Of a DNA stretch of 64,000 nt, positions 1 through 64,000 are shown piece by piece. Position numbers and translations under genes: made by a program. The notes under the pieces are model-generated. The model worked only from the letters and a program-made list of their open reading frames with translations. It was not told where the DNA came from and searched no databases. Within the stretch, counting starts at the first letter, position 1. Each line of letters opens with the position of its first letter. Origin of the DNA: Candidatus Latescibacterota bacterium. GTDB taxonomy: Bacteria > Latescibacterota > UBA2968. The DNA lies in NCBI GenBank assembly GCA_965204375.1, contig OZ241986.1, forward strand, positions 3,872,001 through 3,936,000, given 5' to 3'.

Positions 1-592
1 GTTGATTCTGATCGCGCTCGATAATTTCCAGAGTGCGGGTAGTCAACCAATCAGTTGTAAACGATTTTTCATCGGCACCACCTACCTTGCTGGCAGGCTC
101 ACCCCTGTTATTCCTCGCCGCAACGTAGGGCGTGCCATCCTCTCTCAACCCGAGTTTCTTCCAGTGACCGCGGTTCCACATATACCGATTGTCCTCAAAT
201 CCAAATTTGTACTCTGGCGCAAAGCCAGGCTTGGCTTCTCCACCCAGATGCCACTTGCCCAGATATGAGGTGGCATAGCCCTGGTTTTTGAGCACCTCGG
301 CAAAAGTAATCAACCCCTCTTTCAGGGAAATATCGTTTTTATACACATCGGTGGCAATCGGATAAAGGCCAGAAACAAAAGAGGCACGCGAAGGCGAGCA
401 AACAGGCGACGACGAATAATAACTGTCGCAAATAGCACCGTCCCGGGCGAGCGAATCAATATGAGGCGTATCTACTTTAACGCCCGGTCCCCAGACAAAA
501 GCCTGATCCTCCTCCATCAAATCGCGATAACAACCCAACGTGCGAAAATTGTGTTCATCGGTATGAATAATCAGCAGATTCGGCTTACTCAT
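1..592 (-). CDS. Formylglycine-dependent sulfatase, N-terminal part (runs off the left edge)
   Basis: Own translation, not in ORF track: MSKPNLLIIHTDEH...TPHIDSLA...VCSPSRASFVSG...YLGKWHL (CxPxR motif, GKWH); AAGGAG RBS upstream of ATG at 592. Confidence 0.93.
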   Translation of the reverse strand, partial: MSKPNLLIIHTDEHNFRTLGCYRDLMEEDQAFVWGPGVKVDTPHIDSLARDGAICDSYYSSSPVCSPSRASFVSGLYPIATDVYKNDISLKEGLITFAEVLKNQGYATSYLGKWHLGGEAKPGFAPEYKFGFEDNRYMWNRGHWKKLGLREDGTPYVAARNNRGEPASKVGGADEKSFTTDWLTTRTLEIIERDQNQ

Positions 593-619
593 TTCGTTCT
601 CCTTATTTGTCATACCCAT

Positions 620-1471
620 CTATTGTTCAAACTGGGCCACCTGCATAACCGGTGGCTTTGATGGCTCAATAGGACGAATAATCTTTCTGCGTGCAGGCGT
701 TAACCTCGCCACCAACTCATCGGAATATTCATACCCGAAACGATCTCGAGTCCAAAAAGACGAATAACGATAAATCAATGCGCGGCGTTCCCCTTCATTG
801 GTCCGCACGCTGGCACCGTGAATAAGCGCATCCGTAAACAGAACCGCATCTCCCGCCTTGAGATGCACCTCCTTGAGATAGGGTGCCATATCATCAGGCT
901 CGAGAACATAATTCTTCCTGCCCTGCCCCTTCTGGTGTACCAGCGGATTTGAAAGATTGGACTTATGGGACCCGGGAACGACCAGTGTCCCACCATCACC
1001 AGGACCAATATCGTTCAGCGCAAGAAAAATATTCAAATTGCCACAGAAAAATTTATTATTGTGATACCAAAAACTGGTGCGATACATCTTATTATGACCA
1101 CCAGAATGCAACCTCACATGGTTCCCCTGATGGATAATCGGAAGAAAATTCATCCAAATATGCAAACCGTGGTTATCCACGTAACGCCTGACAAATTCGA
1201 TCCAGTTGGGATTATCGATCAACGCCTCAAAACACGAACCGCCTTCTATAACATTTCTAAAACTCACACTGTGACTACTGGTACTTTCATTCTTCACAAC
1301 ATGAACATTGCCCAGCCATTCCTCTCCCGCATCACTCAACGCAAGCCATTCATCGACCTTCTCATTAATCTCACCAATGAGTTCTGGAGAAACAACATTC
1401 TCCAGAATGAGGAAACCCTCAAGATCAAAACAATAGTCATCCCATTTATTCGGTGTCGGTATCATATCCAC
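620..1471 (-). CDS. Phytanoyl-CoA dioxygenase (PhyH) family Fe(II)/2OG dioxygenase
   Basis: FDLEGFLILENV, LHSGG, GGTLVVPGSHK, GDAVLFTDALIHGA...ERR motifs. Confidence 0.9.
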   Translation of the reverse strand: MDMIPTPNKWDDYCFDLEGFLILENVVSPELIGEINEKVDEWLALSDAGEEWLGNVHVVKNESTSSHSVSFRNVIEGGSCFEALIDNPNWIEFVRRYVDNHGLHIWMNFLPIIHQGNHVRLHSGGHNKMYRTSFWYHNNKFFCGNLNIFLALNDIGPGDGGTLVVPGSHKSNLSNPLVHQKGQGRKNYVLEPDDMAPYLKEVHLKAGDAVLFTDALIHGASVRTNEGERRALIYRYSSFWTRDRFGYEYSDELVARLTPARRKIIRPIEPSKPPVMQVAQFEQ

Positions 1472-1486
1472 TTCCCTCTTTCAAAA

Positions 1487-2323
1487 TCATGCAGTCACGG
1501 ATCGAACAGGAGGTCTTATCGGCACAATAGGACGGATAATTTTTCTGCGCTCAGGCGTGAGTCTGGCGAGCAATTCTTCTGAAGGTTCAAAACCAACAGT
1601 ATTTTTCATCCAAAATGCGGTGTATCGATAGATCAGTATCCTGCGCTCACCGTCATTGGTCCGCACACTGGCACCGTGTGTACAGGCATCTGTAAAAATA
1701 ACAGCATCGCCTGCATTGAGGTGCATCTCCTTTAAATAGGGCCTCAGTTTCGTCTCCTCAACCGCAGTCTTATGTCGCCCATTCTCCTCTTCAAAAACCA
1801 GAGGATTAACCACATTGCATTTGTGTGACCCAGGAACAATCATAGTACCGCCATCCCCGGGACCAATATCGTTCAGCGCGAGCAGAACATTGAAATTGCC
1901 ACAATAGAAATTATCGTTATGATATCGAAAGCTCGTGCGATACCCCCTGTTGTGCCCGCCAGAATGAACAGGCACATAACTACCTTTCCGACTCACAGAC
2001 AAATGGTTAGCCCAGATGTATAATCCATCATTATCGACATAGCGCTTGACAAACTCGATCCAGTTGGGATTATCGATCAACGCCTCAAAAGCTGGTCCAC
2101 CCTCGATAATATTCGCAAACTTGATATCGGGCCCCTTTACGGGTTCGGGATCGCTACAGCGAACATGACCGATCCACTTGTGTCCGGCCTCTTGTAAAGC
2201 AACCCACTCATCCACCGTCTCATTAATCTCCGCAATCAGCTCTGGAGAAACAACATCCTCCAAAACGAGATACCCCTGAAGATCAAAACGGTAATCATCC
2301 CATTCAGTAGGTGAGGGTATCAT
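1487..2323 (-). CDS. PhyH family dioxygenase (paralog of 620-1471)
   Basis: FDLQGYLVLEDV, GGTMIVPGSHK, GDAVIFTDACTHGA; visibly colinear with neighbour. Confidence 0.9.
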   Translation of the reverse strand: MIPSPTEWDDYRFDLQGYLVLEDVVSPELIAEINETVDEWVALQEAGHKWIGHVRCSDPEPVKGPDIKFANIIEGGPAFEALIDNPNWIEFVKRYVDNDGLYIWANHLSVSRKGSYVPVHSGGHNRGYRTSFRYHNDNFYCGNFNVLLALNDIGPGDGGTMIVPGSHKCNVVNPLVFEEENGRHKTAVEETKLRPYLKEMHLNAGDAVIFTDACTHGASVRTNDGERRILIYRYTAFWMKNTVGFEPSEELLARLTPERRKIIRPIVPIRPPVRSVTA

Positions 2324-2465
2324 ATTCTTTCTCCTTATTTATTTTGCACCACGCAAATTCACATAAAACACTGAAGCCCCCAGTGTGCCAGATCCCAATC
2401 GAAACCACTGAGGGCAATTGTACTGCTGCAAAGATTCCCACGTTGCTTCAAATCGTGCCGTCGCA

Positions 2466-3548
2466 TCACTCGCGATACAGCTTCGCCACTGCAATCGCAT
2501 CCTCTTCCCAACAGGTATAAAACAAATACAACTGACCATCTTCTTTGAACGCATAAGAATCATGCACCACATCCCCCTCCCAATCCTCCTCGGCGCGGAT
2601 CATATCTTCGGGGGGATAACTCGTCTGCCACGCCTGCCAATCGCCCGCGCTCAAATCCACAGTCGAACGCATAATATATTCTGGCTCCTCCCATTTCCGG
2701 CTGTAAAACACCTCCAGCGTCTCGCCATCCTCCATCACCCGCACAGACCCGTGGCGCAGACCCAAACCCCCATTGGGAAGATGATCGCCAGCCAGCCCAT
2801 CGGCGACGAGATCATCTTCAATAGGCGACGACTCAGCAGACACCCACAGAGGATCGCTCGAATTCCAACCCTCTGGCGCATCCCACAGAAATGCGGAATT
2901 AGCTGGCTTCAAAAAAAATCCGCGCTGTGCAAAACCGTACCAATCGCCATCATAGGTAAACACCCGCAGATAATTTCGATCTGCAAATTTCAACCGCTTC
3001 AATCCATGGCCTTCTTCGCCACCCACCTCGGGACGGTTAAAATTCAACCCGGACTTCGACGTCGCCACAAATGAACGCTGGCCATCATTGCTGCTCCCGT
3101 GAACCACCATGATAAAATGCCGGTTATCCTCATCCACAATCACCTCGGGAGACGACACATGCCCCTTTAACACAATCCCATCCACCACATCAATCGTCTC
3201 AATCGAATTGCCCAGCCGCAAATCAAACACCCCGCGCCCTGGAAAACGCGGATCATCCAACCTGCCAGCATTAAAAAGCGTCCAATCCGCCGAATCCACC
3301 CGATCTGACCACGCCATGTGAATACTCGTCCCGTGATGCGACGCACAATAGAGATAATAATTCGCATCCGGATGTGCCCGGTCTTCCGCAGACACCCAGT
3401 CGGGTATCCGAACCACCGCGGGAAACATCGCATCGCCGCGCAACCTCGACCGATTGGGATCCGCCCCAATCCTGAGTCGCCGCACATCACTACCATCGAC
3501 AATTGGCCTACCGTGTAATTTCTCAACCCGATAAGTTACTTCACTCAT
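2466..3548 (-). CDS. Hypothetical protein, probable glycoside-hydrolase-like beta-propeller
   Basis: [28 protein letters not shown] (Asp-box-like), [16 protein letters not shown] blades. Confidence 0.55.
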
Positions 3549-3562
3549 GTAATTCTCCGTGT

Positions 3563-4519
3563 TTAGTGGCGTTCATTCAACGGCGTCCAACTGCGCCCGG
3601 GGGCGTGAACCTTCTTTCTATCCCACGCTCTCCGCAACGCGGCAAATTCCCCTGGATCTCGCATCTCCCGCTCGGGATTCTGCGTATCCTGAATCACGAA
3701 ATACGCCTCACCCGGATGGCACGCCATCGTCACTGGCTCGCGCTCTGGCGTATAATCTTCGGGCACTTCGCCGATATTGCTCGGCACGCCAAAATCCTGA
3801 TATCGCAAATCCATACTCCACCGCACAACGTCCGTCTTATTTTCAAACGAAGCATGCGGCGTCAAATTCGTCAAAAACAAAACCGACCCCGCCGACATCT
3901 CCACTGGTATCGCGCCCTCGGGAACATTTTCAGGTGCAATTTCCAAAAAGCCCGCGTGACCACCTGTATAATGTCGGATAATCCCTTTATCCTGCACCTT
4001 TGGAATCACCCACAAACATCCATTATCCAGCGTCGCATCCACCAGCGGTACCCAGCAAGTCACCATCAAATACTCGTAACAATGCGCCATTGAATAACCC
4101 GCATCCTGATGCCACGGCACCTCCCCGCGCGAATAGCCCGGCACCTTGGGACGTATGCGATAGATCGACGTACCGACGATATCGGGACCAATAATATCCT
4201 CAATACACGCAATCAAAGGACGATGCCGCAACGCCTTCAAAATCCCCGGCCCGTGAAACCTACCCGACCAGATCGACATCAACACCTTGTGAGCGGCCTC
4301 CGGGTTGTATCGGTTAAGCCTGGTCAGCCGCGTCTCAAATGGCTCCTCGGCAAAATCGCGATCCAGCTCGCCCTCGGCAATCAACTCATCGCACTTCTCC
4401 TGAACCGCGCCCGTCAACCCATCCTTCAGCAGTTGCAAATCATCCGAAGAATAAATGGATTCCTTAACCACATAACCCAACTCGTCAAATTGTCGAACTT
4501 CCTCTGCTGTAAGCCCCAT
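3563..4519 (-). CDS. PhyH family dioxygenase
   Basis: Start trimmed to MGLTAEEVRQFDELGY; PWHQD (HxD), NGCLWVIP, GSVLFLTNLTPHAS..RWSMDLRY. Confidence 0.9.
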   Translation of the reverse strand: MGLTAEEVRQFDELGYVVKESIYSSDDLQLLKDGLTGAVQEKCDELIAEGELDRDFAEEPFETRLTRLNRYNPEAAHKVLMSIWSGRFHGPGILKALRHRPLIACIEDIIGPDIVGTSIYRIRPKVPGYSRGEVPWHQDAGYSMAHCYEYLMVTCWVPLVDATLDNGCLWVIPKVQDKGIIRHYTGGHAGFLEIAPENVPEGAIPVEMSAGSVLFLTNLTPHASFENKTDVVRWSMDLRYQDFGVPSNIGEVPEDYTPEREPVTMACHPGEAYFVIQDTQNPEREMRDPGEFAALRRAWDRKKVHAPGRSWTPLNERH

Positions 4520-4536
4520 AGATATTTCCTTTCCAA

Positions 4537-5295
4537 TCACATCACGACTTTTTCCCGCCCGCCAATCGATGGCGGCTCCATAATCCGTCGCTGTTGATCT
4601 GTCACATTGGGATAATCGTCGGGATCGTAATAATTCTGCGACCACGCCGAATGCCCCGGACTAAATTTATACAGCAATGAACGGCGCTCGTGCTCGCCTT
4701 CCCAGGGCATTGTTCCGTGCACCAGTGCCTCCGTAAAAATGATCATATCCCCAGCTTCTGCTTCGGGCTGATGTACATAGTGCGCCGGTCGCTCAAAATT
4801 GCGCACATCGCTGGGAATATTGACAAAATTGCTCTTATGCGACCCGGGAACACATGCAAAGCCGCCATCCCCTTTGCGCGCGGGCGCAAGATTATACGTA
4901 AACACCGTCAACCCATTGCGCATCACGCCATCGTGGTACTTGTACCAGTGATCGCCCGGCACACCTGCCTGCAATGATGGCCCACCGTGCAATCGCCCGC
5001 GCCTCGCGCCCTTCTTCATAAAAATGCAATAATCGTGATCCACGCGAAACGTCGGTCCCAACAACTCAATCATATACGGCAACGCATTGGGATGATCAAA
5101 CAACGCCTGCGTCTCGGGACCCCACATCGAAACGCGACTCGTGCGGCGATGGCCCTCTTTCTCGTCGGCAGGAGCGGCCCATACCTCATCGGCCAACTTA
5201 TTCAGCGCATCCACCTCATCCGCACTCAGCACATCTTTAACAACCAAAAATCCCTGCAAATCAAATCGAAACTTCTCTTCTTTTGTCATACCCAT
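4537..5295 (-). CDS. PhyH family dioxygenase
   Basis: Start trimmed to MGMTKEEKFRFDLQGF; LHGG, GGFACVPGSHK, GDMIIFTEALVHGT..ERR. Confidence 0.9.
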   Translation of the reverse strand: MGMTKEEKFRFDLQGFLVVKDVLSADEVDALNKLADEVWAAPADEKEGHRRTSRVSMWGPETQALFDHPNALPYMIELLGPTFRVDHDYCIFMKKGARRGRLHGGPSLQAGVPGDHWYKYHDGVMRNGLTVFTYNLAPARKGDGGFACVPGSHKSNFVNIPSDVRNFERPAHYVHQPEAEAGDMIIFTEALVHGTMPWEGEHERRSLLYKFSPGHSAWSQNYYDPDDYPNVTDQQRRIMEPPSIGGREKVVM

Positions 5296-5347
5296 CAAAT
5301 CGCTCCTTTTTTGACTTTGAGGTAATTCATGACAGACAACTGTTTCT

Positions 5348-5896
5348 TCACACTTCGTCGCGCTCGTCCAAAAAATCCATAATTGCCGGTGTGGCGACCT
5401 CAATAAAACGCCTGAGCGTATCCGCCAGAGCGTTGGCGAACTCATCGTTCAGTGTATTACTACCAAAATTAACCGCGACTCGTCCCCATCTATTACGCTG
5501 TCTTAGTCTTTGGTCTTCGTGGATATCCAGATTATTCACAAAACTTTTCAATGACTTGCTTTTACCATCAGAAAGACCGCCGATTTGCCCGTATTTGTTC
5601 TCGCCATATCTGATTGCAACGAGTGCATTGCTACAGGATGCCGTCTTAGATGGATCGTCGAATGTCATTTCGATTTCATAGCACAGGGCCCGCCAGTTTT
5701 CCCATGGCCGCTCTGAATACCATAAGTGATAGCAGAGGGGTTTTTTGCCCTCTTCCTCTATGCCAAAGGGAGCCATGCCATTATTACCTTTGCTATTCTT
5801 ATCTGGTCGTTTGATTTCGTCAGGCAAACCATCTTTTGCCAGATCGCTAACTTCTTCGAAAAAGCATAGAACGTTCTTGCGTAACCTCTCATTCAT
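5348..5896 (-). CDS. Hypothetical protein
   Basis: 182-aa ORF with AAGGG RBS-like motif, co-oriented with neighbours; no family recognised. Confidence 0.6.
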   Translation of the reverse strand: MNERLRKNVLCFFEEVSDLAKDGLPDEIKRPDKNSKGNNGMAPFGIEEEGKKPLCYHLWYSERPWENWRALCYEIEMTFDDPSKTASCSNALVAIRYGENKYGQIGGLSDGKSKSLKSFVNNLDIHEDQRLRQRNRWGRVAVNFGSNTLNDEFANALADTLRRFIEVATPAIMDFLDERDEV

Positions 5897-5980
5897 CTGG
5901 TTCCCTTTCTTGATTGTGGTGCGTATTTGACTTCACCTCAATGAAGATATTTCTCGCCTTTTCACATTGTTCCAGAGTTC

Positions 5981-6370
5981 TCAATTTCGCTCACAAATAT
6001 GCTCTCTCAACCATTCGACAAGTTGCTCGCGGGAAACTTTTCCTGATGCGAGGCCCAAAATGATTTGTTCTTGAATATCTACGGTAGCATCAATTCTATA
6101 TCCATTAGAACGCAAGAATACTGCCATTGCAGCATGCCCCACCCGTTTATTTCCATCCACAAAGGGGTGATTCCCAATCAAAGAAAAACACAAGGCTGCC
6201 GCCTTTTCTATAACGGTAGGATAGAGATCCTGTCCCCCAAACGTCATAAGGGGTTGTGCGATAGCCGATTCCAGTCCACCAGGATCGCGTATCCCCGCAG
6301 ATCCGCCACTTGTTTGAATAATATGATTGTGAAGTGCTAATATTTGATCTAAATTGATATGATTCATCAA
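5981..6370 (-). CDS. doc: Death-on-curing (Doc/Fic) family toxin
   Basis: HPFVDGNKRVG Fic/Doc motif; GIRDPGGLESAIAQP..TFGGQDLYP. Confidence 0.93.
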   Translation of the reverse strand: MMNHINLDQILALHNHIIQTSGGSAGIRDPGGLESAIAQPLMTFGGQDLYPTVIEKAAALCFSLIGNHPFVDGNKRVGHAAMAVFLRSNGYRIDATVDIQEQIILGLASGKVSREQLVEWLREHICERN

Positions 6371-7494
6371 CTTAGCCTTTTGTATAGTTCGCTATTTTCC
6401 TTGAGTACCTGTTCACAGATATCCTTAAATCTCTGTTTCTCAAAAAATTTAACAGGATCATCAAAACTCTGTCCTCGAAATACACCGTTTTTAAAAAAAT
6501 TAATGGTATCATCTTTTATCTGACAATACGATCCAAGACCACCTGCCCTGAAACCCAAATGATGACCAATGACAATGCGTATGATCTCGGGGACTACGGC
6601 AGCAACTATGTTAAAGGTATATCTTTTGGACTGCTCATTATCAAGTCCTTTTAGCTCTGGTATCCGACCAGTGTGCGTCAGGACATTACGCACCCGATCA
6701 ACATATCGAACCCGGGTCTCTTGTTCAGGTACTGGCGACGAATCTATAATCTCAAGTGATTGCAGGAGCGAAAATAATTTATCTAATAAAGATGGGCCAC
6801 GATCAATCTGACCACTTAGCAAATTTTTATACCGTTCCACTTGGTCTGGTTGAAGTCCTTTTGTTTTTGTAAGGACATCGCTTATCTCATTTTTAAGTTT
6901 CTTACGGATAGGCTTGCTGACCTTTTCATAGGCCATCTCATGCTGGTCGAGAACAATGTTGAGTGCCGTGCAGTAAGAAGCCGCGCGTAATTGCAGGATA
7001 TTGGTGTTCATTGCCTGATTGTATAACAGCAAAGCAAAATGCAAATTTTTCGATACTAAGGATTCCCTATTTTGCCAGGCAAGTGCTGCTGCACGCAAGG
7101 TCTCAATTTGAGCCACAGCATAATCACCATATCCATCTGGGCGAACCCTCTCACGGTATTCTTCTGTTGCTACGTTTCTACCCGTCAAAAAAGTGAGCAA
7201 ATTGCATAAATCCCACAGTCCTCCATCGTCGGCTACCCTGTCGAGAAGAATACTCTTTTCTCCAGCCCCTTCCCAAGACACAGTTGCCGTGGCATGCCAG
7301 GTACCTGTTTTTGCCGACGAGCGTTGTAGTCCTGTTTCATCGAGAGTCAACATTGGAGGTTGAGGCAGTTGAGAAACCTTATCATTGTAATCATCTGTGA
7401 GACGCACCTTAAGACAGCCGATACTGCTCTCTGACCATGGGGGGCCGGGACGTGAATCGCCCATATAGAGATTGAAGAGGTCAATTGTTTTCAT
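6367..7494 (-). CDS. HEPN-type (ApeA-like) protein with C-terminal Doc-antitoxin-like tail
   Basis: RNVLTH (Rx4H) at 6673-6690 in a helical region; C-terminus FKDICEQVLKENSELYKRLS; stop overlaps doc start (TGATG). Confidence 0.6.
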   Translation of the reverse strand: MKTIDLFNLYMGDSRPGPPWSESSIGCLKVRLTDDYNDKVSQLPQPPMLTLDETGLQRSSAKTGTWHATATVSWEGAGEKSILLDRVADDGGLWDLCNLLTFLTGRNVATEEYRERVRPDGYGDYAVAQIETLRAAALAWQNRESLVSKNLHFALLLYNQAMNTNILQLRAASYCTALNIVLDQHEMAYEKVSKPIRKKLKNEISDVLTKTKGLQPDQVERYKNLLSGQIDRGPSLLDKLFSLLQSLEIIDSSPVPEQETRVRYVDRVRNVLTHTGRIPELKGLDNEQSKRYTFNIVAAVVPEIIRIVIGHHLGFRAGGLGSYCQIKDDTINFFKNGVFRGQSFDDPVKFFEKQRFKDICEQVLKENSELYKRLS

Positions 7495-7559
7495 ATTTAT
7501 TCCCTCTGGATTACTGGCGTCATGCTGGCGCGTGGCGGCTTACACCCTGCCGCAATGAC

Positions 7560-7583
7560 GGGCGAGGCATGCCTCGCCCCTAC
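7560..7583. repeat. GTAG-family REP-like palindrome
   Basis: GGGCGAGGCATGCCTCGCCC palindrome followed by CTAC (GTAG on minus strand). Confidence 0.6.
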
Positions 7584-7631
7584 GCAGTTGTACCGCTCGA
7601 AACCTGCTATGGACCACTGCCTGCTGATTGG

Positions 7632-8429
7632 CTACAGATTGTCAACAGCATAAACAGCTTTCTCTATCTGTTCCTCTCCGACGGTTTTGACATTAGCATC
7701 AGAACCGAGCAACAGGGCCACATCGCAAATATTATTTATATCTCGCGGAACACCATTGGACGCTTGATAGAGCGCGTCGAGCGCGTCCTCGTCGAACAGG
7801 GATCGATCGGCTCCCGCTTTTTCCAGACGTGTTTGCACATAAGACAGGGTTTCTTCGCGCTTGAGCGGTGCGAGGTGATATTGCCGTGCGACCTGTTGTC
7901 CCAATGCCCCAACGCCCGCGATCCGACCCACGAGACCTGCCTGTCCAACGAGAAGAAGGGTAAGAAAAAAACGCCCATTGCGTTGAAAGCTGAACAGAGA
8001 TTGCAACGCTTCAAATGTATTGTCGTCTTCTATTGCATGGGCATCATCGACAATGACGACCGTATATTTGCCCGCATTGGCACTTTTGACAGCCTGAACC
8101 TCAAGTGCGCGTTGCAATTTTCCGTTCGATTGGTCCTCAACGCCCAATTGCCCGAGCATATCCCGCAGAAAGTCTTCCGGCGAAAGACCAGGTCTATCCA
8201 TAAGTGCGATCTTATACCTGTCGGATGACAGTTCCTGGATGAGCATGCGACTCACAACGGTTTTGCCACAGCCCGTGTCGCCCGTGAGCACGGCAGCCCC
8301 CATGCGGTTATTGATCGCGTAAAACATTTGCAACAATGCCCTCTGGTGATCTCTCGAAGAATAAAAAAAACGCGGATCCGGCACATTTTCAAACGGCAAT
8401 TCTGTCAGATTCCAATATTTATCGTACAC
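7632..8429 (-). CDS. ExeA/GspA-like AAA ATPase
   Basis: PF..VPDPRFFY N-terminus, Walker A GDTGCGKT, Walker B VIVDDAH, GVPRDINNICD. Confidence 0.9.
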   Translation of the reverse strand: MYDKYWNLTELPFENVPDPRFFYSSRDHQRALLQMFYAINNRMGAAVLTGDTGCGKTVVSRMLIQELSSDRYKIALMDRPGLSPEDFLRDMLGQLGVEDQSNGKLQRALEVQAVKSANAGKYTVVIVDDAHAIEDDNTFEALQSLFSFQRNGRFFLTLLLVGQAGLVGRIAGVGALGQQVARQYHLAPLKREETLSYVQTRLEKAGADRSLFDEDALDALYQASNGVPRDINNICDVALLLGSDANVKTVGEEQIEKAVYAVDNL

Positions 8430-8695
8430 GGTCTCAATCCCTTATTTTAAGTCCGACCATAGATCTTATAAACCTATCGGAATAGTGGTTTAACACTACT
8501 TTTTATCGCAATTCAATATAGTTATCTCAAACGGTCTGTGTCAAGTAATCGGCAAAGCGATTTAAGTGTTTCCCGGCGTTTTATACAACGCGGAGACATT
8601 GACACAAAATACTTTGACGGAACGTATCCAAACCCTATATTTTGCTGCACTGCACTGGTGACACATCTATTTTGACTTTCATTTTGGAGATCTGT

Positions 8696-10192
8696 ATGGC
8701 CTGGTGGCAATCCGTTTTGCTGGCCACTTACAGCCTCGTGTTTGCATTGCTGATGCTCGTAAGCCTGCATCGACACTTGATGGTACACCTTTACTATAAG
8801 CACCGTCGCAAACAGCCCATTCCCCGCGGCACCTTTGATGAATTACCCTTTGTGACAGTGCAATTGCCCATATTTAATGAACGCTATGTGGTCGAGCGAC
8901 TAATTCGCGCCGTCGCCAAAATGGATTATCCAACCGACCGTCTCGAAATTCAGGTTTTAGACGACTCGACCGATGAAACAACCGCAATTGCCAGGCAGTG
9001 CGTTGATGAACTTCGACATTCGGGACTGAATATCGCGCTGATACACCGCAAAACGCGCACCGGGTATAAAGCCGGTGCGCTCGCAGAGGGATTGCGGGTT
9101 GCACGCGGTGAATTGATCGCAATTTTTGACGCCGATTTTCTGCCGCCACCAGACTTTTTGAACAAAACCATTCCGTATTTCGTCGAACCGCAGGTCGGCA
9201 TGGTTCAGACGCGCTGGGGGCATCTGAATCGGGATTACTCCATTTTGACACGCGTACAGGCCATCTATCTCGACGGCCATTTTGTTATGGAACACGGTGC
9301 CCGAAGCCGCTCGGGCTTGTTTTTCAATTTTAACGGCACAGCAGGTGTCTGGCGTCGGGCTTGTATCGACGAAGCCGGTGGCTGGCAGCACGATACCCTG
9401 ACCGAAGACCTCGACTTGAGCTATCGCGCGCAATTGGCGGGCTGGCAATTTGTCTATCTCGCAGATACCGTAACGCCGGCCGAAATCCCCGTGGAAGTAA
9501 ATGCCTGGAAATCACAGCAATTTCGGTGGGCAAAAGGCTCTGTTCAAACCGCAAAAAAAACACTGAAGACCCTGTTGCAAAGTCATCTTCCATGGCGCGT
9601 AAAGGGCGAAGCCGCTTTTCATCTGGTAACCAATTTTGCATATTGTTTGATGGCAATGATCGCCATTCTCATTTTTCCCGCGATTGTTCTGCGGGAAGAC
9701 CTGGGATGGCTCAGGGTATTGATAATCGACTTTCCCCTCTTTGTAGGCGCAACAGGTGTGATCTCGAGATACTACATCCACTCGCAGCGAGAAATATATT
9801 CGGATTGGAAATCGCGCATCCTGTATTTGCCATTTGTACTCGCCCTGGGCATGGGGATTTCATTGAACAACGCGCGCGGAGTGATTCAAGCTCTGCGAGG
9901 GCACGAGACCGCATTTAATCGCACCCCTAAATACCGCGTTATCGGCAGGAATGGAAATTGGTATCGCAAAAATTACGCCCTGAAAAAAAATATAACTGCA
10001 TTTTTGGAAATTGGACTCGGTCTTTATTTGCTGGGCGCCATGGCGTATTCGATTGCGAAAGGGCTGTATTTCCCCGTACCATTCCTGATTTTGTTTGCCG
10101 CTGGTTTTTTTTATGTGGGGGGAATGTCTTTATTCCAGGGCATTTGGGCAAAAATACATTCGCAAGCAATTGAAGTCGCAGAAGCAAACTAA
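8696..10192 (+). CDS. GT2 processive glycosyltransferase (cellulose synthase-like, CslA-type)
   Basis: QLPIFNE, DDSTD, YKAGAL, FDADF, TED, QQFRW motifs plus TM helices; start trimmed to MAWW. Confidence 0.92.
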   Translation: MAWWQSVLLATYSLVFALLMLVSLHRHLMVHLYYKHRRKQPIPRGTFDELPFVTVQLPIFNERYVVERLIRAVAKMDYPTDRLEIQVLDDSTDETTAIARQCVDELRHSGLNIALIHRKTRTGYKAGALAEGLRVARGELIAIFDADFLPPPDFLNKTIPYFVEPQVGMVQTRWGHLNRDYSILTRVQAIYLDGHFVMEHGARSRSGLFFNFNGTAGVWRRACIDEAGGWQHDTLTEDLDLSYRAQLAGWQFVYLADTVTPAEIPVEVNAWKSQQFRWAKGSVQTAKKTLKTLLQSHLPWRVKGEAAFHLVTNFAYCLMAMIAILIFPAIVLREDLGWLRVLIIDFPLFVGATGVISRYYIHSQREIYSDWKSRILYLPFVLALGMGISLNNARGVIQALRGHETAFNRTPKYRVIGRNGNWYRKNYALKKNITAFLEIGLGLYLLGAMAYSIAKGLYFPVPFLILFAAGFFYVGGMSLFQGIWAKIHSQAIEVAEAN

Positions 10193-10213
10193 AAACAAAG
10201 GCGGAATGGGTAT

Positions 10214-11068
10214 ATGGCAACGCGACTCAACAATCCATACCTCTGGGCCTATACCGCAGCCATACTGCTGCACATCCTGTTCCTGCTCATAGAGAACCCG
10301 CTGTGGCGGGCTGCGATCATTGTGCCGCAGACAGAAAAAATATCTGCATCACCGCCCCTGACATTTGAATTTGTCGATGTGCCCCAAAATCGAGACGATG
10401 CGCCGCCCGAAGAAACGCCATTGCTCGCAGAGCGCGATAACATCTCTCGCGATCAACAGACGGCCCCCTTGCCCGAAAGCCACTTGCCATTTTCTGATGG
10501 CATATCACAGGCAAAAAATATAGCGGCGTCAGCGCCGGGCAGGCCGCGCAGTGAGACACAAAGCGCAGACCGTACGCAGGAAACCACCGACAGCCCCTTT
10601 AGCTTTGTGGATGTGTTGCAGAAAAATCCCGAAGAAGCGCGAAAAGAGCGAGAACGCGCGGTGCTGGGCGGGGAATTGCCCCAATCGCGCATAGACATGG
10701 ACAACAGCAAAACCCGTGCACTCGAACGCGGGGGATTGCAACTGAGCACGTATGCCTGGAATTTCGCGCCCTATATGAAATATCTCAAGCGACATATTGA
10801 CCGTCATATATATCCGCCCCGCGCATTCGAGTTGGGTATGATCGACGGCATGACCAGAGTGAAATTCAGAATCTGGCGCGATGGTCGGCTCGAAGGACCC
10901 GAATTGATCGACTATAAGGGCCATGACCTGTTGCGCGATACGAGTCTGAAGGCTGTTGAACTATCGGCACCATTCAAGGCATTGCCACCCGATTTCCCGG
11001 ATGAGTACCTCGACATTACGGGTACTTTTGAATATTTAATTTTTGGAAAAGGACAAAGGCGACAATAA
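10214..11068 (+). CDS. TonB-like energy transducer (TM anchor, TonB C-terminal domain)
   Basis: N-terminal TM with His, Pro-rich linker, YPPRAFELG..VKFRIWRDG..APFKALP; directly upstream of exbB/exbD. Confidence 0.8.
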   Translation: MATRLNNPYLWAYTAAILLHILFLLIENPLWRAAIIVPQTEKISASPPLTFEFVDVPQNRDDAPPEETPLLAERDNISRDQQTAPLPESHLPFSDGISQAKNIAASAPGRPRSETQSADRTQETTDSPFSFVDVLQKNPEEARKERERAVLGGELPQSRIDMDNSKTRALERGGLQLSTYAWNFAPYMKYLKRHIDRHIYPPRAFELGMIDGMTRVKFRIWRDGRLEGPELIDYKGHDLLRDTSLKAVELSAPFKALPPDFPDEYLDITGTFEYLIFGKGQRRQ

Positions 11069-11069
11069 T

Positions 11070-11696
11070 ATGGTCTGGGCACTATTTGAACAGGGTGGTC
11101 TCATGATGTATCCTCTGACCTTGTGCTCAGTACTGGCTTTGGGCATTGCAATTGAGCGCGGGTTTGCACTGCGCCGTCGCACCGTCATCCGGCCCGAAAT
11201 CGTCAGTGTAATCGACAATATTCAAGGACCGGATGACATCGGATTGGCTTTAAACGTCTGTCGGCAGCACAAAGGGCCTTTCTCCGCGGTAATGCGCGCG
11301 GGGTTAGACAATCGCCATTTGTCCTTAGAAGAGGTCCGGGAAAGTATTCTGGATCAGGGCCGTCAGGAAATGGGCGTATTGCAAAAGGGACTGGTGGTAC
11401 TGGAGACCGTAGCGGGAGTTTCGCCGCTTTTGGGACTTCTGGGCACTGTTCTGGGCATGATTAAAGTTTTTCAACAGGTTTCAGAAGTGGGCGTAGGACA
11501 GGCCAATCTCCTGGCAGGGGGCATTTCCGAAGCAATTCTAACGACTGCTGCTGGACTTTTTATTGCGATTCCATCACTCGTATTTTTCAATTTATACAGC
11601 AGTCGCGCAGAAAGCCTCATCCTGGAAATTGAGAAATACGCCAATACCCTTCTGAAAAAGCTCCGGGGGTTTCAAGGCTCCGAAGGTGAACAGTGA
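11070..11696 (+). CDS. exbB: MotA/TolQ/ExbB proton channel protein
   Basis: PLLGLLGTVLGMI, GISEAILTTAAGL. Confidence 0.92.
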   Translation: MVWALFEQGGLMMYPLTLCSVLALGIAIERGFALRRRTVIRPEIVSVIDNIQGPDDIGLALNVCRQHKGPFSAVMRAGLDNRHLSLEEVRESILDQGRQEMGVLQKGLVVLETVAGVSPLLGLLGTVLGMIKVFQQVSEVGVGQANLLAGGISEAILTTAAGLFIAIPSLVFFNLYSSRAESLILEIEKYANTLLKKLRGFQGSEGEQ

Positions 11697-12106
11697 TGCG
11701 AATGCAAATGCCCCTCAAGCGCCGCCCTGCCATCAACGTGACCTCTTTGATAGACGTCCTGTTTTTATTGCTTACATTTTTTCTTGTAACCACGCAATTT
11801 ATCGATCAATCCGCGCTCAAAGTCGAACTACCCGCCATGGAACACGCGGAAAAAACACAACACGCGAGGCGTTATATTCTCAATGTATCGGCAGATGGTC
11901 AAATGGCATTGGATGGTCAGATCGTCGATCAATCGACATTGCGGGAATTATTAAAACAACACGCGGCTGATATCGATGAAAGTGGGGGTCTCATTTTGCG
12001 AGCAGACCGCCAATTGCCTTATGGCGATGTGATGTCGATTCTGGACCTCGTCAGAGGTGTGGGAATCAGACGGATCACCAATGCCACAGCGGAACCCGAT
12101 AAATAG
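11693..12106 (+). CDS. exbD: Biopolymer transporter ExbD
   Basis: INVTSLIDVLFLLLTFFLV, LRAD..LPYGDVM. Confidence 0.92.
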   Translation: MMRMQMPLKRRPAINVTSLIDVLFLLLTFFLVTTQFIDQSALKVELPAMEHAEKTQHARRYILNVSADGQMALDGQIVDQSTLRELLKQHAADIDESGGLILRADRQLPYGDVMSILDLVRGVGIRRITNATAEPDK

Positions 12107-12132
12107 CGGTTTTAGTCTAAGAGGTCGGAACA

Positions 12133-12741
12133 ATGCGCGATTCCAAATCGTCCAATTTTTCACATATTGAAGATATCCAAATCGTCGCCCGGGTCTTAGA
12201 AGGCAACACAGAGGCTTTCTCTTTGCTGGTACAGCGACACCATGAGCGTGTGTACAATGCGGTTTACAGCCTTATTGGCGATCTCGACGAAGCCGACGAT
12301 TTGGCGCAAGAAGCATTTCTCAAGGCATTTCGCGCCCTGAATCGATTTCGGGGACAATCGCTATTTTCAACATGGTTGCATCGCATCGCTGTCAATTGCT
12401 GCTTAGATCACCTCAAATCCAGACATCGGCGCAGCTTTGTTTCTCTGGATGAACATCGAGAAACTTGGGACGCGCCGCGCATCTGGGCGGGTCAGCCCCA
12501 AAATGCAGATATGCGCGTTGAACGGCGGGAACTTCAAGAAATCCTCAAACGCGCCCTGGATGATCTATCGGAAGAATACCGCGTGACCTTTGTTTTGAGA
12601 GAAATTGAAGGTCTGACCTATGAAGAAATTGCCGAATTGCTCAACTGCTCAATAGGAACCGTTAAGTCTCGCCTGTTTCGAGGGCGAACAAAACTCCGCG
12701 AAATTTTGCAGGTTCAATACGACAACTGGATTGAGGCGTGA
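12133..12741 (+). CDS. ECF RNA polymerase sigma-70 factor
   Basis: DLAQEAF, FSTWLHRIAVN, LREIEGLTYEEIA..GTVKSRLFR. Confidence 0.95.
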   Translation: MRDSKSSNFSHIEDIQIVARVLEGNTEAFSLLVQRHHERVYNAVYSLIGDLDEADDLAQEAFLKAFRALNRFRGQSLFSTWLHRIAVNCCLDHLKSRHRRSFVSLDEHRETWDAPRIWAGQPQNADMRVERRELQEILKRALDDLSEEYRVTFVLREIEGLTYEEIAELLNCSIGTVKSRLFRGRTKLREILQVQYDNWIEA

Positions 12742-13217
12742 ATATGGACGCAGACAACACCATTGACATCAACCGCGAATTGTTGTCGGCTTATCTCGAC
12801 GATGCGCTGACAGAAGCAGATCGAGCCAGAGTTGAGATACTCTTGCGCACATCTGACAGTCTCAGGCGTGAACTGGCCGAGATGGTGCGCGTGCGTCAAC
12901 TATTTGCCGCCTGGTCTCCACCTGCACCCGACCGTTTTTTTGTGCGGCGTGTAGATATAAAAGTCCAGGAAGAAGTGGCGCGAATGAAGAACCGATGGGG
13001 ATTTCAAAAATTCGCCACTGCCGCAATGGTGCTGATCTCCATTGGCTCGCTGGCATTTTTGACCCAGCGCCTGGACAGAAATGTTGAACCTGTCACGCTG
13101 GATGCTTTTTTACAGGGTTCGCTCGACCGCGAGGTTCGAGAAGTTGTGAGTTTGACCGAAGATGATTTTTCCAAAGACCGCGTACTCGACCTCGTCTTAT
13201 CCGACAACACGCGTTAG
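12738..13217 (+). CDS. Membrane-anchored anti-sigma factor
   Basis: ELLSAYLD N-terminus, single TM, overlaps ECF sigma gene. Confidence 0.8.
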   Translation: MNMDADNTIDINRELLSAYLDDALTEADRARVEILLRTSDSLRRELAEMVRVRQLFAAWSPPAPDRFFVRRVDIKVQEEVARMKNRWGFQKFATAAMVLISIGSLAFLTQRLDRNVEPVTLDAFLQGSLDREVREVVSLTEDDFSKDRVLDLVLSDNTR

Positions 13218-13229
13218 AAGGTTTTTATT

Positions 13230-13616
13230 ATGTTTATTTCGCGTTTCCGCTTTACATGCCTGATCGTCTTGTGTTTATTACTCGGCGCGGTGATAGGGAC
13301 TGTTTACGAAAGTCTTGCGTCTGGTAATTCTGGAAAAAGGCGAGTGCGCATGTCTGAAATGGTGGCAAATCTCGACCTGTCAGATAAACAGAAAGCGCAA
13401 CTGGACACAATCCTCGAGGAAGGGCGCAAATGCATGGTCGATATCAACACGACCTACCGCTCTGAGTTTGGAAAAGTGAGAAACACAACTCGCGCTCAAA
13501 TTCGGGAAATTTTGACACCTGACCAGCGAAAAGAATTTGATGAGATGATGGCCGAACAAGAGGCTCGGCGGCGTACCCAGCACAGAAACAGGATTCACAG
13601 CAATAAAGCCGAGTGA
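13230..13616 (+). CDS. Periplasmic CpxP/Spy/heavy-metal-sensor-like protein
   Basis: N-terminal TM, LDLSDKQK and ILTPDQ (LTxxQ) repeats; third gene of ECF module. Confidence 0.75.
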   Translation: MFISRFRFTCLIVLCLLLGAVIGTVYESLASGNSGKRRVRMSEMVANLDLSDKQKAQLDTILEEGRKCMVDINTTYRSEFGKVRNTTRAQIREILTPDQRKEFDEMMAEQEARRRTQHRNRIHSNKAE

Positions 13617-13693
13617 TAAAGAATTTTGTGCAAAAATAAGTGAGTAATTGTTTACTTTCTTTTAATTTTTATAAGTTTTGAGAAGACGGAGGG

Positions 13694-15352
13694 ATGATGC
13701 AAAAAATAGCCAAACACCGATGGTTCGTGCTGCTTTTTCTCGCGCTCTTTGCCTGCGGTGAAGAAGAAGCACAACAGACACGGGGCGGACGCGGTGGACG
13801 CGGTGGACGCGGTGGCGGCGCTGCTGCGCCCGTCAAGGTCGAGACTGTAAAACAAGGGGATATCTCTGCATATATCCTCAAAAACACAACACTCGAAGCC
13901 GAAAGATGGGTTGACGTTCGAGCGCGCAGAGCCGGGCAGGTCATCGCGCTACTAAAAGAAGAAGGCGACCCCGTACGCGAGGGTACCGTAATGGCGCGGC
14001 TCGACGCCGACGCTGCCCAAATCAGCGTTGCGCAGCGAGATGTTGCCTATCTTGAAGCCAAACAGCGGTATGAACGCGAAGATGCCTTATTTCAACGCAA
14101 TCTGGGTAGCAAACAGTCTTATGAAAATGCCAAGACCCAATTCGAATCGGCCAAAGCACAACTCGAACAGGCCAAACTCGATTTGAGCTACACGGCGATT
14201 AGATCGCCCATTGAAGGCATCATGACGCTGAGAAATATCGAAGTGGGCAACATGGTCACCAATAATCAAGTGGTGGCCTCTGTAGCCAAATTTGATCCCC
14301 TGCTTGCGCGCATCCAGGTAACGGAAAAGGACTTTGGTAAAATCACTATAGGACAGACTGCGCGCATTACGGTTGAAGCCGCGCCTGAAAGAGAATTTAC
14401 GGGCACAGTAAAAATGATCAGTCCCGTGGTAGATCCCGAAAGCGGCACGGTCAAAGTAACCGTCGAGATACCCCGAACAGATAAAAGTCTATTGCGTCCC
14501 GGGATGTTTGCCTCGGTCTATATCATCACGGAAACGCGAAGAAACACCCTGGTCATTCCCAAAAAAGCCCTCGTACTCGAAGGAGAAGGCAACCAGGTAT
14601 TCACCTTTGAAACCGATCCCGAAACAGGGCGCGGGCAGGCGCAACGCAAGCGCATCGAAATCGGCTTTACAGACAGCGACCGTTTAGAGATTCTCTCGGG
14701 CCTTTCCCAGGGAGAACAAGTCATTACCGTAGGGCAAGAAGGTTTGAGACCCGGTTCTCCCGTGCGCCTCGTAGGAGAAGCCGCACCTCCTGCATTTGCC
14801 GGACGCGGTGGACAGGGACGCGCTGGACGCGGACAAATGGGACAGGGAAGACAGGGACGCGGGCAGATGGGTGAAGGCGGACAACGAGGTCGTGGAGCAA
14901 GTGGTCAAATGGGTGAAGGCGGACGACGAGGACGCGGTGGAAGTGATCAGACGGGTCAAGGAGGACAACGTGGACGCGGTGGTACTATGGCAGGTGATGA
15001 AGCCAATACCGGTCAAATGGGTCAGAGAGGACAGCGCGGTGGAGGGCAACAGGGGCGTGGACAAATGGGACAGGGAGGACAACGAGGTGGTGATGGGCAG
15101 GGAAGACAGGGACGCGGACAAATGGGGCAGGGCGGACAACGTGGTGGCGGCTTTGCAGGTGGGCAAGGCGGTGGTGATCCCACAGACCGTATAAAACGCA
15201 TGATTGAGCGCTTCCCCGAAGTCAAAGCCGAATACGAAAAGCGCGTAAAAGACGACCCCGAACTCGCAACAAATATGGAAAAACTCCGCGCTTTTGTGAC
15301 TGAGATGCGAGAAAAAGGATTGATACCATCACGAGGCGGACGAGGTAATTAA
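13694..15352 (+). CDS. RND efflux periplasmic adaptor (lipoprotein) with RGG/Gln-rich tails
   Basis: Lipobox LFAC; IRSPIEG, ISPVVDPESGT, LRPGMFA; Gly/Arg/Gln repeats at both ends. Confidence 0.92.
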   Translation: MMQKIAKHRWFVLLFLALFACGEEEAQQTRGGRGGRGGRGGGAAAPVKVETVKQGDISAYILKNTTLEAERWVDVRARRAGQVIALLKEEGDPVREGTVMARLDADAAQISVAQRDVAYLEAKQRYEREDALFQRNLGSKQSYENAKTQFESAKAQLEQAKLDLSYTAIRSPIEGIMTLRNIEVGNMVTNNQVVASVAKFDPLLARIQVTEKDFGKITIGQTARITVEAAPEREFTGTVKMISPVVDPESGTVKVTVEIPRTDKSLLRPGMFASVYIITETRRNTLVIPKKALVLEGEGNQVFTFETDPETGRGQAQRKRIEIGFTDSDRLEILSGLSQGEQVITVGQEGLRPGSPVRLVGEAAPPAFAGRGGQGRAGRGQMGQGRQGRGQMGEGGQRGRGASGQMGEGGRRGRGGSDQTGQGGQRGRGGTMAGDEANTGQMGQRGQRGGGQQGRGQMGQGGQRGGDGQGRQGRGQMGQGGQRGGGFAGGQGGGDPTDRIKRMIERFPEVKAEYEKRVKDDPELATNMEKLRAFVTEMREKGLIPSRGGRGN

Positions 15353-15357
15353 AACTC

Positions 15358-18300
15358 ATGAAACTCATTGAATTTTCGACCCGACGACGGGTAACAGTAA
15401 CGATGTTTGTGGCTGCGGCAGTGCTATTTGGCATGGTCGCTTTTCAGCGCCTATCGATCAACCTGCTGCCCGATATCACCTATCCCACCCTGACGGTGCG
15501 CACAGAATACGAAGGCACAGCACCCTCAGAGATGGAACGTTTAATCACCGAGCCGATTGAGGGATCTGTAGGTGTGGTAAACGGAGTTATCCGGGTAACA
15601 TCGGCCTCGCGCCCCGGCATATCGGATGTGGTTGTGGAATTTGCCTGGGGTACAGACATGGATTTTGCTTCTCTCGATGTTCGAGAAAAGCTCGATCAGG
15701 TGCGCCTGCCACAGGACGTGAGAAAACCCGTACTGCTGAGGTTTGACCCTTCGCTGGACCCGATCATGCGTATCGGACTCTATGGCGAAGAAAGTTTGAT
15801 TTCGCTACGCCTCCTGGCCGAAGAAGAAATTAAGCCCGAGTTGGAAAGCCTCGAAGGGGTCGCATCTGTGCGCGTCAATGGCGGCCTGGAAGAAGAAATT
15901 CAAGTTGAGATTGACCAGCCCAAACTGGCTGCATTGCGCATTCCTCTATCTCAGGTCGTCAATCGCTTAGCCCAGGAAAATGTGAACCTGACGGGCGGAG
16001 AACTCAAAGATGGCGAAGCAGAATACCTGGTTCGCACATTCAACGAATTTAAAACAATAGAAGAAATTCAGGATATTGTGGTGGGCCAGCGGCAGGGCAC
16101 CATTATCACATTAGCCGATGTGGGCCTGGTGACCCGAGGACACCGCGAACGCACGGTAATTACGCGCATTGATCAGCAAGAAAGTGTCGAACTGGCCATA
16201 TACAAAGAGGGCGATGCCAATACTGTAACAGTTGCACAAGCTGTTAAAGAAGCCATCGCGCAATTCCGCCGCACATCCGGCGATTTGCTGGGCAATTCGC
16301 GTATGGAGGTCGTCTCGGATCAATCGACATTCATTCGAGACTCGGTCTCCGAGGTCCTCAACACCGCTATTTTGGGCGGTTTTTTGGCCATTATCGTTCT
16401 CTATCTGTTTTTGCAAAGCCCAAAAAGCACGGGCATCATCAGCGTATCTATTCCCATTTCGGTTGTTGCGACATTTTTCCTTATGTACGCATCGGATGTG
16501 AGTCTCAACATCATGTCGTTGGGTGGACTCGCCCTGGGAATAGGCATGCTGGTTGACAACTCAATTGTCGTACTCGAAAGCGTACAGCGTTACCAGGAAA
16601 GCGGCATGAGTCCGCGTGAAGCGACCAATAAAGGGGGGTCTGAAGTGGGGCAAGCCGTGGTGGCTTCTACAATGACAACAATATGCGTCTTTGTCCCCAT
16701 TGTTTTTGTAGAAGGCATTGCCGGACAACTCTTCCGCGATCAGGCACTTACCGTGACCTATTCGCTCGTCGCCTCCCTCCTCGTTGCCCTCACGGTCATT
16801 CCCATGCTGGCTTCGTTGGAATTTTCATGGATCGGCGAATTTGCCGCCGTAGAGAAACGAAAAAAGGAAAGCGGACACAAGGGGGGTATAGAAGCACCAG
16901 CCCGTGCTGTGGGGTTGCTGGGCACGGTTGTAGGATGGATCGGACACGGTATTCTGGCTTGTCTGAAACCTTTATTCTGGATTTTCGACAGAGTGATTGG
17001 ACGCGCTTATCTCGTCTATCCGCACATTATCAGATGGGCGCTCAGGCATCGCCTGTATGTGATTGGGTTGGCAATTGCCCTTTTGGGTGGCACCTGGACA
17101 CTTGGCTCGAGATTGGGCAGTGAACTGATCCCCGAAATGAGCCAGGGAGCATTCTCAATTGCAGTCGAAATGCCGCTGGGCACACCCCTTGCCGCTACCA
17201 CACAAACCATTCAAGCCATTGAGAGGCTCGTTCGCAGTCAACCCGAAGTGCGCCTGGTTTACAGCATTGTCGGTACACAATCGGCATCTGGGGGCAGCGG
17301 CGGAGAAGAAAGGGAAAATGTAGGTGAGGTCAATGTCGTACTCCACGAGGGCATTATTCGAGATCGCGAAATTGCCGTGATGGATCGCTTGCGCCGGATG
17401 ATTGTAGAAATTCCCGCCGTGGATACAAAATTTGCCCGCCCATCGCTATTCTCGTCTCGCACGCCAATCGAAGTGGAAGTCGCCGGTTATAATTTGCTGT
17501 CGCTACAGATGATCGCCGGAGAAATGATGGCGCGCATGCAAACCATTCCGGGACTGACAGATATAAAAACAACAAGCGAGGGCGGTACACCCGAAGTGCA
17601 AATTCGGTTTGACCGCAAGCGCGTGGCGCAAATGGGCACGACGATTAACGCCATTGGCGAGATTATCCGCAATCAGGTTCAAGGAGAGGTTGCCACACAA
17701 TTTACCCGAGGAGATCGGAGAGTCGATATTCGCGTCCGTGCCGAAGAGGAACACCGAAGCACAGTAGATGATCTGAGGCGGTTAATCATCAGCCCCAACA
17801 ATGCCCCATCGCCGGTGCCTTTGAGTGTAGTCGCCGATTTACAGGTAGAAATGGGACCTGCAGAAATTCGCAGAATTGACCAGGAGCGCGTGGCATTGAT
17901 TTCGGCCAACCTCGTGGGTCGAAGTCTGAGCGCTGTCGTCACAGACCTCGAACGCGAAATAGATCGGATAGAGTTGCCCGCTGATTTTTCAATTAAAGTA
18001 GGTGGGCAAAATGAAGAGCAACAGCGGTCATTTGAAAGTATGCAATTGGCGATTGGGTTGGCAATTTTTCTCGTTTATCTGGTAATGGCATCGCAGTTTG
18101 AATCGCTCGTTCATCCTTTTGTAATCATGTTTGCCATACCTTTTGCGCTGGTAGGTGTTTTTGCCCTGCTCCTCATAACCGGGCAGACCATCAGTGTGGT
18201 CGTGCTCATTGGTTTGATTATGTTGGCCGGCATTGTCGTCAACAATGCCATCGTGCTCATCGATTATATCAACACGCTCCGAAGAGAAGAAGGCATGCCC

Positions 18301-18633
18301 AAAATGGAAGCGATTGCACAAGGGGGCAGAGTGCGCCTGCGTCCCATTTTGATGACCACCTCGACAACCGTGCTCGGCTTGTTGCCTATGGCACTGGGCA
18401 TTTTCAATTTTCAGCCCCTTGTCAGAAGCATCGAAGGCGCGCTGGACGGCGTGTTATCCGGGCAGGTATTCACCGTGGTCATGGCTGTAGTGGGTATGGT
18501 ATTCCCGGTGGGACAGGGCGCTGAGATACGCGCGCCTATGGCCATTACCGTTATTGGCGGCCTGGTCGTATCAACACTGGTAACCCTGGTACTGATCCCA
18601 ACGCTGTATTCGCTAACCGACCGCAAGGAGTAG
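15358..18633 (+). CDS. RND efflux transporter permease (AcrB/AcrD/AcrF family)
   Basis: 1091 aa; GMLVDNSIVV, GIVVNNAIVLID, RLRPILMT. Confidence 0.96.
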   Translation: MKLIEFSTRRRVTVTMFVAAAVLFGMVAFQRLSINLLPDITYPTLTVRTEYEGTAPSEMERLITEPIEGSVGVVNGVIRVTSASRPGISDVVVEFAWGTDMDFASLDVREKLDQVRLPQDVRKPVLLRFDPSLDPIMRIGLYGEESLISLRLLAEEEIKPELESLEGVASVRVNGGLEEEIQVEIDQPKLAALRIPLSQVVNRLAQENVNLTGGELKDGEAEYLVRTFNEFKTIEEIQDIVVGQRQGTIITLADVGLVTRGHRERTVITRIDQQESVELAIYKEGDANTVTVAQAVKEAIAQFRRTSGDLLGNSRMEVVSDQSTFIRDSVSEVLNTAILGGFLAIIVLYLFLQSPKSTGIISVSIPISVVATFFLMYASDVSLNIMSLGGLALGIGMLVDNSIVVLESVQRYQESGMSPREATNKGGSEVGQAVVASTMTTICVFVPIVFVEGIAGQLFRDQALTVTYSLVASLLVALTVIPMLASLEFSWIGEFAAVEKRKKESGHKGGIEAPARAVGLLGTVVGWIGHGILACLKPLFWIFDRVIGRAYLVYPHIIRWALRHRLYVIGLAIALLGGTWTLGSRLGSELIPEMSQGAFSIAVEMPLGTPLAATTQTIQAIERLVRSQPEVRLVYSIVGTQSASGGSGGEERENVGEVNVVLHEGIIRDREIAVMDRLRRMIVEIPAVDTKFARPSLFSSRTPIEVEVAGYNLLSLQMIAGEMMARMQTIPGLTDIKTTSEGGTPEVQIRFDRKRVAQMGTTINAIGEIIRNQVQGEVATQFTRGDRRVDIRVRAEEEHRSTVDDLRRLIISPNNAPSPVPLSVVADLQVEMGPAEIRRIDQERVALISANLVGRSLSAVVTDLEREIDRIELPADFSIKVGGQNEEQQRSFESMQLAIGLAIFLVYLVMASQFESLVHPFVIMFAIPFALVGVFALLLITGQTISVVVLIGLIMLAGIVVNNAIVLIDYINTLRREEGMPKMEAIAQGGRVRLRPILMTTSTTVLGLLPMALGIFNFQPLVRSIEGALDGVLSGQVFTVVMAVVGMVFPVGQGAEIRAPMAITVIGGLVVSTLVTLVLIPTLYSLTDRKE

Positions 18634-18634
18634 C

Positions 18635-19456
18635 ATGGAGCAGAGCCGTAATGAAGCATTTGTCGAATCGCTTCAGAACTATTCGCTTTCAGAACTCGAA
18701 GATATTTATGCACATCTGGATCGCGACCTATTTCCAGAGCGATACGACCAGGTCAGGGCAGAAATCGAAGCGCGCTTAAAAGACTTTGATCCAAAATCTA
18801 TGGACGCAAGTACGCTGACGGATCCCCCTGGGATCTTGCGCCGTCTCGCGTCGAGCGCGATTGATTTCTCCATGCAAGTGCTCGTTCCTTTTTTAATTTT
18901 TTTTCTTCTCAAAAGCGTTCTTTTTCCAAGCGCCCCAACCGTAACTGCTGGCGGTGGACGAGGCGGAGGGCGAGGTGGCGGTGGACGAGGGCGAGGTGGC
19001 GGTGGTGGCGGCAATCAATCCGATGATCTCTGGTCAGACATCACGGGTTTTGTAGGGGGTGCGAAGGATATCGCCGTTGGATTGATTGAGGGAGACCCCG
19101 CAGCGCAGAGCAGAGCGATGATTATCTGGAATGATTTTGGAATCATCCTACTCATTCTGCTTGTTTTCCGTATTTTTATGACCTTATCGGGATGGGCGCG
19201 TTCTGGATTTACCCCGGGGATGCGCGAATTGGGCATTCGGGTCGAGCGCGTTGGGGGGGGTATTCCAACCTGGTCGCAGGCTGTAGGCAGATTTGTTCTA
19301 CAGCCTCTGCTTTTTATCGCAACACTGGGATTTAGTGGATTTTGGATGCTGTGGGATCCCGATAGCCGAGCACTTCACGATAAACTTCTCGGCACAAAGC
19401 TCGTTCGCATGGTGCGTACCTGGGAAAAGCCAGAAACCGAAAGAAGATTTGAATAG
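18635..19456 (+). CDS. RDD family membrane protein with RGG insert
   Basis: RRLASSAIDF, TPGMRELGIRV, RALHDKLLGT; GGRGGGRGGG insert. Confidence 0.85.
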   Translation: MEQSRNEAFVESLQNYSLSELEDIYAHLDRDLFPERYDQVRAEIEARLKDFDPKSMDASTLTDPPGILRRLASSAIDFSMQVLVPFLIFFLLKSVLFPSAPTVTAGGGRGGGRGGGGRGRGGGGGGNQSDDLWSDITGFVGGAKDIAVGLIEGDPAAQSRAMIIWNDFGIILLILLVFRIFMTLSGWARSGFTPGMRELGIRVERVGGGIPTWSQAVGRFVLQPLLFIATLGFSGFWMLWDPDSRALHDKLLGTKLVRMVRTWEKPETERRFE

Positions 19457-19534
19457 AATATGTCAGTTATCCGAAACTTTTAATCATGTACTCTCGTCTA
19501 AATCCTCGAAATATCAGGGAAGGAGTGAGTAAGT

Positions 19535-19972
19535 ATGCATAGACGGATGTATAAAATGTGTTGTGTCGTGCTGGCAACCGCATTTTTTTGGGGATGTTTG
19601 GCTCCCGTTGCCGAAGCGCGGTCCTTTTTTACTTCACGGCGCACATTTGGTGTTTTATTTCTCGGTGGCAGTGCTTATATGGCCAAGCGCGCCATTGATT
19701 ATAAGCGCGATGCAAACGACATTTATGAAGCCTACAAGGCGGCGAAAGACTCTCGAGAAGCCGACCGGCTTTTTAACCGCACAAGTGATCGAGATACCAA
19801 GAGCATGATGAGTGTCGGATTTTCCGCAATTTTGTTGATCAGTGGTTTGCGTTTGCTCATGCACAGCGGCGTGGATGACAAAATGCCCAAAAATGATCGA
19901 CGAATCAAAATAGATCTCAACAGTGACATTCGCAAAAAATCTGTTGGGATTGTATTGAAGAAAAAATTTTAA
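19535..19972 (+). CDS. Hypothetical exported/membrane protein
   Basis: Signal peptide (AEA), two hydrophobic segments, C-terminal Phe. Confidence 0.6.
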   Translation: MHRRMYKMCCVVLATAFFWGCLAPVAEARSFFTSRRTFGVLFLGGSAYMAKRAIDYKRDANDIYEAYKAAKDSREADRLFNRTSDRDTKSMMSVGFSAILLISGLRLLMHSGVDDKMPKNDRRIKIDLNSDIRKKSVGIVLKKKF

Positions 19973-20002
19973 TCATCAGTAATGGGCAATGAGGAGATTA
20001 CT

Positions 20003-23000
20003 ATGAAGCACTGGTGGATGCGCCGACTACAACTCGGCCTTTTGGGGATTGCGATAATTTTAATAGCTATGTGGGGATGCGGACGCGAGCGCGTAAATCC
20101 GGTTGACTCACAATTTGAAGGAACCACGACGACTTTGAATCCGCCGGGCAATATTCGCGCCCAGGGCGGTATTGGACGGATCACTTTGAACTGGAATCCC
20201 GTGAACAGCACCAACCTTGCGGGATACGGAATATGGCGGTCAACATCGGCTACGGCCGACTTTGTGCTATTGCGCGGCGAATCATCCGTTCCCGACGTGA
20301 CGACAGCACGCACGACTTATGTGGATTCGACAATAGATGCCAATGTATCGAAAATATACTTTTATAAACTCAGCACCGTAGATGTAGAAGGACAAGCAAG
20401 CGAATTATCTACATTTGTAAGTGCAGAAGTCCTCGATGACACGCGGGCACCGGCTATGCCGACAAATTTCGTCGCCATCACCGATGCCGATGGCAAACAG
20501 GTGACACTGGGCTGGTCAGCGCCAGAAATGGATGTGGGCAATCAGGAATTGACCGGCTTGTCCGGGTACAGGGTTTTCAGAATCAAAGATTCGCAGGGCA
20601 AACTCCAGATACAGGGTTCGCAGGCAGCTCTGGTCCAACTCGCCACAGAACTGGGCATTGACCTCGATAATCTGGGAGAAATATCCGACGATTTGAAGGA
20701 TATTTTTGTTGAACTTGGAACCGTGCCAGCCGGCCAAACTTATTTTCTCGATACCGATGGACTCGAAGCTGGCGTACTTCACGTTTATGTGGTCATCGCC
20801 GTTGATCCAGAAGGCAACATCGGGCCTCCAGCACTTGCTTTAGTGACTATAAACGCACCGGGCGCGAACGTACCAGTGCCTGCTAACTTGCGCGCGACAA
20901 AAAATGAACAGGCGCGTATTGTCATATCCTGGAATCCCGTAAACGATCCCAACTTGCTGGGCTATCTGGTCTCGCGGTCACAATCGACACAAGGTCCCTT
21001 CACACCCGTAACAAGCGATACGCTCTTTACCACGGGACAGACGACCTATGTCGATTCGCTTGTCGCGACCGATCAAGTGTACTACTACAAAGTTCAAACC
21101 GTTGTACAAGACCCCAATCTCGGGCTATTGCGCAGTGATACTTCCACTTTTATCGACGGACAGGCACTTGCCGACCAGAGTGCTCCTGGCGCGCCCTCAG
21201 ATCTCATCGTCAGCCTGGACGATGATAATTTCCAGCGGGTGATGCTGAACTGGACTGCACCTGTAACAGACAGAAATGGCAATGAACTGACTGGATTGGC
21301 CTCTTTTGAAATCTACCGGTCACGCGATAACAATACATCCTTCGCGCTCATCGCCACAGTATCGAGCGATCAGGTGAGTTTTGTAGATACTTCTGTCGAA
21401 TTACTCACGACGTATTTCTATGCCGTCAGAGCATTGGATCAGGCCGGCAATGCCGGACCCCGGTCTCAGCCGATATCTGTGACCACCAGGGGATTTGCCA
21501 TCCCGCGCAACGTGCGGGCAACTTCTGGTGTGCAGAAAATCACCTTGACCTGGACGGCAAACACCGAGCCTGAATTGACCGGATATGAAATATTGCGCTT
21601 TACAGATCCCACGCATGAAACACCTGACAAAACCTTCTCTTCTGTGTTGACGACCTATGTGGATACCCCCGTCACAGCAGATCAACCCTTTGTCTATCGG
21701 GTGCGTGCGGTTGGCACCGCCAATGTGAAGAGCGAATTGTCTCCCCCCGTCTCTGCCCAGGCCACGGAAGCTGCTCCAGTTCTGGCAGCACCGCGCAATG
21801 TGCAGGCAAGGGGTGGGATTGGTCACATTACCATCACCTGGGCGGCAAACACCGAGCCTGAACTGACCGGGTATCGCGTCATGCGCTATACAGACCCGGC
21901 ACAGACAGTGGCCGAAGCGACCTTCGCGACAGTGCAGACGACTTATGTCGATTCTCCGCTGGTATCGGGACAGACCTATGTCTATCGCGTACAGGCGGTT
22001 GGTACCAATAACGAAAAAAGCGAACAATCGCTCTATGCCTCCGCAACCGTCTCAGCCGATCAGAGCCCTCCCGGCGCGCCCTCGGATCTCATCGCCAGCC
22101 TGGACGATGATAATTTCCAGCGCGTGCTCATCAGCTGGACGGCTCCCACAAGAGACAGCAATGGCAATGAACTGACCGGATTGACCTCCTTTGAAATCTA
22201 CCGGTCGCGCGAGAACAATACATCCTTTGCGCTGATCGCCGCAGTATCGAGCAATCAAATGAGTTATGAGGACACATCTGTCGAGTTATTGACGCGATAC
22301 TTTTATGCAGTCAGAGCATTGGATCAGGCCGGCAATGCCGGACCCCGGTCTCAGCCAGTATCTGTGACCACCAAAGGATTTGCCATCCCGCGCAACGTGC
22401 AGGCGACTGGTGGTGAGCTGAAAATTACCTTGACCTGGGCGGCAAACACCGAGCCGGAATTGACTGGATATGAGATCTTGCGCTTTACAGATCCCACAGA
22501 TGAAACACCTGACAGGATCTTCTCTTCTGTGTTGACGACCTATGTGGACACCCCTGTCACAGCCGGACAGACCTTTGTGTATCGGGTGAGGGCAGTTGGT
22601 CCCTCAAATTTGAAGAGCGATCTATCTGCCTTTGTCTCTGCGCAGGCCATTGAGCCGCCTCCGGTTCTGGCAGCACCGCGCAATGTGCGAGCCATTGGTG
22701 GTGAGTTGAAAATCACCTTGACCTGGACGGCAAACACCGAGCCGGAATTGACTGGATATGAGATCTTGCGCTTTATAGATCCCACAGATGAAACACCTGA
22801 CAGGATCTTCTCTTCTGTGTTGACGACCTATGTGGACACCCCTGTCACAGCCGGACAGCCTTTTGTCTATCGGGTGCGGGCAGTTGGTGCCGCCAATGAG
22901 AAGAGCGAACTATCGGTCTTTGTCTCTGCACAGGCCACCGAGCCGCCTCCGGTTCTGGCAGCACCGCGCAATGTACGCGCGACTGCTGGAATTGAGTATA

Positions 23001-23872
23001 TCGCCATCACCTGGGCGGCAAACACCGAGCCGGAACTGATTGGGTATCGCGTCATGCGCTATACAGACCCGGCACAGACAGTGGCCGAAGCGACCTTTAT
23101 GACCGTGCATACGACTTATGTCGATTCGCCGCTGGTAGCGGATCAGACCTATATATATCGCGTGCAAGCGGTTGGTGTAAATAACACAGAAAGCGAATCA
23201 TCGCTATTTGCCTCTGCAGAGGTACTGCCTGATAATAGCCCACCTGCTACCCCCGACAACTTTATCGCTGCTTTGGAAAGTAGTGGCGCAGCGATTGAAT
23301 TGAGTTGGGACGCCCCCATGAGGGATGCAGATGGCGGCGACCTGACTGGACTTGCCAGCTTTGTGATCTATCGCACGGACCCATTGAGTAATAATGTGCT
23401 AACCGTGCTAACAATCGTAGATGCGTCACATCGCGAATATCGCGATATAGACCTGCTCAATCGCACGACTTACAGGTATCAGATCTCTGCCATTGACCAC
23501 CAGGGCAATGAGAGTGAGCGTTCGCCCATCAGGACAGCGACCACAACTGATATAGTCCCCGTGCCTCCAACGGACCTGGTGGCTAATTACAATCCCGTTG
23601 TTCCCGAAATTAATCTGACCTGGACACCCCCTGATAAGTATGACCATTTCATCGTTCAACGGGCAGCAATCGCCGGCGCTGCTTCCGGTGCTGCTATTCG
23701 AAATTTAACAGACGGAGATTATACGACTTTGGAAACCGAGGATCCGATCACAACCACTTCTTATAGCGATAGAGATATTAAAAGTGGTTTCACCTATGTT
23801 TACCGGATCCGCACATCTCTTTCTGGACGGATCAGCGCTCCTTCAGAAACTGATTTTGATTTTTCCCCATAA
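20003..23872 (+). CDS. Fibronectin type III repeat lipoprotein
   Basis: GAGGAG RBS, lipobox MWGC; about 12 FN3-like repeats (I.L.W...GY.I.R...YVD...Y.YRV.AV). Confidence 0.9.
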   Translation: MKHWWMRRLQLGLLGIAIILIAMWGCGRERVNPVDSQFEGTTTTLNPPGNIRAQGGIGRITLNWNPVNSTNLAGYGIWRSTSATADFVLLRGESSVPDVTTARTTYVDSTIDANVSKIYFYKLSTVDVEGQASELSTFVSAEVLDDTRAPAMPTNFVAITDADGKQVTLGWSAPEMDVGNQELTGLSGYRVFRIKDSQGKLQIQGSQAALVQLATELGIDLDNLGEISDDLKDIFVELGTVPAGQTYFLDTDGLEAGVLHVYVVIAVDPEGNIGPPALALVTINAPGANVPVPANLRATKNEQARIVISWNPVNDPNLLGYLVSRSQSTQGPFTPVTSDTLFTTGQTTYVDSLVATDQVYYYKVQTVVQDPNLGLLRSDTSTFIDGQALADQSAPGAPSDLIVSLDDDNFQRVMLNWTAPVTDRNGNELTGLASFEIYRSRDNNTSFALIATVSSDQVSFVDTSVELLTTYFYAVRALDQAGNAGPRSQPISVTTRGFAIPRNVRATSGVQKITLTWTANTEPELTGYEILRFTDPTHETPDKTFSSVLTTYVDTPVTADQPFVYRVRAVGTANVKSELSPPVSAQATEAAPVLAAPRNVQARGGIGHITITWAANTEPELTGYRVMRYTDPAQTVAEATFATVQTTYVDSPLVSGQTYVYRVQAVGTNNEKSEQSLYASATVSADQSPPGAPSDLIASLDDDNFQRVLISWTAPTRDSNGNELTGLTSFEIYRSRENNTSFALIAAVSSNQMSYEDTSVELLTRYFYAVRALDQAGNAGPRSQPVSVTTKGFAIPRNVQATGGELKITLTWAANTEPELTGYEILRFTDPTDETPDRIFSSVLTTYVDTPVTAGQTFVYRVRAVGPSNLKSDLSAFVSAQAIEPPPVLAAPRNVRAIGGELKITLTWTANTEPELTGYEILRFIDPTDETPDRIFSSVLTTYVDTPVTAGQPFVYRVRAVGAANEKSELSVFVSAQATEPPPVLAAPRNVRATAGIEYIAITWAANTEPELIGYRVMRYTDPAQTVAEATFMTVHTTYVDSPLVADQTYIYRVQAVGVNNTESESSLFASAEVLPDNSPPATPDNFIAALESSGAAIELSWDAPMRDADGGDLTGLASFVIYRTDPLSNNVLTVLTIVDASHREYRDIDLLNRTTYRYQISAIDHQGNESERSPIRTATTTDIVPVPPTDLVANYNPVVPEINLTWTPPDKYDHFIVQRAAIAGAASGAAIRNLTDGDYTTLETEDPITTTSYSDRDIKSGFTYVYRIRTSLSGRISAPSETDFDFSP

Positions 23873-23889
23873 AGAGCCAGCGAGAAAGG

Positions 23890-23931
23890 AAAAAATGGCG
23901 TCCTTCTCTTTTGAAGGACGCCATTTTTTTT
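23890..23931. terminator. Bidirectional intrinsic terminator
   Basis: AAAAATGGCGTCCTTC / GAAGGACGCCATTTTT perfect stem with A and T tracts. Confidence 0.9.
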
Positions 23932-24039
23932 ATAAATAGAAGCCAACTGTCGCCTTTTATGCGTCAGATGTACGAGTTAAAAATTTTCATGATCTCTTTA
24001 ACTGATTCTTTATCAACATGTTATAAATTTTGTCATCTC

Positions 24040-24055
24040 TGGCACAAAATGTGCA
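24040..24055 (+). promoter_or_regulatory. Sigma-54 (-24/-12) promoter
   Basis: TGGCACAAAATGTGCA: GG-N10-GC spacing, 36 nt upstream of the activator ATG. Confidence 0.65.
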
Positions 24056-24091
24056 TGATGTCTCTTGTAAAACTTACACATTGGAGGTTTT

Positions 24092-25429
24092 ATGGGAGAC
24101 ATACTGATTGTCGATGGAAACCCGCAACGCGCAATGCAATTGGCGCAACTGGCAGAAGAACTGGGCACAAACGCGCGCATAGCGGGTTCTTTTTATCACT
24201 GCTTGAAACGTATAGAAGAAAAAATCCCCGACCTCGCCCTTGTCGCTGAAACCCTCCCCGACGGACGGGGATTAAAGCTACTTCCCGTATTTGATAATCT
24301 ATGCCCCGTCGTGATTGTGGGTGAATATATGGCATCTGACAGAATACTCGAAGCTTTGTCGTTGGGCGCACGCGATTTTCTCGTACATCCCATTGATCGG
24401 CAGACCCTGGATATTCTGATCTCTCAATTGCAGGTTGAGGGTAAAATCGCGCTGCACTATCTGTCTCAAAACCCCAGAAATGAGTCCCCCACGGGGATGG
24501 TGATTGGATCGTGTCCAGACATGTTACTCGCACTCAAGCACGCGGGCCTATCAGCGCGAACATCGGCTTCTGTCCTGATTTATGGAGAAAGTGGAACCGG
24601 AAAAGAGTTGATGGCACGAGAAATTCATCGGGCTTCTGGACGGTCGGGGACATTCGTAGCACTCAATTGTGCGGCAATAGCAGAAAGCATTGCCGAAAGT
24701 GAACTCTTCGGGCATGAGCGGGGCGCTTTTACCGGTGCCATAACCCGTCGGGCAGGGTGTTTTGAACAAGCCGATGGCGGCACGCTTTTTCTCGACGAAA
24801 TTGGTGAGGCTTCGCCTGCATTTCAAGCCAAGCTGTTGCGGGTCTTAGACCGCGGTGAATTTGTCAGAGTTGGCGGGCAATCACCCATACAAACGCAGGT
24901 TCGGGTAATTGCGGCCACCAACCGCGACCTCAATTCCATGATCGAACAAGGCGAATTTCGCCCGGATTTGTTTTACAGGCTCAGTGCCGTGACCATATCC
25001 CTCCCCCCTCTGCGAGAGCGCAGCGAAGATATTCCACACATTGTTCAGGCAATGCTAACGCGATTGAAAGCCGATGTGGGCGTGGAGGTTCAAGGGGTTT
25101 CTGAAGCGGCGGTTGCATATCTGGCAGGATGTGAATGGCCGGGGAATTTAAGGGAATTGCATCACGCCATTTACCGCGCAGCCCTGGCCTGTCAAAAAGG
25201 GGTAATTCGCCCCGAGCATCTCGATGTGCTCAGCCACACACAGTCCGGCGCACCAGACAAAATTGAAACCTTGAATGAAATTGAGCAGGCGCATATTGAG
25301 CGGGTGATGCTCGTCACTGGTGGCAATCAGGGGCGAGCCTGTGAGTTGCTCGGAATATCCAGACCGACATTGAGACGAAAAATACGCCGATACGCATTTG
25401 AAAGAGCAAAAAATGGTCAGGTGTGTTAG
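24092..25429 (+). CDS. Sigma-54-dependent transcriptional activator (NtrC-like) with degenerate receiver domain
   Basis: [28 protein letters not shown], Fis-type HTH. Confidence 0.95.
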
Positions 25430-25495
25430 ACCTTGACTTGGAAAAGAGTGCGACTCATACTATGATGAATACTCAATCTTTTTCAGGAGGTATGT

Positions 25496-26662
25496 ATGGG
25501 ATTTCTCATTGATCTGGTCTGCACAAAAACGGACAAAGCGTATTCAAAAGATCAGCTCTGGAATCTGAGTCCAGAGGCAGAGGCGCCGTTATTTGCCCGA
25601 TATGATCTCGATGCGGTTGCAAAAGCCATGCGCCGGGAAAAACTCGCAGAACGAGTACCGACAATGTGGCGTTATGCCGAAGTTTTGCCCGTCGAAAACG
25701 AGCAATTTCAGGTGAGTCTCGGCGAAGGGTTCACCCCCTTGTTGCAAGCAACATCACTGGGACGAAAAATCGGTGTACCAAAGCTGTACATCAAAGACGA
25801 AGGCTTAAATCCAACGGGATCATTTAAGGCGCGAGGCATGTCAGCGGCAATTTCAAGAGCAGCGGAATTGGGCGCTCAGGCCATTGCCATTCCCTCGGCC
25901 GGCAATGCAGGTGGCGCAACAGCTGCGTATGCTGCGCGAGCGGGCTTGCCAGCGCATATTTTTATGCCCAAAGATGTACCACAGGCCAATTACATCGAAT
26001 GCAAGGTCCTGGGCGCACACGTCGAATTGATCGACGGTCTGATTTCCGATTGCGGAAAAATTGTGGCGTCGCGCAAAGAAGCCGAGGGCTGGTTTGATAT
26101 CTCGACCCTGAAAGAGCCATACCGCGTAGAAGGCAAAAAAACAATGGGCTATGAATTGGCCGAACAATTTGATTGGGAATTGCCAGAAGTCATCATCTAT
26201 CCAACCGGAGGAGGCACGGGACTAATAGGCATGTGGAAGGCATTTGACGAAATGGAACAAATGGGATGGATTGGCCCAGAACGCCCCCGTATGATTTCCG
26301 TACAAGCGGCGGGATGCGCGCCCATTGTTCGGGCTTATCGCGCAGGAGATGAACACGCGGAACCCTGGATCGATCCCGAAACAATCGCCGCAGGTCTGCG
26401 CGTCCCCGCTGCCGTAGGCGACTTTTTGATGCTCAAAGCCATTCGCGAAAGCGGTGGGTGCGCGCTCTCCGTCACAGATGAAGAACTGATGGCATCCGCA
26501 TCAAAAATGGCTGTTGCCGTGGGATCATTTCCCGCACCCGAAGGCGCAGCCACCCTCTCCGCCCTCGAAAAACTCATCGCACAAAATCTGGTCAGCGACC
26601 GCGAGCGCGTCGTATTATTCAACACGGGGACGGGATTAAAATACATCGAACTATTTCAGTAA
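25496..26662 (+). CDS. thrC: Threonine synthase
   Basis: NPTGSFKARG PLP lysine, SAGNAG, EGKKT, PTGGGTG, NTGTGLKY. Confidence 0.9.
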   Translation: MGFLIDLVCTKTDKAYSKDQLWNLSPEAEAPLFARYDLDAVAKAMRREKLAERVPTMWRYAEVLPVENEQFQVSLGEGFTPLLQATSLGRKIGVPKLYIKDEGLNPTGSFKARGMSAAISRAAELGAQAIAIPSAGNAGGATAAYAARAGLPAHIFMPKDVPQANYIECKVLGAHVELIDGLISDCGKIVASRKEAEGWFDISTLKEPYRVEGKKTMGYELAEQFDWELPEVIIYPTGGGTGLIGMWKAFDEMEQMGWIGPERPRMISVQAAGCAPIVRAYRAGDEHAEPWIDPETIAAGLRVPAAVGDFLMLKAIRESGGCALSVTDEELMASASKMAVAVGSFPAPEGAATLSALEKLIAQNLVSDRERVVLFNTGTGLKYIELFQ

Positions 26663-27964
26663 AACAGCATCTGCAGCCGCGTACCCGCTTCTGACAGCAC
26701 CTTCAATAGTCGGCGGCAATCCAGTATCTGTCCAATCGCCCGCGAGAAACAAACGGGGATGTGGCGTCCGGGTTTTGGGCACTGAATAAGAAAGTGGCAA
26801 CGCACAAGTCGCCGCGTGTTCGCATATCACTCTGGCTTGTAATACCTCGGCACGCCTACTTTCGGGAAAGACCTGATGAAGTTCTCTACAAGATAGGTCA
26901 ATAAGGTCTTCATTTGACATGTGTAAAAGATGATGCGCCGCAGATGCAACCATGGTGAGAAAGCCCTCAGAAGCGCGGTCATAGTCGCCATAGAGCACGG
27001 GCTTGTTAAAAACCCATTCCATTGTCGTACCGAGCAACCCGCACATGGGTTCACGCATAATGGGCCGATCAAACCACAAGTTGACGGAAAAAATCGGCGA
27101 TGGCTCGTATTGACAAAGCGTGTGATGGAGTTCGGCAAAAGTCGTCGCACAAATCATCTTGGCGAGTTGCAGCGGAGGAACCGCCGCAATACACATATCT
27201 GTGTCTATCACATCTCCTGATCGGATATGGATGCGAACGCCCGAAGGGGCAGGCACAATAGACGTCACAGCTTTTCCACACAGCACCTCACCATCCCGTT
27301 TTGAGATATATTCCCGTGCGCGATTCTCAAACAAACCGCTCAGGCCCGTCCGCGCATATCCCAAACGCGCACCATCCGGTTCACCCCAAAAAGCTTCTCG
27401 CAGCACGGCTTGAAGATATCGCGCACTGGCATTTTGCGGTCGCTGGTTGAGAGCCGCAATACAAAGCGGATCCCAGAAAGCCCTCCGCATGCGCGATTTC
27501 TGACCACAATGGTCGAGCCATGCATCCACCGTAAGACCGGTATCGAGATCTTTGGTCAACTCCGCTTTAATTTTTCTCAATGGCGGAATATCTGTCCAGT
27601 GAACCGCGCCAAATCGCAAAAAGCCAGACAGCAAATTTATCGGCGTGGGCAAAAAGGCTGGAAATCTCAATGTGTACGCGCCATCATCGGCGTGGCGAAA
27701 GTCTATTCTGAACTGAGGTTGAAACACCACATCGTCGCGTGCACCAATCCGCTCGAGAAAATCGAGCGTCTCCCGATAGCACTTCATCAACAGATGCTGC
27801 CCATTATCAACCGTATCGCCCGTAACGGGATCTGTAAATGAAAAGGTACGCCCCCCCAATTGCTGCCGCCGCTCCAAAAGCGTAACGGAATATCCCGCAT
27901 CGCAAAGGCGGACAGCTGCTGCAAGACCAGCAAATCCTCCCCCGATTATGGTCACGCGTTTCAC
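26651..27964 (-). CDS. hpnE: Hydroxysqualene dehydroxylase
   Basis: GGGFAGLAAA dinucleotide fold, DNGQH, LAGDWTDTGLPPTIEGAVRSG; GTG start at 27964; follows hpnCD. Confidence 0.9.
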   Translation of the reverse strand: MKRVTIIGGGFAGLAAAVRLCDAGYSVTLLERRQQLGGRTFSFTDPVTGDTVDNGQHLLMKCYRETLDFLERIGARDDVVFQPQFRIDFRHADDGAYTLRFPAFLPTPINLLSGFLRFGAVHWTDIPPLRKIKAELTKDLDTGLTVDAWLDHCGQKSRMRRAFWDPLCIAALNQRPQNASARYLQAVLREAFWGEPDGARLGYARTGLSGLFENRAREYISKRDGEVLCGKAVTSIVPAPSGVRIHIRSGDVIDTDMCIAAVPPLQLAKMICATTFAELHHTLCQYEPSPIFSVNLWFDRPIMREPMCGLLGTTMEWVFNKPVLYGDYDRASEGFLTMVASAAHHLLHMSNEDLIDLSCRELHQVFPESRRAEVLQARVICEHAATCALPLSYSVPKTRTPHPRLFLAGDWTDTGLPPTIEGAVRSGYAAADAVLLK

Positions 27965-27966
27965 AA

Positions 27967-28815
27967 TCACCCCCAGGCGAAACGACTGCCCAGCCAATAG
28001 CGCAGCGCAATGCCCAGCTTGTGCAAATCGTTGAGGCGAATAGACGCACCAAAAACATCGTAATTGGCACGCTGGATCTTCACGAGCAACTGGGCATAAA
28101 TTTTGCCCATAATCTGCGCCGAAAACATGGCAGCCCGGTCCTCGGCGGGAAGCAATTCTTCGGCTGTTTGATAAAAGGTCCACGCGCGTTGCGCTTGAAA
28201 CCGCATCAGATCGATAAACGCGGCATTATAATCTCCCCGGGCAAGAGCCTCTTCCGGATATCCAAACCGCGCCATCTCTTCCTGCGGAAGATAAATGCGG
28301 TCCTGTTGCCAATCCGTATGCACATCTCGCAATATATTCGTCAGTTGAAGCGCGAGACCCAGATTGACGGCGTATTCGCGGGTCTGCGGATTGCGATACC
28401 CAAAAATTTCAATACAAATTAACCCCACAACCGATGCGACCCGATAGCAGTATTCGCGCAACTCATCAAACGTCGCATACCGATTCTTAGTCAAATCCAT
28501 CTCAACACCCTCAATAAGCGCCAGAAAATGCGCTTTGGGAATGGGAAAATCCCGCAAAACGCCCTGCAGATTCTGCGCGATTGGATGTGTAGCACTACCT
28601 TTATAGCAAGCGTGGAGTTGCTCACGCCATGCATCGAGGCGGCACCGCGCCTCTTCTGGCGAAGCCGCATCATCCACAATATCATCGGTATGCCGGCTAA
28701 ACGCATAAGCTGAAAAAATGGCCTCGCGTTTTTTCCGCGGCAAAAAAACAAAGGCGTAAAAAAAATTCGTTCGAGCGCCTCGCACGATTTTGGCAATGTG
28801 TTTTTTAAGGTTCAC
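27967..28815 (-). CDS. hpnD: Presqualene diphosphate synthase
   Basis: NFFYAF, DDIVD, YCYRVAS, LQLTNILRDV..D, RIYLP; GTG start overlapping hpnC stop. Confidence 0.92.
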   Translation of the reverse strand: MNLKKHIAKIVRGARTNFFYAFVFLPRKKREAIFSAYAFSRHTDDIVDDAASPEEARCRLDAWREQLHACYKGSATHPIAQNLQGVLRDFPIPKAHFLALIEGVEMDLTKNRYATFDELREYCYRVASVVGLICIEIFGYRNPQTREYAVNLGLALQLTNILRDVHTDWQQDRIYLPQEEMARFGYPEEALARGDYNAAFIDLMRFQAQRAWTFYQTAEELLPAEDRAAMFSAQIMGKIYAQLLVKIQRANYDVFGASIRLNDLHKLGIALRYWLGSRFAWG

Positions 28816-29696
28816 GATTGGACGCCTCGAAAAAAAAGCGTTTTCAACAAAAGCGCGGGCAAATCGCGTTTTGTAATGGTGGGGCGTCGATGAAAAACAT
28901 CGCAATCATTATCGCGGATCTTCTTTAGAATATGCATGCCTCCCAAACAGGTCAACCGCAGTTCAAAACGCAATCGTCCCTTCACCATATCCAGCAGCGG
29001 ATAACCCTCTGCAAAAAGAGCCTGTGTACGATTGATAAGATGATCCAGAAGCTCGCAAAATTCCGGCGTAACGCGCTGATCGCGCAGATCTGAAATCCCC
29101 ACGCCAAACCGTTTGAGATCCTCCTGCGGGAGATACATGCGCCCGCGCGAAAAATCAATCGCAATATCCTGCCAGAAATTGGCGAGTTGCAACGCGCTAC
29201 ATATCGCGTCAGAATGCCGCGCATATCGCTCGCCGCGATACCCAAACAGATGGAGAATAAGCCGCCCCACGGGATTGGCGGAAAAGGTGCAATACGCCAG
29301 CAAATCCCGATAAGTCTGATGGCGATTGGTCGTCACATCCATGCGAAACGCCGTAAGCAAATCCCTGAGCAACTGCACGGGCAGGTCATGCACGCGAATC
29401 GTTTCTGCAAGCGCTGTAAATATCGGACCCGTGGGATCTGAAAGACACGCATCGAGCCGCGCTTCCCACTCAGCCAGATGATCGAGCCGCTCCTGCGCCG
29501 TCAAACCCGGCTCATCGGCAAAATCATCCGCTGTGCGCGCAAACGCATAGATACTATACACATGGGGCCGCACCCGTTTTGGAATGAGCACCGAGCCAAC
29601 CGGAAAATTCTCATAATGCGCGCGGGTCAGTGCCTCGCAATGGGCATAAGCCTCTGCAATCGCAATCCCGTGGGTTTTGTGTGCAATCTGTGACAT
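28812..29696 (-). CDS. hpnC: Squalene synthase HpnC
   Basis: HYENFPVGS, ADDFADE, SANPVGRL, LQLANFWQD; start trimmed to MSQIAH. Confidence 0.93.
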   Translation of the reverse strand: MSQIAHKTHGIAIAEAYAHCEALTRAHYENFPVGSVLIPKRVRPHVYSIYAFARTADDFADEPGLTAQERLDHLAEWEARLDACLSDPTGPIFTALAETIRVHDLPVQLLRDLLTAFRMDVTTNRHQTYRDLLAYCTFSANPVGRLILHLFGYRGERYARHSDAICSALQLANFWQDIAIDFSRGRMYLPQEDLKRFGVGISDLRDQRVTPEFCELLDHLINRTQALFAEGYPLLDMVKGRLRFELRLTCLGGMHILKKIRDNDCDVFHRRPTITKRDLPALLLKTLFFRGVQS

Positions 29697-29702
29697 AAGA
29701 TG

Positions 29703-29731
29703 AAGATACGACAGGGGGGTGGGAAAATCAA
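29703..29731 (-). promoter_or_regulatory. Sigma-70-like promoter of hpnCDE (probably leaderless)
   Basis: TTGATT-N17-TATCTT ending 6 nt before the ATG; no SD. Confidence 0.5.
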
Positions 29732-29738
29732 TATCGGG

Positions 29739-29797
29739 ATCAGGATGGACAGGATGAAAGACAAATCCGCAGATAGACGCAGATGGACGCAGATGAA
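29739..29797. repeat. Short intergenic REP-like tandem motifs
   Basis: CAGGATG x2 and CGCAGAT x3 at 10-nt period. Confidence 0.45.
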
Positions 29798-29946
29798 GAG
29801 GCAAAGCAAACACCGTCAGACGCGGTGTACAACTGGTCGATTTCCAGACCAGTTCACCAGAGCCTGCACTGTAGTGATTCTATCCAGTGATGGACAGGAT
29901 ACACCGCAGTAAGGAAATACATCATGAGAAAAGCACTATAAAAGAG

Positions 29947-29980
29947 AACGCCCCAGCATCGTTGTGCCGGGGCGTTTTTG
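29947..29980. terminator. Repeated terminator hairpin (copy 1 of 5)
   Basis: AACGCCCCAGCATCGTTGTGCCGGGGCGTTTTT; also at about 34395, 37544 (variant), 41949, 43557. Confidence 0.8.
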
Positions 29981-30078
29981 AGTGTCGGGTAAATTTATTC
30001 TGGCCCCACGCTATTCGCGGTAGGAATGCTGTTCGCGGTAGGAATTTGGTACACGGTCATCGTCTATGTACTCGAAAC

Positions 30079-30561
30079 CTACGCTGGCACGTCCAGATTG
30101 GTGTTCCCACCAAGCTCCAGTTCTTTCAGGTTTTTCAGTTGTCTCAACGATGAAGGGATCGAACCCGATAACTGGTTATTCCCAAGCTGTAGTCTTTCCA
30201 GATTTGTCATCTTGCTTAACTCGACTGGAATCGGTCCCGATAGTTCGTTGTCGGAAAGCTCCAGATGTTCCAAGTTTGTCAGTTGTCCTAACTCAACAGG
30301 AATCTGCCCCGATAAATCGTTGTAGGAAAGCCATAGTTTTTTCAGGTTCGTCAGTTGTCCTAATTCTGAAGGTAGCGAGCCCGATAACCGATTCCTATGA
30401 AGCCTCAGCCCGGTCACTCGTCCGGTATCATTGGTCTCTACACCATACCACTCGCTGAGAGGTTTGTCGGTCTTCCAGTTCGTATTGTTGCGCCAATTCG
30501 CCCCATCGGTCGCATCATACAGTGCGATCAGTATCGCCCGTTCATCCTTTTCAATGCGCAT
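30079..30561 (-). CDS. Leucine-rich repeat protein (plant RLK-like LRR)
   Basis: AAGGAGG RBS; ALYDATDG.NW...W.GV cap then LSGxIPxELGxLxxLxxLxL repeats. Confidence 0.92.
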   Translation of the reverse strand: MRIEKDERAILIALYDATDGANWRNNTNWKTDKPLSEWYGVETNDTGRVTGLRLHRNRLSGSLPSELGQLTNLKKLWLSYNDLSGQIPVELGQLTNLEHLELSDNELSGPIPVELSKMTNLERLQLGNNQLSGSIPSSLRQLKNLKELELGGNTNLDVPA

Positions 30562-30764
30562 CAATACATATCCTCCTTTTACTTCACTCACCTTACGAAA
30601 GCAATCACAAATAACCACCGCACAGACCAGAGCACTATAGTGAAGTAATTCAGTGCTACGCTTGTGCGGTGGTTGCTTTTGGTGAACATTCATCCAAATG
30701 ACTGCGTTGTGCTGCGATGCACTACTTATCACAATGATCCGTCGTATGGACTACATTCCCGACC

Positions 30765-31901
30765 TCACATAGCCCCATTAGCTATGAGAAATTGCATTAC
30801 TTCTGTGTCGCCTCTTCTCATAGCCCATTGAAGTGGTGTATCGCCTCCAATATCTCTCGCATTGACATTTGCGCCATTGGCGGTTAGAAATTCGACCGCT
30901 TTCAGGCGGCCTTTGCTTACAGCCTCGTGTAGCGGCGTGCTGACCTCCTTTGCATTGACATCTGCGCCGTTGGCAAGCAATATCTGCAAAGCCCTTGTAT
31001 AGCCCAAATAAGCAGCCCTGTGAAGTGGGGTTTCTCCGTCCGCATCTGTTGCATTGACATCTGCGCCATTCGCAAGCAGAAATCTGACCACTTCTATGTG
31101 GTCCCAATATATCGCTTTGTGCAGCGGGGTTTCCCCGTCTGCATCTGCTGCATTGACATCTGCCCCTTTGGCAAATAACATTTTGACAACTTTACCTTTG
31201 CCCCAATAGGCAGCCCTGTGAAGCGGCGTATTGCCTTTATTATCCTTCGCATTCACATCCGCGCCATTGGCAAGCAACACCTTGAAGACTTCCGGATTGC
31301 CCCAATAGGCTGCTCCGTGCAGCGGTGTATTGCCTTCATTATCCCGCGCATTCACATCCGCTTTTTTCACAAGCAAAAACGTGATCGTTTCCGGATTGCC
31401 CCAATAGGCAGCCTCGTGCAGCGGTGTATTGCCGACATAATTTTTTCCATTGACACCTGCGCCATTATCAAACAAAAACTTGACTGTTTGCATATCTCCT
31501 TTTTTTGCAGCGATGTGCAACGGCGTGTTGCCAACAGAATTTCTCCCATTGACATCTGCCCCATGCACAAGCAAAATCCCGGCCGTTTCTGTATCTCCTT
31601 TCCCGACAGCCTCGTGCAGTGGCGTATCGCCTTTATCATCCCGTGCATGAATATACGCCTTCGCGGCAAGCAGACACCCAACCGTTTCCAAATCGCGTCT
31701 ATCAACAGCCTCGTGCAGTGGCGTTCTGTCGAACTTATCCTTCGTATTGACCTCCTCGCCATTTGCAAGCAACTCCTTGAACCTTTTTGTATCTCCTTTC
31801 CTGACAGCCTCGTGCAGTGGCGTTCTGCCGAATTTATCTGTGTTGTAGCGTTTGTTTCTTCGCGTTGGTACAAAATTAGAAAGCGTCTTCTTCATAGACA
31901 T
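30765..31901 (-). CDS. Ankyrin repeat protein (about 11 repeats)
   Basis: GxTPLHxA...LLAxGADVNA repeats; AAGGAG RBS before MSMKK. Confidence 0.95.
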   Translation of the reverse strand: MSMKKTLSNFVPTRRNKRYNTDKFGRTPLHEAVRKGDTKRFKELLANGEEVNTKDKFDRTPLHEAVDRRDLETVGCLLAAKAYIHARDDKGDTPLHEAVGKGDTETAGILLVHGADVNGRNSVGNTPLHIAAKKGDMQTVKFLFDNGAGVNGKNYVGNTPLHEAAYWGNPETITFLLVKKADVNARDNEGNTPLHGAAYWGNPEVFKVLLANGADVNAKDNKGNTPLHRAAYWGKGKVVKMLFAKGADVNAADADGETPLHKAIYWDHIEVVRFLLANGADVNATDADGETPLHRAAYLGYTRALQILLANGADVNAKEVSTPLHEAVSKGRLKAVEFLTANGANVNARDIGGDTPLQWAMRRGDTEVMQFLIANGAM

Positions 31902-32164
31902 TTGCTCCTTTGATACAATTTGATCGTGCAGGCACACCACAACGCAATCATTCAGTGAATCGTTCTGGACAAACCCCTGCATATTCAATTGTCAAAGAAC
32001 AAACACATAGGCACACTACGCCCCACCATCATCCAGTGGATGCCTGTGCATTGTCTTGAAGACGCTTTCTATTTTATCTTTTTCATCCTGACCATATCCT
32101 CATATACCCGAAACTGTTCGGAATTTCCCCTTGCTTTTCTCGTTGTGAAACTATACATTATGAA

Positions 32165-32254
32165 ACAGAGCGGGTTGCGGTTTGCAGCACCGTTCCCATC
32201 TCTGTATGTTGCGGCAGAAGGCCACAGGCTGCCAAACAGAGCGGCCTTCTGCCC
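32165..32254 (+). ncRNA. Putative small RNA, family A copy 1
   Basis: TTGCTT-N17-TACATT promoter at 32131-32159; two predicted hairpins; homologous to 38673-38760 and 39550-39637. Confidence 0.45.
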
Positions 32255-32342
32255 AGCCCGCAGGCGCATCCCATGCCTGCGTTTTTTGTACCACATTCGT
32301 TTCCATATAGCGTTCTTCTCTATTTACAGCTTGAGATCAGAC

Positions 32343-32617
32343 AAAAAACCGCGTGCCCTGTGACACGCGGTTAATTTTTGCAAAAAACAAAATGACCGGG
32401 TGCCATCATCTGTGACATCCGGTTAATTTATAAAGCCGGCCAAATGCCACAGGCTGTCTAACTCTCTCTATAGCCCAGATTGAGCTCGGCCCTTTCGGAT
32501 ACCGAAACCATAACATTTAACCGGCTGGAACACAAAATATATCCCAGCCTCCACCAGTTCGGACTATAAAATTAAGTTAGACGCGCTTATAATACAAGAT
32601 TAGGCAACCCGTTGCAA
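32343..32617 (-). promoter_or_regulatory. Promoter + structured leader + terminators (riboswitch-like), family B copy 1
   Basis: TTGCAA-N17-TATTAT; core 32435-32525 with GAAA tetraloop stem; hairpin+T tracts at 32382-32423 and 32343-32372. Confidence 0.55.
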
Positions 32618-32660
32618 GAAAAAAATTGTTCAATCAATACAATTTGACATTTAGAAGCTG

Positions 32661-34238
32661 TCACATGCCCCATACGTCAATCTCTACCCCGCTGGTAGAT
32701 GTCCGGCGAAAGTGGAAGATCTTGTCCTCCCAACGCTTACCTTCACGGCGGTCAAAAATCACCAGATGCCCCGCCTCTGCATCGCAGCGATCCATGTACT
32801 CCGCCGTCTGTTCTAAACCCTCGGCAATGGTCTGCTCCAGGCTCTTGTGGAGTAATTTACATTCAATCACGATTTTGCGCGTCTGATCACCCTGCGGCCA
32901 AACGATCAGCAGATCGGTGCGCCCACGCCCCAAACCATACTCCCGTTCAATGCGCCCGCCACTGTTCACAATGCGCTGCAAAAACGCCTGCAACAGCAAC
33001 TGCGGACCCGCCTCCTGATATTGGAACCGCGTCACCCAGTGCTCTGAGTGCTCGCGGAAAAAGGTCTGAAACTCGGCCATCAGCTTAATCACATCCAGGC
33101 TACCATCAGCAGTGACGTACCAGGCCGTATCCTCATTGAGTCCCACCTGGGCTGCGTAGGTCAATTCGCGGGGGACGATTTCCGCGTAGATCGGATTGGC
33201 AATGCGAAGTGGGTCGTTTGGGGCGATCAAACCCAGGTCGCGGACATACTCGAGATCGCGAGTGGAAAAGTCGCTGTTCTCTCCACCACTCAAGAGCGGT
33301 TCAATCACGCGCTGTACGCGTTCTTCCTGCAACTTATCGGCCAACTGATCCAGATGCGTCTCTCTACGCAGAATGAGTTGCTCTTGCGCTTCGAGAATAT
33401 CGTCTGCGGTAATCGGCCGATGCCGGTCTGCTGTGTCCCCGTCGTGGAAACATGTCTCATCTGCCAGCGCGTTCACCAGATAGGGTTGCCCTTGCGTCTG
33501 CGTCCAGATCGTCTCCAGCGCGGCGGCGGTAAACACCTGTCCCGTCTCCTCTGTATGCTGATTGAGCAGGGCAATCACCTCGTCCCGCGAGAAATCGCCC
33601 AGACGCAGAGATCGCGCTCTGATATTGAACGCACTTCCACCGGCAATAAGCGCGTTCTCTGCGGTTGATTGGATGCGATAATCGCGCACATCTCGCACCC
33701 CACACAGCACCACACTCTGCGGAAAGCCTGTCGGACGGCGGACATAGCCAGCCCGCAACTGCCGCAGCACGGACAGCAGCGAGTCGCCAATGAGCGCGTC
33801 AATCTCGTCAATGAGCAGCACCAATGGCTTTGGGGCCGACTCGGTCCAGCGCGTCAACGCTTCACGCAGGGCACCGTGGGGTCCGTACTTTGTCAGGATA
33901 TCGGGCCAAATATCGTCCAGAAATTCGTCGCCCAGTGTCGAACGCGCCCAGGAGGCCAATTCGCCCAGAATGGTGCGCATCACCTGTTCCACGTCTTCGC
34001 GTGCGGCCTGCCCACCTTCGATATTAACGTACACACAACGGTAGGTGTCTTCGGCATTGAGCAAGTCGCGCAGAGCCAACAATGCCGAAGTCTTGCCCGT
34101 CTGCCGGGGCGCGTGCAAGACAAAGTAGCGTTTGTCGCGTATAAACCGGCGCACATCGGCGAGGTTCAGCCGTTCCAGAGGCGGGATGCAGTAATGGTCT
34201 GCTGCCACCACCGGACCGGTCGTATTGAAGAAGCGCAT
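32661..34238 (-). CDS. P-loop ATPase (AAA_35-like) fused to C-terminal PD-(D/E)XK nuclease domain
   Basis: MRFFNTTGP, APRQTGKT, LLIDEID; REYGLGRGRTDL...IECK...GLEQ..Y. Confidence 0.85.
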   Translation of the reverse strand: MRFFNTTGPVVAADHYCIPPLERLNLADVRRFIRDKRYFVLHAPRQTGKTSALLALRDLLNAEDTYRCVYVNIEGGQAAREDVEQVMRTILGELASWARSTLGDEFLDDIWPDILTKYGPHGALREALTRWTESAPKPLVLLIDEIDALIGDSLLSVLRQLRAGYVRRPTGFPQSVVLCGVRDVRDYRIQSTAENALIAGGSAFNIRARSLRLGDFSRDEVIALLNQHTEETGQVFTAAALETIWTQTQGQPYLVNALADETCFHDGDTADRHRPITADDILEAQEQLILRRETHLDQLADKLQEERVQRVIEPLLSGGENSDFSTRDLEYVRDLGLIAPNDPLRIANPIYAEIVPRELTYAAQVGLNEDTAWYVTADGSLDVIKLMAEFQTFFREHSEHWVTRFQYQEAGPQLLLQAFLQRIVNSGGRIEREYGLGRGRTDLLIVWPQGDQTRKIVIECKLLHKSLEQTIAEGLEQTAEYMDRCDAEAGHLVIFDRREGKRWEDKIFHFRRTSTSGVEIDVWGM

Positions 34239-34277
34239 GGGATCACATCCTCTCTATTCGTCAGGCGTGACTTTAAG

Positions 34278-34430
34278 ATAGTAGCCTATTTCTATGGGCC
34301 TGTCAACACTGGCAACACATATCGCTACATCCATTGCCCTGTTGAATCTGTTGTCCAAACAATAGCTCTACTTTAGGTGCAACATCACAAAAAGAAAACG
34401 CCTCAGCATCGTTGTGCCGGGGCGTTTTTG
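34278..34430 (-). promoter_or_regulatory. Repeated terminator+promoter module, family C copy 1
   Basis: Hairpin then TTGACA-N17-TACTAT on minus strand; near-identical at 41832-41985 and 43440-43592. Confidence 0.8.
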
Positions 34431-34485
34431 TGTGTCTGGTAAACCAATTTCCAAATAGTGTCTGCTTCAAATCGGACAGCGCAAG

Positions 34486-34716
34486 TTATGATGATACCTC
34501 GCCGTAACTGTTGACAAAGATCAGAAAGTCGCTAACCCCAATGATGCCATTGCCATCCAGATCAAAGTCTGTGCTTGTTGTTGGCGTCCCACCGCCGCCA
34601 GAGGGTGGCACTTGTTGACCATAGCGGCTGGCAAACATTAAAAAATCAGAAAAATTGATCACGCCATTGGCATCCAGATCATACTGTGCCTGGTATCTTC
34701 CATCCCCTGACATCAT
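34486..34716 (-). pseudogene. Dockerin-like/EF-hand domain gene fragment
   Basis: YDLDANGVINFSDF and FDLDGNGIIGVSDF half-motifs, no signal peptide. Confidence 0.55.
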
Positions 34717-34731
34717 CTTTCACTCAATCTT

Positions 34732-37203
34732 TTAACGCAACAGAAGAGGTCGATAAACCTTTTTGCCATCTGAGATTAAATTTCCTCCGGGACTCCACGC
34801 CAAATCGGTGACTGTACCACCTGTTCGAATCTGTTTTTCTCGTAGCCAACCATCTGTTCGCCAGAAGGTTATGATACCCTCTGCATCTCCAGCAGCGATA
34901 TACCGCCCATCTGGTCTAAAGGCAATAGCAAGGACATTGCCTGCACTCAGCCGTCGAACCCTCGTACCACTGCTCACATCCCAAATAATCACACTGGTAT
35001 TACTTCCGTCGTATCCATCGGTAGCGAGATACCTGCCATTTGGACTGAATGCGACAGCAAGGACATTGCCCCCAGGTACCATATACTGACTATTCACATC
35101 GTCTGTCCACCAACTTCTCACTTCCCAGAGGATCGCATTGCCATCATCATCACCTGTTGCGAGATATCGCCCATCAGGACTAAACGCGACATCATAGACC
35201 TCAGAGGCGTCTCGGTCTCCCCACCCCCTCCTTCTGCTGCCACTATTCAGGTCCCAGATCCACGCCCAGCGAAGATTCACGCCTATTGCGATATAATTCC
35301 CATTGGTGGGGCTAAACGCGACTGAGTTAACCCAGTCTGCATCACTACGCGACGCACCACCAACCCCCGTGCGTTGAATCTCTGTACCACTGATCACGTC
35401 TAACAGGACCACATGAGGTTCACTACTGCCGAATCCATCGGCTGCGAGATACCGCCCATCCGGACTGAACGCAACTGATTGGACTTTACCTCCAAGACTC
35501 TTCCACCAGAGATTCGTGCCACTGCTCACCTCCCAAAGACCCATATCGCCTTCGTCATCGCCTGTTGCGATATATCTTCCATTGGGACTAAAAGCAACTG
35601 AAAGACTGCGACTATAAAGAGAATAGACCTCCTGGCTACCAAGTGCAAGAGTCCCCGTCTTTAAGGGATACTCAAAGAAGTTGAAATCCCAAGATACGGC
35701 GGCAAAATTTTCACCCAACCCAATTTTGTCGAAAATTGCAGCTTGTACACCAGCGTACCCATCTACACCCGCATGTAACGACCAATTAATCCGGCTCTGT
35801 GCTCGATTCGTCACCGCAGTAAAATCCAGGTAAGGTTTCACACCAAAATAAGGTCCGGCTACAGCATACAAATTAAAATCTACTTGACCACGTATATAGC
35901 CGCGAATGGTCGCGGCACCTTGTAGTTCTACAGTAGAATCCAGCACTTTATAGGTCGCTTCGGAACCACCCGTCAAATTCTGCCACGAGCCATCTTTGTA
36001 TATCGTCCCAACCTCAACAGGCTTTGTCATTGTTATACCCGAAATGATCCGCCCGTCAAATTCAGCACTGAAATCCGCCCCCACGCCAAATTCCATCCTT
36101 ACCTCAACCACAACGGGAATTCCACCCACTGCAAAGAAGGTGTAATTGGTCACTTGCGCCACGGGTTGGTCTGCATTCAGAGTAAAAGCGCGAAATGCCT
36201 CCAGAGACATTTCTAATGTGACAACGAGATCGCCGTTTACTCCCACCTTTAGAGAATCTAACTTAGAACCTTCAATATTCATCTTAAACTCATACTCCGG
36301 CGAGAACGAAATATCGCAATTGGTCACACGTAGCCTTGCAGAAGCATCGTCATACAAAGTAATCGGGTCCTGTATTGTTGAATTTGCCAACGCGGGCTTT
36401 GTCGCTGGAAAACGAAAGGTCCGACTTATCGAAGCATCTTCAATCACCTCCGTCAAGGCGGCATCTCTGGTCATCACAACGACTTCACCGGCATCTTGTC
36501 GGCTCACGCTAACTACTTTCTTTAAAAAATAAGGCTCCACCGTATTGACCATGACATCACCGACTTTCACACGCGGTGCTGTTCCTTGTACCGAAAAGGT
36601 TATCTGATCGCCCGCTGTGGTCTGATACATCAAAGGCCCGTCCGGAACGCCCACCAGGACCGCAGCATCAGAGATAGAGACCACTTCCACTTTTACCGTA
36701 TCGGGCCTGCTGGCATTCTGCCTGTCATGCACCACCAGTTGAAACAGGTAAGTGCCCGGCCTTTGTGCGCGGAAGGCCGGTTGGGCAACGGTCATCTGGG
36801 AAAGAGCGACGGATTCACCTCCAACTTGACGCCATTCGTAGGTCAATGTTTCGCCTTCTGGGTCGCTACTATTGGTCCCGTCCAATGTCACCGTTTCACG
36901 TTTATCGACGCTTTGGTCTTCGCCTGCCTGAGCTATGGGCAATTGATTTTGTCGTGCTGTTTGCCCAAAGAAATCGACAAAGATGAGGAAGTCAGAAATC
37001 CCCACCACGCCATTGTTATCCAGATCGTACTTTGCATCATACGTCCCATCGCCGTGGCTTGACCCGAAATGATCGACAAATAGCAAAAAATCGGGAATAC
37101 CAACTATCCCATTGCCGTCAAAGTCAGCATCCGCTGCAGTTTGAGCAACCACAGGGCACACCAAACCCACCAGCATCACCGCAACAACAAATAACCGATA
37201 CAA
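34732..37203 (-). CDS. Secreted multidomain protein: dockerin-like EF-hand, PKD/K319L-like Ig, beta-rich domain, WD40 propeller
   Basis: GGAGG RBS and TTG start at 37203; DFDGNGIVGIPDF, AQAGEDQ..LDGTNSSDPEG, VAFSPDGRYLA repeats. Confidence 0.85.
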   Translation of the reverse strand: MYRLFVVAVMLVGLVCPVVAQTAADADFDGNGIVGIPDFLLFVDHFGSSHGDGTYDAKYDLDNNGVVGISDFLIFVDFFGQTARQNQLPIAQAGEDQSVDKRETVTLDGTNSSDPEGETLTYEWRQVGGESVALSQMTVAQPAFRAQRPGTYLFQLVVHDRQNASRPDTVKVEVVSISDAAVLVGVPDGPLMYQTTAGDQITFSVQGTAPRVKVGDVMVNTVEPYFLKKVVSVSRQDAGEVVVMTRDAALTEVIEDASISRTFRFPATKPALANSTIQDPITLYDDASARLRVTNCDISFSPEYEFKMNIEGSKLDSLKVGVNGDLVVTLEMSLEAFRAFTLNADQPVAQVTNYTFFAVGGIPVVVEVRMEFGVGADFSAEFDGRIISGITMTKPVEVGTIYKDGSWQNLTGGSEATYKVLDSTVELQGAATIRGYIRGQVDFNLYAVAGPYFGVKPYLDFTAVTNRAQSRINWSLHAGVDGYAGVQAAIFDKIGLGENFAAVSWDFNFFEYPLKTGTLALGSQEVYSLYSRSLSVAFSPNGRYIATGDDEGDMGLWEVSSGTNLWWKSLGGKVQSVAFSPDGRYLAADGFGSSEPHVVLLDVISGTEIQRTGVGGASRSDADWVNSVAFSPTNGNYIAIGVNLRWAWIWDLNSGSRRRGWGDRDASEVYDVAFSPDGRYLATGDDDGNAILWEVRSWWTDDVNSQYMVPGGNVLAVAFSPNGRYLATDGYDGSNTSVIIWDVSSGTRVRRLSAGNVLAIAFRPDGRYIAAGDAEGIITFWRTDGWLREKQIRTGGTVTDLAWSPGGNLISDGKKVYRPLLLR

Positions 37204-37308
37204 AATAATTTCCTCCCAAATTGGAAAACGCCCTGACCTTACCCGTCGCTGGGTATTTCCTGGCAATACCAAAACAACGCCTATAAACGCCCACACAGAA
37301 AATATCGG

Positions 37309-37494
37309 TCAACGTCCCGGCATAAGGTGTTGTGGCACAGCGTCATTATCCTGGTCTGAAGCAAGCGTTGAACCATCAGGAGAAAACGCAACAGAGACAA
37401 GATCAGACCTATGCCCTTGAAGGGAAGCGATAGAATCATTTCCATAACAGGAGGCAGTTGAAAATGGATGCGCCAAGTTTAGCAAAAACGCCAA
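37309..37494 (-). pseudogene. WD40 gene fragment
   Basis: Single LQGHRSDLVSVAFSPDGSTLAS repeat. Confidence 0.5.
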
Positions 37495-37589
37495 AATAAA
37501 AATAATTTTGAGTCCGAAACGCAGGCAAATTTCCTCGAGAGTATGCCCCGGCCTGGTTGTGCCGGGGCGTTTTTTTTAGTAAATTCATC

Positions 37590-37690
37590 AGGACTTACGC
37601 AACACCTCTACATCTTGTGATTTATTTGAAATAAGATATACAAGATGTTGTGGCAAAATGGCGTAATTTTCGGTAAACTGCGTAAGTCCT
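37590..37690. mobile_element. MITE-like element, 101 bp
   Basis: 12-bp terminal inverted repeats AGGACTTACGCA/TGCGTAAGTCCT flanked by 7-bp direct repeat ATTCATC. Confidence 0.8.
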
Positions 37691-37720
37691 ATTCATCCTA
37701 TTTGCGGCGTGGTGAAAAGA

Positions 37721-38149
37721 CTAACCTGTTAGAGTCTTTCCAAAGTTTTCAACGAAGACGAGAAAGTCAGCAAAGTCTACATCACCATCATTGTCGAGAT
37801 CACCAACCAGGCCACTATTGCTGTTTTCTTCTGTGTCCCCTATTGTTGTGGGTTCAGCTTTCCGCATTAGGATTATATACAGAGTTCCTTTGATGTAACC
37901 CGAACGCGCACTGGCACCCACGCCCACAACTTGCCAGCCGTATAACCCCAATTGATTGAGCTTTTGCTGCTCACGTTCTTCATTAATACTTGTACCAATC
38001 TCTAATATTTTGTACTCATAAACTGGGCGTGTTGTTTGTTGCGATTGTGCCTTGCTCGAATTGGAGATCAAAAACACGACCAAGAGCCCAATAATCACGA
38101 TACCAAAAATTTTAAAACACGAACACTTGCCCTTGATGCTGGCATGCAT
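37721..38149 (-). CDS. Small exported protein, DUF4177-like domain + dockerin-like motif
   Basis: GGAGG RBS; signal/TM; YEYKIL...LNQLGLYGWQVV; GDLDNDGDVDFADF. Confidence 0.7.
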   Translation of the reverse strand: MHASIKGKCSCFKIFGIVIIGLLVVFLISNSSKAQSQQTTRPVYEYKILEIGTSINEEREQQKLNQLGLYGWQVVGVGASARSGYIKGTLYIILMRKAEPTTIGDTEENSNSGLVGDLDNDGDVDFADFLVFVENFGKTLTG

Positions 38150-38672
38150 GCTACACCTCCCTTTCAATGGTTTGGTTTGGTATTTCCCGCCTCTGAAAAA
38201 GGCGAGGCATCGTCAAATTGGGGGTTGATAACCATCTTGCCGTCAAGCGTTATATACCCCTGACCCTGTGGGTTGGTCACCACCACAAGAAAACATCATC
38301 AAGCTCAACAACAAAATTCGAAACTTCATAGTCGTTCCTCCTAAAAGATTTATCCTGACAGATTTATAATCAATACTTCGGACAAAATTAAGCGGCGATA
38401 TTGCCATAATTGAGAAGACATCCAATTTCAAAATTACTGCATAATTCATCAAACATCTTAACAACGACAGGTGTTTTACCGAATACTCCTCCCCTCAAAA
38501 GCAAATTCTCAATCTTGGATTTGCGAGTACATATCAGATACCTGCTCCGTGTCCAGACCAATAGCGGACAGGCGTGATAAGTTTTAAGCCATCTTTACTC
38601 TCCTTTCTTGTTACATCCATCAAACGGGAAAATGCAACTTGATTTTGTGGTTGTGGAACGTTGCATTTCGAC

Positions 38673-38760
38673 ACAGAGCGGGTTGCGGTTTGCAAGACCG
38701 TTTCCCTCTCTGTATGTTGGCGGCAGAAGGCCACAGGCGCCAACCCGAGCGGCCTTCTTG
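38673..38760 (+). ncRNA. Putative small RNA, family A copy 2
   Basis: Homologous to copies 1 and 3; upstream TTGATT-N17-TGCATT (degenerate -10). Confidence 0.4.
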
Positions 38761-38802
38761 CAGAATTTCCTCACATTGATCGGGCAAATCGCCCTGTGGT
38801 CA

Positions 38803-39479
38803 TCAAAACTGTACCCAAAACTGTACCGTAACTCCTCTGCCCTGAAGAGCTGGGATATGCGTATTGATTGATGCGGCACTTAGAGGATTATTCCTCACAT
38901 CAACCTCGTCTCCACTGCCCAATCCCGTATTTGCCACCAATGGTGAAAGATCAGAGATCCTATTGCCGGAAAGCCTCAGGCTTGTCAAATTTGTCAAACC
39001 TGACAGCGCAGATATGTCCGAGATGGTATTGCTCTGATAGAAAACTCTCGACCCGTTACATCCACTGCGGTAGTAAACTCTGCCCGTGCTAAAAAACCAG
39101 AAGATGGCAAGGTGACAAGCGTAGCAGGACCGAGGAAGTCTGTACCAATCGTTTCTCTTGGCAACGCAAACGGAAACGCACTGTTTTCCGCTCTGACATA
39201 AGTCAAAACAGACGTATCAAAGTCAAATTCAATTGCTACACCAACCAGTGGCGTAGTCGCACCTTTTGCAAAAACTTCAACCGCAATTTTTGTACCTTGT
39301 CCAGACACTGTGGCTGAAGTGACGCCATCATCTATCTGATTGCCTGGCCCCCCATCGGCAATCAGATCAAGTGACAGAACAGCATTGGCATTGGAGCCAG
39401 CAGAGGCCTGATCCACAAAGACCAGCAATGCAAGGGATATGACCAAAGCGAATACCTGACAAACTTTTCTCATTTTCAT
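38803..39479 (-). pseudogene. Internally deleted secreted protein: cohesin-like N-terminus joined out of frame to an internalin-like LRR end
   Basis: ORF 38994-39479 (signal peptide, SLDL..FDFD) abuts ORF 38803-38997 (LSGNRISDLSPL..NNPLS). Confidence 0.6.
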
Positions 39480-39549
39480 CCTCCTCATTGCATCCATCAA
39501 TCAAAAAAATGCAACTTGATTTTGTGATTGTGGAACGTTACATTGTGAA

Positions 39550-39637
39550 CGGATCGGGTTGCGGTTTGCAAGACCGTTTCCCTCTCTGTATGTTGGCGGC
39601 AGAAGGCCACAGGTGCCAACCCGAGCGGCCTTCTGCC
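39550..39637 (+). ncRNA. Putative small RNA, family A copy 3
   Basis: TTGATT-N17-TACATT at 39516-39544; GGCAGAAGGCC/GGCCTTCTGCC hairpin. Confidence 0.45.
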
Positions 39638-39754
39638 CTGCCTGCGATTTTTTTACACTACCCCTCCCTTCTTTCAGAATTTCCCAACAGTGTTCGGTCA
39701 AATCGCCCTGCTCTACTTATGACCCTTTCTCAATTTGTTGCCCTGGGATTAAGC

Positions 39755-39988
39755 AAAAAAATACCGGGTGCCATTACCACCTATGACACCCGGTTAATAT
39801 TATGCCGGTCAAATGCCACAGGCTGTGTGACTCACTCTATAGCCCAGATTGAGCTCGGCCCTTTCGGAGACCGAAACCATAGCATTTAACCGGCTGGAGA
39901 TTGCACATATTGTACCCGGCTCCCTCCAGCCGGCACTATAGAATGATTCACACGCCCTTATAGTACAACATCAAAAATTCCTTCGCAA
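39755..39988 (-). promoter_or_regulatory. Promoter + structured leader + terminator (riboswitch-like), family B copy 2
   Basis: TTGCGA-N17-TACTAT; conserved core 39804-39894; hairpin+T tract 39755-39794. Confidence 0.55.
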
Positions 39989-40214
39989 CAAAAAAATCGC
40001 TCATAAGACGACCTGCAGGTGCTGTCTGGTATAGCGCGTGTCGGCCAGGGGAGCATGTCGCTCGCCTGATTGCACCGCCAAATAGGACACATTCACAAGC
40101 ATCTGGTTTCAAAAAAAAGTAACTATTCAGGACATTGTTGGAAACCCGTGTTGCTAACCACCTGTGTGGCAATAAAAGGCAAATGAATAAAAACAATTTG
40201 ACATTTAGAAATTA

Positions 40215-41792
40215 TCACATGCCCCATACGTCAATCTCTACCCCGCTGATAGACCTCCGGCGAAAGTGGAAGATCTTGTCCTCCCAACGCCTGCCTTCAC
40301 GACGGTCAAAAATCACCAGATGCCCTGCCTCTGCATCGCAACGATCCATGTACTCCGCTGTCTGTTCCAGACCCTCGGCAATGGTCTGCTCCAGGCTCTT
40401 GTGGAGTAATTTACATTCAATCACGATTTTGCGCGTCTGATCACCCTGCGGCCAGACGATCAGCAGATCGGTGCGTCCACGCCCCAAACCATACTCCCGT
40501 TCAATGCGCCCGCCACTGTTCACAATGCGCTGCAAAAACGCCTGCAACAGCAACTGCGGACCCGCCTCCTGATATTGGAACCGCGTCACCCAGTGCTCTG
40601 AGTGCTCGCGGAAAAAGGTCTGAAACTCGGCCATCAGCTTAATCACATCCAGGCTACCATCAGCAGTGACGTACCAGGCCGTATCCTCATTGAGTCCCAC
40701 CTGGGCTGCGTAGGTCAATTCGCGGGGGACGATTTCCGCGTAGATCGGATTGGCAATGCGAAGTGGGTCGTTTGGGGCGATCAAACCCAGGTCGCGGACA
40801 TACTCGAGATCGCGAGTGGAAAAGTCGCTGTTCTCTCCACCACTCAAGAGCGGTTCAATCACGCGCTGTACGCGTTCTTCCTGCAACTTATCGGCCAACT
40901 GATCCAGATGCGTCTCTCTACGCAGAATGAGTTGCTCTTGCGCTTCGAGAATATCGTCTGCGGTAATCGGCCGATGCCGGTCTGCTGTGTCCCCGTCGTG
41001 GAAACATGTCTCATCTGCCAGCGCGTTCACCAGATAGGGTTGCCCTTGCGTCTGCGTCCAGATCGTCTCCAGCGCGGCGGCGGTGAACACCTGTCCCGTC
41101 TCCTCTGTATGCTGATTGAGCAGGGCAATCACCTCGTCCCGCGAGAAATCGCCCAGACGCAGAGATCGCGCTCTGATATTGAACGCACTGCCACCGGCGA
41201 TAAGCGCGTTCTCTGCGGTTGATTGGATGCGGTAATCGCGCACATCGCGCACCCCGCACAGCACCACACTCTGCGGAAACCCCTCCGGGCGCAGGTCATA
41301 GCCAGCCCGCAACTGCCGCAGCACAGACAGCAGAGAATCGCCAATGAGCGCGTCTATCTCGTCAATGAGCAACACCAGAGGCTTTGGATCGGCTTTCGCC
41401 CAGCGCGTCAACGCCACACGCACTGCGGCGTGTGGACCAAACTCGGCGAGAATGCCGGACCAAATCTTGAGCAAAAATTCATCGTCAAGTGTCAGACTCG
41501 CCCGGACAGCCAACTCACCCAGAAAGGTACGCGTTGCCTGTTCCACATCTTCGTGTGCGGCCTGCCCGGCCTCGACATTAACATACACACAGCGGTAGGC
41601 ATCCTCAGCATTAAGCAGATCGCGCAGAGCCAACAATGCCGAAGTCTTGCCCGTCTGCCGGGGCGCGTGCAAAACGAAATAGCGTTTGTCGCGGATGAGC
41701 CGGCGCACATCGGCGAGGTTCAGCCGTTCCAGAGGCGGGATGCAGTAATGGTCTGCTGCCACCACTGGACCTGTCGTATTGAAGAAGCGCAT
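40215..41792 (-). CDS. P-loop ATPase (AAA_35-like) + PD-(D/E)XK nuclease, paralog of 32661-34238
   Basis: Same length (525 aa) and motifs; differs mainly at residues about 65-172. Confidence 0.85.
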   Translation of the reverse strand: MRFFNTTGPVVAADHYCIPPLERLNLADVRRLIRDKRYFVLHAPRQTGKTSALLALRDLLNAEDAYRCVYVNVEAGQAAHEDVEQATRTFLGELAVRASLTLDDEFLLKIWSGILAEFGPHAAVRVALTRWAKADPKPLVLLIDEIDALIGDSLLSVLRQLRAGYDLRPEGFPQSVVLCGVRDVRDYRIQSTAENALIAGGSAFNIRARSLRLGDFSRDEVIALLNQHTEETGQVFTAAALETIWTQTQGQPYLVNALADETCFHDGDTADRHRPITADDILEAQEQLILRRETHLDQLADKLQEERVQRVIEPLLSGGENSDFSTRDLEYVRDLGLIAPNDPLRIANPIYAEIVPRELTYAAQVGLNEDTAWYVTADGSLDVIKLMAEFQTFFREHSEHWVTRFQYQEAGPQLLLQAFLQRIVNSGGRIEREYGLGRGRTDLLIVWPQGDQTRKIVIECKLLHKSLEQTIAEGLEQTAEYMDRCDAEAGHLVIFDRREGRRWEDKIFHFRRRSISGVEIDVWGM

Positions 41793-41831
41793 GGATCACA
41801 CCCTCTCTATACGTCATGCGTGACTTGTAAG

Positions 41832-41985
41832 ATAGTAGCCTATTTCTATGGGCCTGTCAACACTGGCAACACATATCGCTACATCTATTGCCCTGTTGAA
41901 TCTGTTGATCAAACAATAGCTCTACTTTAGGTGCAACATCACAAAAAGAAAACGCCCCAGCATCGTTGTGCCGGGGCGTTTTTTG
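41832..41985 (-). promoter_or_regulatory. Repeated terminator+promoter module, family C copy 2
   Basis: TTGACA-N17-TACTAT plus hairpin. Confidence 0.8.
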
Positions 41986-42040
41986 TGTGTCCGGTAAACC
42001 AATTTCCAAATAGTGTCTGCTTCAAATCGGACAGCGCAAG

Positions 42041-42316
42041 TTATGATGATACCTCGCCGTAACTGTTGACAAAGATCAGAAAGTCGCTAACCCCAATGAT
42101 GCCATTGCCATCCAGATCGTACTTCGCGTCATACCCCGCATCGCCCTGACTTAATCCGTAATGTGCAAAAAACAGCAAATAGTCATCAATATTGACGCGA
42201 CCATCGCCATTAAAGTCAGGCGTAGCCACTGCTTCGATAACAAAGGTAGAAGGCTGCTCAATTCCCGCAACTGTCACTCCAACAACAGTCGTCTCCAAAG
42301 AATTCCCAAGTGTCAA
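42041..42316 (-). pseudogene. 3' fragment of a gene ending in a dockerin-like domain
   Basis: PDFNGDGRVNIDD...YDLDGNGIIGVSDF; no credible start or RBS. Confidence 0.55.
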
Positions 42317-42653
42317 AACCGTCTGTGCTCGACCACTCGAAACGGACGATCATTCGGCAAGAAATAGATCATTCGCATGGTGCGGGGTTCGCCAACGTTC
42401 AGATTAAGTGCTTGCGTGGAATCGAGAGGTCACCTACTCAGCGCAAGTGATACACTTTCTCCCTCGAATGCTGAATACAGGACTTACCCATCGCACGGCC
42501 TTCGCTGTTGCTAAAACTTGCACTACTCATACACCTTACTATCCCGAGCATAAACCACATAGAATCTGTTGTTGACATACATGATACTGTTCGGATGTCT
42601 GTTGTCGCGATCCAGATCAAAATACAGGGCTATGATGGCTCGTCATTTGCCTC

Positions 42654-43373
42654 TCAATGCACCAATTTGATGCCCCATTCAACACATCGCGTTTCGACTT
42701 CATTGAGCGGTGCCATCGTCACGATCACGCCATCGACTGTTTTATCGGGGTGCAATGTCCGCATCAACGCCACTTTATCGGCAAAGCGATCCACATCTTC
42801 CAACTCGCAAACAGACTTCACCTCAAACACCAGTAAAGTGCTATTATCGACCAGAATATCGACTTCGTAGCGGCGCCCTGAAGGCCCGATCATACCATCC
42901 ACATCTTCTATCGGCTGTCGCAAACGCACATTCTCAGATAAAACATCGTCCCGCCCAAGTACCAATCTCATTGTGCCAGCAACAACATCCTCCAGTTTTT
43001 TGCCAGACCGCGTTTGGAAACGACCCACGATCATCTCGACCCAATCTCTCAGATCGGAAAACCGCTGATCCATCTGGTCAAACCGTTCATCAACTTTCTC
43101 AAATCGCTCATTGACTTCTGACCGAAACGTTACCATTTCCGACTGAAATGTTTCCATTCCTGACCGAAATGTTTCCATTCCTGACCGAAATGTATCAAAT
43201 TCGCCCCGAAAATCGCGCAATTCAGAAAGGACTGCTGCTACTTCTTCTTTTGTGGCAAAAGTCCGCATAAAAGCCGTATAGATTCGCCGTTCCATCTCTG
43301 GATGCCGTGCAAGCAAAGCTGGCAACTGCTTCTCAAGCGTCTCTAACAATTCTTCATCTGTCAACAGGGCCAT
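42654..43373 (-). CDS. Coiled-coil heptad-repeat protein with C-terminal PD-(D/E)XK-like domain (DUF3782-like)
   Basis: GAGG RBS; FATKEE, FRSGMET heptads (21-bp tandem repeats), EVDIL...FEVK. Confidence 0.75.
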   Translation of the reverse strand: MALLTDEELLETLEKQLPALLARHPEMERRIYTAFMRTFATKEEVAAVLSELRDFRGEFDTFRSGMETFRSGMETFQSEMVTFRSEVNERFEKVDERFDQMDQRFSDLRDWVEMIVGRFQTRSGKKLEDVVAGTMRLVLGRDDVLSENVRLRQPIEDVDGMIGPSGRRYEVDILVDNSTLLVFEVKSVCELEDVDRFADKVALMRTLHPDKTVDGVIVTMAPLNEVETRCVEWGIKLVH

Positions 43374-43439
43374 CTCTCATTCCTCATTGGGGGTTTCCAT
43401 AACGCAAGGCCAACAGGCCCAATGACCTTGATCAGATCA

Positions 43440-43592
43440 AAAGTAGCCTATTTCTATGGGCCTGTCAACACTGGCAACACATATCGCTACATCCATTGCC
43501 TTGTTGAATCTGTTGATCAAACAATAGCTCTACTTTAGGTGCAACATCACAAAAAGAAAACGCCTCAGCATCGTTGTGCCGGGGCGTTTTTG
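43440..43592 (-). promoter_or_regulatory. Repeated terminator+promoter module, family C copy 3
   Basis: TTGACA-N17-TACTTT plus hairpin, upstream of an unrelated gene. Confidence 0.8.
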
Positions 43593-43704
43593 CGTGTCAG
43601 GTAAATTCATCTTGAATTCACGCTATTTGCATAAGCGCAAATCGCGCTCAGTTTCGGGTCATCCCCCCAATACTTATAAAAATTTTCTGAGCATCAGAAG
43701 CAGG

Positions 43705-44490
43705 TCAAAACGATTCGCTCGAAATGAACTTATAGAAACGCGCCTCCACTGCCTTCAAGCGCGACTTATAGACCGCTTTTTCGGTTGGACCGGTTGAATC
43801 AAATACCCGCACAAAAAACCGGCATTCTTTCGACTGGGAAAATTCGAACAACTGAGACGTTGCCCCAAGAAAGGCTTTTTCCGAAATATCCTGTGCCAAA
43901 ATAACGTTTTGAACCGGCAGATTTCCCCGTTCCTCCGTGCGATGAGGCAGGTCTGTCTCCCGCACAACCAGTCCAGTGGGCGTCAGTTTTACGTCGTAGA
44001 TATACTCAACCGTGCCATCGTCGCGCGTCCAGCAGGACGGAACTTCGGTCCCTTTACCCGCTGATATGAGTTTTCCATAGCTAATCAACGTGTCCTTTAC
44101 AGCATCTGGATTTTCGCCAAATCCAACCGCTCTTGCACCTTCACGAATCTTTTCAACATATTGCTTCGCCTTCTCCAGTTCTCTTTCCACATCATCAACA
44201 TCCTTATCGCCAAACGCCTTCTTAAACGCTACAAGACTATCCTGCCCGCTTCTCCATTCGCGTATCAAGTCCTCCCACGTCTTCCCATCAGGCGGTTTCG
44301 GAGGCACTTCACTGTGCTGTCCCCTTTTCAGGTCCTCTTGCACTTCCTTCAATTTTTCTCCCTGCACTGCCAACAACGCTGCAAAAGTGATCAGCAGTAC
44401 GAAAATGATCAGAAGCGCGACCTCTGCCATCGTAAAGCCGAGAACAAGACCGCGCTGATAGGATTTGTTCTGCGTCTCAATGGTTGCCAT
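43705..44490 (-). CDS. Single-TM MotB/ZorB-positioned protein lacking a recognisable OmpA domain
   Basis: GLVLGFTMAEVALLIIFVLLI (acidic residue at TM start), coiled coil, Cys-containing C-domain; overlaps upstream MotA-like gene. Confidence 0.55.
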   Translation of the reverse strand: MATIETQNKSYQRGLVLGFTMAEVALLIIFVLLITFAALLAVQGEKLKEVQEDLKRGQHSEVPPKPPDGKTWEDLIREWRSGQDSLVAFKKAFGDKDVDDVERELEKAKQYVEKIREGARAVGFGENPDAVKDTLISYGKLISAGKGTEVPSCWTRDDGTVEYIYDVKLTPTGLVVRETDLPHRTEERGNLPVQNVILAQDISEKAFLGATSQLFEFSQSKECRFFVRVFDSTGPTEKAVYKSRLKAVEARFYKFISSESF

Positions 44491-45886
44491 CTTTGGAATC
44501 TTGTTCTTTTTCAGGTTTTACAGGTTGAAAAAAGTTGCGAATTTTGCGCATCCAATTCTGACTTGTTGGGTGCGCATCAGTGGTGTTGCATAAGCTTTGT
44601 TCGAGTGCAGCTACCGCGCTTTGCACCTTGTTCAATGTCTGAACCAGATCACCTCCCGCTGTGCCAATTTGCTCCGCACTTCTCTGCAACGGCTCAACGG
44701 ACTGATTCAGCAATTTTTCAGGTAGATCATCCGATACCTCAATATTGCTGATCCGTTGTGACAGGTCCTGCATACTTTCCACAAAAGCATTTGTGCTCTC
44801 ACGCATCTTGTTGCTATCTGTCTCAAAGCCTTCATTCGCGGCCTTAATAACGCCAGTGAATTTTTGCAAATCCCGCTCGAAATTCTGGGCGGCATTTTCG
44901 AACTGAGAGCTAAGACCACGCTCCATTTTATCCAGAAAAGCGGCAATAGCCCCCTGTAAATCGCGCTCAAATTTATCCGTTGGAATCCGGGTATTATTCA
45001 ATCGATCTGCAAGTGTCTCTCCCGCAGTGCCTATCTGCTCGGCAACCGCTTCAATCTGCCAGCTCAATGGTTGCAAGATCTTTTCAAGGAGGTCTTCCGG
45101 CGCAGAGATTTTGTCGATTTTTGCGACAAGACCATTGAGGCTTTCTGCTATGGCCTCCGAACCTTCTTGCAACTTTTGTCGGCTCTCTCCCAGAGTGTTG
45201 GCTGCACTGTCAATGACAGATTTTGCCTCCTCGAATCCGCGTTGCAACTTCTGCTGGTTCTCATCGAAACGATTATCTGCTTCCTGTACGGTTGCAACAA
45301 ACTTTGTTACCGCTGTATCGAGCTGGGACAGACTCTGTTGCAAATTTTCGTCAATTGCATTCTTTGTCTCATCGAGTCCCTGCCTCAAATTTTCCTGCAT
45401 CTCCCGACTATATTGCAAAAAACTGCGGGTTGCATCACGTAGCCCCAAATTAAGCTCTCTTACCACATCCGCCAGTTCGACACGCGCGCGCTCCTCGATC
45501 TCTTCTGGATCTGTCTGATTCAGACCGAAATAGACTCGAAAAGCGACCCCCAATATGGTCGAAAAGATAGCGATCCCGAAGTTTGTGATAATTGGGGTGA
45601 TGGATTCGATATCTTCTTGTTTTGGGGTAAACTCATAAAGCGAAACAGCCAGACTGACAAGCGTATATAAAAGCCCAAGATAGTAGAGATTGTCGCCAAT
45701 TAAATTGAGGTAAGCGCGCAGTTTATAGTGCCATATTGCATAGCCCAACATGATCGCTACTGGACAAGCGGTCACGCCAAACTGATTCACACCCAGCAAC
45801 TTAAGAATGATGATCCCGGCCGATCCCAATAAGAAACAAGCCAAAAAAATCTTCGGATTCAAAGATTCAGCGCGTCTATCCATCAA
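44477..45886 (-). CDS. MotA/TolQ/ExbB-like (ZorA-like) membrane protein with long helical tail
   Basis: YYLGLLYTLVSL and NFGIAIFSTILG TM motifs, then about 350 aa helical tail with internal repeats. Confidence 0.65.
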   Translation of the reverse strand: MMDRRAESLNPKIFLACFLLGSAGIIILKLLGVNQFGVTACPVAIMLGYAIWHYKLRAYLNLIGDNLYYLGLLYTLVSLAVSLYEFTPKQEDIESITPIITNFGIAIFSTILGVAFRVYFGLNQTDPEEIEERARVELADVVRELNLGLRDATRSFLQYSREMQENLRQGLDETKNAIDENLQQSLSQLDTAVTKFVATVQEADNRFDENQQKLQRGFEEAKSVIDSAANTLGESRQKLQEGSEAIAESLNGLVAKIDKISAPEDLLEKILQPLSWQIEAVAEQIGTAGETLADRLNNTRIPTDKFERDLQGAIAAFLDKMERGLSSQFENAAQNFERDLQKFTGVIKAANEGFETDSNKMRESTNAFVESMQDLSQRISNIEVSDDLPEKLLNQSVEPLQRSAEQIGTAGGDLVQTLNKVQSAVAALEQSLCNTTDAHPTSQNWMRKIRNFFQPVKPEKEQDSKDGNH

Positions 45887-46698
45887 TCGTTTATCCCCGA
45901 AGTTCTAAGCACACGGACGACTCGCCCCCCATGTTCTTTGAGCCAGGATTGGAAGAATTTCAAGAGAGATCCACCATCGCCCTGCTGCGATTGTCTTCGC
46001 TGAATAAGCCATATCTCGATATCGACATCCCGCAGATCGGGGTTCAGCCCTCGCGCTTCGGGAGTCCGCTGGAAACGGTTGAAATCCGGTAGCTCTCTGT
46101 AAAATGAAATCGCGTCGCTGTTTTGCAGAAGATCCGAAATAATGATAAGACGCCGCGGAATAGTATCGCGCCCGGCCGCCTGGAAGTGCGTTATAGAAAC
46201 CGACTGCACGGATTCCATGATCGGCGACAATGGTGCTTCTTTTTCAGTAAGCAAATTTTTAAGTACTTTTTCCAATGGCTGTCGAAACTTCTGATTCCAT
46301 TTTCGACGAATTATCGCTGCGGATTCGATTAAGGGATCGGCCTCGTCCGGGTCGCCGGGATTGCAAACCTGGATAAGCGGATCAAGGGTTTTTTCCCGGG
46401 TGGAATCCACTGCAAAAATACTGATCTCGTGATTTTCCTCACTCTCAATAAGGCAGTTCCAGATTTGATTGTTCAAATCAGCCCTAGTCGTGGCCCCGAA
46501 TGAATCGGTGCGATCAAGCAGAATCGCCGTAATTGAAGATGGCCCCTCTGATCTGCAAAGGGTATCCGGATTGCGCACAACCGGGTCTGGGATGTTCAAA
46601 AAAATAAAAATCACAATTGTAAGCACGACCACCATTATCCCAACACCTGCTACGTACAATAGTGTATCTTGCCTCTTCTTTTTTTGCCGTCTCGTCAT
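45883..46698 (-). CDS. Membrane-anchored vWA-like domain protein
   Basis: Basic N-terminus + TM; ILLDRTDS (MIDAS-like DxTxS), SPI, LIIISDLLQN. Confidence 0.65.
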   Translation of the reverse strand: MTRRQKKKRQDTLLYVAGVGIMVVVLTIVIFIFLNIPDPVVRNPDTLCRSEGPSSITAILLDRTDSFGATTRADLNNQIWNCLIESEENHEISIFAVDSTREKTLDPLIQVCNPGDPDEADPLIESAAIIRRKWNQKFRQPLEKVLKNLLTEKEAPLSPIMESVQSVSITHFQAAGRDTIPRRLIIISDLLQNSDAISFYRELPDFNRFQRTPEARGLNPDLRDVDIEIWLIQRRQSQQGDGGSLLKFFQSWLKEHGGRVVRVLRTSGIND

Positions 46699-46776
46699 GA
46701 TTGGTCTCTGGGCTATCCGATTTTGATGCGTTACCTATTTCCATTTATTGAAATAGGTCAAAAACAAAATCACTCA

Positions 46777-48246
46777 CTAAAATTCGTTATAATCGGCATT
46801 CTGATTAGTTTTAGTTGGGAAAAAATCTCTTTTGATATCCCCACTGGAAGCATCGTAGTATTGTCTTAGAGATTTCAACCCTCTCTGATAGTTTTCTTCC
46901 GTCTCTTCCATGTACGTCTCAACAGTCGCCGCTGGCATGACCGGCAAATCTGCTGTTATTCTCGGCTTTGTCATTCTCCATTTTTTTCCAAATCGTTCTG
47001 GTTCCTGATTTCCTTCTCGCCATCTAATATTTGTAGCCTGGTAGCGTCTGAGTAAACCGTTTCCCAAGCTTTCTATATGGTCAATATGTCGCCGAAAAGA
47101 TTCGATAAAATTCTCATAATCGTTCTCAATTTCTTTGAATCGCCTTTCATTTCGCATAATACGTTGCTTAATATCCTCCAGTTTTTTGACTTCTTGCTGG
47201 AATTTGTTATGCAATTTTTCTTGATGTTCCCTGTAGATTTCTTTGTATTCTTCTTCTGCTTTTATAACTGAGCGAGCATGCTTCCCATAACCTGGATATA
47301 GATCATCCCACATTATTCCATCAATAAAGCTAATAATCGCAAACAGGCATCCCATCCCAAAGAGTATCCATGATTGAAACTCTTTTAGACCAAACGGATT
47401 CTCAAGGAAATTAGCGACGGCACGCAGACCTCCTTCATCAAGCACGGTGCCCGTTGATTCCCGATAGTGCGCCACCATCAGATTGAAACCGACTGCAAAT
47501 ACTACAAATGCCACTGCACAAACAGCCCCAATAAATTTTTTACCCCGATTGACATGGACCAGATTGGTAACCAATCTGCCCAACATAAAGGCAAAGCCGA
47601 GATTGAGAATTGAGATGACCGTCGCCTCAATGTAAGCCCCGTAAAATCCCAACTCGTTTCCCTTTGCCAGAAAGGATGCATTTCCCACCGTCTCAATGAA
47701 CCAGAGCACAAAGATGATACCTAAGATCAATACCTGTTGTGGCGTGGTGCGCGGATGTGGTTCTCGGTCAAGGTTATTTTCTTTTCGAAAATTCTCAAGA
47801 TCCTTTTGTTTGTTATTGAGCTTTTTTTTCTCGCCATCTAATTCCAATTCAGCCGTATGGAATAAGTCATTGAATATTTTTTCCCCTTGATCGGGATCAT
47901 TCACTCTTTTCATTTTGCCCAATTCTTCTTCAAAATTTAGCAGATTAAGACTATTTGCATAGTTCTCCCTCTTACCAGAATATGTAGCTTGTGCCCTGTC
48001 TCGAACGCCCTCAATATGTCCGATAATTTCCTGCTCTACAAAACTCCAACTGTGGCTGTCCAGCGCGGGCAATCCCTGATTTGCGTCGTCTCTGGCTCTC
48101 TCATCTATTCTTAGACTTCGCGAAGTATCATCTATACCAATTTGCTTAAATTCCCATACCGGTATCTTCTCCTCATTTTTTATACCGCTCGGCACAGCCT
48201 TTTTTGGGCCTGAAAATTTTGAACGGATTTTGTCAATAATAGACAT
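46777..48246 (-). CDS. Multi-TM coiled-coil membrane protein
   Basis: GGAG RBS; about 4 central TM segments flanked by charged coiled coils; AT-rich. Confidence 0.7.
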   Translation of the reverse strand: MSIIDKIRSKFSGPKKAVPSGIKNEEKIPVWEFKQIGIDDTSRSLRIDERARDDANQGLPALDSHSWSFVEQEIIGHIEGVRDRAQATYSGKRENYANSLNLLNFEEELGKMKRVNDPDQGEKIFNDLFHTAELELDGEKKKLNNKQKDLENFRKENNLDREPHPRTTPQQVLILGIIFVLWFIETVGNASFLAKGNELGFYGAYIEATVISILNLGFAFMLGRLVTNLVHVNRGKKFIGAVCAVAFVVFAVGFNLMVAHYRESTGTVLDEGGLRAVANFLENPFGLKEFQSWILFGMGCLFAIISFIDGIMWDDLYPGYGKHARSVIKAEEEYKEIYREHQEKLHNKFQQEVKKLEDIKQRIMRNERRFKEIENDYENFIESFRRHIDHIESLGNGLLRRYQATNIRWREGNQEPERFGKKWRMTKPRITADLPVMPAATVETYMEETEENYQRGLKSLRQYYDASSGDIKRDFFPTKTNQNADYNEF

Positions 48247-48487
48247 AAAAATCTCCTTTAGATAATTCTACATACTGGCCTTTTGTTTGCCATTTCTGAA
48301 ACCTCATTCTACTCAAGTCCGAATCAAGTACCAATTCAATTTTGCGCTGGTCCAAAAAATTCATGCGGCAAAACACGTCCCAGAGGTGAACTTTAGAAGA
48401 TATATCTGCCCAAAGGCATTGTAAAATACCAACCTTTGACTCTCTTTTCTGCTCAGAAGGCGTATATTTTTTTCAAGAATAGGGATC

Positions 48488-49516
48488 TCACGGCCCCCTG
48501 GATTCAGGGCGTTCGCGGGAAGGTTTTTTCGGCTCTATCTCCCTCGGTTCACGCTGTTCTCTAGAAGGGCGCTGTTCTCGGTAGGGATGCTGTCTGCGAT
48601 AGGTATCTGGTGCCACAGCCATCGTCCGCACAACCCGAAAACCGATGTAATTTGTGGTCCCATGCGCCCTGGCGTAATGCCGTGCGGATGAACGGAAAGG
48701 GACGAGAACACTGCGGCCATACTCGTACCAGGAACCACCCCGCAGGACGCGCATCTCGCAATTGCCTTCTCGCCAAACACTGCCATCGGATGGCGCACCG
48801 TCGTAGGTGTCATTCCAGCAGTCCGCTGTCCACTCCAGCACATTTCCGATCATATCGTACAAACCAAAATTGTTCGGGCGATACGACCCGACAGGTACTG
48901 TTGAACGTTTTTCTTCGGCACAATTATAAATAGGTCCCACATTTGCATAGGCACAAATCTCAGTCAGTCGGGGATCCTCCCCCCAATAATAGGGCGTTGG
49001 CGTGTCAGCCCGCACAGCATACTCCCACTCTGCCTCACTCAACAGACGATACGGCTTCCCCGTCTTGCGACTGAGCCACGAGACATATCTCTGCGCGTCG
49101 TTCCAATCCACATGGATCACCGGGCGATTGCCCCTGCCCCACTTTTCGTCTCCAGGCTTATGGCCATTGCACCCACCATCCGCCACACAGGCATCCCATT
49201 CGGCAAACGTTACCTCATATCGCCCCACGGCAATGGGCTGTCCAATCGTCACCAGATGCTGCGGCATTTCGGCCCGACGCACACTCAGCCCTCGTCTTGC
49301 GGAGCCCATCAGAAAGTGCCCCGGTGGCAAAATAACCACCTCTGGACATTCTGGACAATCCCGGAACACATCGCCGACAAACCTGATCGTCGGCTGCTGC
49401 CTGGGCAAAACCACCACATCCTGTGGCGGCATTTGCGCCGATGTAGTGCCCATATTGGACAAGACCCCCATCAACAGGACCCCACCCCAAATAAAAGCGC
49501 GTAATTTCAACGACAT
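48488..49516 (-). CDS. FGE-sulfatase (SUMF1) domain exported protein
   Basis: FRDCPECPE, FLMGS, YEVTFAEW, RLLSEAEWEYA, FGLYDMIGNVLEW, RGGSW, IGFRV. Confidence 0.93.
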   Translation of the reverse strand: MSLKLRAFIWGGVLLMGVLSNMGTTSAQMPPQDVVVLPRQQPTIRFVGDVFRDCPECPEVVILPPGHFLMGSARRGLSVRRAEMPQHLVTIGQPIAVGRYEVTFAEWDACVADGGCNGHKPGDEKWGRGNRPVIHVDWNDAQRYVSWLSRKTGKPYRLLSEAEWEYAVRADTPTPYYWGEDPRLTEICAYANVGPIYNCAEEKRSTVPVGSYRPNNFGLYDMIGNVLEWTADCWNDTYDGAPSDGSVWREGNCEMRVLRGGSWYEYGRSVLVPFRSSARHYARAHGTTNYIGFRVVRTMAVAPDTYRRQHPYREQRPSREQREPREIEPKKPSRERPESRGP

Positions 49517-49534
49517 GACCTTTTCTCCAATTTT

Positions 49535-52348
49535 TTAACGCGACAAAAGCGGTTCGTAAATATTCTTGTTATCCGCGATTAAATTACCTCTCGGATTCCA
49601 CGCCAAATCTGTGATTGTACCACCTGTTTGAATCTGTTTTTCTATTTCCCAGGTATCTGTTCTCCAGAAAGTTATAATACCATCTTCGTCTCCGGCTGCG
49701 AGATACCGACCATCGGGTCTAAAGGTAAGTTCAAAGACATTGCCTGCATCTATCTCTCGAACCTTCCCTTCACGGATCACATCCCAAATCGTTATACTGG
49801 TATTATTGCCATCATATCCGTCGGCTGCGAGATACGGCTCATTCGGACTGAACGCCACGGCATAGACATTGCCTCCGGATGTCATAGAGCGACCATCCGC
49901 ATTATCTGTCCACCAACTGCTCACTTCCCACAGGTTCGCATTACCAGCATCATCTCCCGTAGCCAAATACCGCCCATTCGGACTGAACGCCACGGCATAA
50001 ACCTCGGAGACACCTTGCATTCCCCACCCGTTCAGACGGCCACCGCTCAGATCCCAGATCCAAGCATAGGGAAGATCAACGCCTATGGCGACATAATTCC
50101 CATTGGGGCTGAAGGCGATAGAATTGACACGCGTTGCTCTATCACTCGTCGCACCAACCCCCGTGCGCTGACTCTCTGTACCACTATCTACGCTCAGAAG
50201 AGCCACATAAGGGCCGTCCCTATCGGATCCATCTGCAGCGACATACCGCCCATCAGGGCTGAAAGTAACAACCACGACTTCACCCCCAAGACGCTTCCAC
50301 CAGATGTTCCTGCTGCTATCCAAATCCCACAGACCCACATCGCCCTGATCATCTCCTGTTGCGATATATCTTCCGTCGGGACTGAAAGCAACGGTAAGAG
50401 TCCCGCTATAAAGCGCATAGACCGCCAGATCATCCCCATCACTGATCAAATGCGCGTGAAGCGTATATTCCCCTGCATCTGAGGCATCATAGCCTTCTAC
50501 TTTGACATAATACGTACCCGCATTTACGGATCGTTCTATTCTAAAATTATCTCCGCTTCCACCATCGTCATTATTCGTCAGCGCAGAACCAGAACTATTT
50601 TGTAGCGTACCCCGCGTATCCAGATTGCCCGTCGTATAAACGATCAACCTGCCAGACTCGTTTACCCGCACGCTAAAATAATCGACATCACCGTCAGTTT
50701 CTATGCGTCCTGAAAGTGAACTGCCCAACACCAGGCTGGTCGCACCAGACCTGCTATTGCTGTAATCATCATCCGGCGCACCTCCACCGCCGCCACTAAT
50801 GGAGATATTCAGGGCAATACCCCCGAGGTCACGCAATCCAGTAACGAGGTCTTCGACATGAGAACCATCAAGATTCGAACGCTGGATCTTATTTGTGCTG
50901 CGGTTCGTCCAGTACATCTTCCCGCCAGCCACATCCAGAGCAATGCTATTTGGACCTTTAAAAAGATGCAGGCCGCCCAATCTGGTGACGAGGTCTTCCA
51001 CATTGGAACCATCAAGATTCGAACGCTGGATCTTATATGCGCCCTCATTTGTCCAGTATATCTTCCCGCCAGCCACATCCAGAGCGATACCACTGGGAAA
51101 AATCCCCATCCCAGCGAGGCGAATATCTTCGACATTGGAACCATTCATATTCGCACGCTGGATCTTATATACTTTGTCTCCACCCGCTGAAGTCGTCCAG
51201 TACATCTTCCCACCAGCCACATCCAGAGCAATACGATTTGGATCGGGTAATCCGGTGACGAGGTCTTCCACATTGGAACCATCAAGATTCGCACGCTGGA
51301 TCTTACCAGCAAACGCGGCTGTCCAGTATATTTTTCCCCTTCTCAGATCCAGGGCAATACCATTGGGGGTACGCAATCCAGTAACGAGGTCTTCCACATT
51401 GGAACCATCAAGATTTGCACGCTGGATCTTACCATCATGCCAATTCGCCCAGTACATTTTGCCCCCAGCCACATCCAGAGCGATGCCTTTTACCCCGCGG
51501 TAATCTGAGCCGATGGCGACGAGGTCTTCGACATTAGAACCATCGAGATTCGCGCGCTGGATATCGTACGCATCTTCTTTTGTCCAGTACATCTTCGGCG
51601 CACTATCCCCGCTACCCCCACCACTCCCACCACCCCCGCCACCTCCACCAGAGGGAGATACTGTTTGCCCGAAGTCATTGACCAGGATCACAAAATCTGA
51701 AAAACCAATCGCACCATCGCTATCCAGATCGTACTTCGCCTGATATTTGCCATCGCCCCGGCGCGATCCAAACACATTTGCAAACTGCACAAAGTCGGCA
51801 AAGCCAACCACCCCATCGCCGTCAAAATCGGGTGTGGGAGCCACGGACCCCGACTGCAACGACACACTCACACTCAGCGTCACGCGCTCAAATTGTCCTC
51901 CCCGACCGAGTTCACCGCGCACCAGCCGAATATTCGTACCCGAAAACGCCGCCATCGTGCGAAAGCGAATCGCCCCAACCAGACCCGTATTGACCGTAGC
52001 CTGACCACCCAGAGCACCAATACTAATCTGTACGAAGGTAGGACTTGTACCATGCTCTGCTGGCAGCACAACAACATTTGGCAGCACATCGCCCGCATCA
52101 AAACCGTCATAAATGACCTGACTCGCATCGTACTCAAAACGAACAGAAATACCATTCGCATTTTGAATGTCTCTGCCAAAAATCTGAATGGCAACAACCT
52201 GATCGAACGATACATTGGCAGACAGCACCGCTTGATCCCCCGCTGCACTGTTCACATCCAGAGACAGGGAAAAACTGCTCTGCGAGGACAGCGACAGCGG
52301 AAAAATCAAAAACGCGATGGCTATGATGACAAAAGGCGTACTACGCAT
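49535..52348 (-). CDS. Secreted multidomain protein: cohesin-like, dockerin-like EF-hand, YWTD (LDL-receptor class B) propeller, PPC, WD40 propeller
   Basis: Signal peptide; DFDGDGVVGFADF; 6x KMYWT..IQRANLDGSNVEDLV; GDVDYF..DDGG; VAFSP repeats. Confidence 0.88.
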   Translation of the reverse strand: MRSTPFVIIAIAFLIFPLSLSSQSSFSLSLDVNSAAGDQAVLSANVSFDQVVAIQIFGRDIQNANGISVRFEYDASQVIYDGFDAGDVLPNVVVLPAEHGTSPTFVQISIGALGGQATVNTGLVGAIRFRTMAAFSGTNIRLVRGELGRGGQFERVTLSVSVSLQSGSVAPTPDFDGDGVVGFADFVQFANVFGSRRGDGKYQAKYDLDSDGAIGFSDFVILVNDFGQTVSPSGGGGGGGGSGGGSGDSAPKMYWTKEDAYDIQRANLDGSNVEDLVAIGSDYRGVKGIALDVAGGKMYWANWHDGKIQRANLDGSNVEDLVTGLRTPNGIALDLRRGKIYWTAAFAGKIQRANLDGSNVEDLVTGLPDPNRIALDVAGGKMYWTTSAGGDKVYKIQRANMNGSNVEDIRLAGMGIFPSGIALDVAGGKIYWTNEGAYKIQRSNLDGSNVEDLVTRLGGLHLFKGPNSIALDVAGGKMYWTNRSTNKIQRSNLDGSHVEDLVTGLRDLGGIALNISISGGGGGAPDDDYSNSRSGATSLVLGSSLSGRIETDGDVDYFSVRVNESGRLIVYTTGNLDTRGTLQNSSGSALTNNDDGGSGDNFRIERSVNAGTYYVKVEGYDASDAGEYTLHAHLISDGDDLAVYALYSGTLTVAFSPDGRYIATGDDQGDVGLWDLDSSRNIWWKRLGGEVVVVTFSPDGRYVAADGSDRDGPYVALLSVDSGTESQRTGVGATSDRATRVNSIAFSPNGNYVAIGVDLPYAWIWDLSGGRLNGWGMQGVSEVYAVAFSPNGRYLATGDDAGNANLWEVSSWWTDNADGRSMTSGGNVYAVAFSPNEPYLAADGYDGNNTSITIWDVIREGKVREIDAGNVFELTFRPDGRYLAAGDEDGIITFWRTDTWEIEKQIQTGGTITDLAWNPRGNLIADNKNIYEPLLSR

Positions 52349-52503
52349 GGTTTTTTTCAAAGAATTCGAAGTGGTTTGCAGGACCGTTTCCATCTTTGTA
52401 TGTCGAAGCAGAAATCCAAATTTTTCAGCTTACCTTCATAAAGCGTATCACAGGTCGGTTTAATCGTTTCAGTATTTTCCGCCGTCTTTATCGAGCGGTC
52501 AGA

Positions 52504-52662
52504 TCAGGATATAAAGTACAGGGCTACAAGGATGAGAAATACGATCACAAGAAACTTGCCTACCTTGCCCACAAATTTTAAAACCAAAAGAGCCAACACC
52601 ACGATCACAATAACCGAGACAATTGAATTTGTGCTTTCCGACACGCCTGGTATTTCCAGCAT
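52504..52662 (-). CDS. Small (52 aa) two-TM membrane protein, below ORF-track cutoff
   Basis: AGGAG RBS; MLEIPGVSESTNSIVSVIVIVVLALLVLKFVGKVGKFLVIVFLILVALYFIS. Confidence 0.6.
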   Translation of the reverse strand: MLEIPGVSESTNSIVSVIVIVVLALLVLKFVGKVGKFLVIVFLILVALYFIS

Positions 52663-52783
52663 CCGTAACTCCTATCCTATTGAAAAATTATTTAGATACA
52701 ACAAACCTGCCAGCGGCAGGTGTGAGACTGAATGTTGTTTCGATGTTTTGGTTCACAGGTATGAAATCCTTTCTGGCAGGTCC

Positions 52784-52912
52784 TCATTTGACTCGATTTA
52801 GCCAATCCAACTGTGCGCTCGTACCTCGCATCTAATTTAAGGGACCGGTACCAAATACATAACTCTTGATAGAAGGGATATCAATTGCGATGACAAACAA
52901 TTCGCAGGCCAT
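52784..52912 (-). pseudogene. Relic of a second cas10 (N-terminus only)
   Basis: AAGGAGG RBS then MACELFVIAIDIPSIKSYVFGTGPLN*MRGTSAQLDWLNR, aligning with [24 protein letters not shown] of the intact Cas10. Confidence 0.65.
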
Positions 52913-52989
52913 TGATGCGAAGACCTCCTTTGTCTATTAAAGATAAGAGTATGATAATGTGTGGGTAATCCATTATCTTTCTATCTTTT

Positions 52990-53271
52990 TTATGGATTAT
53001 TGTTCACGAAATCATGTTTACCATAGTGCCGAAGTCTCAATCCACCGTTATTAATTGAGCAACTGACACGGATGGAATTAGTGATGCGGAATGTGTAGAA
53101 GTCGGAGTTTCGATGGCTTTCAAAATTCAGTCCAGAGACTTTCGTATTAAGCTGTGTTGTGTCGCCATTGGTATCTTTGAGCACATCGGCGCACAAACTC
53201 TCGGCCTGATCAAATTCCTCTGCCTCAATATGTTGCCCCGCCTGGCGCAACCTGTCCTGCACGGTCATCAA
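52990..53271 (-). pseudogene. Short ORF: TPR-like start plus RelE-like C-terminus, possibly internally deleted
   Basis: LNFE...FYTFRIT...RVS...LRHYGKHD..NP resembles the end of RelE/YafQ-type toxins. Confidence 0.4.
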
Positions 53272-53302
53272 ACATCCTTTCTAAAAATATTCACCACATT
53301 GC

Positions 53303-55114
53303 TTACGGAAAGCGAATTTCAGGCGACATTTTTTTTAATAATTCCTCGCGCAAATTGGGAGATACAAAAGCCTCGTCGAGAGCGTTGCGCTGGAGGCGCA
53401 AAATTTCGAGGTGGGTTAGCCCCGGACAGAGACGGGCGGTAAGGATCAAATTATCGCTGAGGCTTGCATCAGAGATGCCGATATTGTCCGTATTGACGGT
53501 TACGCGCACACCTTCTTTGAGATATTTAGACAACGGATAGGTTTTTTCTGATTCTTTCTTATCATCTAAGGGATAGCCACCGCGGATCTGAAAGTTGGCA
53601 TAAGGACACATTTCAATGCCAATACCGCGATTGACAACCGAGCGCAGGGTTTCTTTGGATTCGAGGAGGTTTAGGGCATGCCCGAGTCTGCGAGCATTGA
53701 GGTCAAATATGGCACGCCAAATGCCTTCGGCATCGTCGTTTTCTCCAGCGTGAACCGTGAGGGCCAGGCCGCAACGGTGAATGGCCGTGAACTCTTCGCG
53801 AAAATAGTGCGCCCGGGTTGTCTCATCTTCGTATCCAGCCAAATCAACACCCACCACGCGACACGAGTTTTCATCAGTCCAGTGTTCGGTTGCAGTAATA
53901 GCGAGCGATAGGTGTCGGGAGATTCCAGCCCGATAATCGCCACCGGATTGTCGCGTTCCAATGATAATCAAGTTGATGTGGCATTTCCCATCTTTCATAC
54001 AAGATTGAAATGTCTCGCGGATATCAACAAGCACATCCCATGGGGATCTGCCCAGTTTCTCAGCGACATAGTTGGCGGGTGAACAACGAATCTCAGCGTA
54101 CACGATATTTTGTTCGCATAGATGATCATAGAGCAGTTTGCACTGCTTCTTCAAGCATCCAGGATCGCACAAGATTAGAGAACCGTTGTTGTCGCCAAGG
54201 TGGCGATATTGCTCAAGGCCAATGGGGTCTGGCGGCAGCGGCCACTTTTCTGGAATTGAACGGTTGAGTTTATCGGGAATGTCCCTGTCTGCTTGTGCGC
54301 GGACCTCGTCGAGTTGTTTCCCTCGAGTGGCAAATCCGCCCAGATGGCAATGCAGTTCAATTTTAGGAAGTGCCTTGATCCACATCTCGTCCTTTTTGTG
54401 ATCGAGAGGTGAATTGAGCCAATCGAGACCACGTTTGGGCCAAGTTGCCAATTCAGCAAACGGAAAGCTCGGCAGTTCTTCCCACGAACTGGCGATGCGA
54501 TGCGAGCGTTCGATGATTTCCTTGTGCCATTCTCGAAATTTCTGATCTGGAGCGGATAGCCATTTCACATCATTACAGATCTTGTTCTCTATTAGCGGGT
54601 AATCACAGTACGACGCTTGGTGAAATTGCGGCCACCCTTGTTCGGCCCCCAGACGAATCCACCTGAGAAGCTCATCCTCTTTTGCCTTTATAATCTCCTT
54701 GATCGTGGAAGGTGGTGCATCGGCTGCGAGGACATGGAACACTTCTGCTGCGCCGAGAATTTCTGCTGCTTTTTGCATGGCTGAGGACATAGTTTTGAAT
54801 CCACCAGTTAAGCAAATATAGCGTTCTTCGGGCCTGGTACCTGATGATAAGAGCCAGCGGTATAGCACTTCCTCAAAACGGAAGTGGTCCTGCTCGGTCT
54901 CAAAATCTGTAAAGCACTTGACGCGGCTAATATTCAAACATGTGGGCTTGTCCCTAAAGAATTTCTGTATTAAATCTACCTTCGGCGACTCGGTAGTAAG
55001 TACGTGAACGGCCTTAAAAGTTACATCTGGAAAGAGAAAAGCCTCGGGCACGATGGCCGGTGAAGTTCCCAACGAGACAAAAAGATGTAGTTTTGGATCA
55101 TGTGAATGTGACAT
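53303..55114 (-). CDS. cad1: CARF-adenosine deaminase type III CRISPR effector (Cad1/CAAD-type)
   Basis: CARF motifs SLGTSPAIVPE and LTGGFKTMS; deaminase motifs ELHCHLGG, HAGE, RLGH, VNTDN; follows cas operon. Confidence 0.9.
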   Translation of the reverse strand: MSHSHDPKLHLFVSLGTSPAIVPEAFLFPDVTFKAVHVLTTESPKVDLIQKFFRDKPTCLNISRVKCFTDFETEQDHFRFEEVLYRWLLSSGTRPEERYICLTGGFKTMSSAMQKAAEILGAAEVFHVLAADAPPSTIKEIIKAKEDELLRWIRLGAEQGWPQFHQASYCDYPLIENKICNDVKWLSAPDQKFREWHKEIIERSHRIASSWEELPSFPFAELATWPKRGLDWLNSPLDHKKDEMWIKALPKIELHCHLGGFATRGKQLDEVRAQADRDIPDKLNRSIPEKWPLPPDPIGLEQYRHLGDNNGSLILCDPGCLKKQCKLLYDHLCEQNIVYAEIRCSPANYVAEKLGRSPWDVLVDIRETFQSCMKDGKCHINLIIIGTRQSGGDYRAGISRHLSLAITATEHWTDENSCRVVGVDLAGYEDETTRAHYFREEFTAIHRCGLALTVHAGENDDAEGIWRAIFDLNARRLGHALNLLESKETLRSVVNRGIGIEMCPYANFQIRGGYPLDDKKESEKTYPLSKYLKEGVRVTVNTDNIGISDASLSDNLILTARLCPGLTHLEILRLQRNALDEAFVSPNLREELLKKMSPEIRFP

Positions 55115-55259
55115 TGTTTCCTCTTGATTTTATAGCGATGAGAATATGGTGATAATGTGTAGGTAATCCAGTGTCTTTCTATCCTTTTTATGGATTTTCG
55201 TATAAGACCTTTTTATGACCATAGCGTCGAAGGGGCAATGAATCTCCGGTTATTATGGA

Positions 55260-57665
55260 TTACGATGTTGATTGCTTTACGACATTCGCCGCCTGGAGGC
55301 CCTTAGGTCCCTGGGTGATGTTAAATTCGACCAGGTCACCTTCGGACAAAGACTTAAAGCCTTCTGCTTGAATTGCAGAGAAATGGACGAAAACATCTTC
55401 GCCCCCTTCTTGCTCGATAAAGCCGTAGCCCTTGCCGTCGTTGAACCACTTAACTCTTCCCTGATAAGAGCCACTGGAGGCTTGGTGACCGCCATCACCG
55501 GAAGACTGAGAAGAAGAATATAAAAATCCTTCTTTTCCGGGTTTTGGTAAGGGCTTCGTATTTTTGAACCACTTGAAGTTTTCGCCTTTTGGATCTGGTT
55601 CTGGATTTTCTCGGGGATAGTGAACAGGTGCTTTATCAGAAGGACCAGATGCGATAGCGAGGAATGATTTGATCACATCGTGATCTTCGAGACTGTTGTT
55701 GCCTATGCAAAGTGCCTGCCTGAATAACTCGATAAATTCCTCTTTGGCCTTCGCCACATCGGTAATCGCTGAATTTCCACTCGCTGGGATGAGATTTTCA
55801 TACTCATTTTGCAGAGCGGCGTGATTCCGGATATCTACCCCGACTAATTTTGTAGTCACCGAACCAAATCCCAACGGCTTGCCTGCGCCAACTTTTAGAT
55901 GATATTTCTTATCAAGTGAGCAAAGCCACAGAAGCGCGCCGAGTTCTGCTTTATTCAGGTTGTCGAAACGAATTTCCACCTTGAATTTGGTCTTTGGCTT
56001 CACCCAGGCGCGTATCGAAACATTTTGATTATCTCGCTGCTGGACACCATGTCCCTTCCATCGAACATACTCCCGGTACGCGCCATTCGTCTTTTGAGGG
56101 CCACGGGAGTTTTGGGCATCCTCCTTCGCTTTATCTGCGTTCCAATATCCATCTGGAACACCGTGATGATGCAGATAAAATTTCCGTCCTGACAGTTTCG
56201 TTGCGCTATCATAAGTAGAGGCACCGGACGCATAAAACAGTGCTTGCTGTGGTTTGGGTGAGGACAAGATTGATAGAGGTAGGCTGTACTGCGAGTTAGA
56301 TTTACCAAATCGATGAATGGCGTCTTCAGCCTCGGTTAAGCATTGCACTTTGCGAATTCTGAGATGGCCTTTGTAAGCATTGGTTGAACCGGTATCCCCC
56401 TGGTGTACCCAGCCGAAAACCCGATCCGCGGGTGAAAATTCGGCTTCGCTATCCGCTGGTAAAAATTCTTCATTCTTCAACAAGTCCAAATATGGAGCTT
56501 TCTTTGCGAGTTCTCTCGATATCATAACGGGATAGAGACCGATGATATTGCCTTTCTGGTCAACGCGGGCATAACAGAGATCGCCTGGTTTCAATTTCGC
56601 AGCAGACTTCGTATAAATCTGGCGCGACCAGGCGGTTTTGCCCGGTTCTCCACCGAGATAAGCGTCCGGTTTCTGGGAGTTTTGCTTTCGAGTATGGAGA
56701 TCGTCCTCGTGAATGTCTTGATAGTCGCGGACAAGCTGGTTCCATTCAGTCAGCCATTTTTTATCAATAGATTCTGTAGGCACCTTGTTGAATGAGAAAA
56801 ATACCCGCTCGTCGTGTTTTTTCTTAATGTTCTGATTTGTGCGGCAGACGAATCCGCCTTTGATCAACCTGTACTCTTCGGTTTTGTGGTGCCTATTTCC
56901 ACCATACCAATGGTCATTTTTCTGTGCCTCCTTGACGCTCGAGGGATAGTTTGAATGAGTACAACCCGCGCGGCGGATATGAGTAACTCGCCAATAAGAA
57001 AAATTAGGGTTCTTGTGATTAACCAAATTGAGCCAGCAATGGACCTCATCGCTGTGTTCCGGAATCCCTCCATCCGGATATTTGACGGCGTGAGTACCTA
57101 TGATAGGCCCTTTGGTACTGGTCTTGCTACTACTCCCTTCATACATAGGCAACCACGCCGCGTACATTACACTTTTTGGAACCTGCCAACGACAGGTTTT
57201 TAAGTCCCAGGAGGGATTCTTGCTATGTTCCCCACGATACAACTCCAGTTCCTTACCGCATGTCGAAATTCTCGCTGGCACCATAGACAAGCCATCACGC
57301 GCTTCCATTCGCCGTGCCAATGGCGTCTTATAGCGTTCATCGAGAACACCTAAACGCGAACAGGTGATGGCTTCGTATGCCGCACGCAACGCCCCTTTGA
57401 GCGAGGTCGGGCGCAGAATTGGTTTGCCGCAATGCGTCGTTAGAAGGTCAAGAGTTTTATGACCGTTCCGAAGAAGAGTTAGATTTGCGGGATCAGAGAG
57501 CAGAAGCGGTGATACGGCCTTCAGCTCGATCTCAATAGACCCCTCGAAAAAGCCCTTTTTGTACGCACTGTGACCCGGGGGTTTCCCCTGGGCAAGGCCA
57601 TCGGTTCCGACATTCCCAAAGGGTACAAAATTATACGGATTGTGAAATCTCTTATTGGACATCAC
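55260..57665 (-). CDS. cas7: Cas7 with large insertion (TIGR03986-like RAMP) fused to C-terminal cold-shock domain
   Basis: [40 protein letters not shown]; then [20 protein letters not shown]. Confidence 0.9.
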
Positions 57666-57686
57666 CGGTCTCCCATTATGTTACTC

Positions 57687-58223
57687 TCAGGCATCGACCA
57701 GAGCAATGAGGCGTTGGTCAAATACACATACGTTTCCATGTTCAAATCGCGCCAGATACTCGCGCACTTTGAGCTTTATGCGCGAGGTGTTGTTCTCAAC
57801 AGGCACCTGAATCGGTCCCGTGCGCCCATGGGTGAGTGTCGTCCAACCAGACCTCTGACTGTTGTTCTCGCGCTCTCCCCACAGGAGGTAACTGCGGTTG
57901 AGTGTGCCTTCCAGTTTAATTTCAGAAGGCTCAGACCAACCACATGCAGAAATCTGCTTTTCGCTCAACAAGGTGGCAACACCATTGGTTCCTTCCCGAT
58001 TCCACCGCAATTCCCAGTCATTGCAGAACGCACGGACTTCAAATGCTTGATCAATTTTCCCGCCTTCAAATTGACCACCTCGCCAGACACAGAGTTCGCA
58101 GGCAGTCGGGGTCATTATCAAACCAGAAACACCACCTGAATCGTCAGTTGGGAGCGTAAGCACCATATCATTGATCTCTTCAGCGGTGCAACATTTTGTC
58201 GTAACGTAGAGGGTGTTGTTCAC
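57687..58223 (-). CDS. csx19: CRISPR-associated Csx19
   Basis: FEVRAF...ELRW, YLLWGE, LKVREY...DQRL; position between Cas7 genes. Confidence 0.88.
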   Translation of the reverse strand: MNNTLYVTTKCCTAEEINDMVLTLPTDDSGGVSGLIMTPTACELCVWRGGQFEGGKIDQAFEVRAFCNDWELRWNREGTNGVATLLSEKQISACGWSEPSEIKLEGTLNRSYLLWGERENNSQRSGWTTLTHGRTGPIQVPVENNTSRIKLKVREYLARFEHGNVCVFDQRLIALVDA

Positions 58224-59863
58224 GATATCGCCTCCGATTTATTTGCTTCTATATATGTGCTCCACGCTTCCTGAAGATGTCGAAAAGCCTCCATTTTGTC
58301 TTTCTTGTCAAAATCGCCCGCGGTCAAGCTACATGGCATCTCCACGCATTCCCATGTCTTCAAGCCGTCAAAAGTTGCCTTCGTCAGATCTAAATCGCCC
58401 AGACCCCGGTTGACACCGTAACCAAGTGGAATCCGACCACGCGCAAAGTCGCGAAGTGTCAACAAGAACAGGGCAAATGCGGCACGCCGAAATAAAACCA
58501 ATTCCTGCTTCCCTTTTGGAGCACAGCCATTGGGGATGTCCCAATAGGTGCGGGGCGGTGCGATCCGCTCAAAATCAATGGTGACAGCGAGATCAATCGC
58601 GTCTAATTCTGGCTCCAGCCTGCTGAATAAAAATTTGTTGGCAGCACCACCTGTCCAACGATCAATGGCGACATGTGCTACGGGTCTAAAGTCCTTCCAC
58701 TTTGTGTTCTTGGCCTCTGTGCGAAAATGTGCGAGCCGCTCTATCGAGCTACTGGCATCCAACGTCAGCAACCGTTGCCAATCACATAGAGACAAGGGGC
58801 GATCCATGCGGTAGTCGTCGAATGATACTGCGCCTTGTCCCGGTTCGCGGTAGTCTGGATCATCTAGGTCTGATTTGAGAGCCTTATCCTCCTTCGAGTT
58901 TTCATCTTTTGTTTTTGCCGTCCCGTACAGGGCATTCACAAGCTCCAGTTTATTCTCATCAGCGTCTTCACAGCCCAGCACCGTGCGTAATATCCGAGCC
59001 GATTGTGCGCGGAACGCGCCCTTGATTCCGGTTCCAGAAAGAAACGGCTTGCGCTTGTCGCCCTCAACTGCCACTGCAGGAAGCATATCTACCGCCGTAC
59101 CCTCGGCTTCGTGGCGTTGCATTACTGGGGCTACGGACTGGCATTTGAGAAATAATTTCAACTGCTGACGAGAAGGACGGATAGCCTTGATATTTTTGAA
59201 GAACTCACAAATTCCTTTGGAGCCAGCGTCTTTGACGAGCGTATCGAGGATACCACTACCCAGATCCCGGCTGGAAATTTTCTCATTCTTCAAAATCAGC
59301 TTACCCCGTCCGCGAGATTTGTCTGCACCAAAGCGAATTTCGCCCTCACAAAGGTCCTCCAACATACCGCGCAGTACGCTCTGGATTTTTTCCCAGGTAC
59401 AGTCGTCCATCGCCTTTGCCGGTCCGTATTCTTTCGCGGGCCGCTGCAATTCCAGACACAGCCGGAATCGCGCCTCAACCGGAGCCAACTCCCGGTCGAA
59501 TTTCTTATTCAATGCCGCAGTGCCCGATCTATGGTCAATGGCTACATGCTGTGCCAGATCAAGATCGATAGCTTTGATCAGCGGGGCATCGTGAACAAAC
59601 AAAATCGAAGCCCAACCACCCTTCTCACCGCCCTGTCCTTCGACTCGCCCCCACACTTCATCTTCTAATTCTGGACACGCGGAACGCCACCAGTCACGCA
59701 ACGGGCCAGCAATAGCTGAGCCGGGGAAGTACACTTCGCCCTTTCCATTGACCGCCAGCGGCAAGTCCGTAAAAACACTATCTCTGAGGCCACCGGAATG
59801 CACAGGTGTTTTCGCAACAAGTTTCCCTGTTATACAAATAACTGAGTGAAGATTTCGCCCCAT
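58220..59863 (-). CDS. cas7: Tandem Cas7-Cas7 RAMP (Cas7-2x)
   Basis: Start MGRNLH via TAATG overlap; two RAMP units (FPGSAIAG..HVAIDHRSG..GADKSRGRG; SGTGIKG..HVAIDRWTGG..GYGVNRGLG). Confidence 0.9.
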   Translation of the reverse strand: MGRNLHSVICITGKLVAKTPVHSGGLRDSVFTDLPLAVNGKGEVYFPGSAIAGPLRDWWRSACPELEDEVWGRVEGQGGEKGGWASILFVHDAPLIKAIDLDLAQHVAIDHRSGTAALNKKFDRELAPVEARFRLCLELQRPAKEYGPAKAMDDCTWEKIQSVLRGMLEDLCEGEIRFGADKSRGRGKLILKNEKISSRDLGSGILDTLVKDAGSKGICEFFKNIKAIRPSRQQLKLFLKCQSVAPVMQRHEAEGTAVDMLPAVAVEGDKRKPFLSGTGIKGAFRAQSARILRTVLGCEDADENKLELVNALYGTAKTKDENSKEDKALKSDLDDPDYREPGQGAVSFDDYRMDRPLSLCDWQRLLTLDASSSIERLAHFRTEAKNTKWKDFRPVAHVAIDRWTGGAANKFLFSRLEPELDAIDLAVTIDFERIAPPRTYWDIPNGCAPKGKQELVLFRRAAFALFLLTLRDFARGRIPLGYGVNRGLGDLDLTKATFDGLKTWECVEMPCSLTAGDFDKKDKMEAFRHLQEAWSTYIEANKSEAIS

Positions 59864-62205
59864 TAATTGTTCTCCTCTTTGGTCTCTTTGAGATCCTTCT
59901 CCGCATCGCGCCGGTGCGCGTGTAGTGCGGCATTCATGATCGCAGCGATGGCGTAAAGTTTTAGTGTGTCGTCTTTTTTTATGTCGTCGAGCGAACGGGT
60001 CAGTGCTGAAGGTGCATCGCTGAATTTGTCTGTTTTGGAGCCGAAACAAGAGAATGGATCATCGAGAATTTTTTCAACCTTCTCAGCTGCGTTTTCCCAC
60101 CCTTCCGGTTTGCTCCCAAGCCAATCGCGAACGGTTTTGATATCCTTTTTTGTGCGCGGGCCGTTCAGCAACGCACGCATCTTGCCCAGTTGGGACGCTG
60201 TCGGCTCCGCGGATGTCCATCCCAGAATACTCTCGCGGTCTTGATCGGTTGCTGTAACTTCCTCAGCACGGGCGCGGATATAGGTTTTCCACGCTTCAGT
60301 CTCAATAGCGCGAGCGAAATCGAGAACTTCCTCGTTCAATTTGACAGGATCGTCTATGCGACTAACTTCTTTTTCTTTTTTCTCACTGACGAATTTCAAG
60401 GAAAAGGAACTGTTACCTGTTACTTCGGATGCATTCACGCGAATTTGCCCGAACCCTTCGGCGATGCGCTCGCCCGCACCAAAGCGTTCCAACGATTGTA
60501 GCTCCTTGGAAGTAAATTTTTTACCGTCGGTTCGTTCAATGAACACCACAGAACCCGCGCGAACCAGAGTCAGCGAAGGACGCGGCAACCCCCATTGACG
60601 ATGCCAGCTATCGTGGCGACGGGTACGCATCCAACTGTGCGTGACCTTCACTCCACAACCTATCGTTTTTTGCAAAGCCGAGGCAATCTGGTCCTGCAGG
60701 CTCAGCAGTTTACCAGAGCCGAGAGGCAGTGAGAGACAAAAATCTGAGATCAACCACAACACGGCCTTTTTGCAGGCTACCTGTTGAGCATTAACCGACA
60801 TTACCTCACCTGCATTGAGCCACACATCGCCATAGCCGCGGCCCGTCACAGCTCCGATGCGTGCTCTACCGGCTACTTTTTCCCGGAATTTGCAGACCTT
60901 ATCGTCTCCGAGACCCTTCGGTAGCCGCACGACGCTCGCCAGTTTTTCGCCAGCACAAAGAGCCTCATAGGTGTAAACACCGCCGACATCCTCATTTGGC
61001 TTCTGCTTGACGTCATCCACCGTATTGTGGGTACGCACCACATGACTAACGCTACGGATCATGCCGTTAGCGACCACTTCTCCACCCCTGGGGTGCTGCA
61101 TTTGGGTCGCGTCATTATTCTCAGCCTTTAGTGGAGCATTCTTTACGCAACGTGTGCCTTGCGTCGCTTCCTCCTTCTTCCAATGCCACCGCATGGGCAT
61201 CGGCAACCCCCGTTCCTCTCCAATCACGGCGTAGGCAGGTGCCACAGACACATCACCTGAAGTGATCCATTGGGTCACTTGCTTCGCATCGACACCAGCG
61301 TCGCGAAGCGCACGGTGAACAATCGGCAGAACCATCGTCCCCGGAATGTGGTCGAGACAGGTGGTCACGTTGCCAAGCCGCTGGTCCATGATGAGTAATG
61401 GCGAGCGGACTTCGATGAATAGTGGAATGTCAACGAAGTCACCCTTACAGCGGTTGCTAAAGGAAACCTGATCCGTTGATTGGTGGGTCAATGACGACAC
61501 TGTTGGAGCCGATTTGCACGTCCGGCAAGAGAGAAACTTCAGTGCTTCCTCACTGGAACAGATTTCGGTTCCCTCAACATCGGAAACCTGCACCTCGCAA
61601 CACCCCAAACCACGTCGTCGTCCGCCGCCAATTCGCTCCAGAAGGCGCAGTGACGCGAAGGCGAAGACAACAAAGGTGTCAATATCGGTCGAATCTATAT
61701 CCGTCTTGTCAATGGTGGCCTGGGTAGTCAGGATTGCACCGGACCGAGATACTTCCTGGAAGCGAAGCATGTCAGACATTGCTGTACCGCTACGAGGATC
61801 AATACGCACACCGGGTTTGACAAAGGTCAATGCCTCGCGCAAAGACATGCGGGCTGGCCCGACAAATGCTTCGCGCAGTTTCCCGGGAAATCGAAGATCG
61901 CCCAACGATAAACGAGATGGGATCGGCTCCTGTCGGCTATTTTCGATGGCAGGCTGACTGCCGAACAAAGCGGTGACGAGGTGATCCCACTTACCGTTCT
62001 TACCTGCGGCCTGGTTGAGGCCATAGGCAAGTTGCTCGGCTGCATCGCGCCACATTGCAGCGACAGTAGAAGAGGGTGCATAAGGTAGATCATCCGGGTC
62101 GCGCAGGACAAGGCTATCTACAGATCCTTGACGCCCAACGCCGGAGCCGATATGCCAATCGCTGGTCATGGTCAGCGTGATGTTGAATGTGATTTTGTGG
62201 TTCAC
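59863..62205 (-). CDS. csx10: Cas7-Cas5(Csx10)-Cas11 fusion
   Basis: SDWHIGSG..D..IGGGRRRGLG (Cas7); DHIPGT..GRGYG..AGSV..GERIAEGFG (Cas5); helical end with SQLGKMR (Cas11-like). Confidence 0.85.
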   Translation of the reverse strand: MNHKITFNITLTMTSDWHIGSGVGRQGSVDSLVLRDPDDLPYAPSSTVAAMWRDAAEQLAYGLNQAAGKNGKWDHLVTALFGSQPAIENSRQEPIPSRLSLGDLRFPGKLREAFVGPARMSLREALTFVKPGVRIDPRSGTAMSDMLRFQEVSRSGAILTTQATIDKTDIDSTDIDTFVVFAFASLRLLERIGGGRRRGLGCCEVQVSDVEGTEICSSEEALKFLSCRTCKSAPTVSSLTHQSTDQVSFSNRCKGDFVDIPLFIEVRSPLLIMDQRLGNVTTCLDHIPGTMVLPIVHRALRDAGVDAKQVTQWITSGDVSVAPAYAVIGEERGLPMPMRWHWKKEEATQGTRCVKNAPLKAENNDATQMQHPRGGEVVANGMIRSVSHVVRTHNTVDDVKQKPNEDVGGVYTYEALCAGEKLASVVRLPKGLGDDKVCKFREKVAGRARIGAVTGRGYGDVWLNAGEVMSVNAQQVACKKAVLWLISDFCLSLPLGSGKLLSLQDQIASALQKTIGCGVKVTHSWMRTRRHDSWHRQWGLPRPSLTLVRAGSVVFIERTDGKKFTSKELQSLERFGAGERIAEGFGQIRVNASEVTGNSSFSLKFVSEKKEKEVSRIDDPVKLNEEVLDFARAIETEAWKTYIRARAEEVTATDQDRESILGWTSAEPTASQLGKMRALLNGPRTKKDIKTVRDWLGSKPEGWENAAEKVEKILDDPFSCFGSKTDKFSDAPSALTRSLDDIKKDDTLKLYAIAAIMNAALHAHRRDAEKDLKETKEENN

Positions 62206-63836
62206 GATGAGACTCCTGAATCGAGATCGACAAGTTCTAAGGCGTCAAGCAGACGGCATATACAATTGTTTGCTTCTTCGTCTTCGGGAAAAAATAGAGA
62301 TTCATCACAAGTGATCGCTGGCCAACGGAATTCATCGTACCGATGTTTGATCAACCCGAGCTGTCGATTTGCAGCATCTGCTCCGCGAAATAATGCCGCA
62401 CGCAGGGCATATTGTTGGCTTCGAGGAAATTTGTCATCCTCCTCCAGGTGCTCAGCAGCTTTCGTCAGATCGCACCAGATGCGGTTTTTTGCCCAAGCAT
62501 CTTCCCGGTCACCTTCTTCCCCCAGGACGTATGGCCGACCTGTTAAATTGTGAGTCTCTGTCAATGTCCACCGCTCACGGAGATCGTCGAGGGATGTTTC
62601 TGCGCCATCGAACAGGACGTGAAAATCCAGCGCACATCGGGAAACATCGAGCCTGGACTTGACCTTTTTGGCTTGCTTGATCAGTTGTTCTGACAATTCG
62701 TAGCCGCGGTGAAACGGATAATGTGGTTTGGTGATCGCAACACCTGCCGCAGCACCGAGTTTTTCCCAATTTTTTTCTTTAAGAATTTCCGGAATGATCG
62801 AGGATTGGCAAAGCACTTGTTTTTTCTGTGTCTGCTCCTGAAACGCCTTGAGATAGGTAGCGGCGAAATCTACAGCGATGCGCCCATCACAGAGAACCGT
62901 CAGATCATCTCCGCCCAGAACCAACGGGATGAGTGGAATAAGATCTTCCTGGTGCGGCCAGGTCTTATCCAGTGCTTCCTGAAAGGCGGCGACCCCACAA
63001 AGATCAAGAGACAGAGAAAATTTGCGGTAAGCATCGAAGTAGCCATCCAGTGTTTCTTCGCCGCAGATATCCCCGAATTTAAGAAAAAGCTGTCCCACCC
63101 CATTACCATCGGCATGGACGATACCAAGCCAGTCGTACCCACGTTTTTCCAGTTCCTCAATTTTCTGAAAAATATCAACATTTGTGCCAATCTGCATCTT
63201 AATGCGCTCTGCTGCTGTCTCACGCACATCCCATTTCGCGATCGTCACATCGGAATAGGGATGCTCATCTTCGCCCAGCTTCTTCACCCTGACCGCAGGT
63301 AGCCCGGAGCTTGCACAGGGTTCAAGAATCGGCAATGTAGGGAACCGCGCTTCGGGTGCTGGCAAATGGTTGCGAATCGCTTCAATTTTCTGGTGAACGT
63401 CACTGACCGCTTTGTTTGCTGCGTCAACCGTGTCGCCACAGATTGGCACAACAGCACCGCGAAGGACCAGTCCCGGTGCTTCTTTAACTGCCTTTTGGGT
63501 AGCGAATGCGATCAAATTTTCTGCGACTTCTTTTTTTGTACTCAGGAATAATGCTTTGCCCGATGTCGCAACGACGATTTCAACAGCCGCACCATTAGCT
63601 ATGCGAGGTGCCGTTGCCATCGCCTCCGCGTGGGAAGCGGGCCCCTTCCGTGCCTCTTTAAGCAAGTCCTTAAAGTCCGTGCTGTTCGTCACGGCCGCCG
63701 CTGCTTCGTAAGTGTATGCCACGCCCGCATCCCATACACGTTGCGATGCCCCGACATTTTCCCGCAGCCTGTTGGTCGCGAAGATATAAGCCTGATTACC
63801 GGCGGTTTCGAGAATACCCAGATACTTAGTGCTCAA
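62202..63836 (-). CDS. cas10: Cas10 lacking HD nuclease domain, intact GGDD cyclase
   Basis: NQAYIFATNRLRENVGAS, HADGNGVG, LGGDDL, AK; 544 aa. Confidence 0.95.
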   Translation of the reverse strand: MSTKYLGILETAGNQAYIFATNRLRENVGASQRVWDAGVAYTYEAAAAVTNSTDFKDLLKEARKGPASHAEAMATAPRIANGAAVEIVVATSGKALFLSTKKEVAENLIAFATQKAVKEAPGLVLRGAVVPICGDTVDAANKAVSDVHQKIEAIRNHLPAPEARFPTLPILEPCASSGLPAVRVKKLGEDEHPYSDVTIAKWDVRETAAERIKMQIGTNVDIFQKIEELEKRGYDWLGIVHADGNGVGQLFLKFGDICGEETLDGYFDAYRKFSLSLDLCGVAAFQEALDKTWPHQEDLIPLIPLVLGGDDLTVLCDGRIAVDFAATYLKAFQEQTQKKQVLCQSSIIPEILKEKNWEKLGAAAGVAITKPHYPFHRGYELSEQLIKQAKKVKSRLDVSRCALDFHVLFDGAETSLDDLRERWTLTETHNLTGRPYVLGEEGDREDAWAKNRIWCDLTKAAEHLEEDDKFPRSQQYALRAALFRGADAANRQLGLIKHRYDEFRWPAITCDESLFFPEDEEANNCICRLLDALELVDLDSGVSS

Positions 63837-63868
63837 TGTAGCTCCCTTTGTATATTTTCAATCCACAG

Positions 63869-64000
63869 TCACGTCCGCTTTGCGTCAAGCCAGTGAGACT
63901 CGCCTTTCATATACGGGTCTCTATCTTGTTCATGCGGAGGGCGGCGATCAATAAGTGCGAAGCGGCGTACCGGGCGACCCAGCTTTTGGGCTTCTTCAAC
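63869..64000 (-). CDS. 3' end of a CRISPR-associated gene, possibly CARF/ring-nuclease-like (truncated by window edge)
   Basis: Own translation VEEAQKLGRPVRRFALIDRRPPHEQDRDPYMKGESHWLDAKRT*, 32 nt upstream of cas10. Confidence 0.45.
   Translation of the reverse strand, partial: VEEAQKLGRPVRRFALIDRRPPHEQDRDPYMKGESHWLDAKRT

Follow-up and report, generated by a model that had tools for sequence, protein, structure and literature searches.

A HEPN-family protein with a Doc-antitoxin tail, encoded directly upstream of Doc in Latescibacterota

In a stretch of 64,000 nucleotides from a Candidatus Latescibacterota bacterium (the window), a defence-type protein of the HEPN family appears, judged from sequence, to act as the antidote of a Doc toxin that is encoded right behind it. 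Profile alignment supports a homology between the last approximately 22 residues of this 375-aa protein and the C termini of genuine Doc antitoxins. Very probably, the two genes form a toxin-antitoxin-like module in which the tail would be the Doc-neutralising element and the HEPN-family protein Doc's antitoxin. Antitoxins are modular: a short neutralising element is joined to a carrier that can be exchanged. Known examples of the carrier are DNA-binding domains and the Panacea domain, the latter of more recent date. In the module described here, this place is filled by a HEPN RNase-type protein whose family otherwise stands alone beside restriction and abortive-infection genes. A literature search outside the subscription journals returned no report of a HEPN protein that carries a Doc-antitoxin element.

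Both genes are on the minus strand. The HEPN-family gene (6367..7494) is an ORF of 375 codons that ends with TGA at 6367-6369, and its translation contains the motif RNVLTH (residues 269-274), as the sequence-only reading had noticed. The doc gene (5981..6367) encodes 128 aa from an ATG at 6367 and stops at 5981-5983. The claimed overlap of stop and start is real: the TGA (6369-6367) and the ATG (6367-6365) have base 6367 in common, and with the alternative in-frame start TTG at 6370 the overlap of the two ORFs is 4 nt. This is the position of a type II antitoxin gene, directly upstream of doc and with overlapping stop and start. A separate small antitoxin gene does not precede doc, which also agrees with the first reading; the one small ORF found there is a 46-aa alternative frame (6372..6512) inside the HEPN-family gene. 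It was rejected as a hidden small antitoxin because it is poorly kept among orthologous loci, being missing or cut to 7 aa in three of 11 and variable in length elsewhere.

The product of the downstream gene is, by its sequence, a clear member of the Fic/Doc toxin family. It matches PF02661 (E = 4.8e-22; 79 bits, cut-off 24), TIGR01550 (E = 9.3e-18; 64.6 bits, cut-off 38.65), phrog_577 "Doc-like toxin" (2e-37) and the P1 Doc structures in the PDB (1e-9 to 1e-12, one at 8e-11). The active-site motif read from the sequence, HPFVDGNKR (H67-R75; 6143..6169, minus strand), agrees with HxFx(D/N)(A/G)NKR, which we take to define the Doc-type variant of the Fic motif. N66, H67, P68, F69, G72, N73, K74 and R75 are invariant in all 21 aligned Docs, D71 is nearly invariant and V70 is variable. 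Orthologous Docs are 57-71% identical within the phylum, and the Doc of a Nostoc plasmid is 64.5% identical.

The 375-aa protein ends in ...FKDICEQVLKENSELYKRLS, of which residues 354-375 (QRFKDICEQVLKENSELYKRLS; 6370..6435, minus strand) make up the tail. When the family was aligned by hhalign with 13 ribbon-helix-helix (RHH) antitoxins, only the last 22 columns aligned, with a probability of 95.2% and E = 2.5e-8, and the tail is 50% identical to the last 22 residues of the antitoxins. The proposed Doc-antitoxin tail is thereby supported. The C-terminal motif that the first reading gave for small antitoxins upstream of doc exists as well: the RHH antitoxins that precede the closest Docs have the ending ...VLKKNRELYRRLS in 18 Latescibacterota loci, in ...YVLRKNAELYKRLA on the Nostoc plasmid and in ...RVLEKNRELYRRLA in Gemmatirosa. 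The antitoxins of more distant Docs (from Deinococcus, Treponema, Acetobacter, Alicyclobacillus, Alkaliphilus and Azospirillum plasmids) have a loose likeness to the motif or none. Not only the tail but also the DNA of the gene junction, ...AGTTGATG, with the overlap included, is common to the HEPN-tail and the RHH loci. In short proteins (30-205 aa), a search for the tail found two fragments of the 375-aa family and nothing else; in proteins of 200-639 aa, a search that needs shared 5-residue words gave 14 candidates, all of the same family and with no other large carrier among them.

An antitoxin of the usual kind is a small protein with a DNA-binding repressor domain at the N terminus and a neutralising segment at the C terminus. 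The 375-aa protein has the latter, at the level of sequence homology, and not the former; RHH, AbrB and YefM domains are absent and a HEPN-family body of 353 residues stands in their place. In the RHH antitoxins, of which six of the 13 have a detectable RHH_1 domain, the corresponding part is a ribbon-helix-helix domain of about 40 residues. With the HEPN body in place of this domain, the protein cannot bind an operator in the way of the RHH antitoxins, nor can the operon be autoregulated in their way; along with the DNA-binding domain, we infer, the customary autoregulation at the level of transcription must have been lost. The pair poses two questions, whether Doc can be controlled by a defence-type protein and whether autoregulation of the operon is dispensable.

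The tail is confined to one clade of the 375-aa family, in two Latescibacterota genera. It was found in 14 loci, 13 of them in genomes (out of 168 of the phylum) and one in a metagenome (L032), and 12 of the 14 have an intact doc directly behind the tail-bearing gene. In genome G084 the HEPN-tail gene is intact, doc is a stub at the locus and no Doc was found in the genome; in G087 both genes are decayed. The HEPN-tail gene is always accompanied by doc except where doc itself has decayed. At tail-less loci with a visible C terminus (three in genomes, 15 in metagenomes), doc is absent throughout. An orphan Doc of the HEPN-paired clade, without a HEPN-tail gene, was not found, as expected if the HEPN-tail protein is the antidote. 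In the 168 genomes, the 30 best-matching Doc loci have the HEPN-tail gene upstream in 11 cases, an RHH antitoxin (63-75 aa) in 18 and a broken antitoxin in one; the 4-nt overlap is present in 29, including all 11 HEPN loci.

In the Doc tree, the 11 HEPN-paired sequences fall into a single clade (bootstrap/SH-aLRT 100/99) nested among the RHH-paired Docs, so that the domain swap happened once. On the HEPN side, in a tree of 78 proteins built from body columns only, the 17 tail-bearing proteins are likewise one clade (SH-aLRT 97). Trees and alignments show the origin: in a Latescibacterota ancestor, the N-terminal RHH domain of an ordinary RHH-Doc antitoxin was swapped a single time for the entire body of an ApeA-like HEPN protein that had stood alone, and what remained of the antitoxin are its last approximately 22 residues and the overlap with the doc start. 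Purifying selection acts on both genes: dN/dS is 0.28 in the N terminus as well as in the HEPN domain, 0.21 in the tail and 0.22 in doc. The sequence-only reading had named an accidental fusion as the alternative to its module, and would have taken the module as refuted if HEPN homologs never carried the tail or doc. Neither holds: the single origin, the retention in 13 of 168 genomes and a metagenome contig, the purifying selection and the co-occurrence of tail and doc argue against a one-off accident.

The same data speak to the possibility that the tail is a leftover of recombination that does not bind Doc, with Doc inactive or controlled otherwise. The tail persists in G084, where doc is gone, and a doc fragment elsewhere in this genome tells that such genes do decay here; the intact tail of G084 may reflect a recent loss of doc or another role of the tail. 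However, the dN/dS of the tail is as low as that of doc and lies below that of the body, majority identity is as high in the tail as in the body (0.78 in each), the active-site residues of Doc are invariant in 21 of 21 sequences and the 4-nt overlap is kept in 11 of 11 HEPN loci. We therefore consider a vestigial tail very improbable.

What kind of protein took the place of the repressor domain? The family comprises 138 representatives at 50% identity, of about 360-380 aa, and a homologue search with the 375-aa protein found 91 homologous clusters. The AlphaFold2 model of the protein (pLDDT 94.6, pTM 0.89) has three parts. Residues 1-127 (7114..7494, minus strand) are beta-rich, with strands up to residue 74 followed by two helices; N8, G26, W66, T69, A70, D95, G105 and R106 are kept across the family, no fold match from the structure searches covers this part, and it is possibly a sensor. 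Residues 128-346 (6457..7113, minus strand) form a helical, HEPN-like domain (pLDDT of the domain model 90.7) with the motif RNVLTH (R269-H274; 6673..6690, minus strand), the putative HEPN catalytic site. It conforms to the Rx4-6H signature of the HEPN superfamily, and its R269, N270 and H274 do not vary in any of the 78 aligned members, nor in two further alignments of the family. The third part, residues 347-374, is modelled as a helix with a pLDDT of 74-82 in the monomer, so the tail may be packed against the body instead of being free.

The HEPN character of the upstream protein, proposed from the motif, is supported by the invariance of R269, N270 and H274, and the best structural matches, all of them HEPN domains, lean the same way. 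In VIA-align the eight best matches of the domain model had modest Z values of 5.9-6.8, below the caution line of 8: Csm6 (8jbc, 6.8), HepT (8xdj and 5yep, 6.6), 2hsb (6.4), 3mfn (6.3), 7ae2 (6.3), 4nqf (6.1) and AbiA (8oz7, 5.9). Foldseek against the PDB gave nothing at E <= 0.001, with the full model and the domain model alike, and a PDB sequence search with the family profile gave no match. Nor did the protein have a real match in Pfam (best E 0.12) or NCBIfam (best E 0.069), where both scores fall far short of the curated cut-offs; PADLOC did not match it, and neither did PHROGs at E <= 0.01. In the ESM Atlas, 28 of 30 neighbours of the protein are unnamed clusters and one carries a MauJ label at 49%.

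The suggested membership in ApeA, in contrast, did not stand. The Pfam model HEPN_Apea (PF18739) does not match the protein at E <= 1 and PADLOC is silent, although eight of 78 family members match PF18739 (best 5.9e-6). ApeA, as described in PMC3710099 and a preprint, is likewise built of an N-terminal domain followed by a single HEPN domain with an RNxxxH motif, and both ApeA and the 375-aa family are encoded by stand-alone genes near restriction-modification (RM) systems. But ApeA has about 600 aa (467 aa in the minimal homologue) and a sensor domain of about 300 aa at the N terminus, whereas the proteins here have 360-380 aa and an N-terminal part of about 127 aa. By analogy to ApeA, the HEPN body is probably self-controlled rather than a second toxin of a toxin-antitoxin system, because tail-less relatives stand alone without a conserved partner gene. 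Since these relatives lack a conserved neighbour of the antitoxin kind, the body is probably no constitutive toxin, and the description of the locus as a two-toxin module is weakened. The tail-less relatives do have a defence context, which speaks for the preferred explanation: they adjoin Mrr, MmeI-type RM, AbiEii plus C5 methylase, Abi_C, GIY-YIG and TrwC/ArdC genes.

How could the tail act? Phd/Doc of P1 and Salmonella contains a toxin of the same family, and for it PMC9207808 reports that the C-terminal helical peptide of the antitoxin suffices to inhibit Doc; a 23-mer Phd peptide alone inhibits the Salmonella Doc. Judged by eye, the hydrophobic residues F356, I359, C360, V363 and L370 of the tail are spaced like the Phd hot spots given there (F56, I59, M60, H63, L67 and L70). 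Phd differs in its YefM-type N-terminal domain, and a PDB profile search with the RHH antitoxins gave CopG-type matches to their N terminus and no Phd; by sequence, neither the tail nor these antitoxins matched Phd there. The nearest relatives of the module are the RHH (CopG)-type/Doc modules of the Nostoc PCC 7120 plasmid epsilon and the 18 Latescibacterota loci, with an orthologous Doc, the same stop/start overlap and a homologous antitoxin end (...VL.KN.ELY.RLS/A); for this end, too, a neutralising role is assumed by analogy. The closest precedent of a HEPN protein with such a tail is PanA carrying the Phd-C element. In PanA(Phd-C):Doc from Corynebacterium doosanense, part of the NetFlax network (PMC10440598), a Doc-neutralising C-terminal element is likewise borne by a globular carrier that does not bind DNA. 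According to its authors the element neutralises Doc when fused to Panacea or even to SUMO, a precedent that favours the tail as antidote, and a sensory role is proposed for the carrier. Unlike the Panacea domain of PanA, a HEPN RNase-type protein is otherwise found as effector or toxin, and by the paper's own caveat HEPN systems are outside the NetFlax network.

As in Phd and PanA, the 22-residue tail would be a helix resting on Doc and blocking it. Because HEPN domains act as dimers, a Doc-(HEPN)2-Doc complex is probable, in which a HEPN dimer stands in place of the RHH dimer. The HEPN body may retain an activity of its own, with its sensor-like N terminus and the Rx4H RNase site, and whether Doc is free would then depend on what becomes of a defence-type protein, or on the conformation of that protein: if the HEPN protein were lost, degraded or remodelled, Doc would be freed and translation shut down. 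Within the preferred explanation this last part, an active body whose loss or remodelling releases Doc, is tentative and somewhat doubtful; the explanation as a whole, with origin, antidote, assembly and function, we regard as moderately probable.

The opposite direction of control should be considered in this connection, in which Doc is the regulator and the HEPN RNase the effector that Doc keeps off, either by binding to the tail or by phosphorylating or NMPylating the protein, much as MntA AMPylates HepT. HEPN RNases are commonly restrained by a modifying partner enzyme, as the HepT/MntA papers describe, Fic/Doc enzymes do modify proteins (PMC3710099, PMC10440598), and tail and HEPN site are both conserved. 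HepT structures are among the matches of the HEPN domain model (8xdj, 5yep and 7ae2; Z 6.3-6.6); in HepT/MntA the HEPN protein is the toxin, neutralised by AMPylation, whereas here it is in the antitoxin position. Against a control by Doc, the Doc clade lies within the ordinary RHH-Doc toxins and its active-site motif is unchanged, the tail-less HEPN relatives work without any Doc, and G084 has an intact HEPN-tail gene without Doc, which should be lethal if Doc were the sole brake. Such a reversed control is highly unlikely.

If the tail restrains Doc, the consequence for the cell can be pictured in two ways. It is tempting to speculate that the protein is a defence sensor with Doc on an antitoxin leash: this ApeA-like protein would sense infection with its N-terminal domain, cut RNA and, via its tail, sequester the Doc kinase. 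A phage that destroys, inhibits or remodels the HEPN protein, or an activation that alters the dimer, would set Doc free, and Doc would phosphorylate EF-Tu and abort the infection. In neighbourhoods of RloC/PrrC-type HEPN proteins, a HEPN RNase and a Doc-family toxin are likewise encoded together, and Anantharaman et al. 2013 (PMC3710099) describe these proteins, with DOC toxins and RM genes nearby, as multi-level defence; as described there, however, the genes are separate, there is no shared antitoxin element and the HEPN domain is fused to an ABC ATPase, whereas here the HEPN protein itself carries the segment. A guard function by phage-driven degradation, as the first reading had envisaged, is conjectural. 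No relative was found in viral contigs, in a scan that rests on one peptide pattern, and the neighbours of the module are housekeeping genes. We regard a defence sensor of this kind as rather unlikely.

In the second picture the tail neutralises Doc without any signalling; loss or truncation of the HEPN gene would free Doc and kill the cell, and the module would be a selfish, "locked-in" defence or RNase gene and not a guard. The pair moves as a two-gene unit between two chromosomal settings: in one genus it adjoins genes for an AAA_22 ATPase and a GT2 protein, in the other it is flanked by leuB/IPMS-like and argJ genes. The contigs of relatives break right behind the doc stop, at 5977/5978. 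The order of decay fits as well, with doc lost first (G084) or both genes (G087) and Doc never left alone. The tail-bearing module has no phage or defence-island context. Addiction leaves unexplained, however, why the swap was fixed and kept for long (in proteins down to 59% identity) with an invariant catalytic motif, and linkage would be almost equal with a plain RHH-Doc beside the HEPN gene. Furthermore, genomes within one genus have RHH-Doc or HEPN-tail-Doc, never both, which looks like the replacement of one working module by another. Addiction alone is also an improbable account.

Irrespective of its function, the module is preserved in one phylum together with its donor (RHH-Doc) and its recipient (the stand-alone HEPN protein), and the comparison of the three gives a dated, single-event example of the rewiring of toxins to new sensors. 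If the coupling is functional, two weapons directed at translation, an RNase and an EF-Tu kinase, would be joined in one complex. Should the protein indeed sense infection and hold Doc, it would be the first defence effector with an inbuilt antitoxin function, and a natural experiment in which a linear element of 22 residues sufficed to connect a toxin with a new sensor.

Two adjacent genes were considered as further components and rejected. The AAA_22 ATPase gene (7632-8429) is syntenic in one genus only, the other having the leuB/IPMS-like genes upstream. The 182-aa ORF downstream of doc (5348-5896) has a homologue in L002 only, and the contigs of the relatives diverge after the doc stop. 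A scan for promoters and terminators was uninformative, with six promoter-like sites versus 5.8 expected; the gap in front of the HEPN gene contained no such site. For close relatives, contigs from four of four metatranscriptome libraries bridge the HEPN/doc junction, a weak support since contigs do not prove a single transcript. The gap between the HEPN gene and the AAA_22 ATPase gene contains a REP-like palindrome.

The two genes lie on the minus strand and are tightly joined. The upstream gene (6367..7494) encodes a protein of 375 aa, the HEPN-tail protein, and doc follows at 5981..6370, an ORF that includes a TTG start. One base is common to the TGA stop of the HEPN-tail gene and the ATG of doc (…AGTTGATGAAT…), and an alternative in-frame TTG one codon 5' of this ATG gives an ORF overlap of 4 nt. 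RNVLTH was located at residues 269-274 and the protein ends ...QRFKDICEQVLKENSELYKRLS, so that motif, C-terminal end and stop/start overlap are all as the sequence-only reading had described them. Its sequence identifies the toxin unambiguously as Doc. Matches above the curated cut-offs were obtained with PF02661 (E 4.8e-22) and TIGR01550 (9.3e-18), the 'Doc-like toxin' family phrog_577 matches at 2e-37, and P1 Doc and another solved Doc were found in the PDB at 1e-9 to 1e-12. Doc (5981-6367) also matches the PADLOC models PDC-S23 (9.4e-17) and PDC-M59B (5.7e-14, nearly full length), so that Doc-like proteins are already listed within candidate anti-phage systems. In HPFVDGNKR, which we take to be the Doc-type active-site motif, 7 of 9 positions are invariant among 21 aligned Docs and D71 is nearly so. 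The genome has no other small Doc, and the remaining eight Fic-domain matches are in open frames of 300-567 aa. A second doc remnant, a C-terminal fragment of 50 residues that is 64% identical and has a stop inside the match, lies outside the window in the same genome (G000:C1:1095676-1095828; L080:1077-1226), and no remnant of a ribbon-helix-helix (RHH) antitoxin was detected beside it.

The HEPN-tail protein matched no PADLOC family, and only chance-level rows, far under the curated cut-offs, were obtained with Pfam and NCBIfam. Its homologues fall into 91 clusters of a large protein collection, and the family comprises 138 representatives at 50% identity, nearly all of 330-390 aa. Four columns are invariant in an alignment of 78 members, G105, R269, N270 and H274, of which the last three make up an Rx4H motif with Asn. 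An Asn within Rx4H is typical of HEPN sites. Pfam HEPN_Apea is matched by 8 of the 78 members (best 5.9e-6) and two further HEPN families by one member each. The AlphaFold2 model (pLDDT 94.6, pTM 0.89) has a beta-rich N terminus followed by an all-helical region and a less confident last helix (residues 347-374; 74-82). Foldseek gave no match at E <= 0.001 with the whole model or with a domain model (residues 128-346, pLDDT 90.7). With VIA-align against 48,161 chains, ranks 1-8 for the domain model were all HEPN proteins (Csm6, three HepT toxins, AF_0298, Dfer_2879, 4nqf and AbiA) at Z 6.8 to 5.9, which is below the tool's caution line; Cas13b, Cas13bt3 and Csm6 were among the best rows for the whole model. 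From the invariant motif, the Pfam matches and the modest-Z fold matches together, we take the body of the protein to be a HEPN domain. The HEPN part of the earlier ApeA/HEPN label is thereby supported, but the protein is not ApeA in the strict sense, because ApeA has ~600 aa including an N-terminal domain of ~300 aa according to PMC3710099 and the ApeA preprint.

The tail (residues 354-375) is missing from most of this family. In the representative search the alignment reaches residue 375 in the two nearest clusters only and ends by ~356 in all others, and tail-less members end ...W.LE..F.EWFY. The best plasmid Doc match, from Nostoc (64.5%), is preceded by a CopG/RHH protein of 65 aa ending ...QSASYVLRKNAELYKRLA, and the second best, from Gemmatirosa (51.6%), by an RHH-like ORF ending ...AAGRVLEKNRELYRRLA; the antitoxin ends of more distant Docs resemble the tail loosely or not at all. 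Doc matches at E <= 1e-10 were found in 75 of 168 phylum genomes. Upstream of the 30 best of these loci stands the HEPN-tail gene (11), a protein of 63-75 aa ending ...AAEHVLKKNRELYRRLS or similar (18) or a frameshifted copy of this small antitoxin (1), and 29 of the 30 have the identical 4-nt overlap. Pfam RHH_1 is matched by 6 of 13 small antitoxins, and their profile found CopG repressors in the PDB. When the HEPN-family profile was aligned with that of the RHH antitoxins, only the final 22 columns on either side paired (probability 95.2%, E 2.5e-8, 50% identity), in agreement with the antitoxin end that the sequence-only reading had pointed to. At the DNA level, the likeness to RHH loci runs from the F356 codon through the common AGTTGATG junction. 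On these alignments, the tail of the 375-aa protein is an antitoxin tail. At locus L079 (G049:C31) the RHH antitoxin is frameshifted past ...RLGIP and stops 27 nt short of an open doc frame; since G049 has three Doc matches, another antitoxin may cover this Doc.

In the Doc tree, 11 HEPN-paired Docs are monophyletic (100/99) and nested among RHH-paired Docs, with an RHH-paired clade of the same genus as sister (92/77). In the HEPN-family tree, for which the alignment was restricted to the body, the 17 of 78 rows that bear the tail form one clade (SH-aLRT 97). By both phylogenies, the tail was acquired in one event and then inherited. Among the 168 phylum genomes, 13 have a member of the HEPN family: 9 of the 21 from the window's genus (its own genome counted) and 4 of the 31 from a single genus in another family. 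None of the others has one. The pair adjoins an AAA_22 ATPase, a GT2 glycosyltransferase and a TonB-like gene in the first genus; in the second it has leuB/isopropylmalate-synthase-like genes on one side and argJ on the other. Because the flanking genes differ, the two genes have moved together as one unit. Within the window's genus, seven genomes have an RHH-Doc at another chromosomal site but lack the HEPN gene, and no genome was found with both.

Homologues keeping both tail and doc, for which the sequence-only reading had asked, are the rule: doc is intact in 12 of 14 tail-bearing loci (13 genomes and the metagenome locus L032). In G084 (L005/L082) the HEPN-tail gene is intact, doc is cut to its first few codons (MMDYLTEV...) and followed by a DNA methyltransferase-like ORF of 502 aa, and no Doc was found anywhere in the genome at E <= 1e-10. 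In G087 (L081, G087:C1:1735500-1739500), a genome of the same genus as the window, the whole module has decayed; only the C-terminal half of the HEPN gene (residues 225-375) remains with a stop codon inside, RNALTH and the tail are retained, and doc has many internal deletions and has lost its catalytic motif. Docs of the HEPN-paired clade were never found lacking the HEPN-tail gene, an asymmetry that an antidote role of the upstream protein would predict. No doc was present at the tail-less loci (3 genome loci, and 15 metagenome loci with a visible C terminus, several of the latter duplicates of one another). Pairwise dN/dS over 11 loci was 0.28 for the N terminus, 0.28 for the HEPN domain, 0.21 for the tail (49 of 55 pairs usable; 3 only for the short linker) and 0.22 for doc. 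An accidental one-off capture of the tail had been the alternative; a single clade, co-inheritance and the dN/dS of the tail argue that its retention is not accidental.

Phd is degraded by ClpXP, and a P1 fold-complementation structure is known. Beyond the anatomy, tail homology, single origin, co-inheritance and selection that the data establish, the tail would neutralise Doc, because the C-terminal peptide of Phd suffices for neutralisation (PMC9207808) and a 'Phd-C' element functions on Panacea or even on SUMO (NetFlax, PMC10440598). The assembly would be Doc-(HEPN)2-Doc, autoregulation at the DNA level would be lost, and the HEPN protein's state would be coupled to the release of Doc. This coupling may serve defence, as in the guard module first proposed. 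It may also do no more than keep the HEPN gene in place by addiction, or it may let Doc control the RNase in reverse. Tail-less relatives are neighboured by an Mrr-type endonuclease, an MmeI-type restriction-modification enzyme, AbiEii with DUF6577 and a C5 methylase, an Abi_C protein, a GIY-YIG protein, and a TrwC relaxase with ArdC, and no conserved partner gene adjoins them; the ancestral body therefore resembles a HEPN protein of defence islands that is complete in itself, and not a TA toxin in need of an antidote. We rate the module as a type II Doc module with a HEPN defence-type protein as antitoxin carrier. RloC/PrrC-type HEPN genes adjoin DOC toxins as separate genes (Anantharaman et al. 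2013, PMC3710099), whereas here the HEPN protein itself carries the antitoxin segment, and a HEPN protein with a Doc-antitoxin element was not found in the literature searched. A carrier of this kind is of real interest for work on toxin-antitoxin systems and on phage defence, and is easy to test.

Upstream on the minus strand, the AAA_22 ATPase (7632-8429; TIGR03015 E 2.3e-54, but 184.6 bits where the cut-off is 324.5) resembles the XrtA/PEP-CTERM-associated ATPase. Divergent from it is a GT2-like membrane glycosyltransferase of 516 aa (8642-10192, plus strand), and several other genomes of the genus show the two in synteny. In locus L002 the interval between ATPase and HEPN genes has ~950 bp extra, which hold a weak second HEPN-family fragment (L002:3232-3399; 34% over 73 residues, equivalent to residues 157-229). 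An ORF of 182 aa (5348-5896, minus strand) starts 84 nt 3' of doc; it had no match in Pfam, NCBIfam, PADLOC or PHROGs, and its homologue was found in L002 only, inside a longer ORF.

Close relatives of the module (85-99% alike) are on contigs of four metatranscriptome libraries from three studies. A contig bridges the HEPN/doc junction in all four, and in three the contigs part from the window just past the doc stop (5977/5978). The bridging contigs are weak support for joint expression, since a contig is no proof that one transcript spans both genes and RNA libraries may carry contaminating DNA. The gap between the ATPase and HEPN genes contains a perfect 18-nt palindrome, GGCGAGGCATGCCTCGCC (7561-7578, within 7535-7583), with 25 copies genome-wide against 0 for the reversed control; at this spot the RNA-library contigs are by far the deepest and have numerous loose ends, and the palindrome looks like a REP-like dispersed element. 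Metagenome and metatranscriptome libraries from corals and sponges (runs X4-X17) contain module relatives 85-99% alike, at contig level in X5 and X10 and as putative small shares in the other rows.
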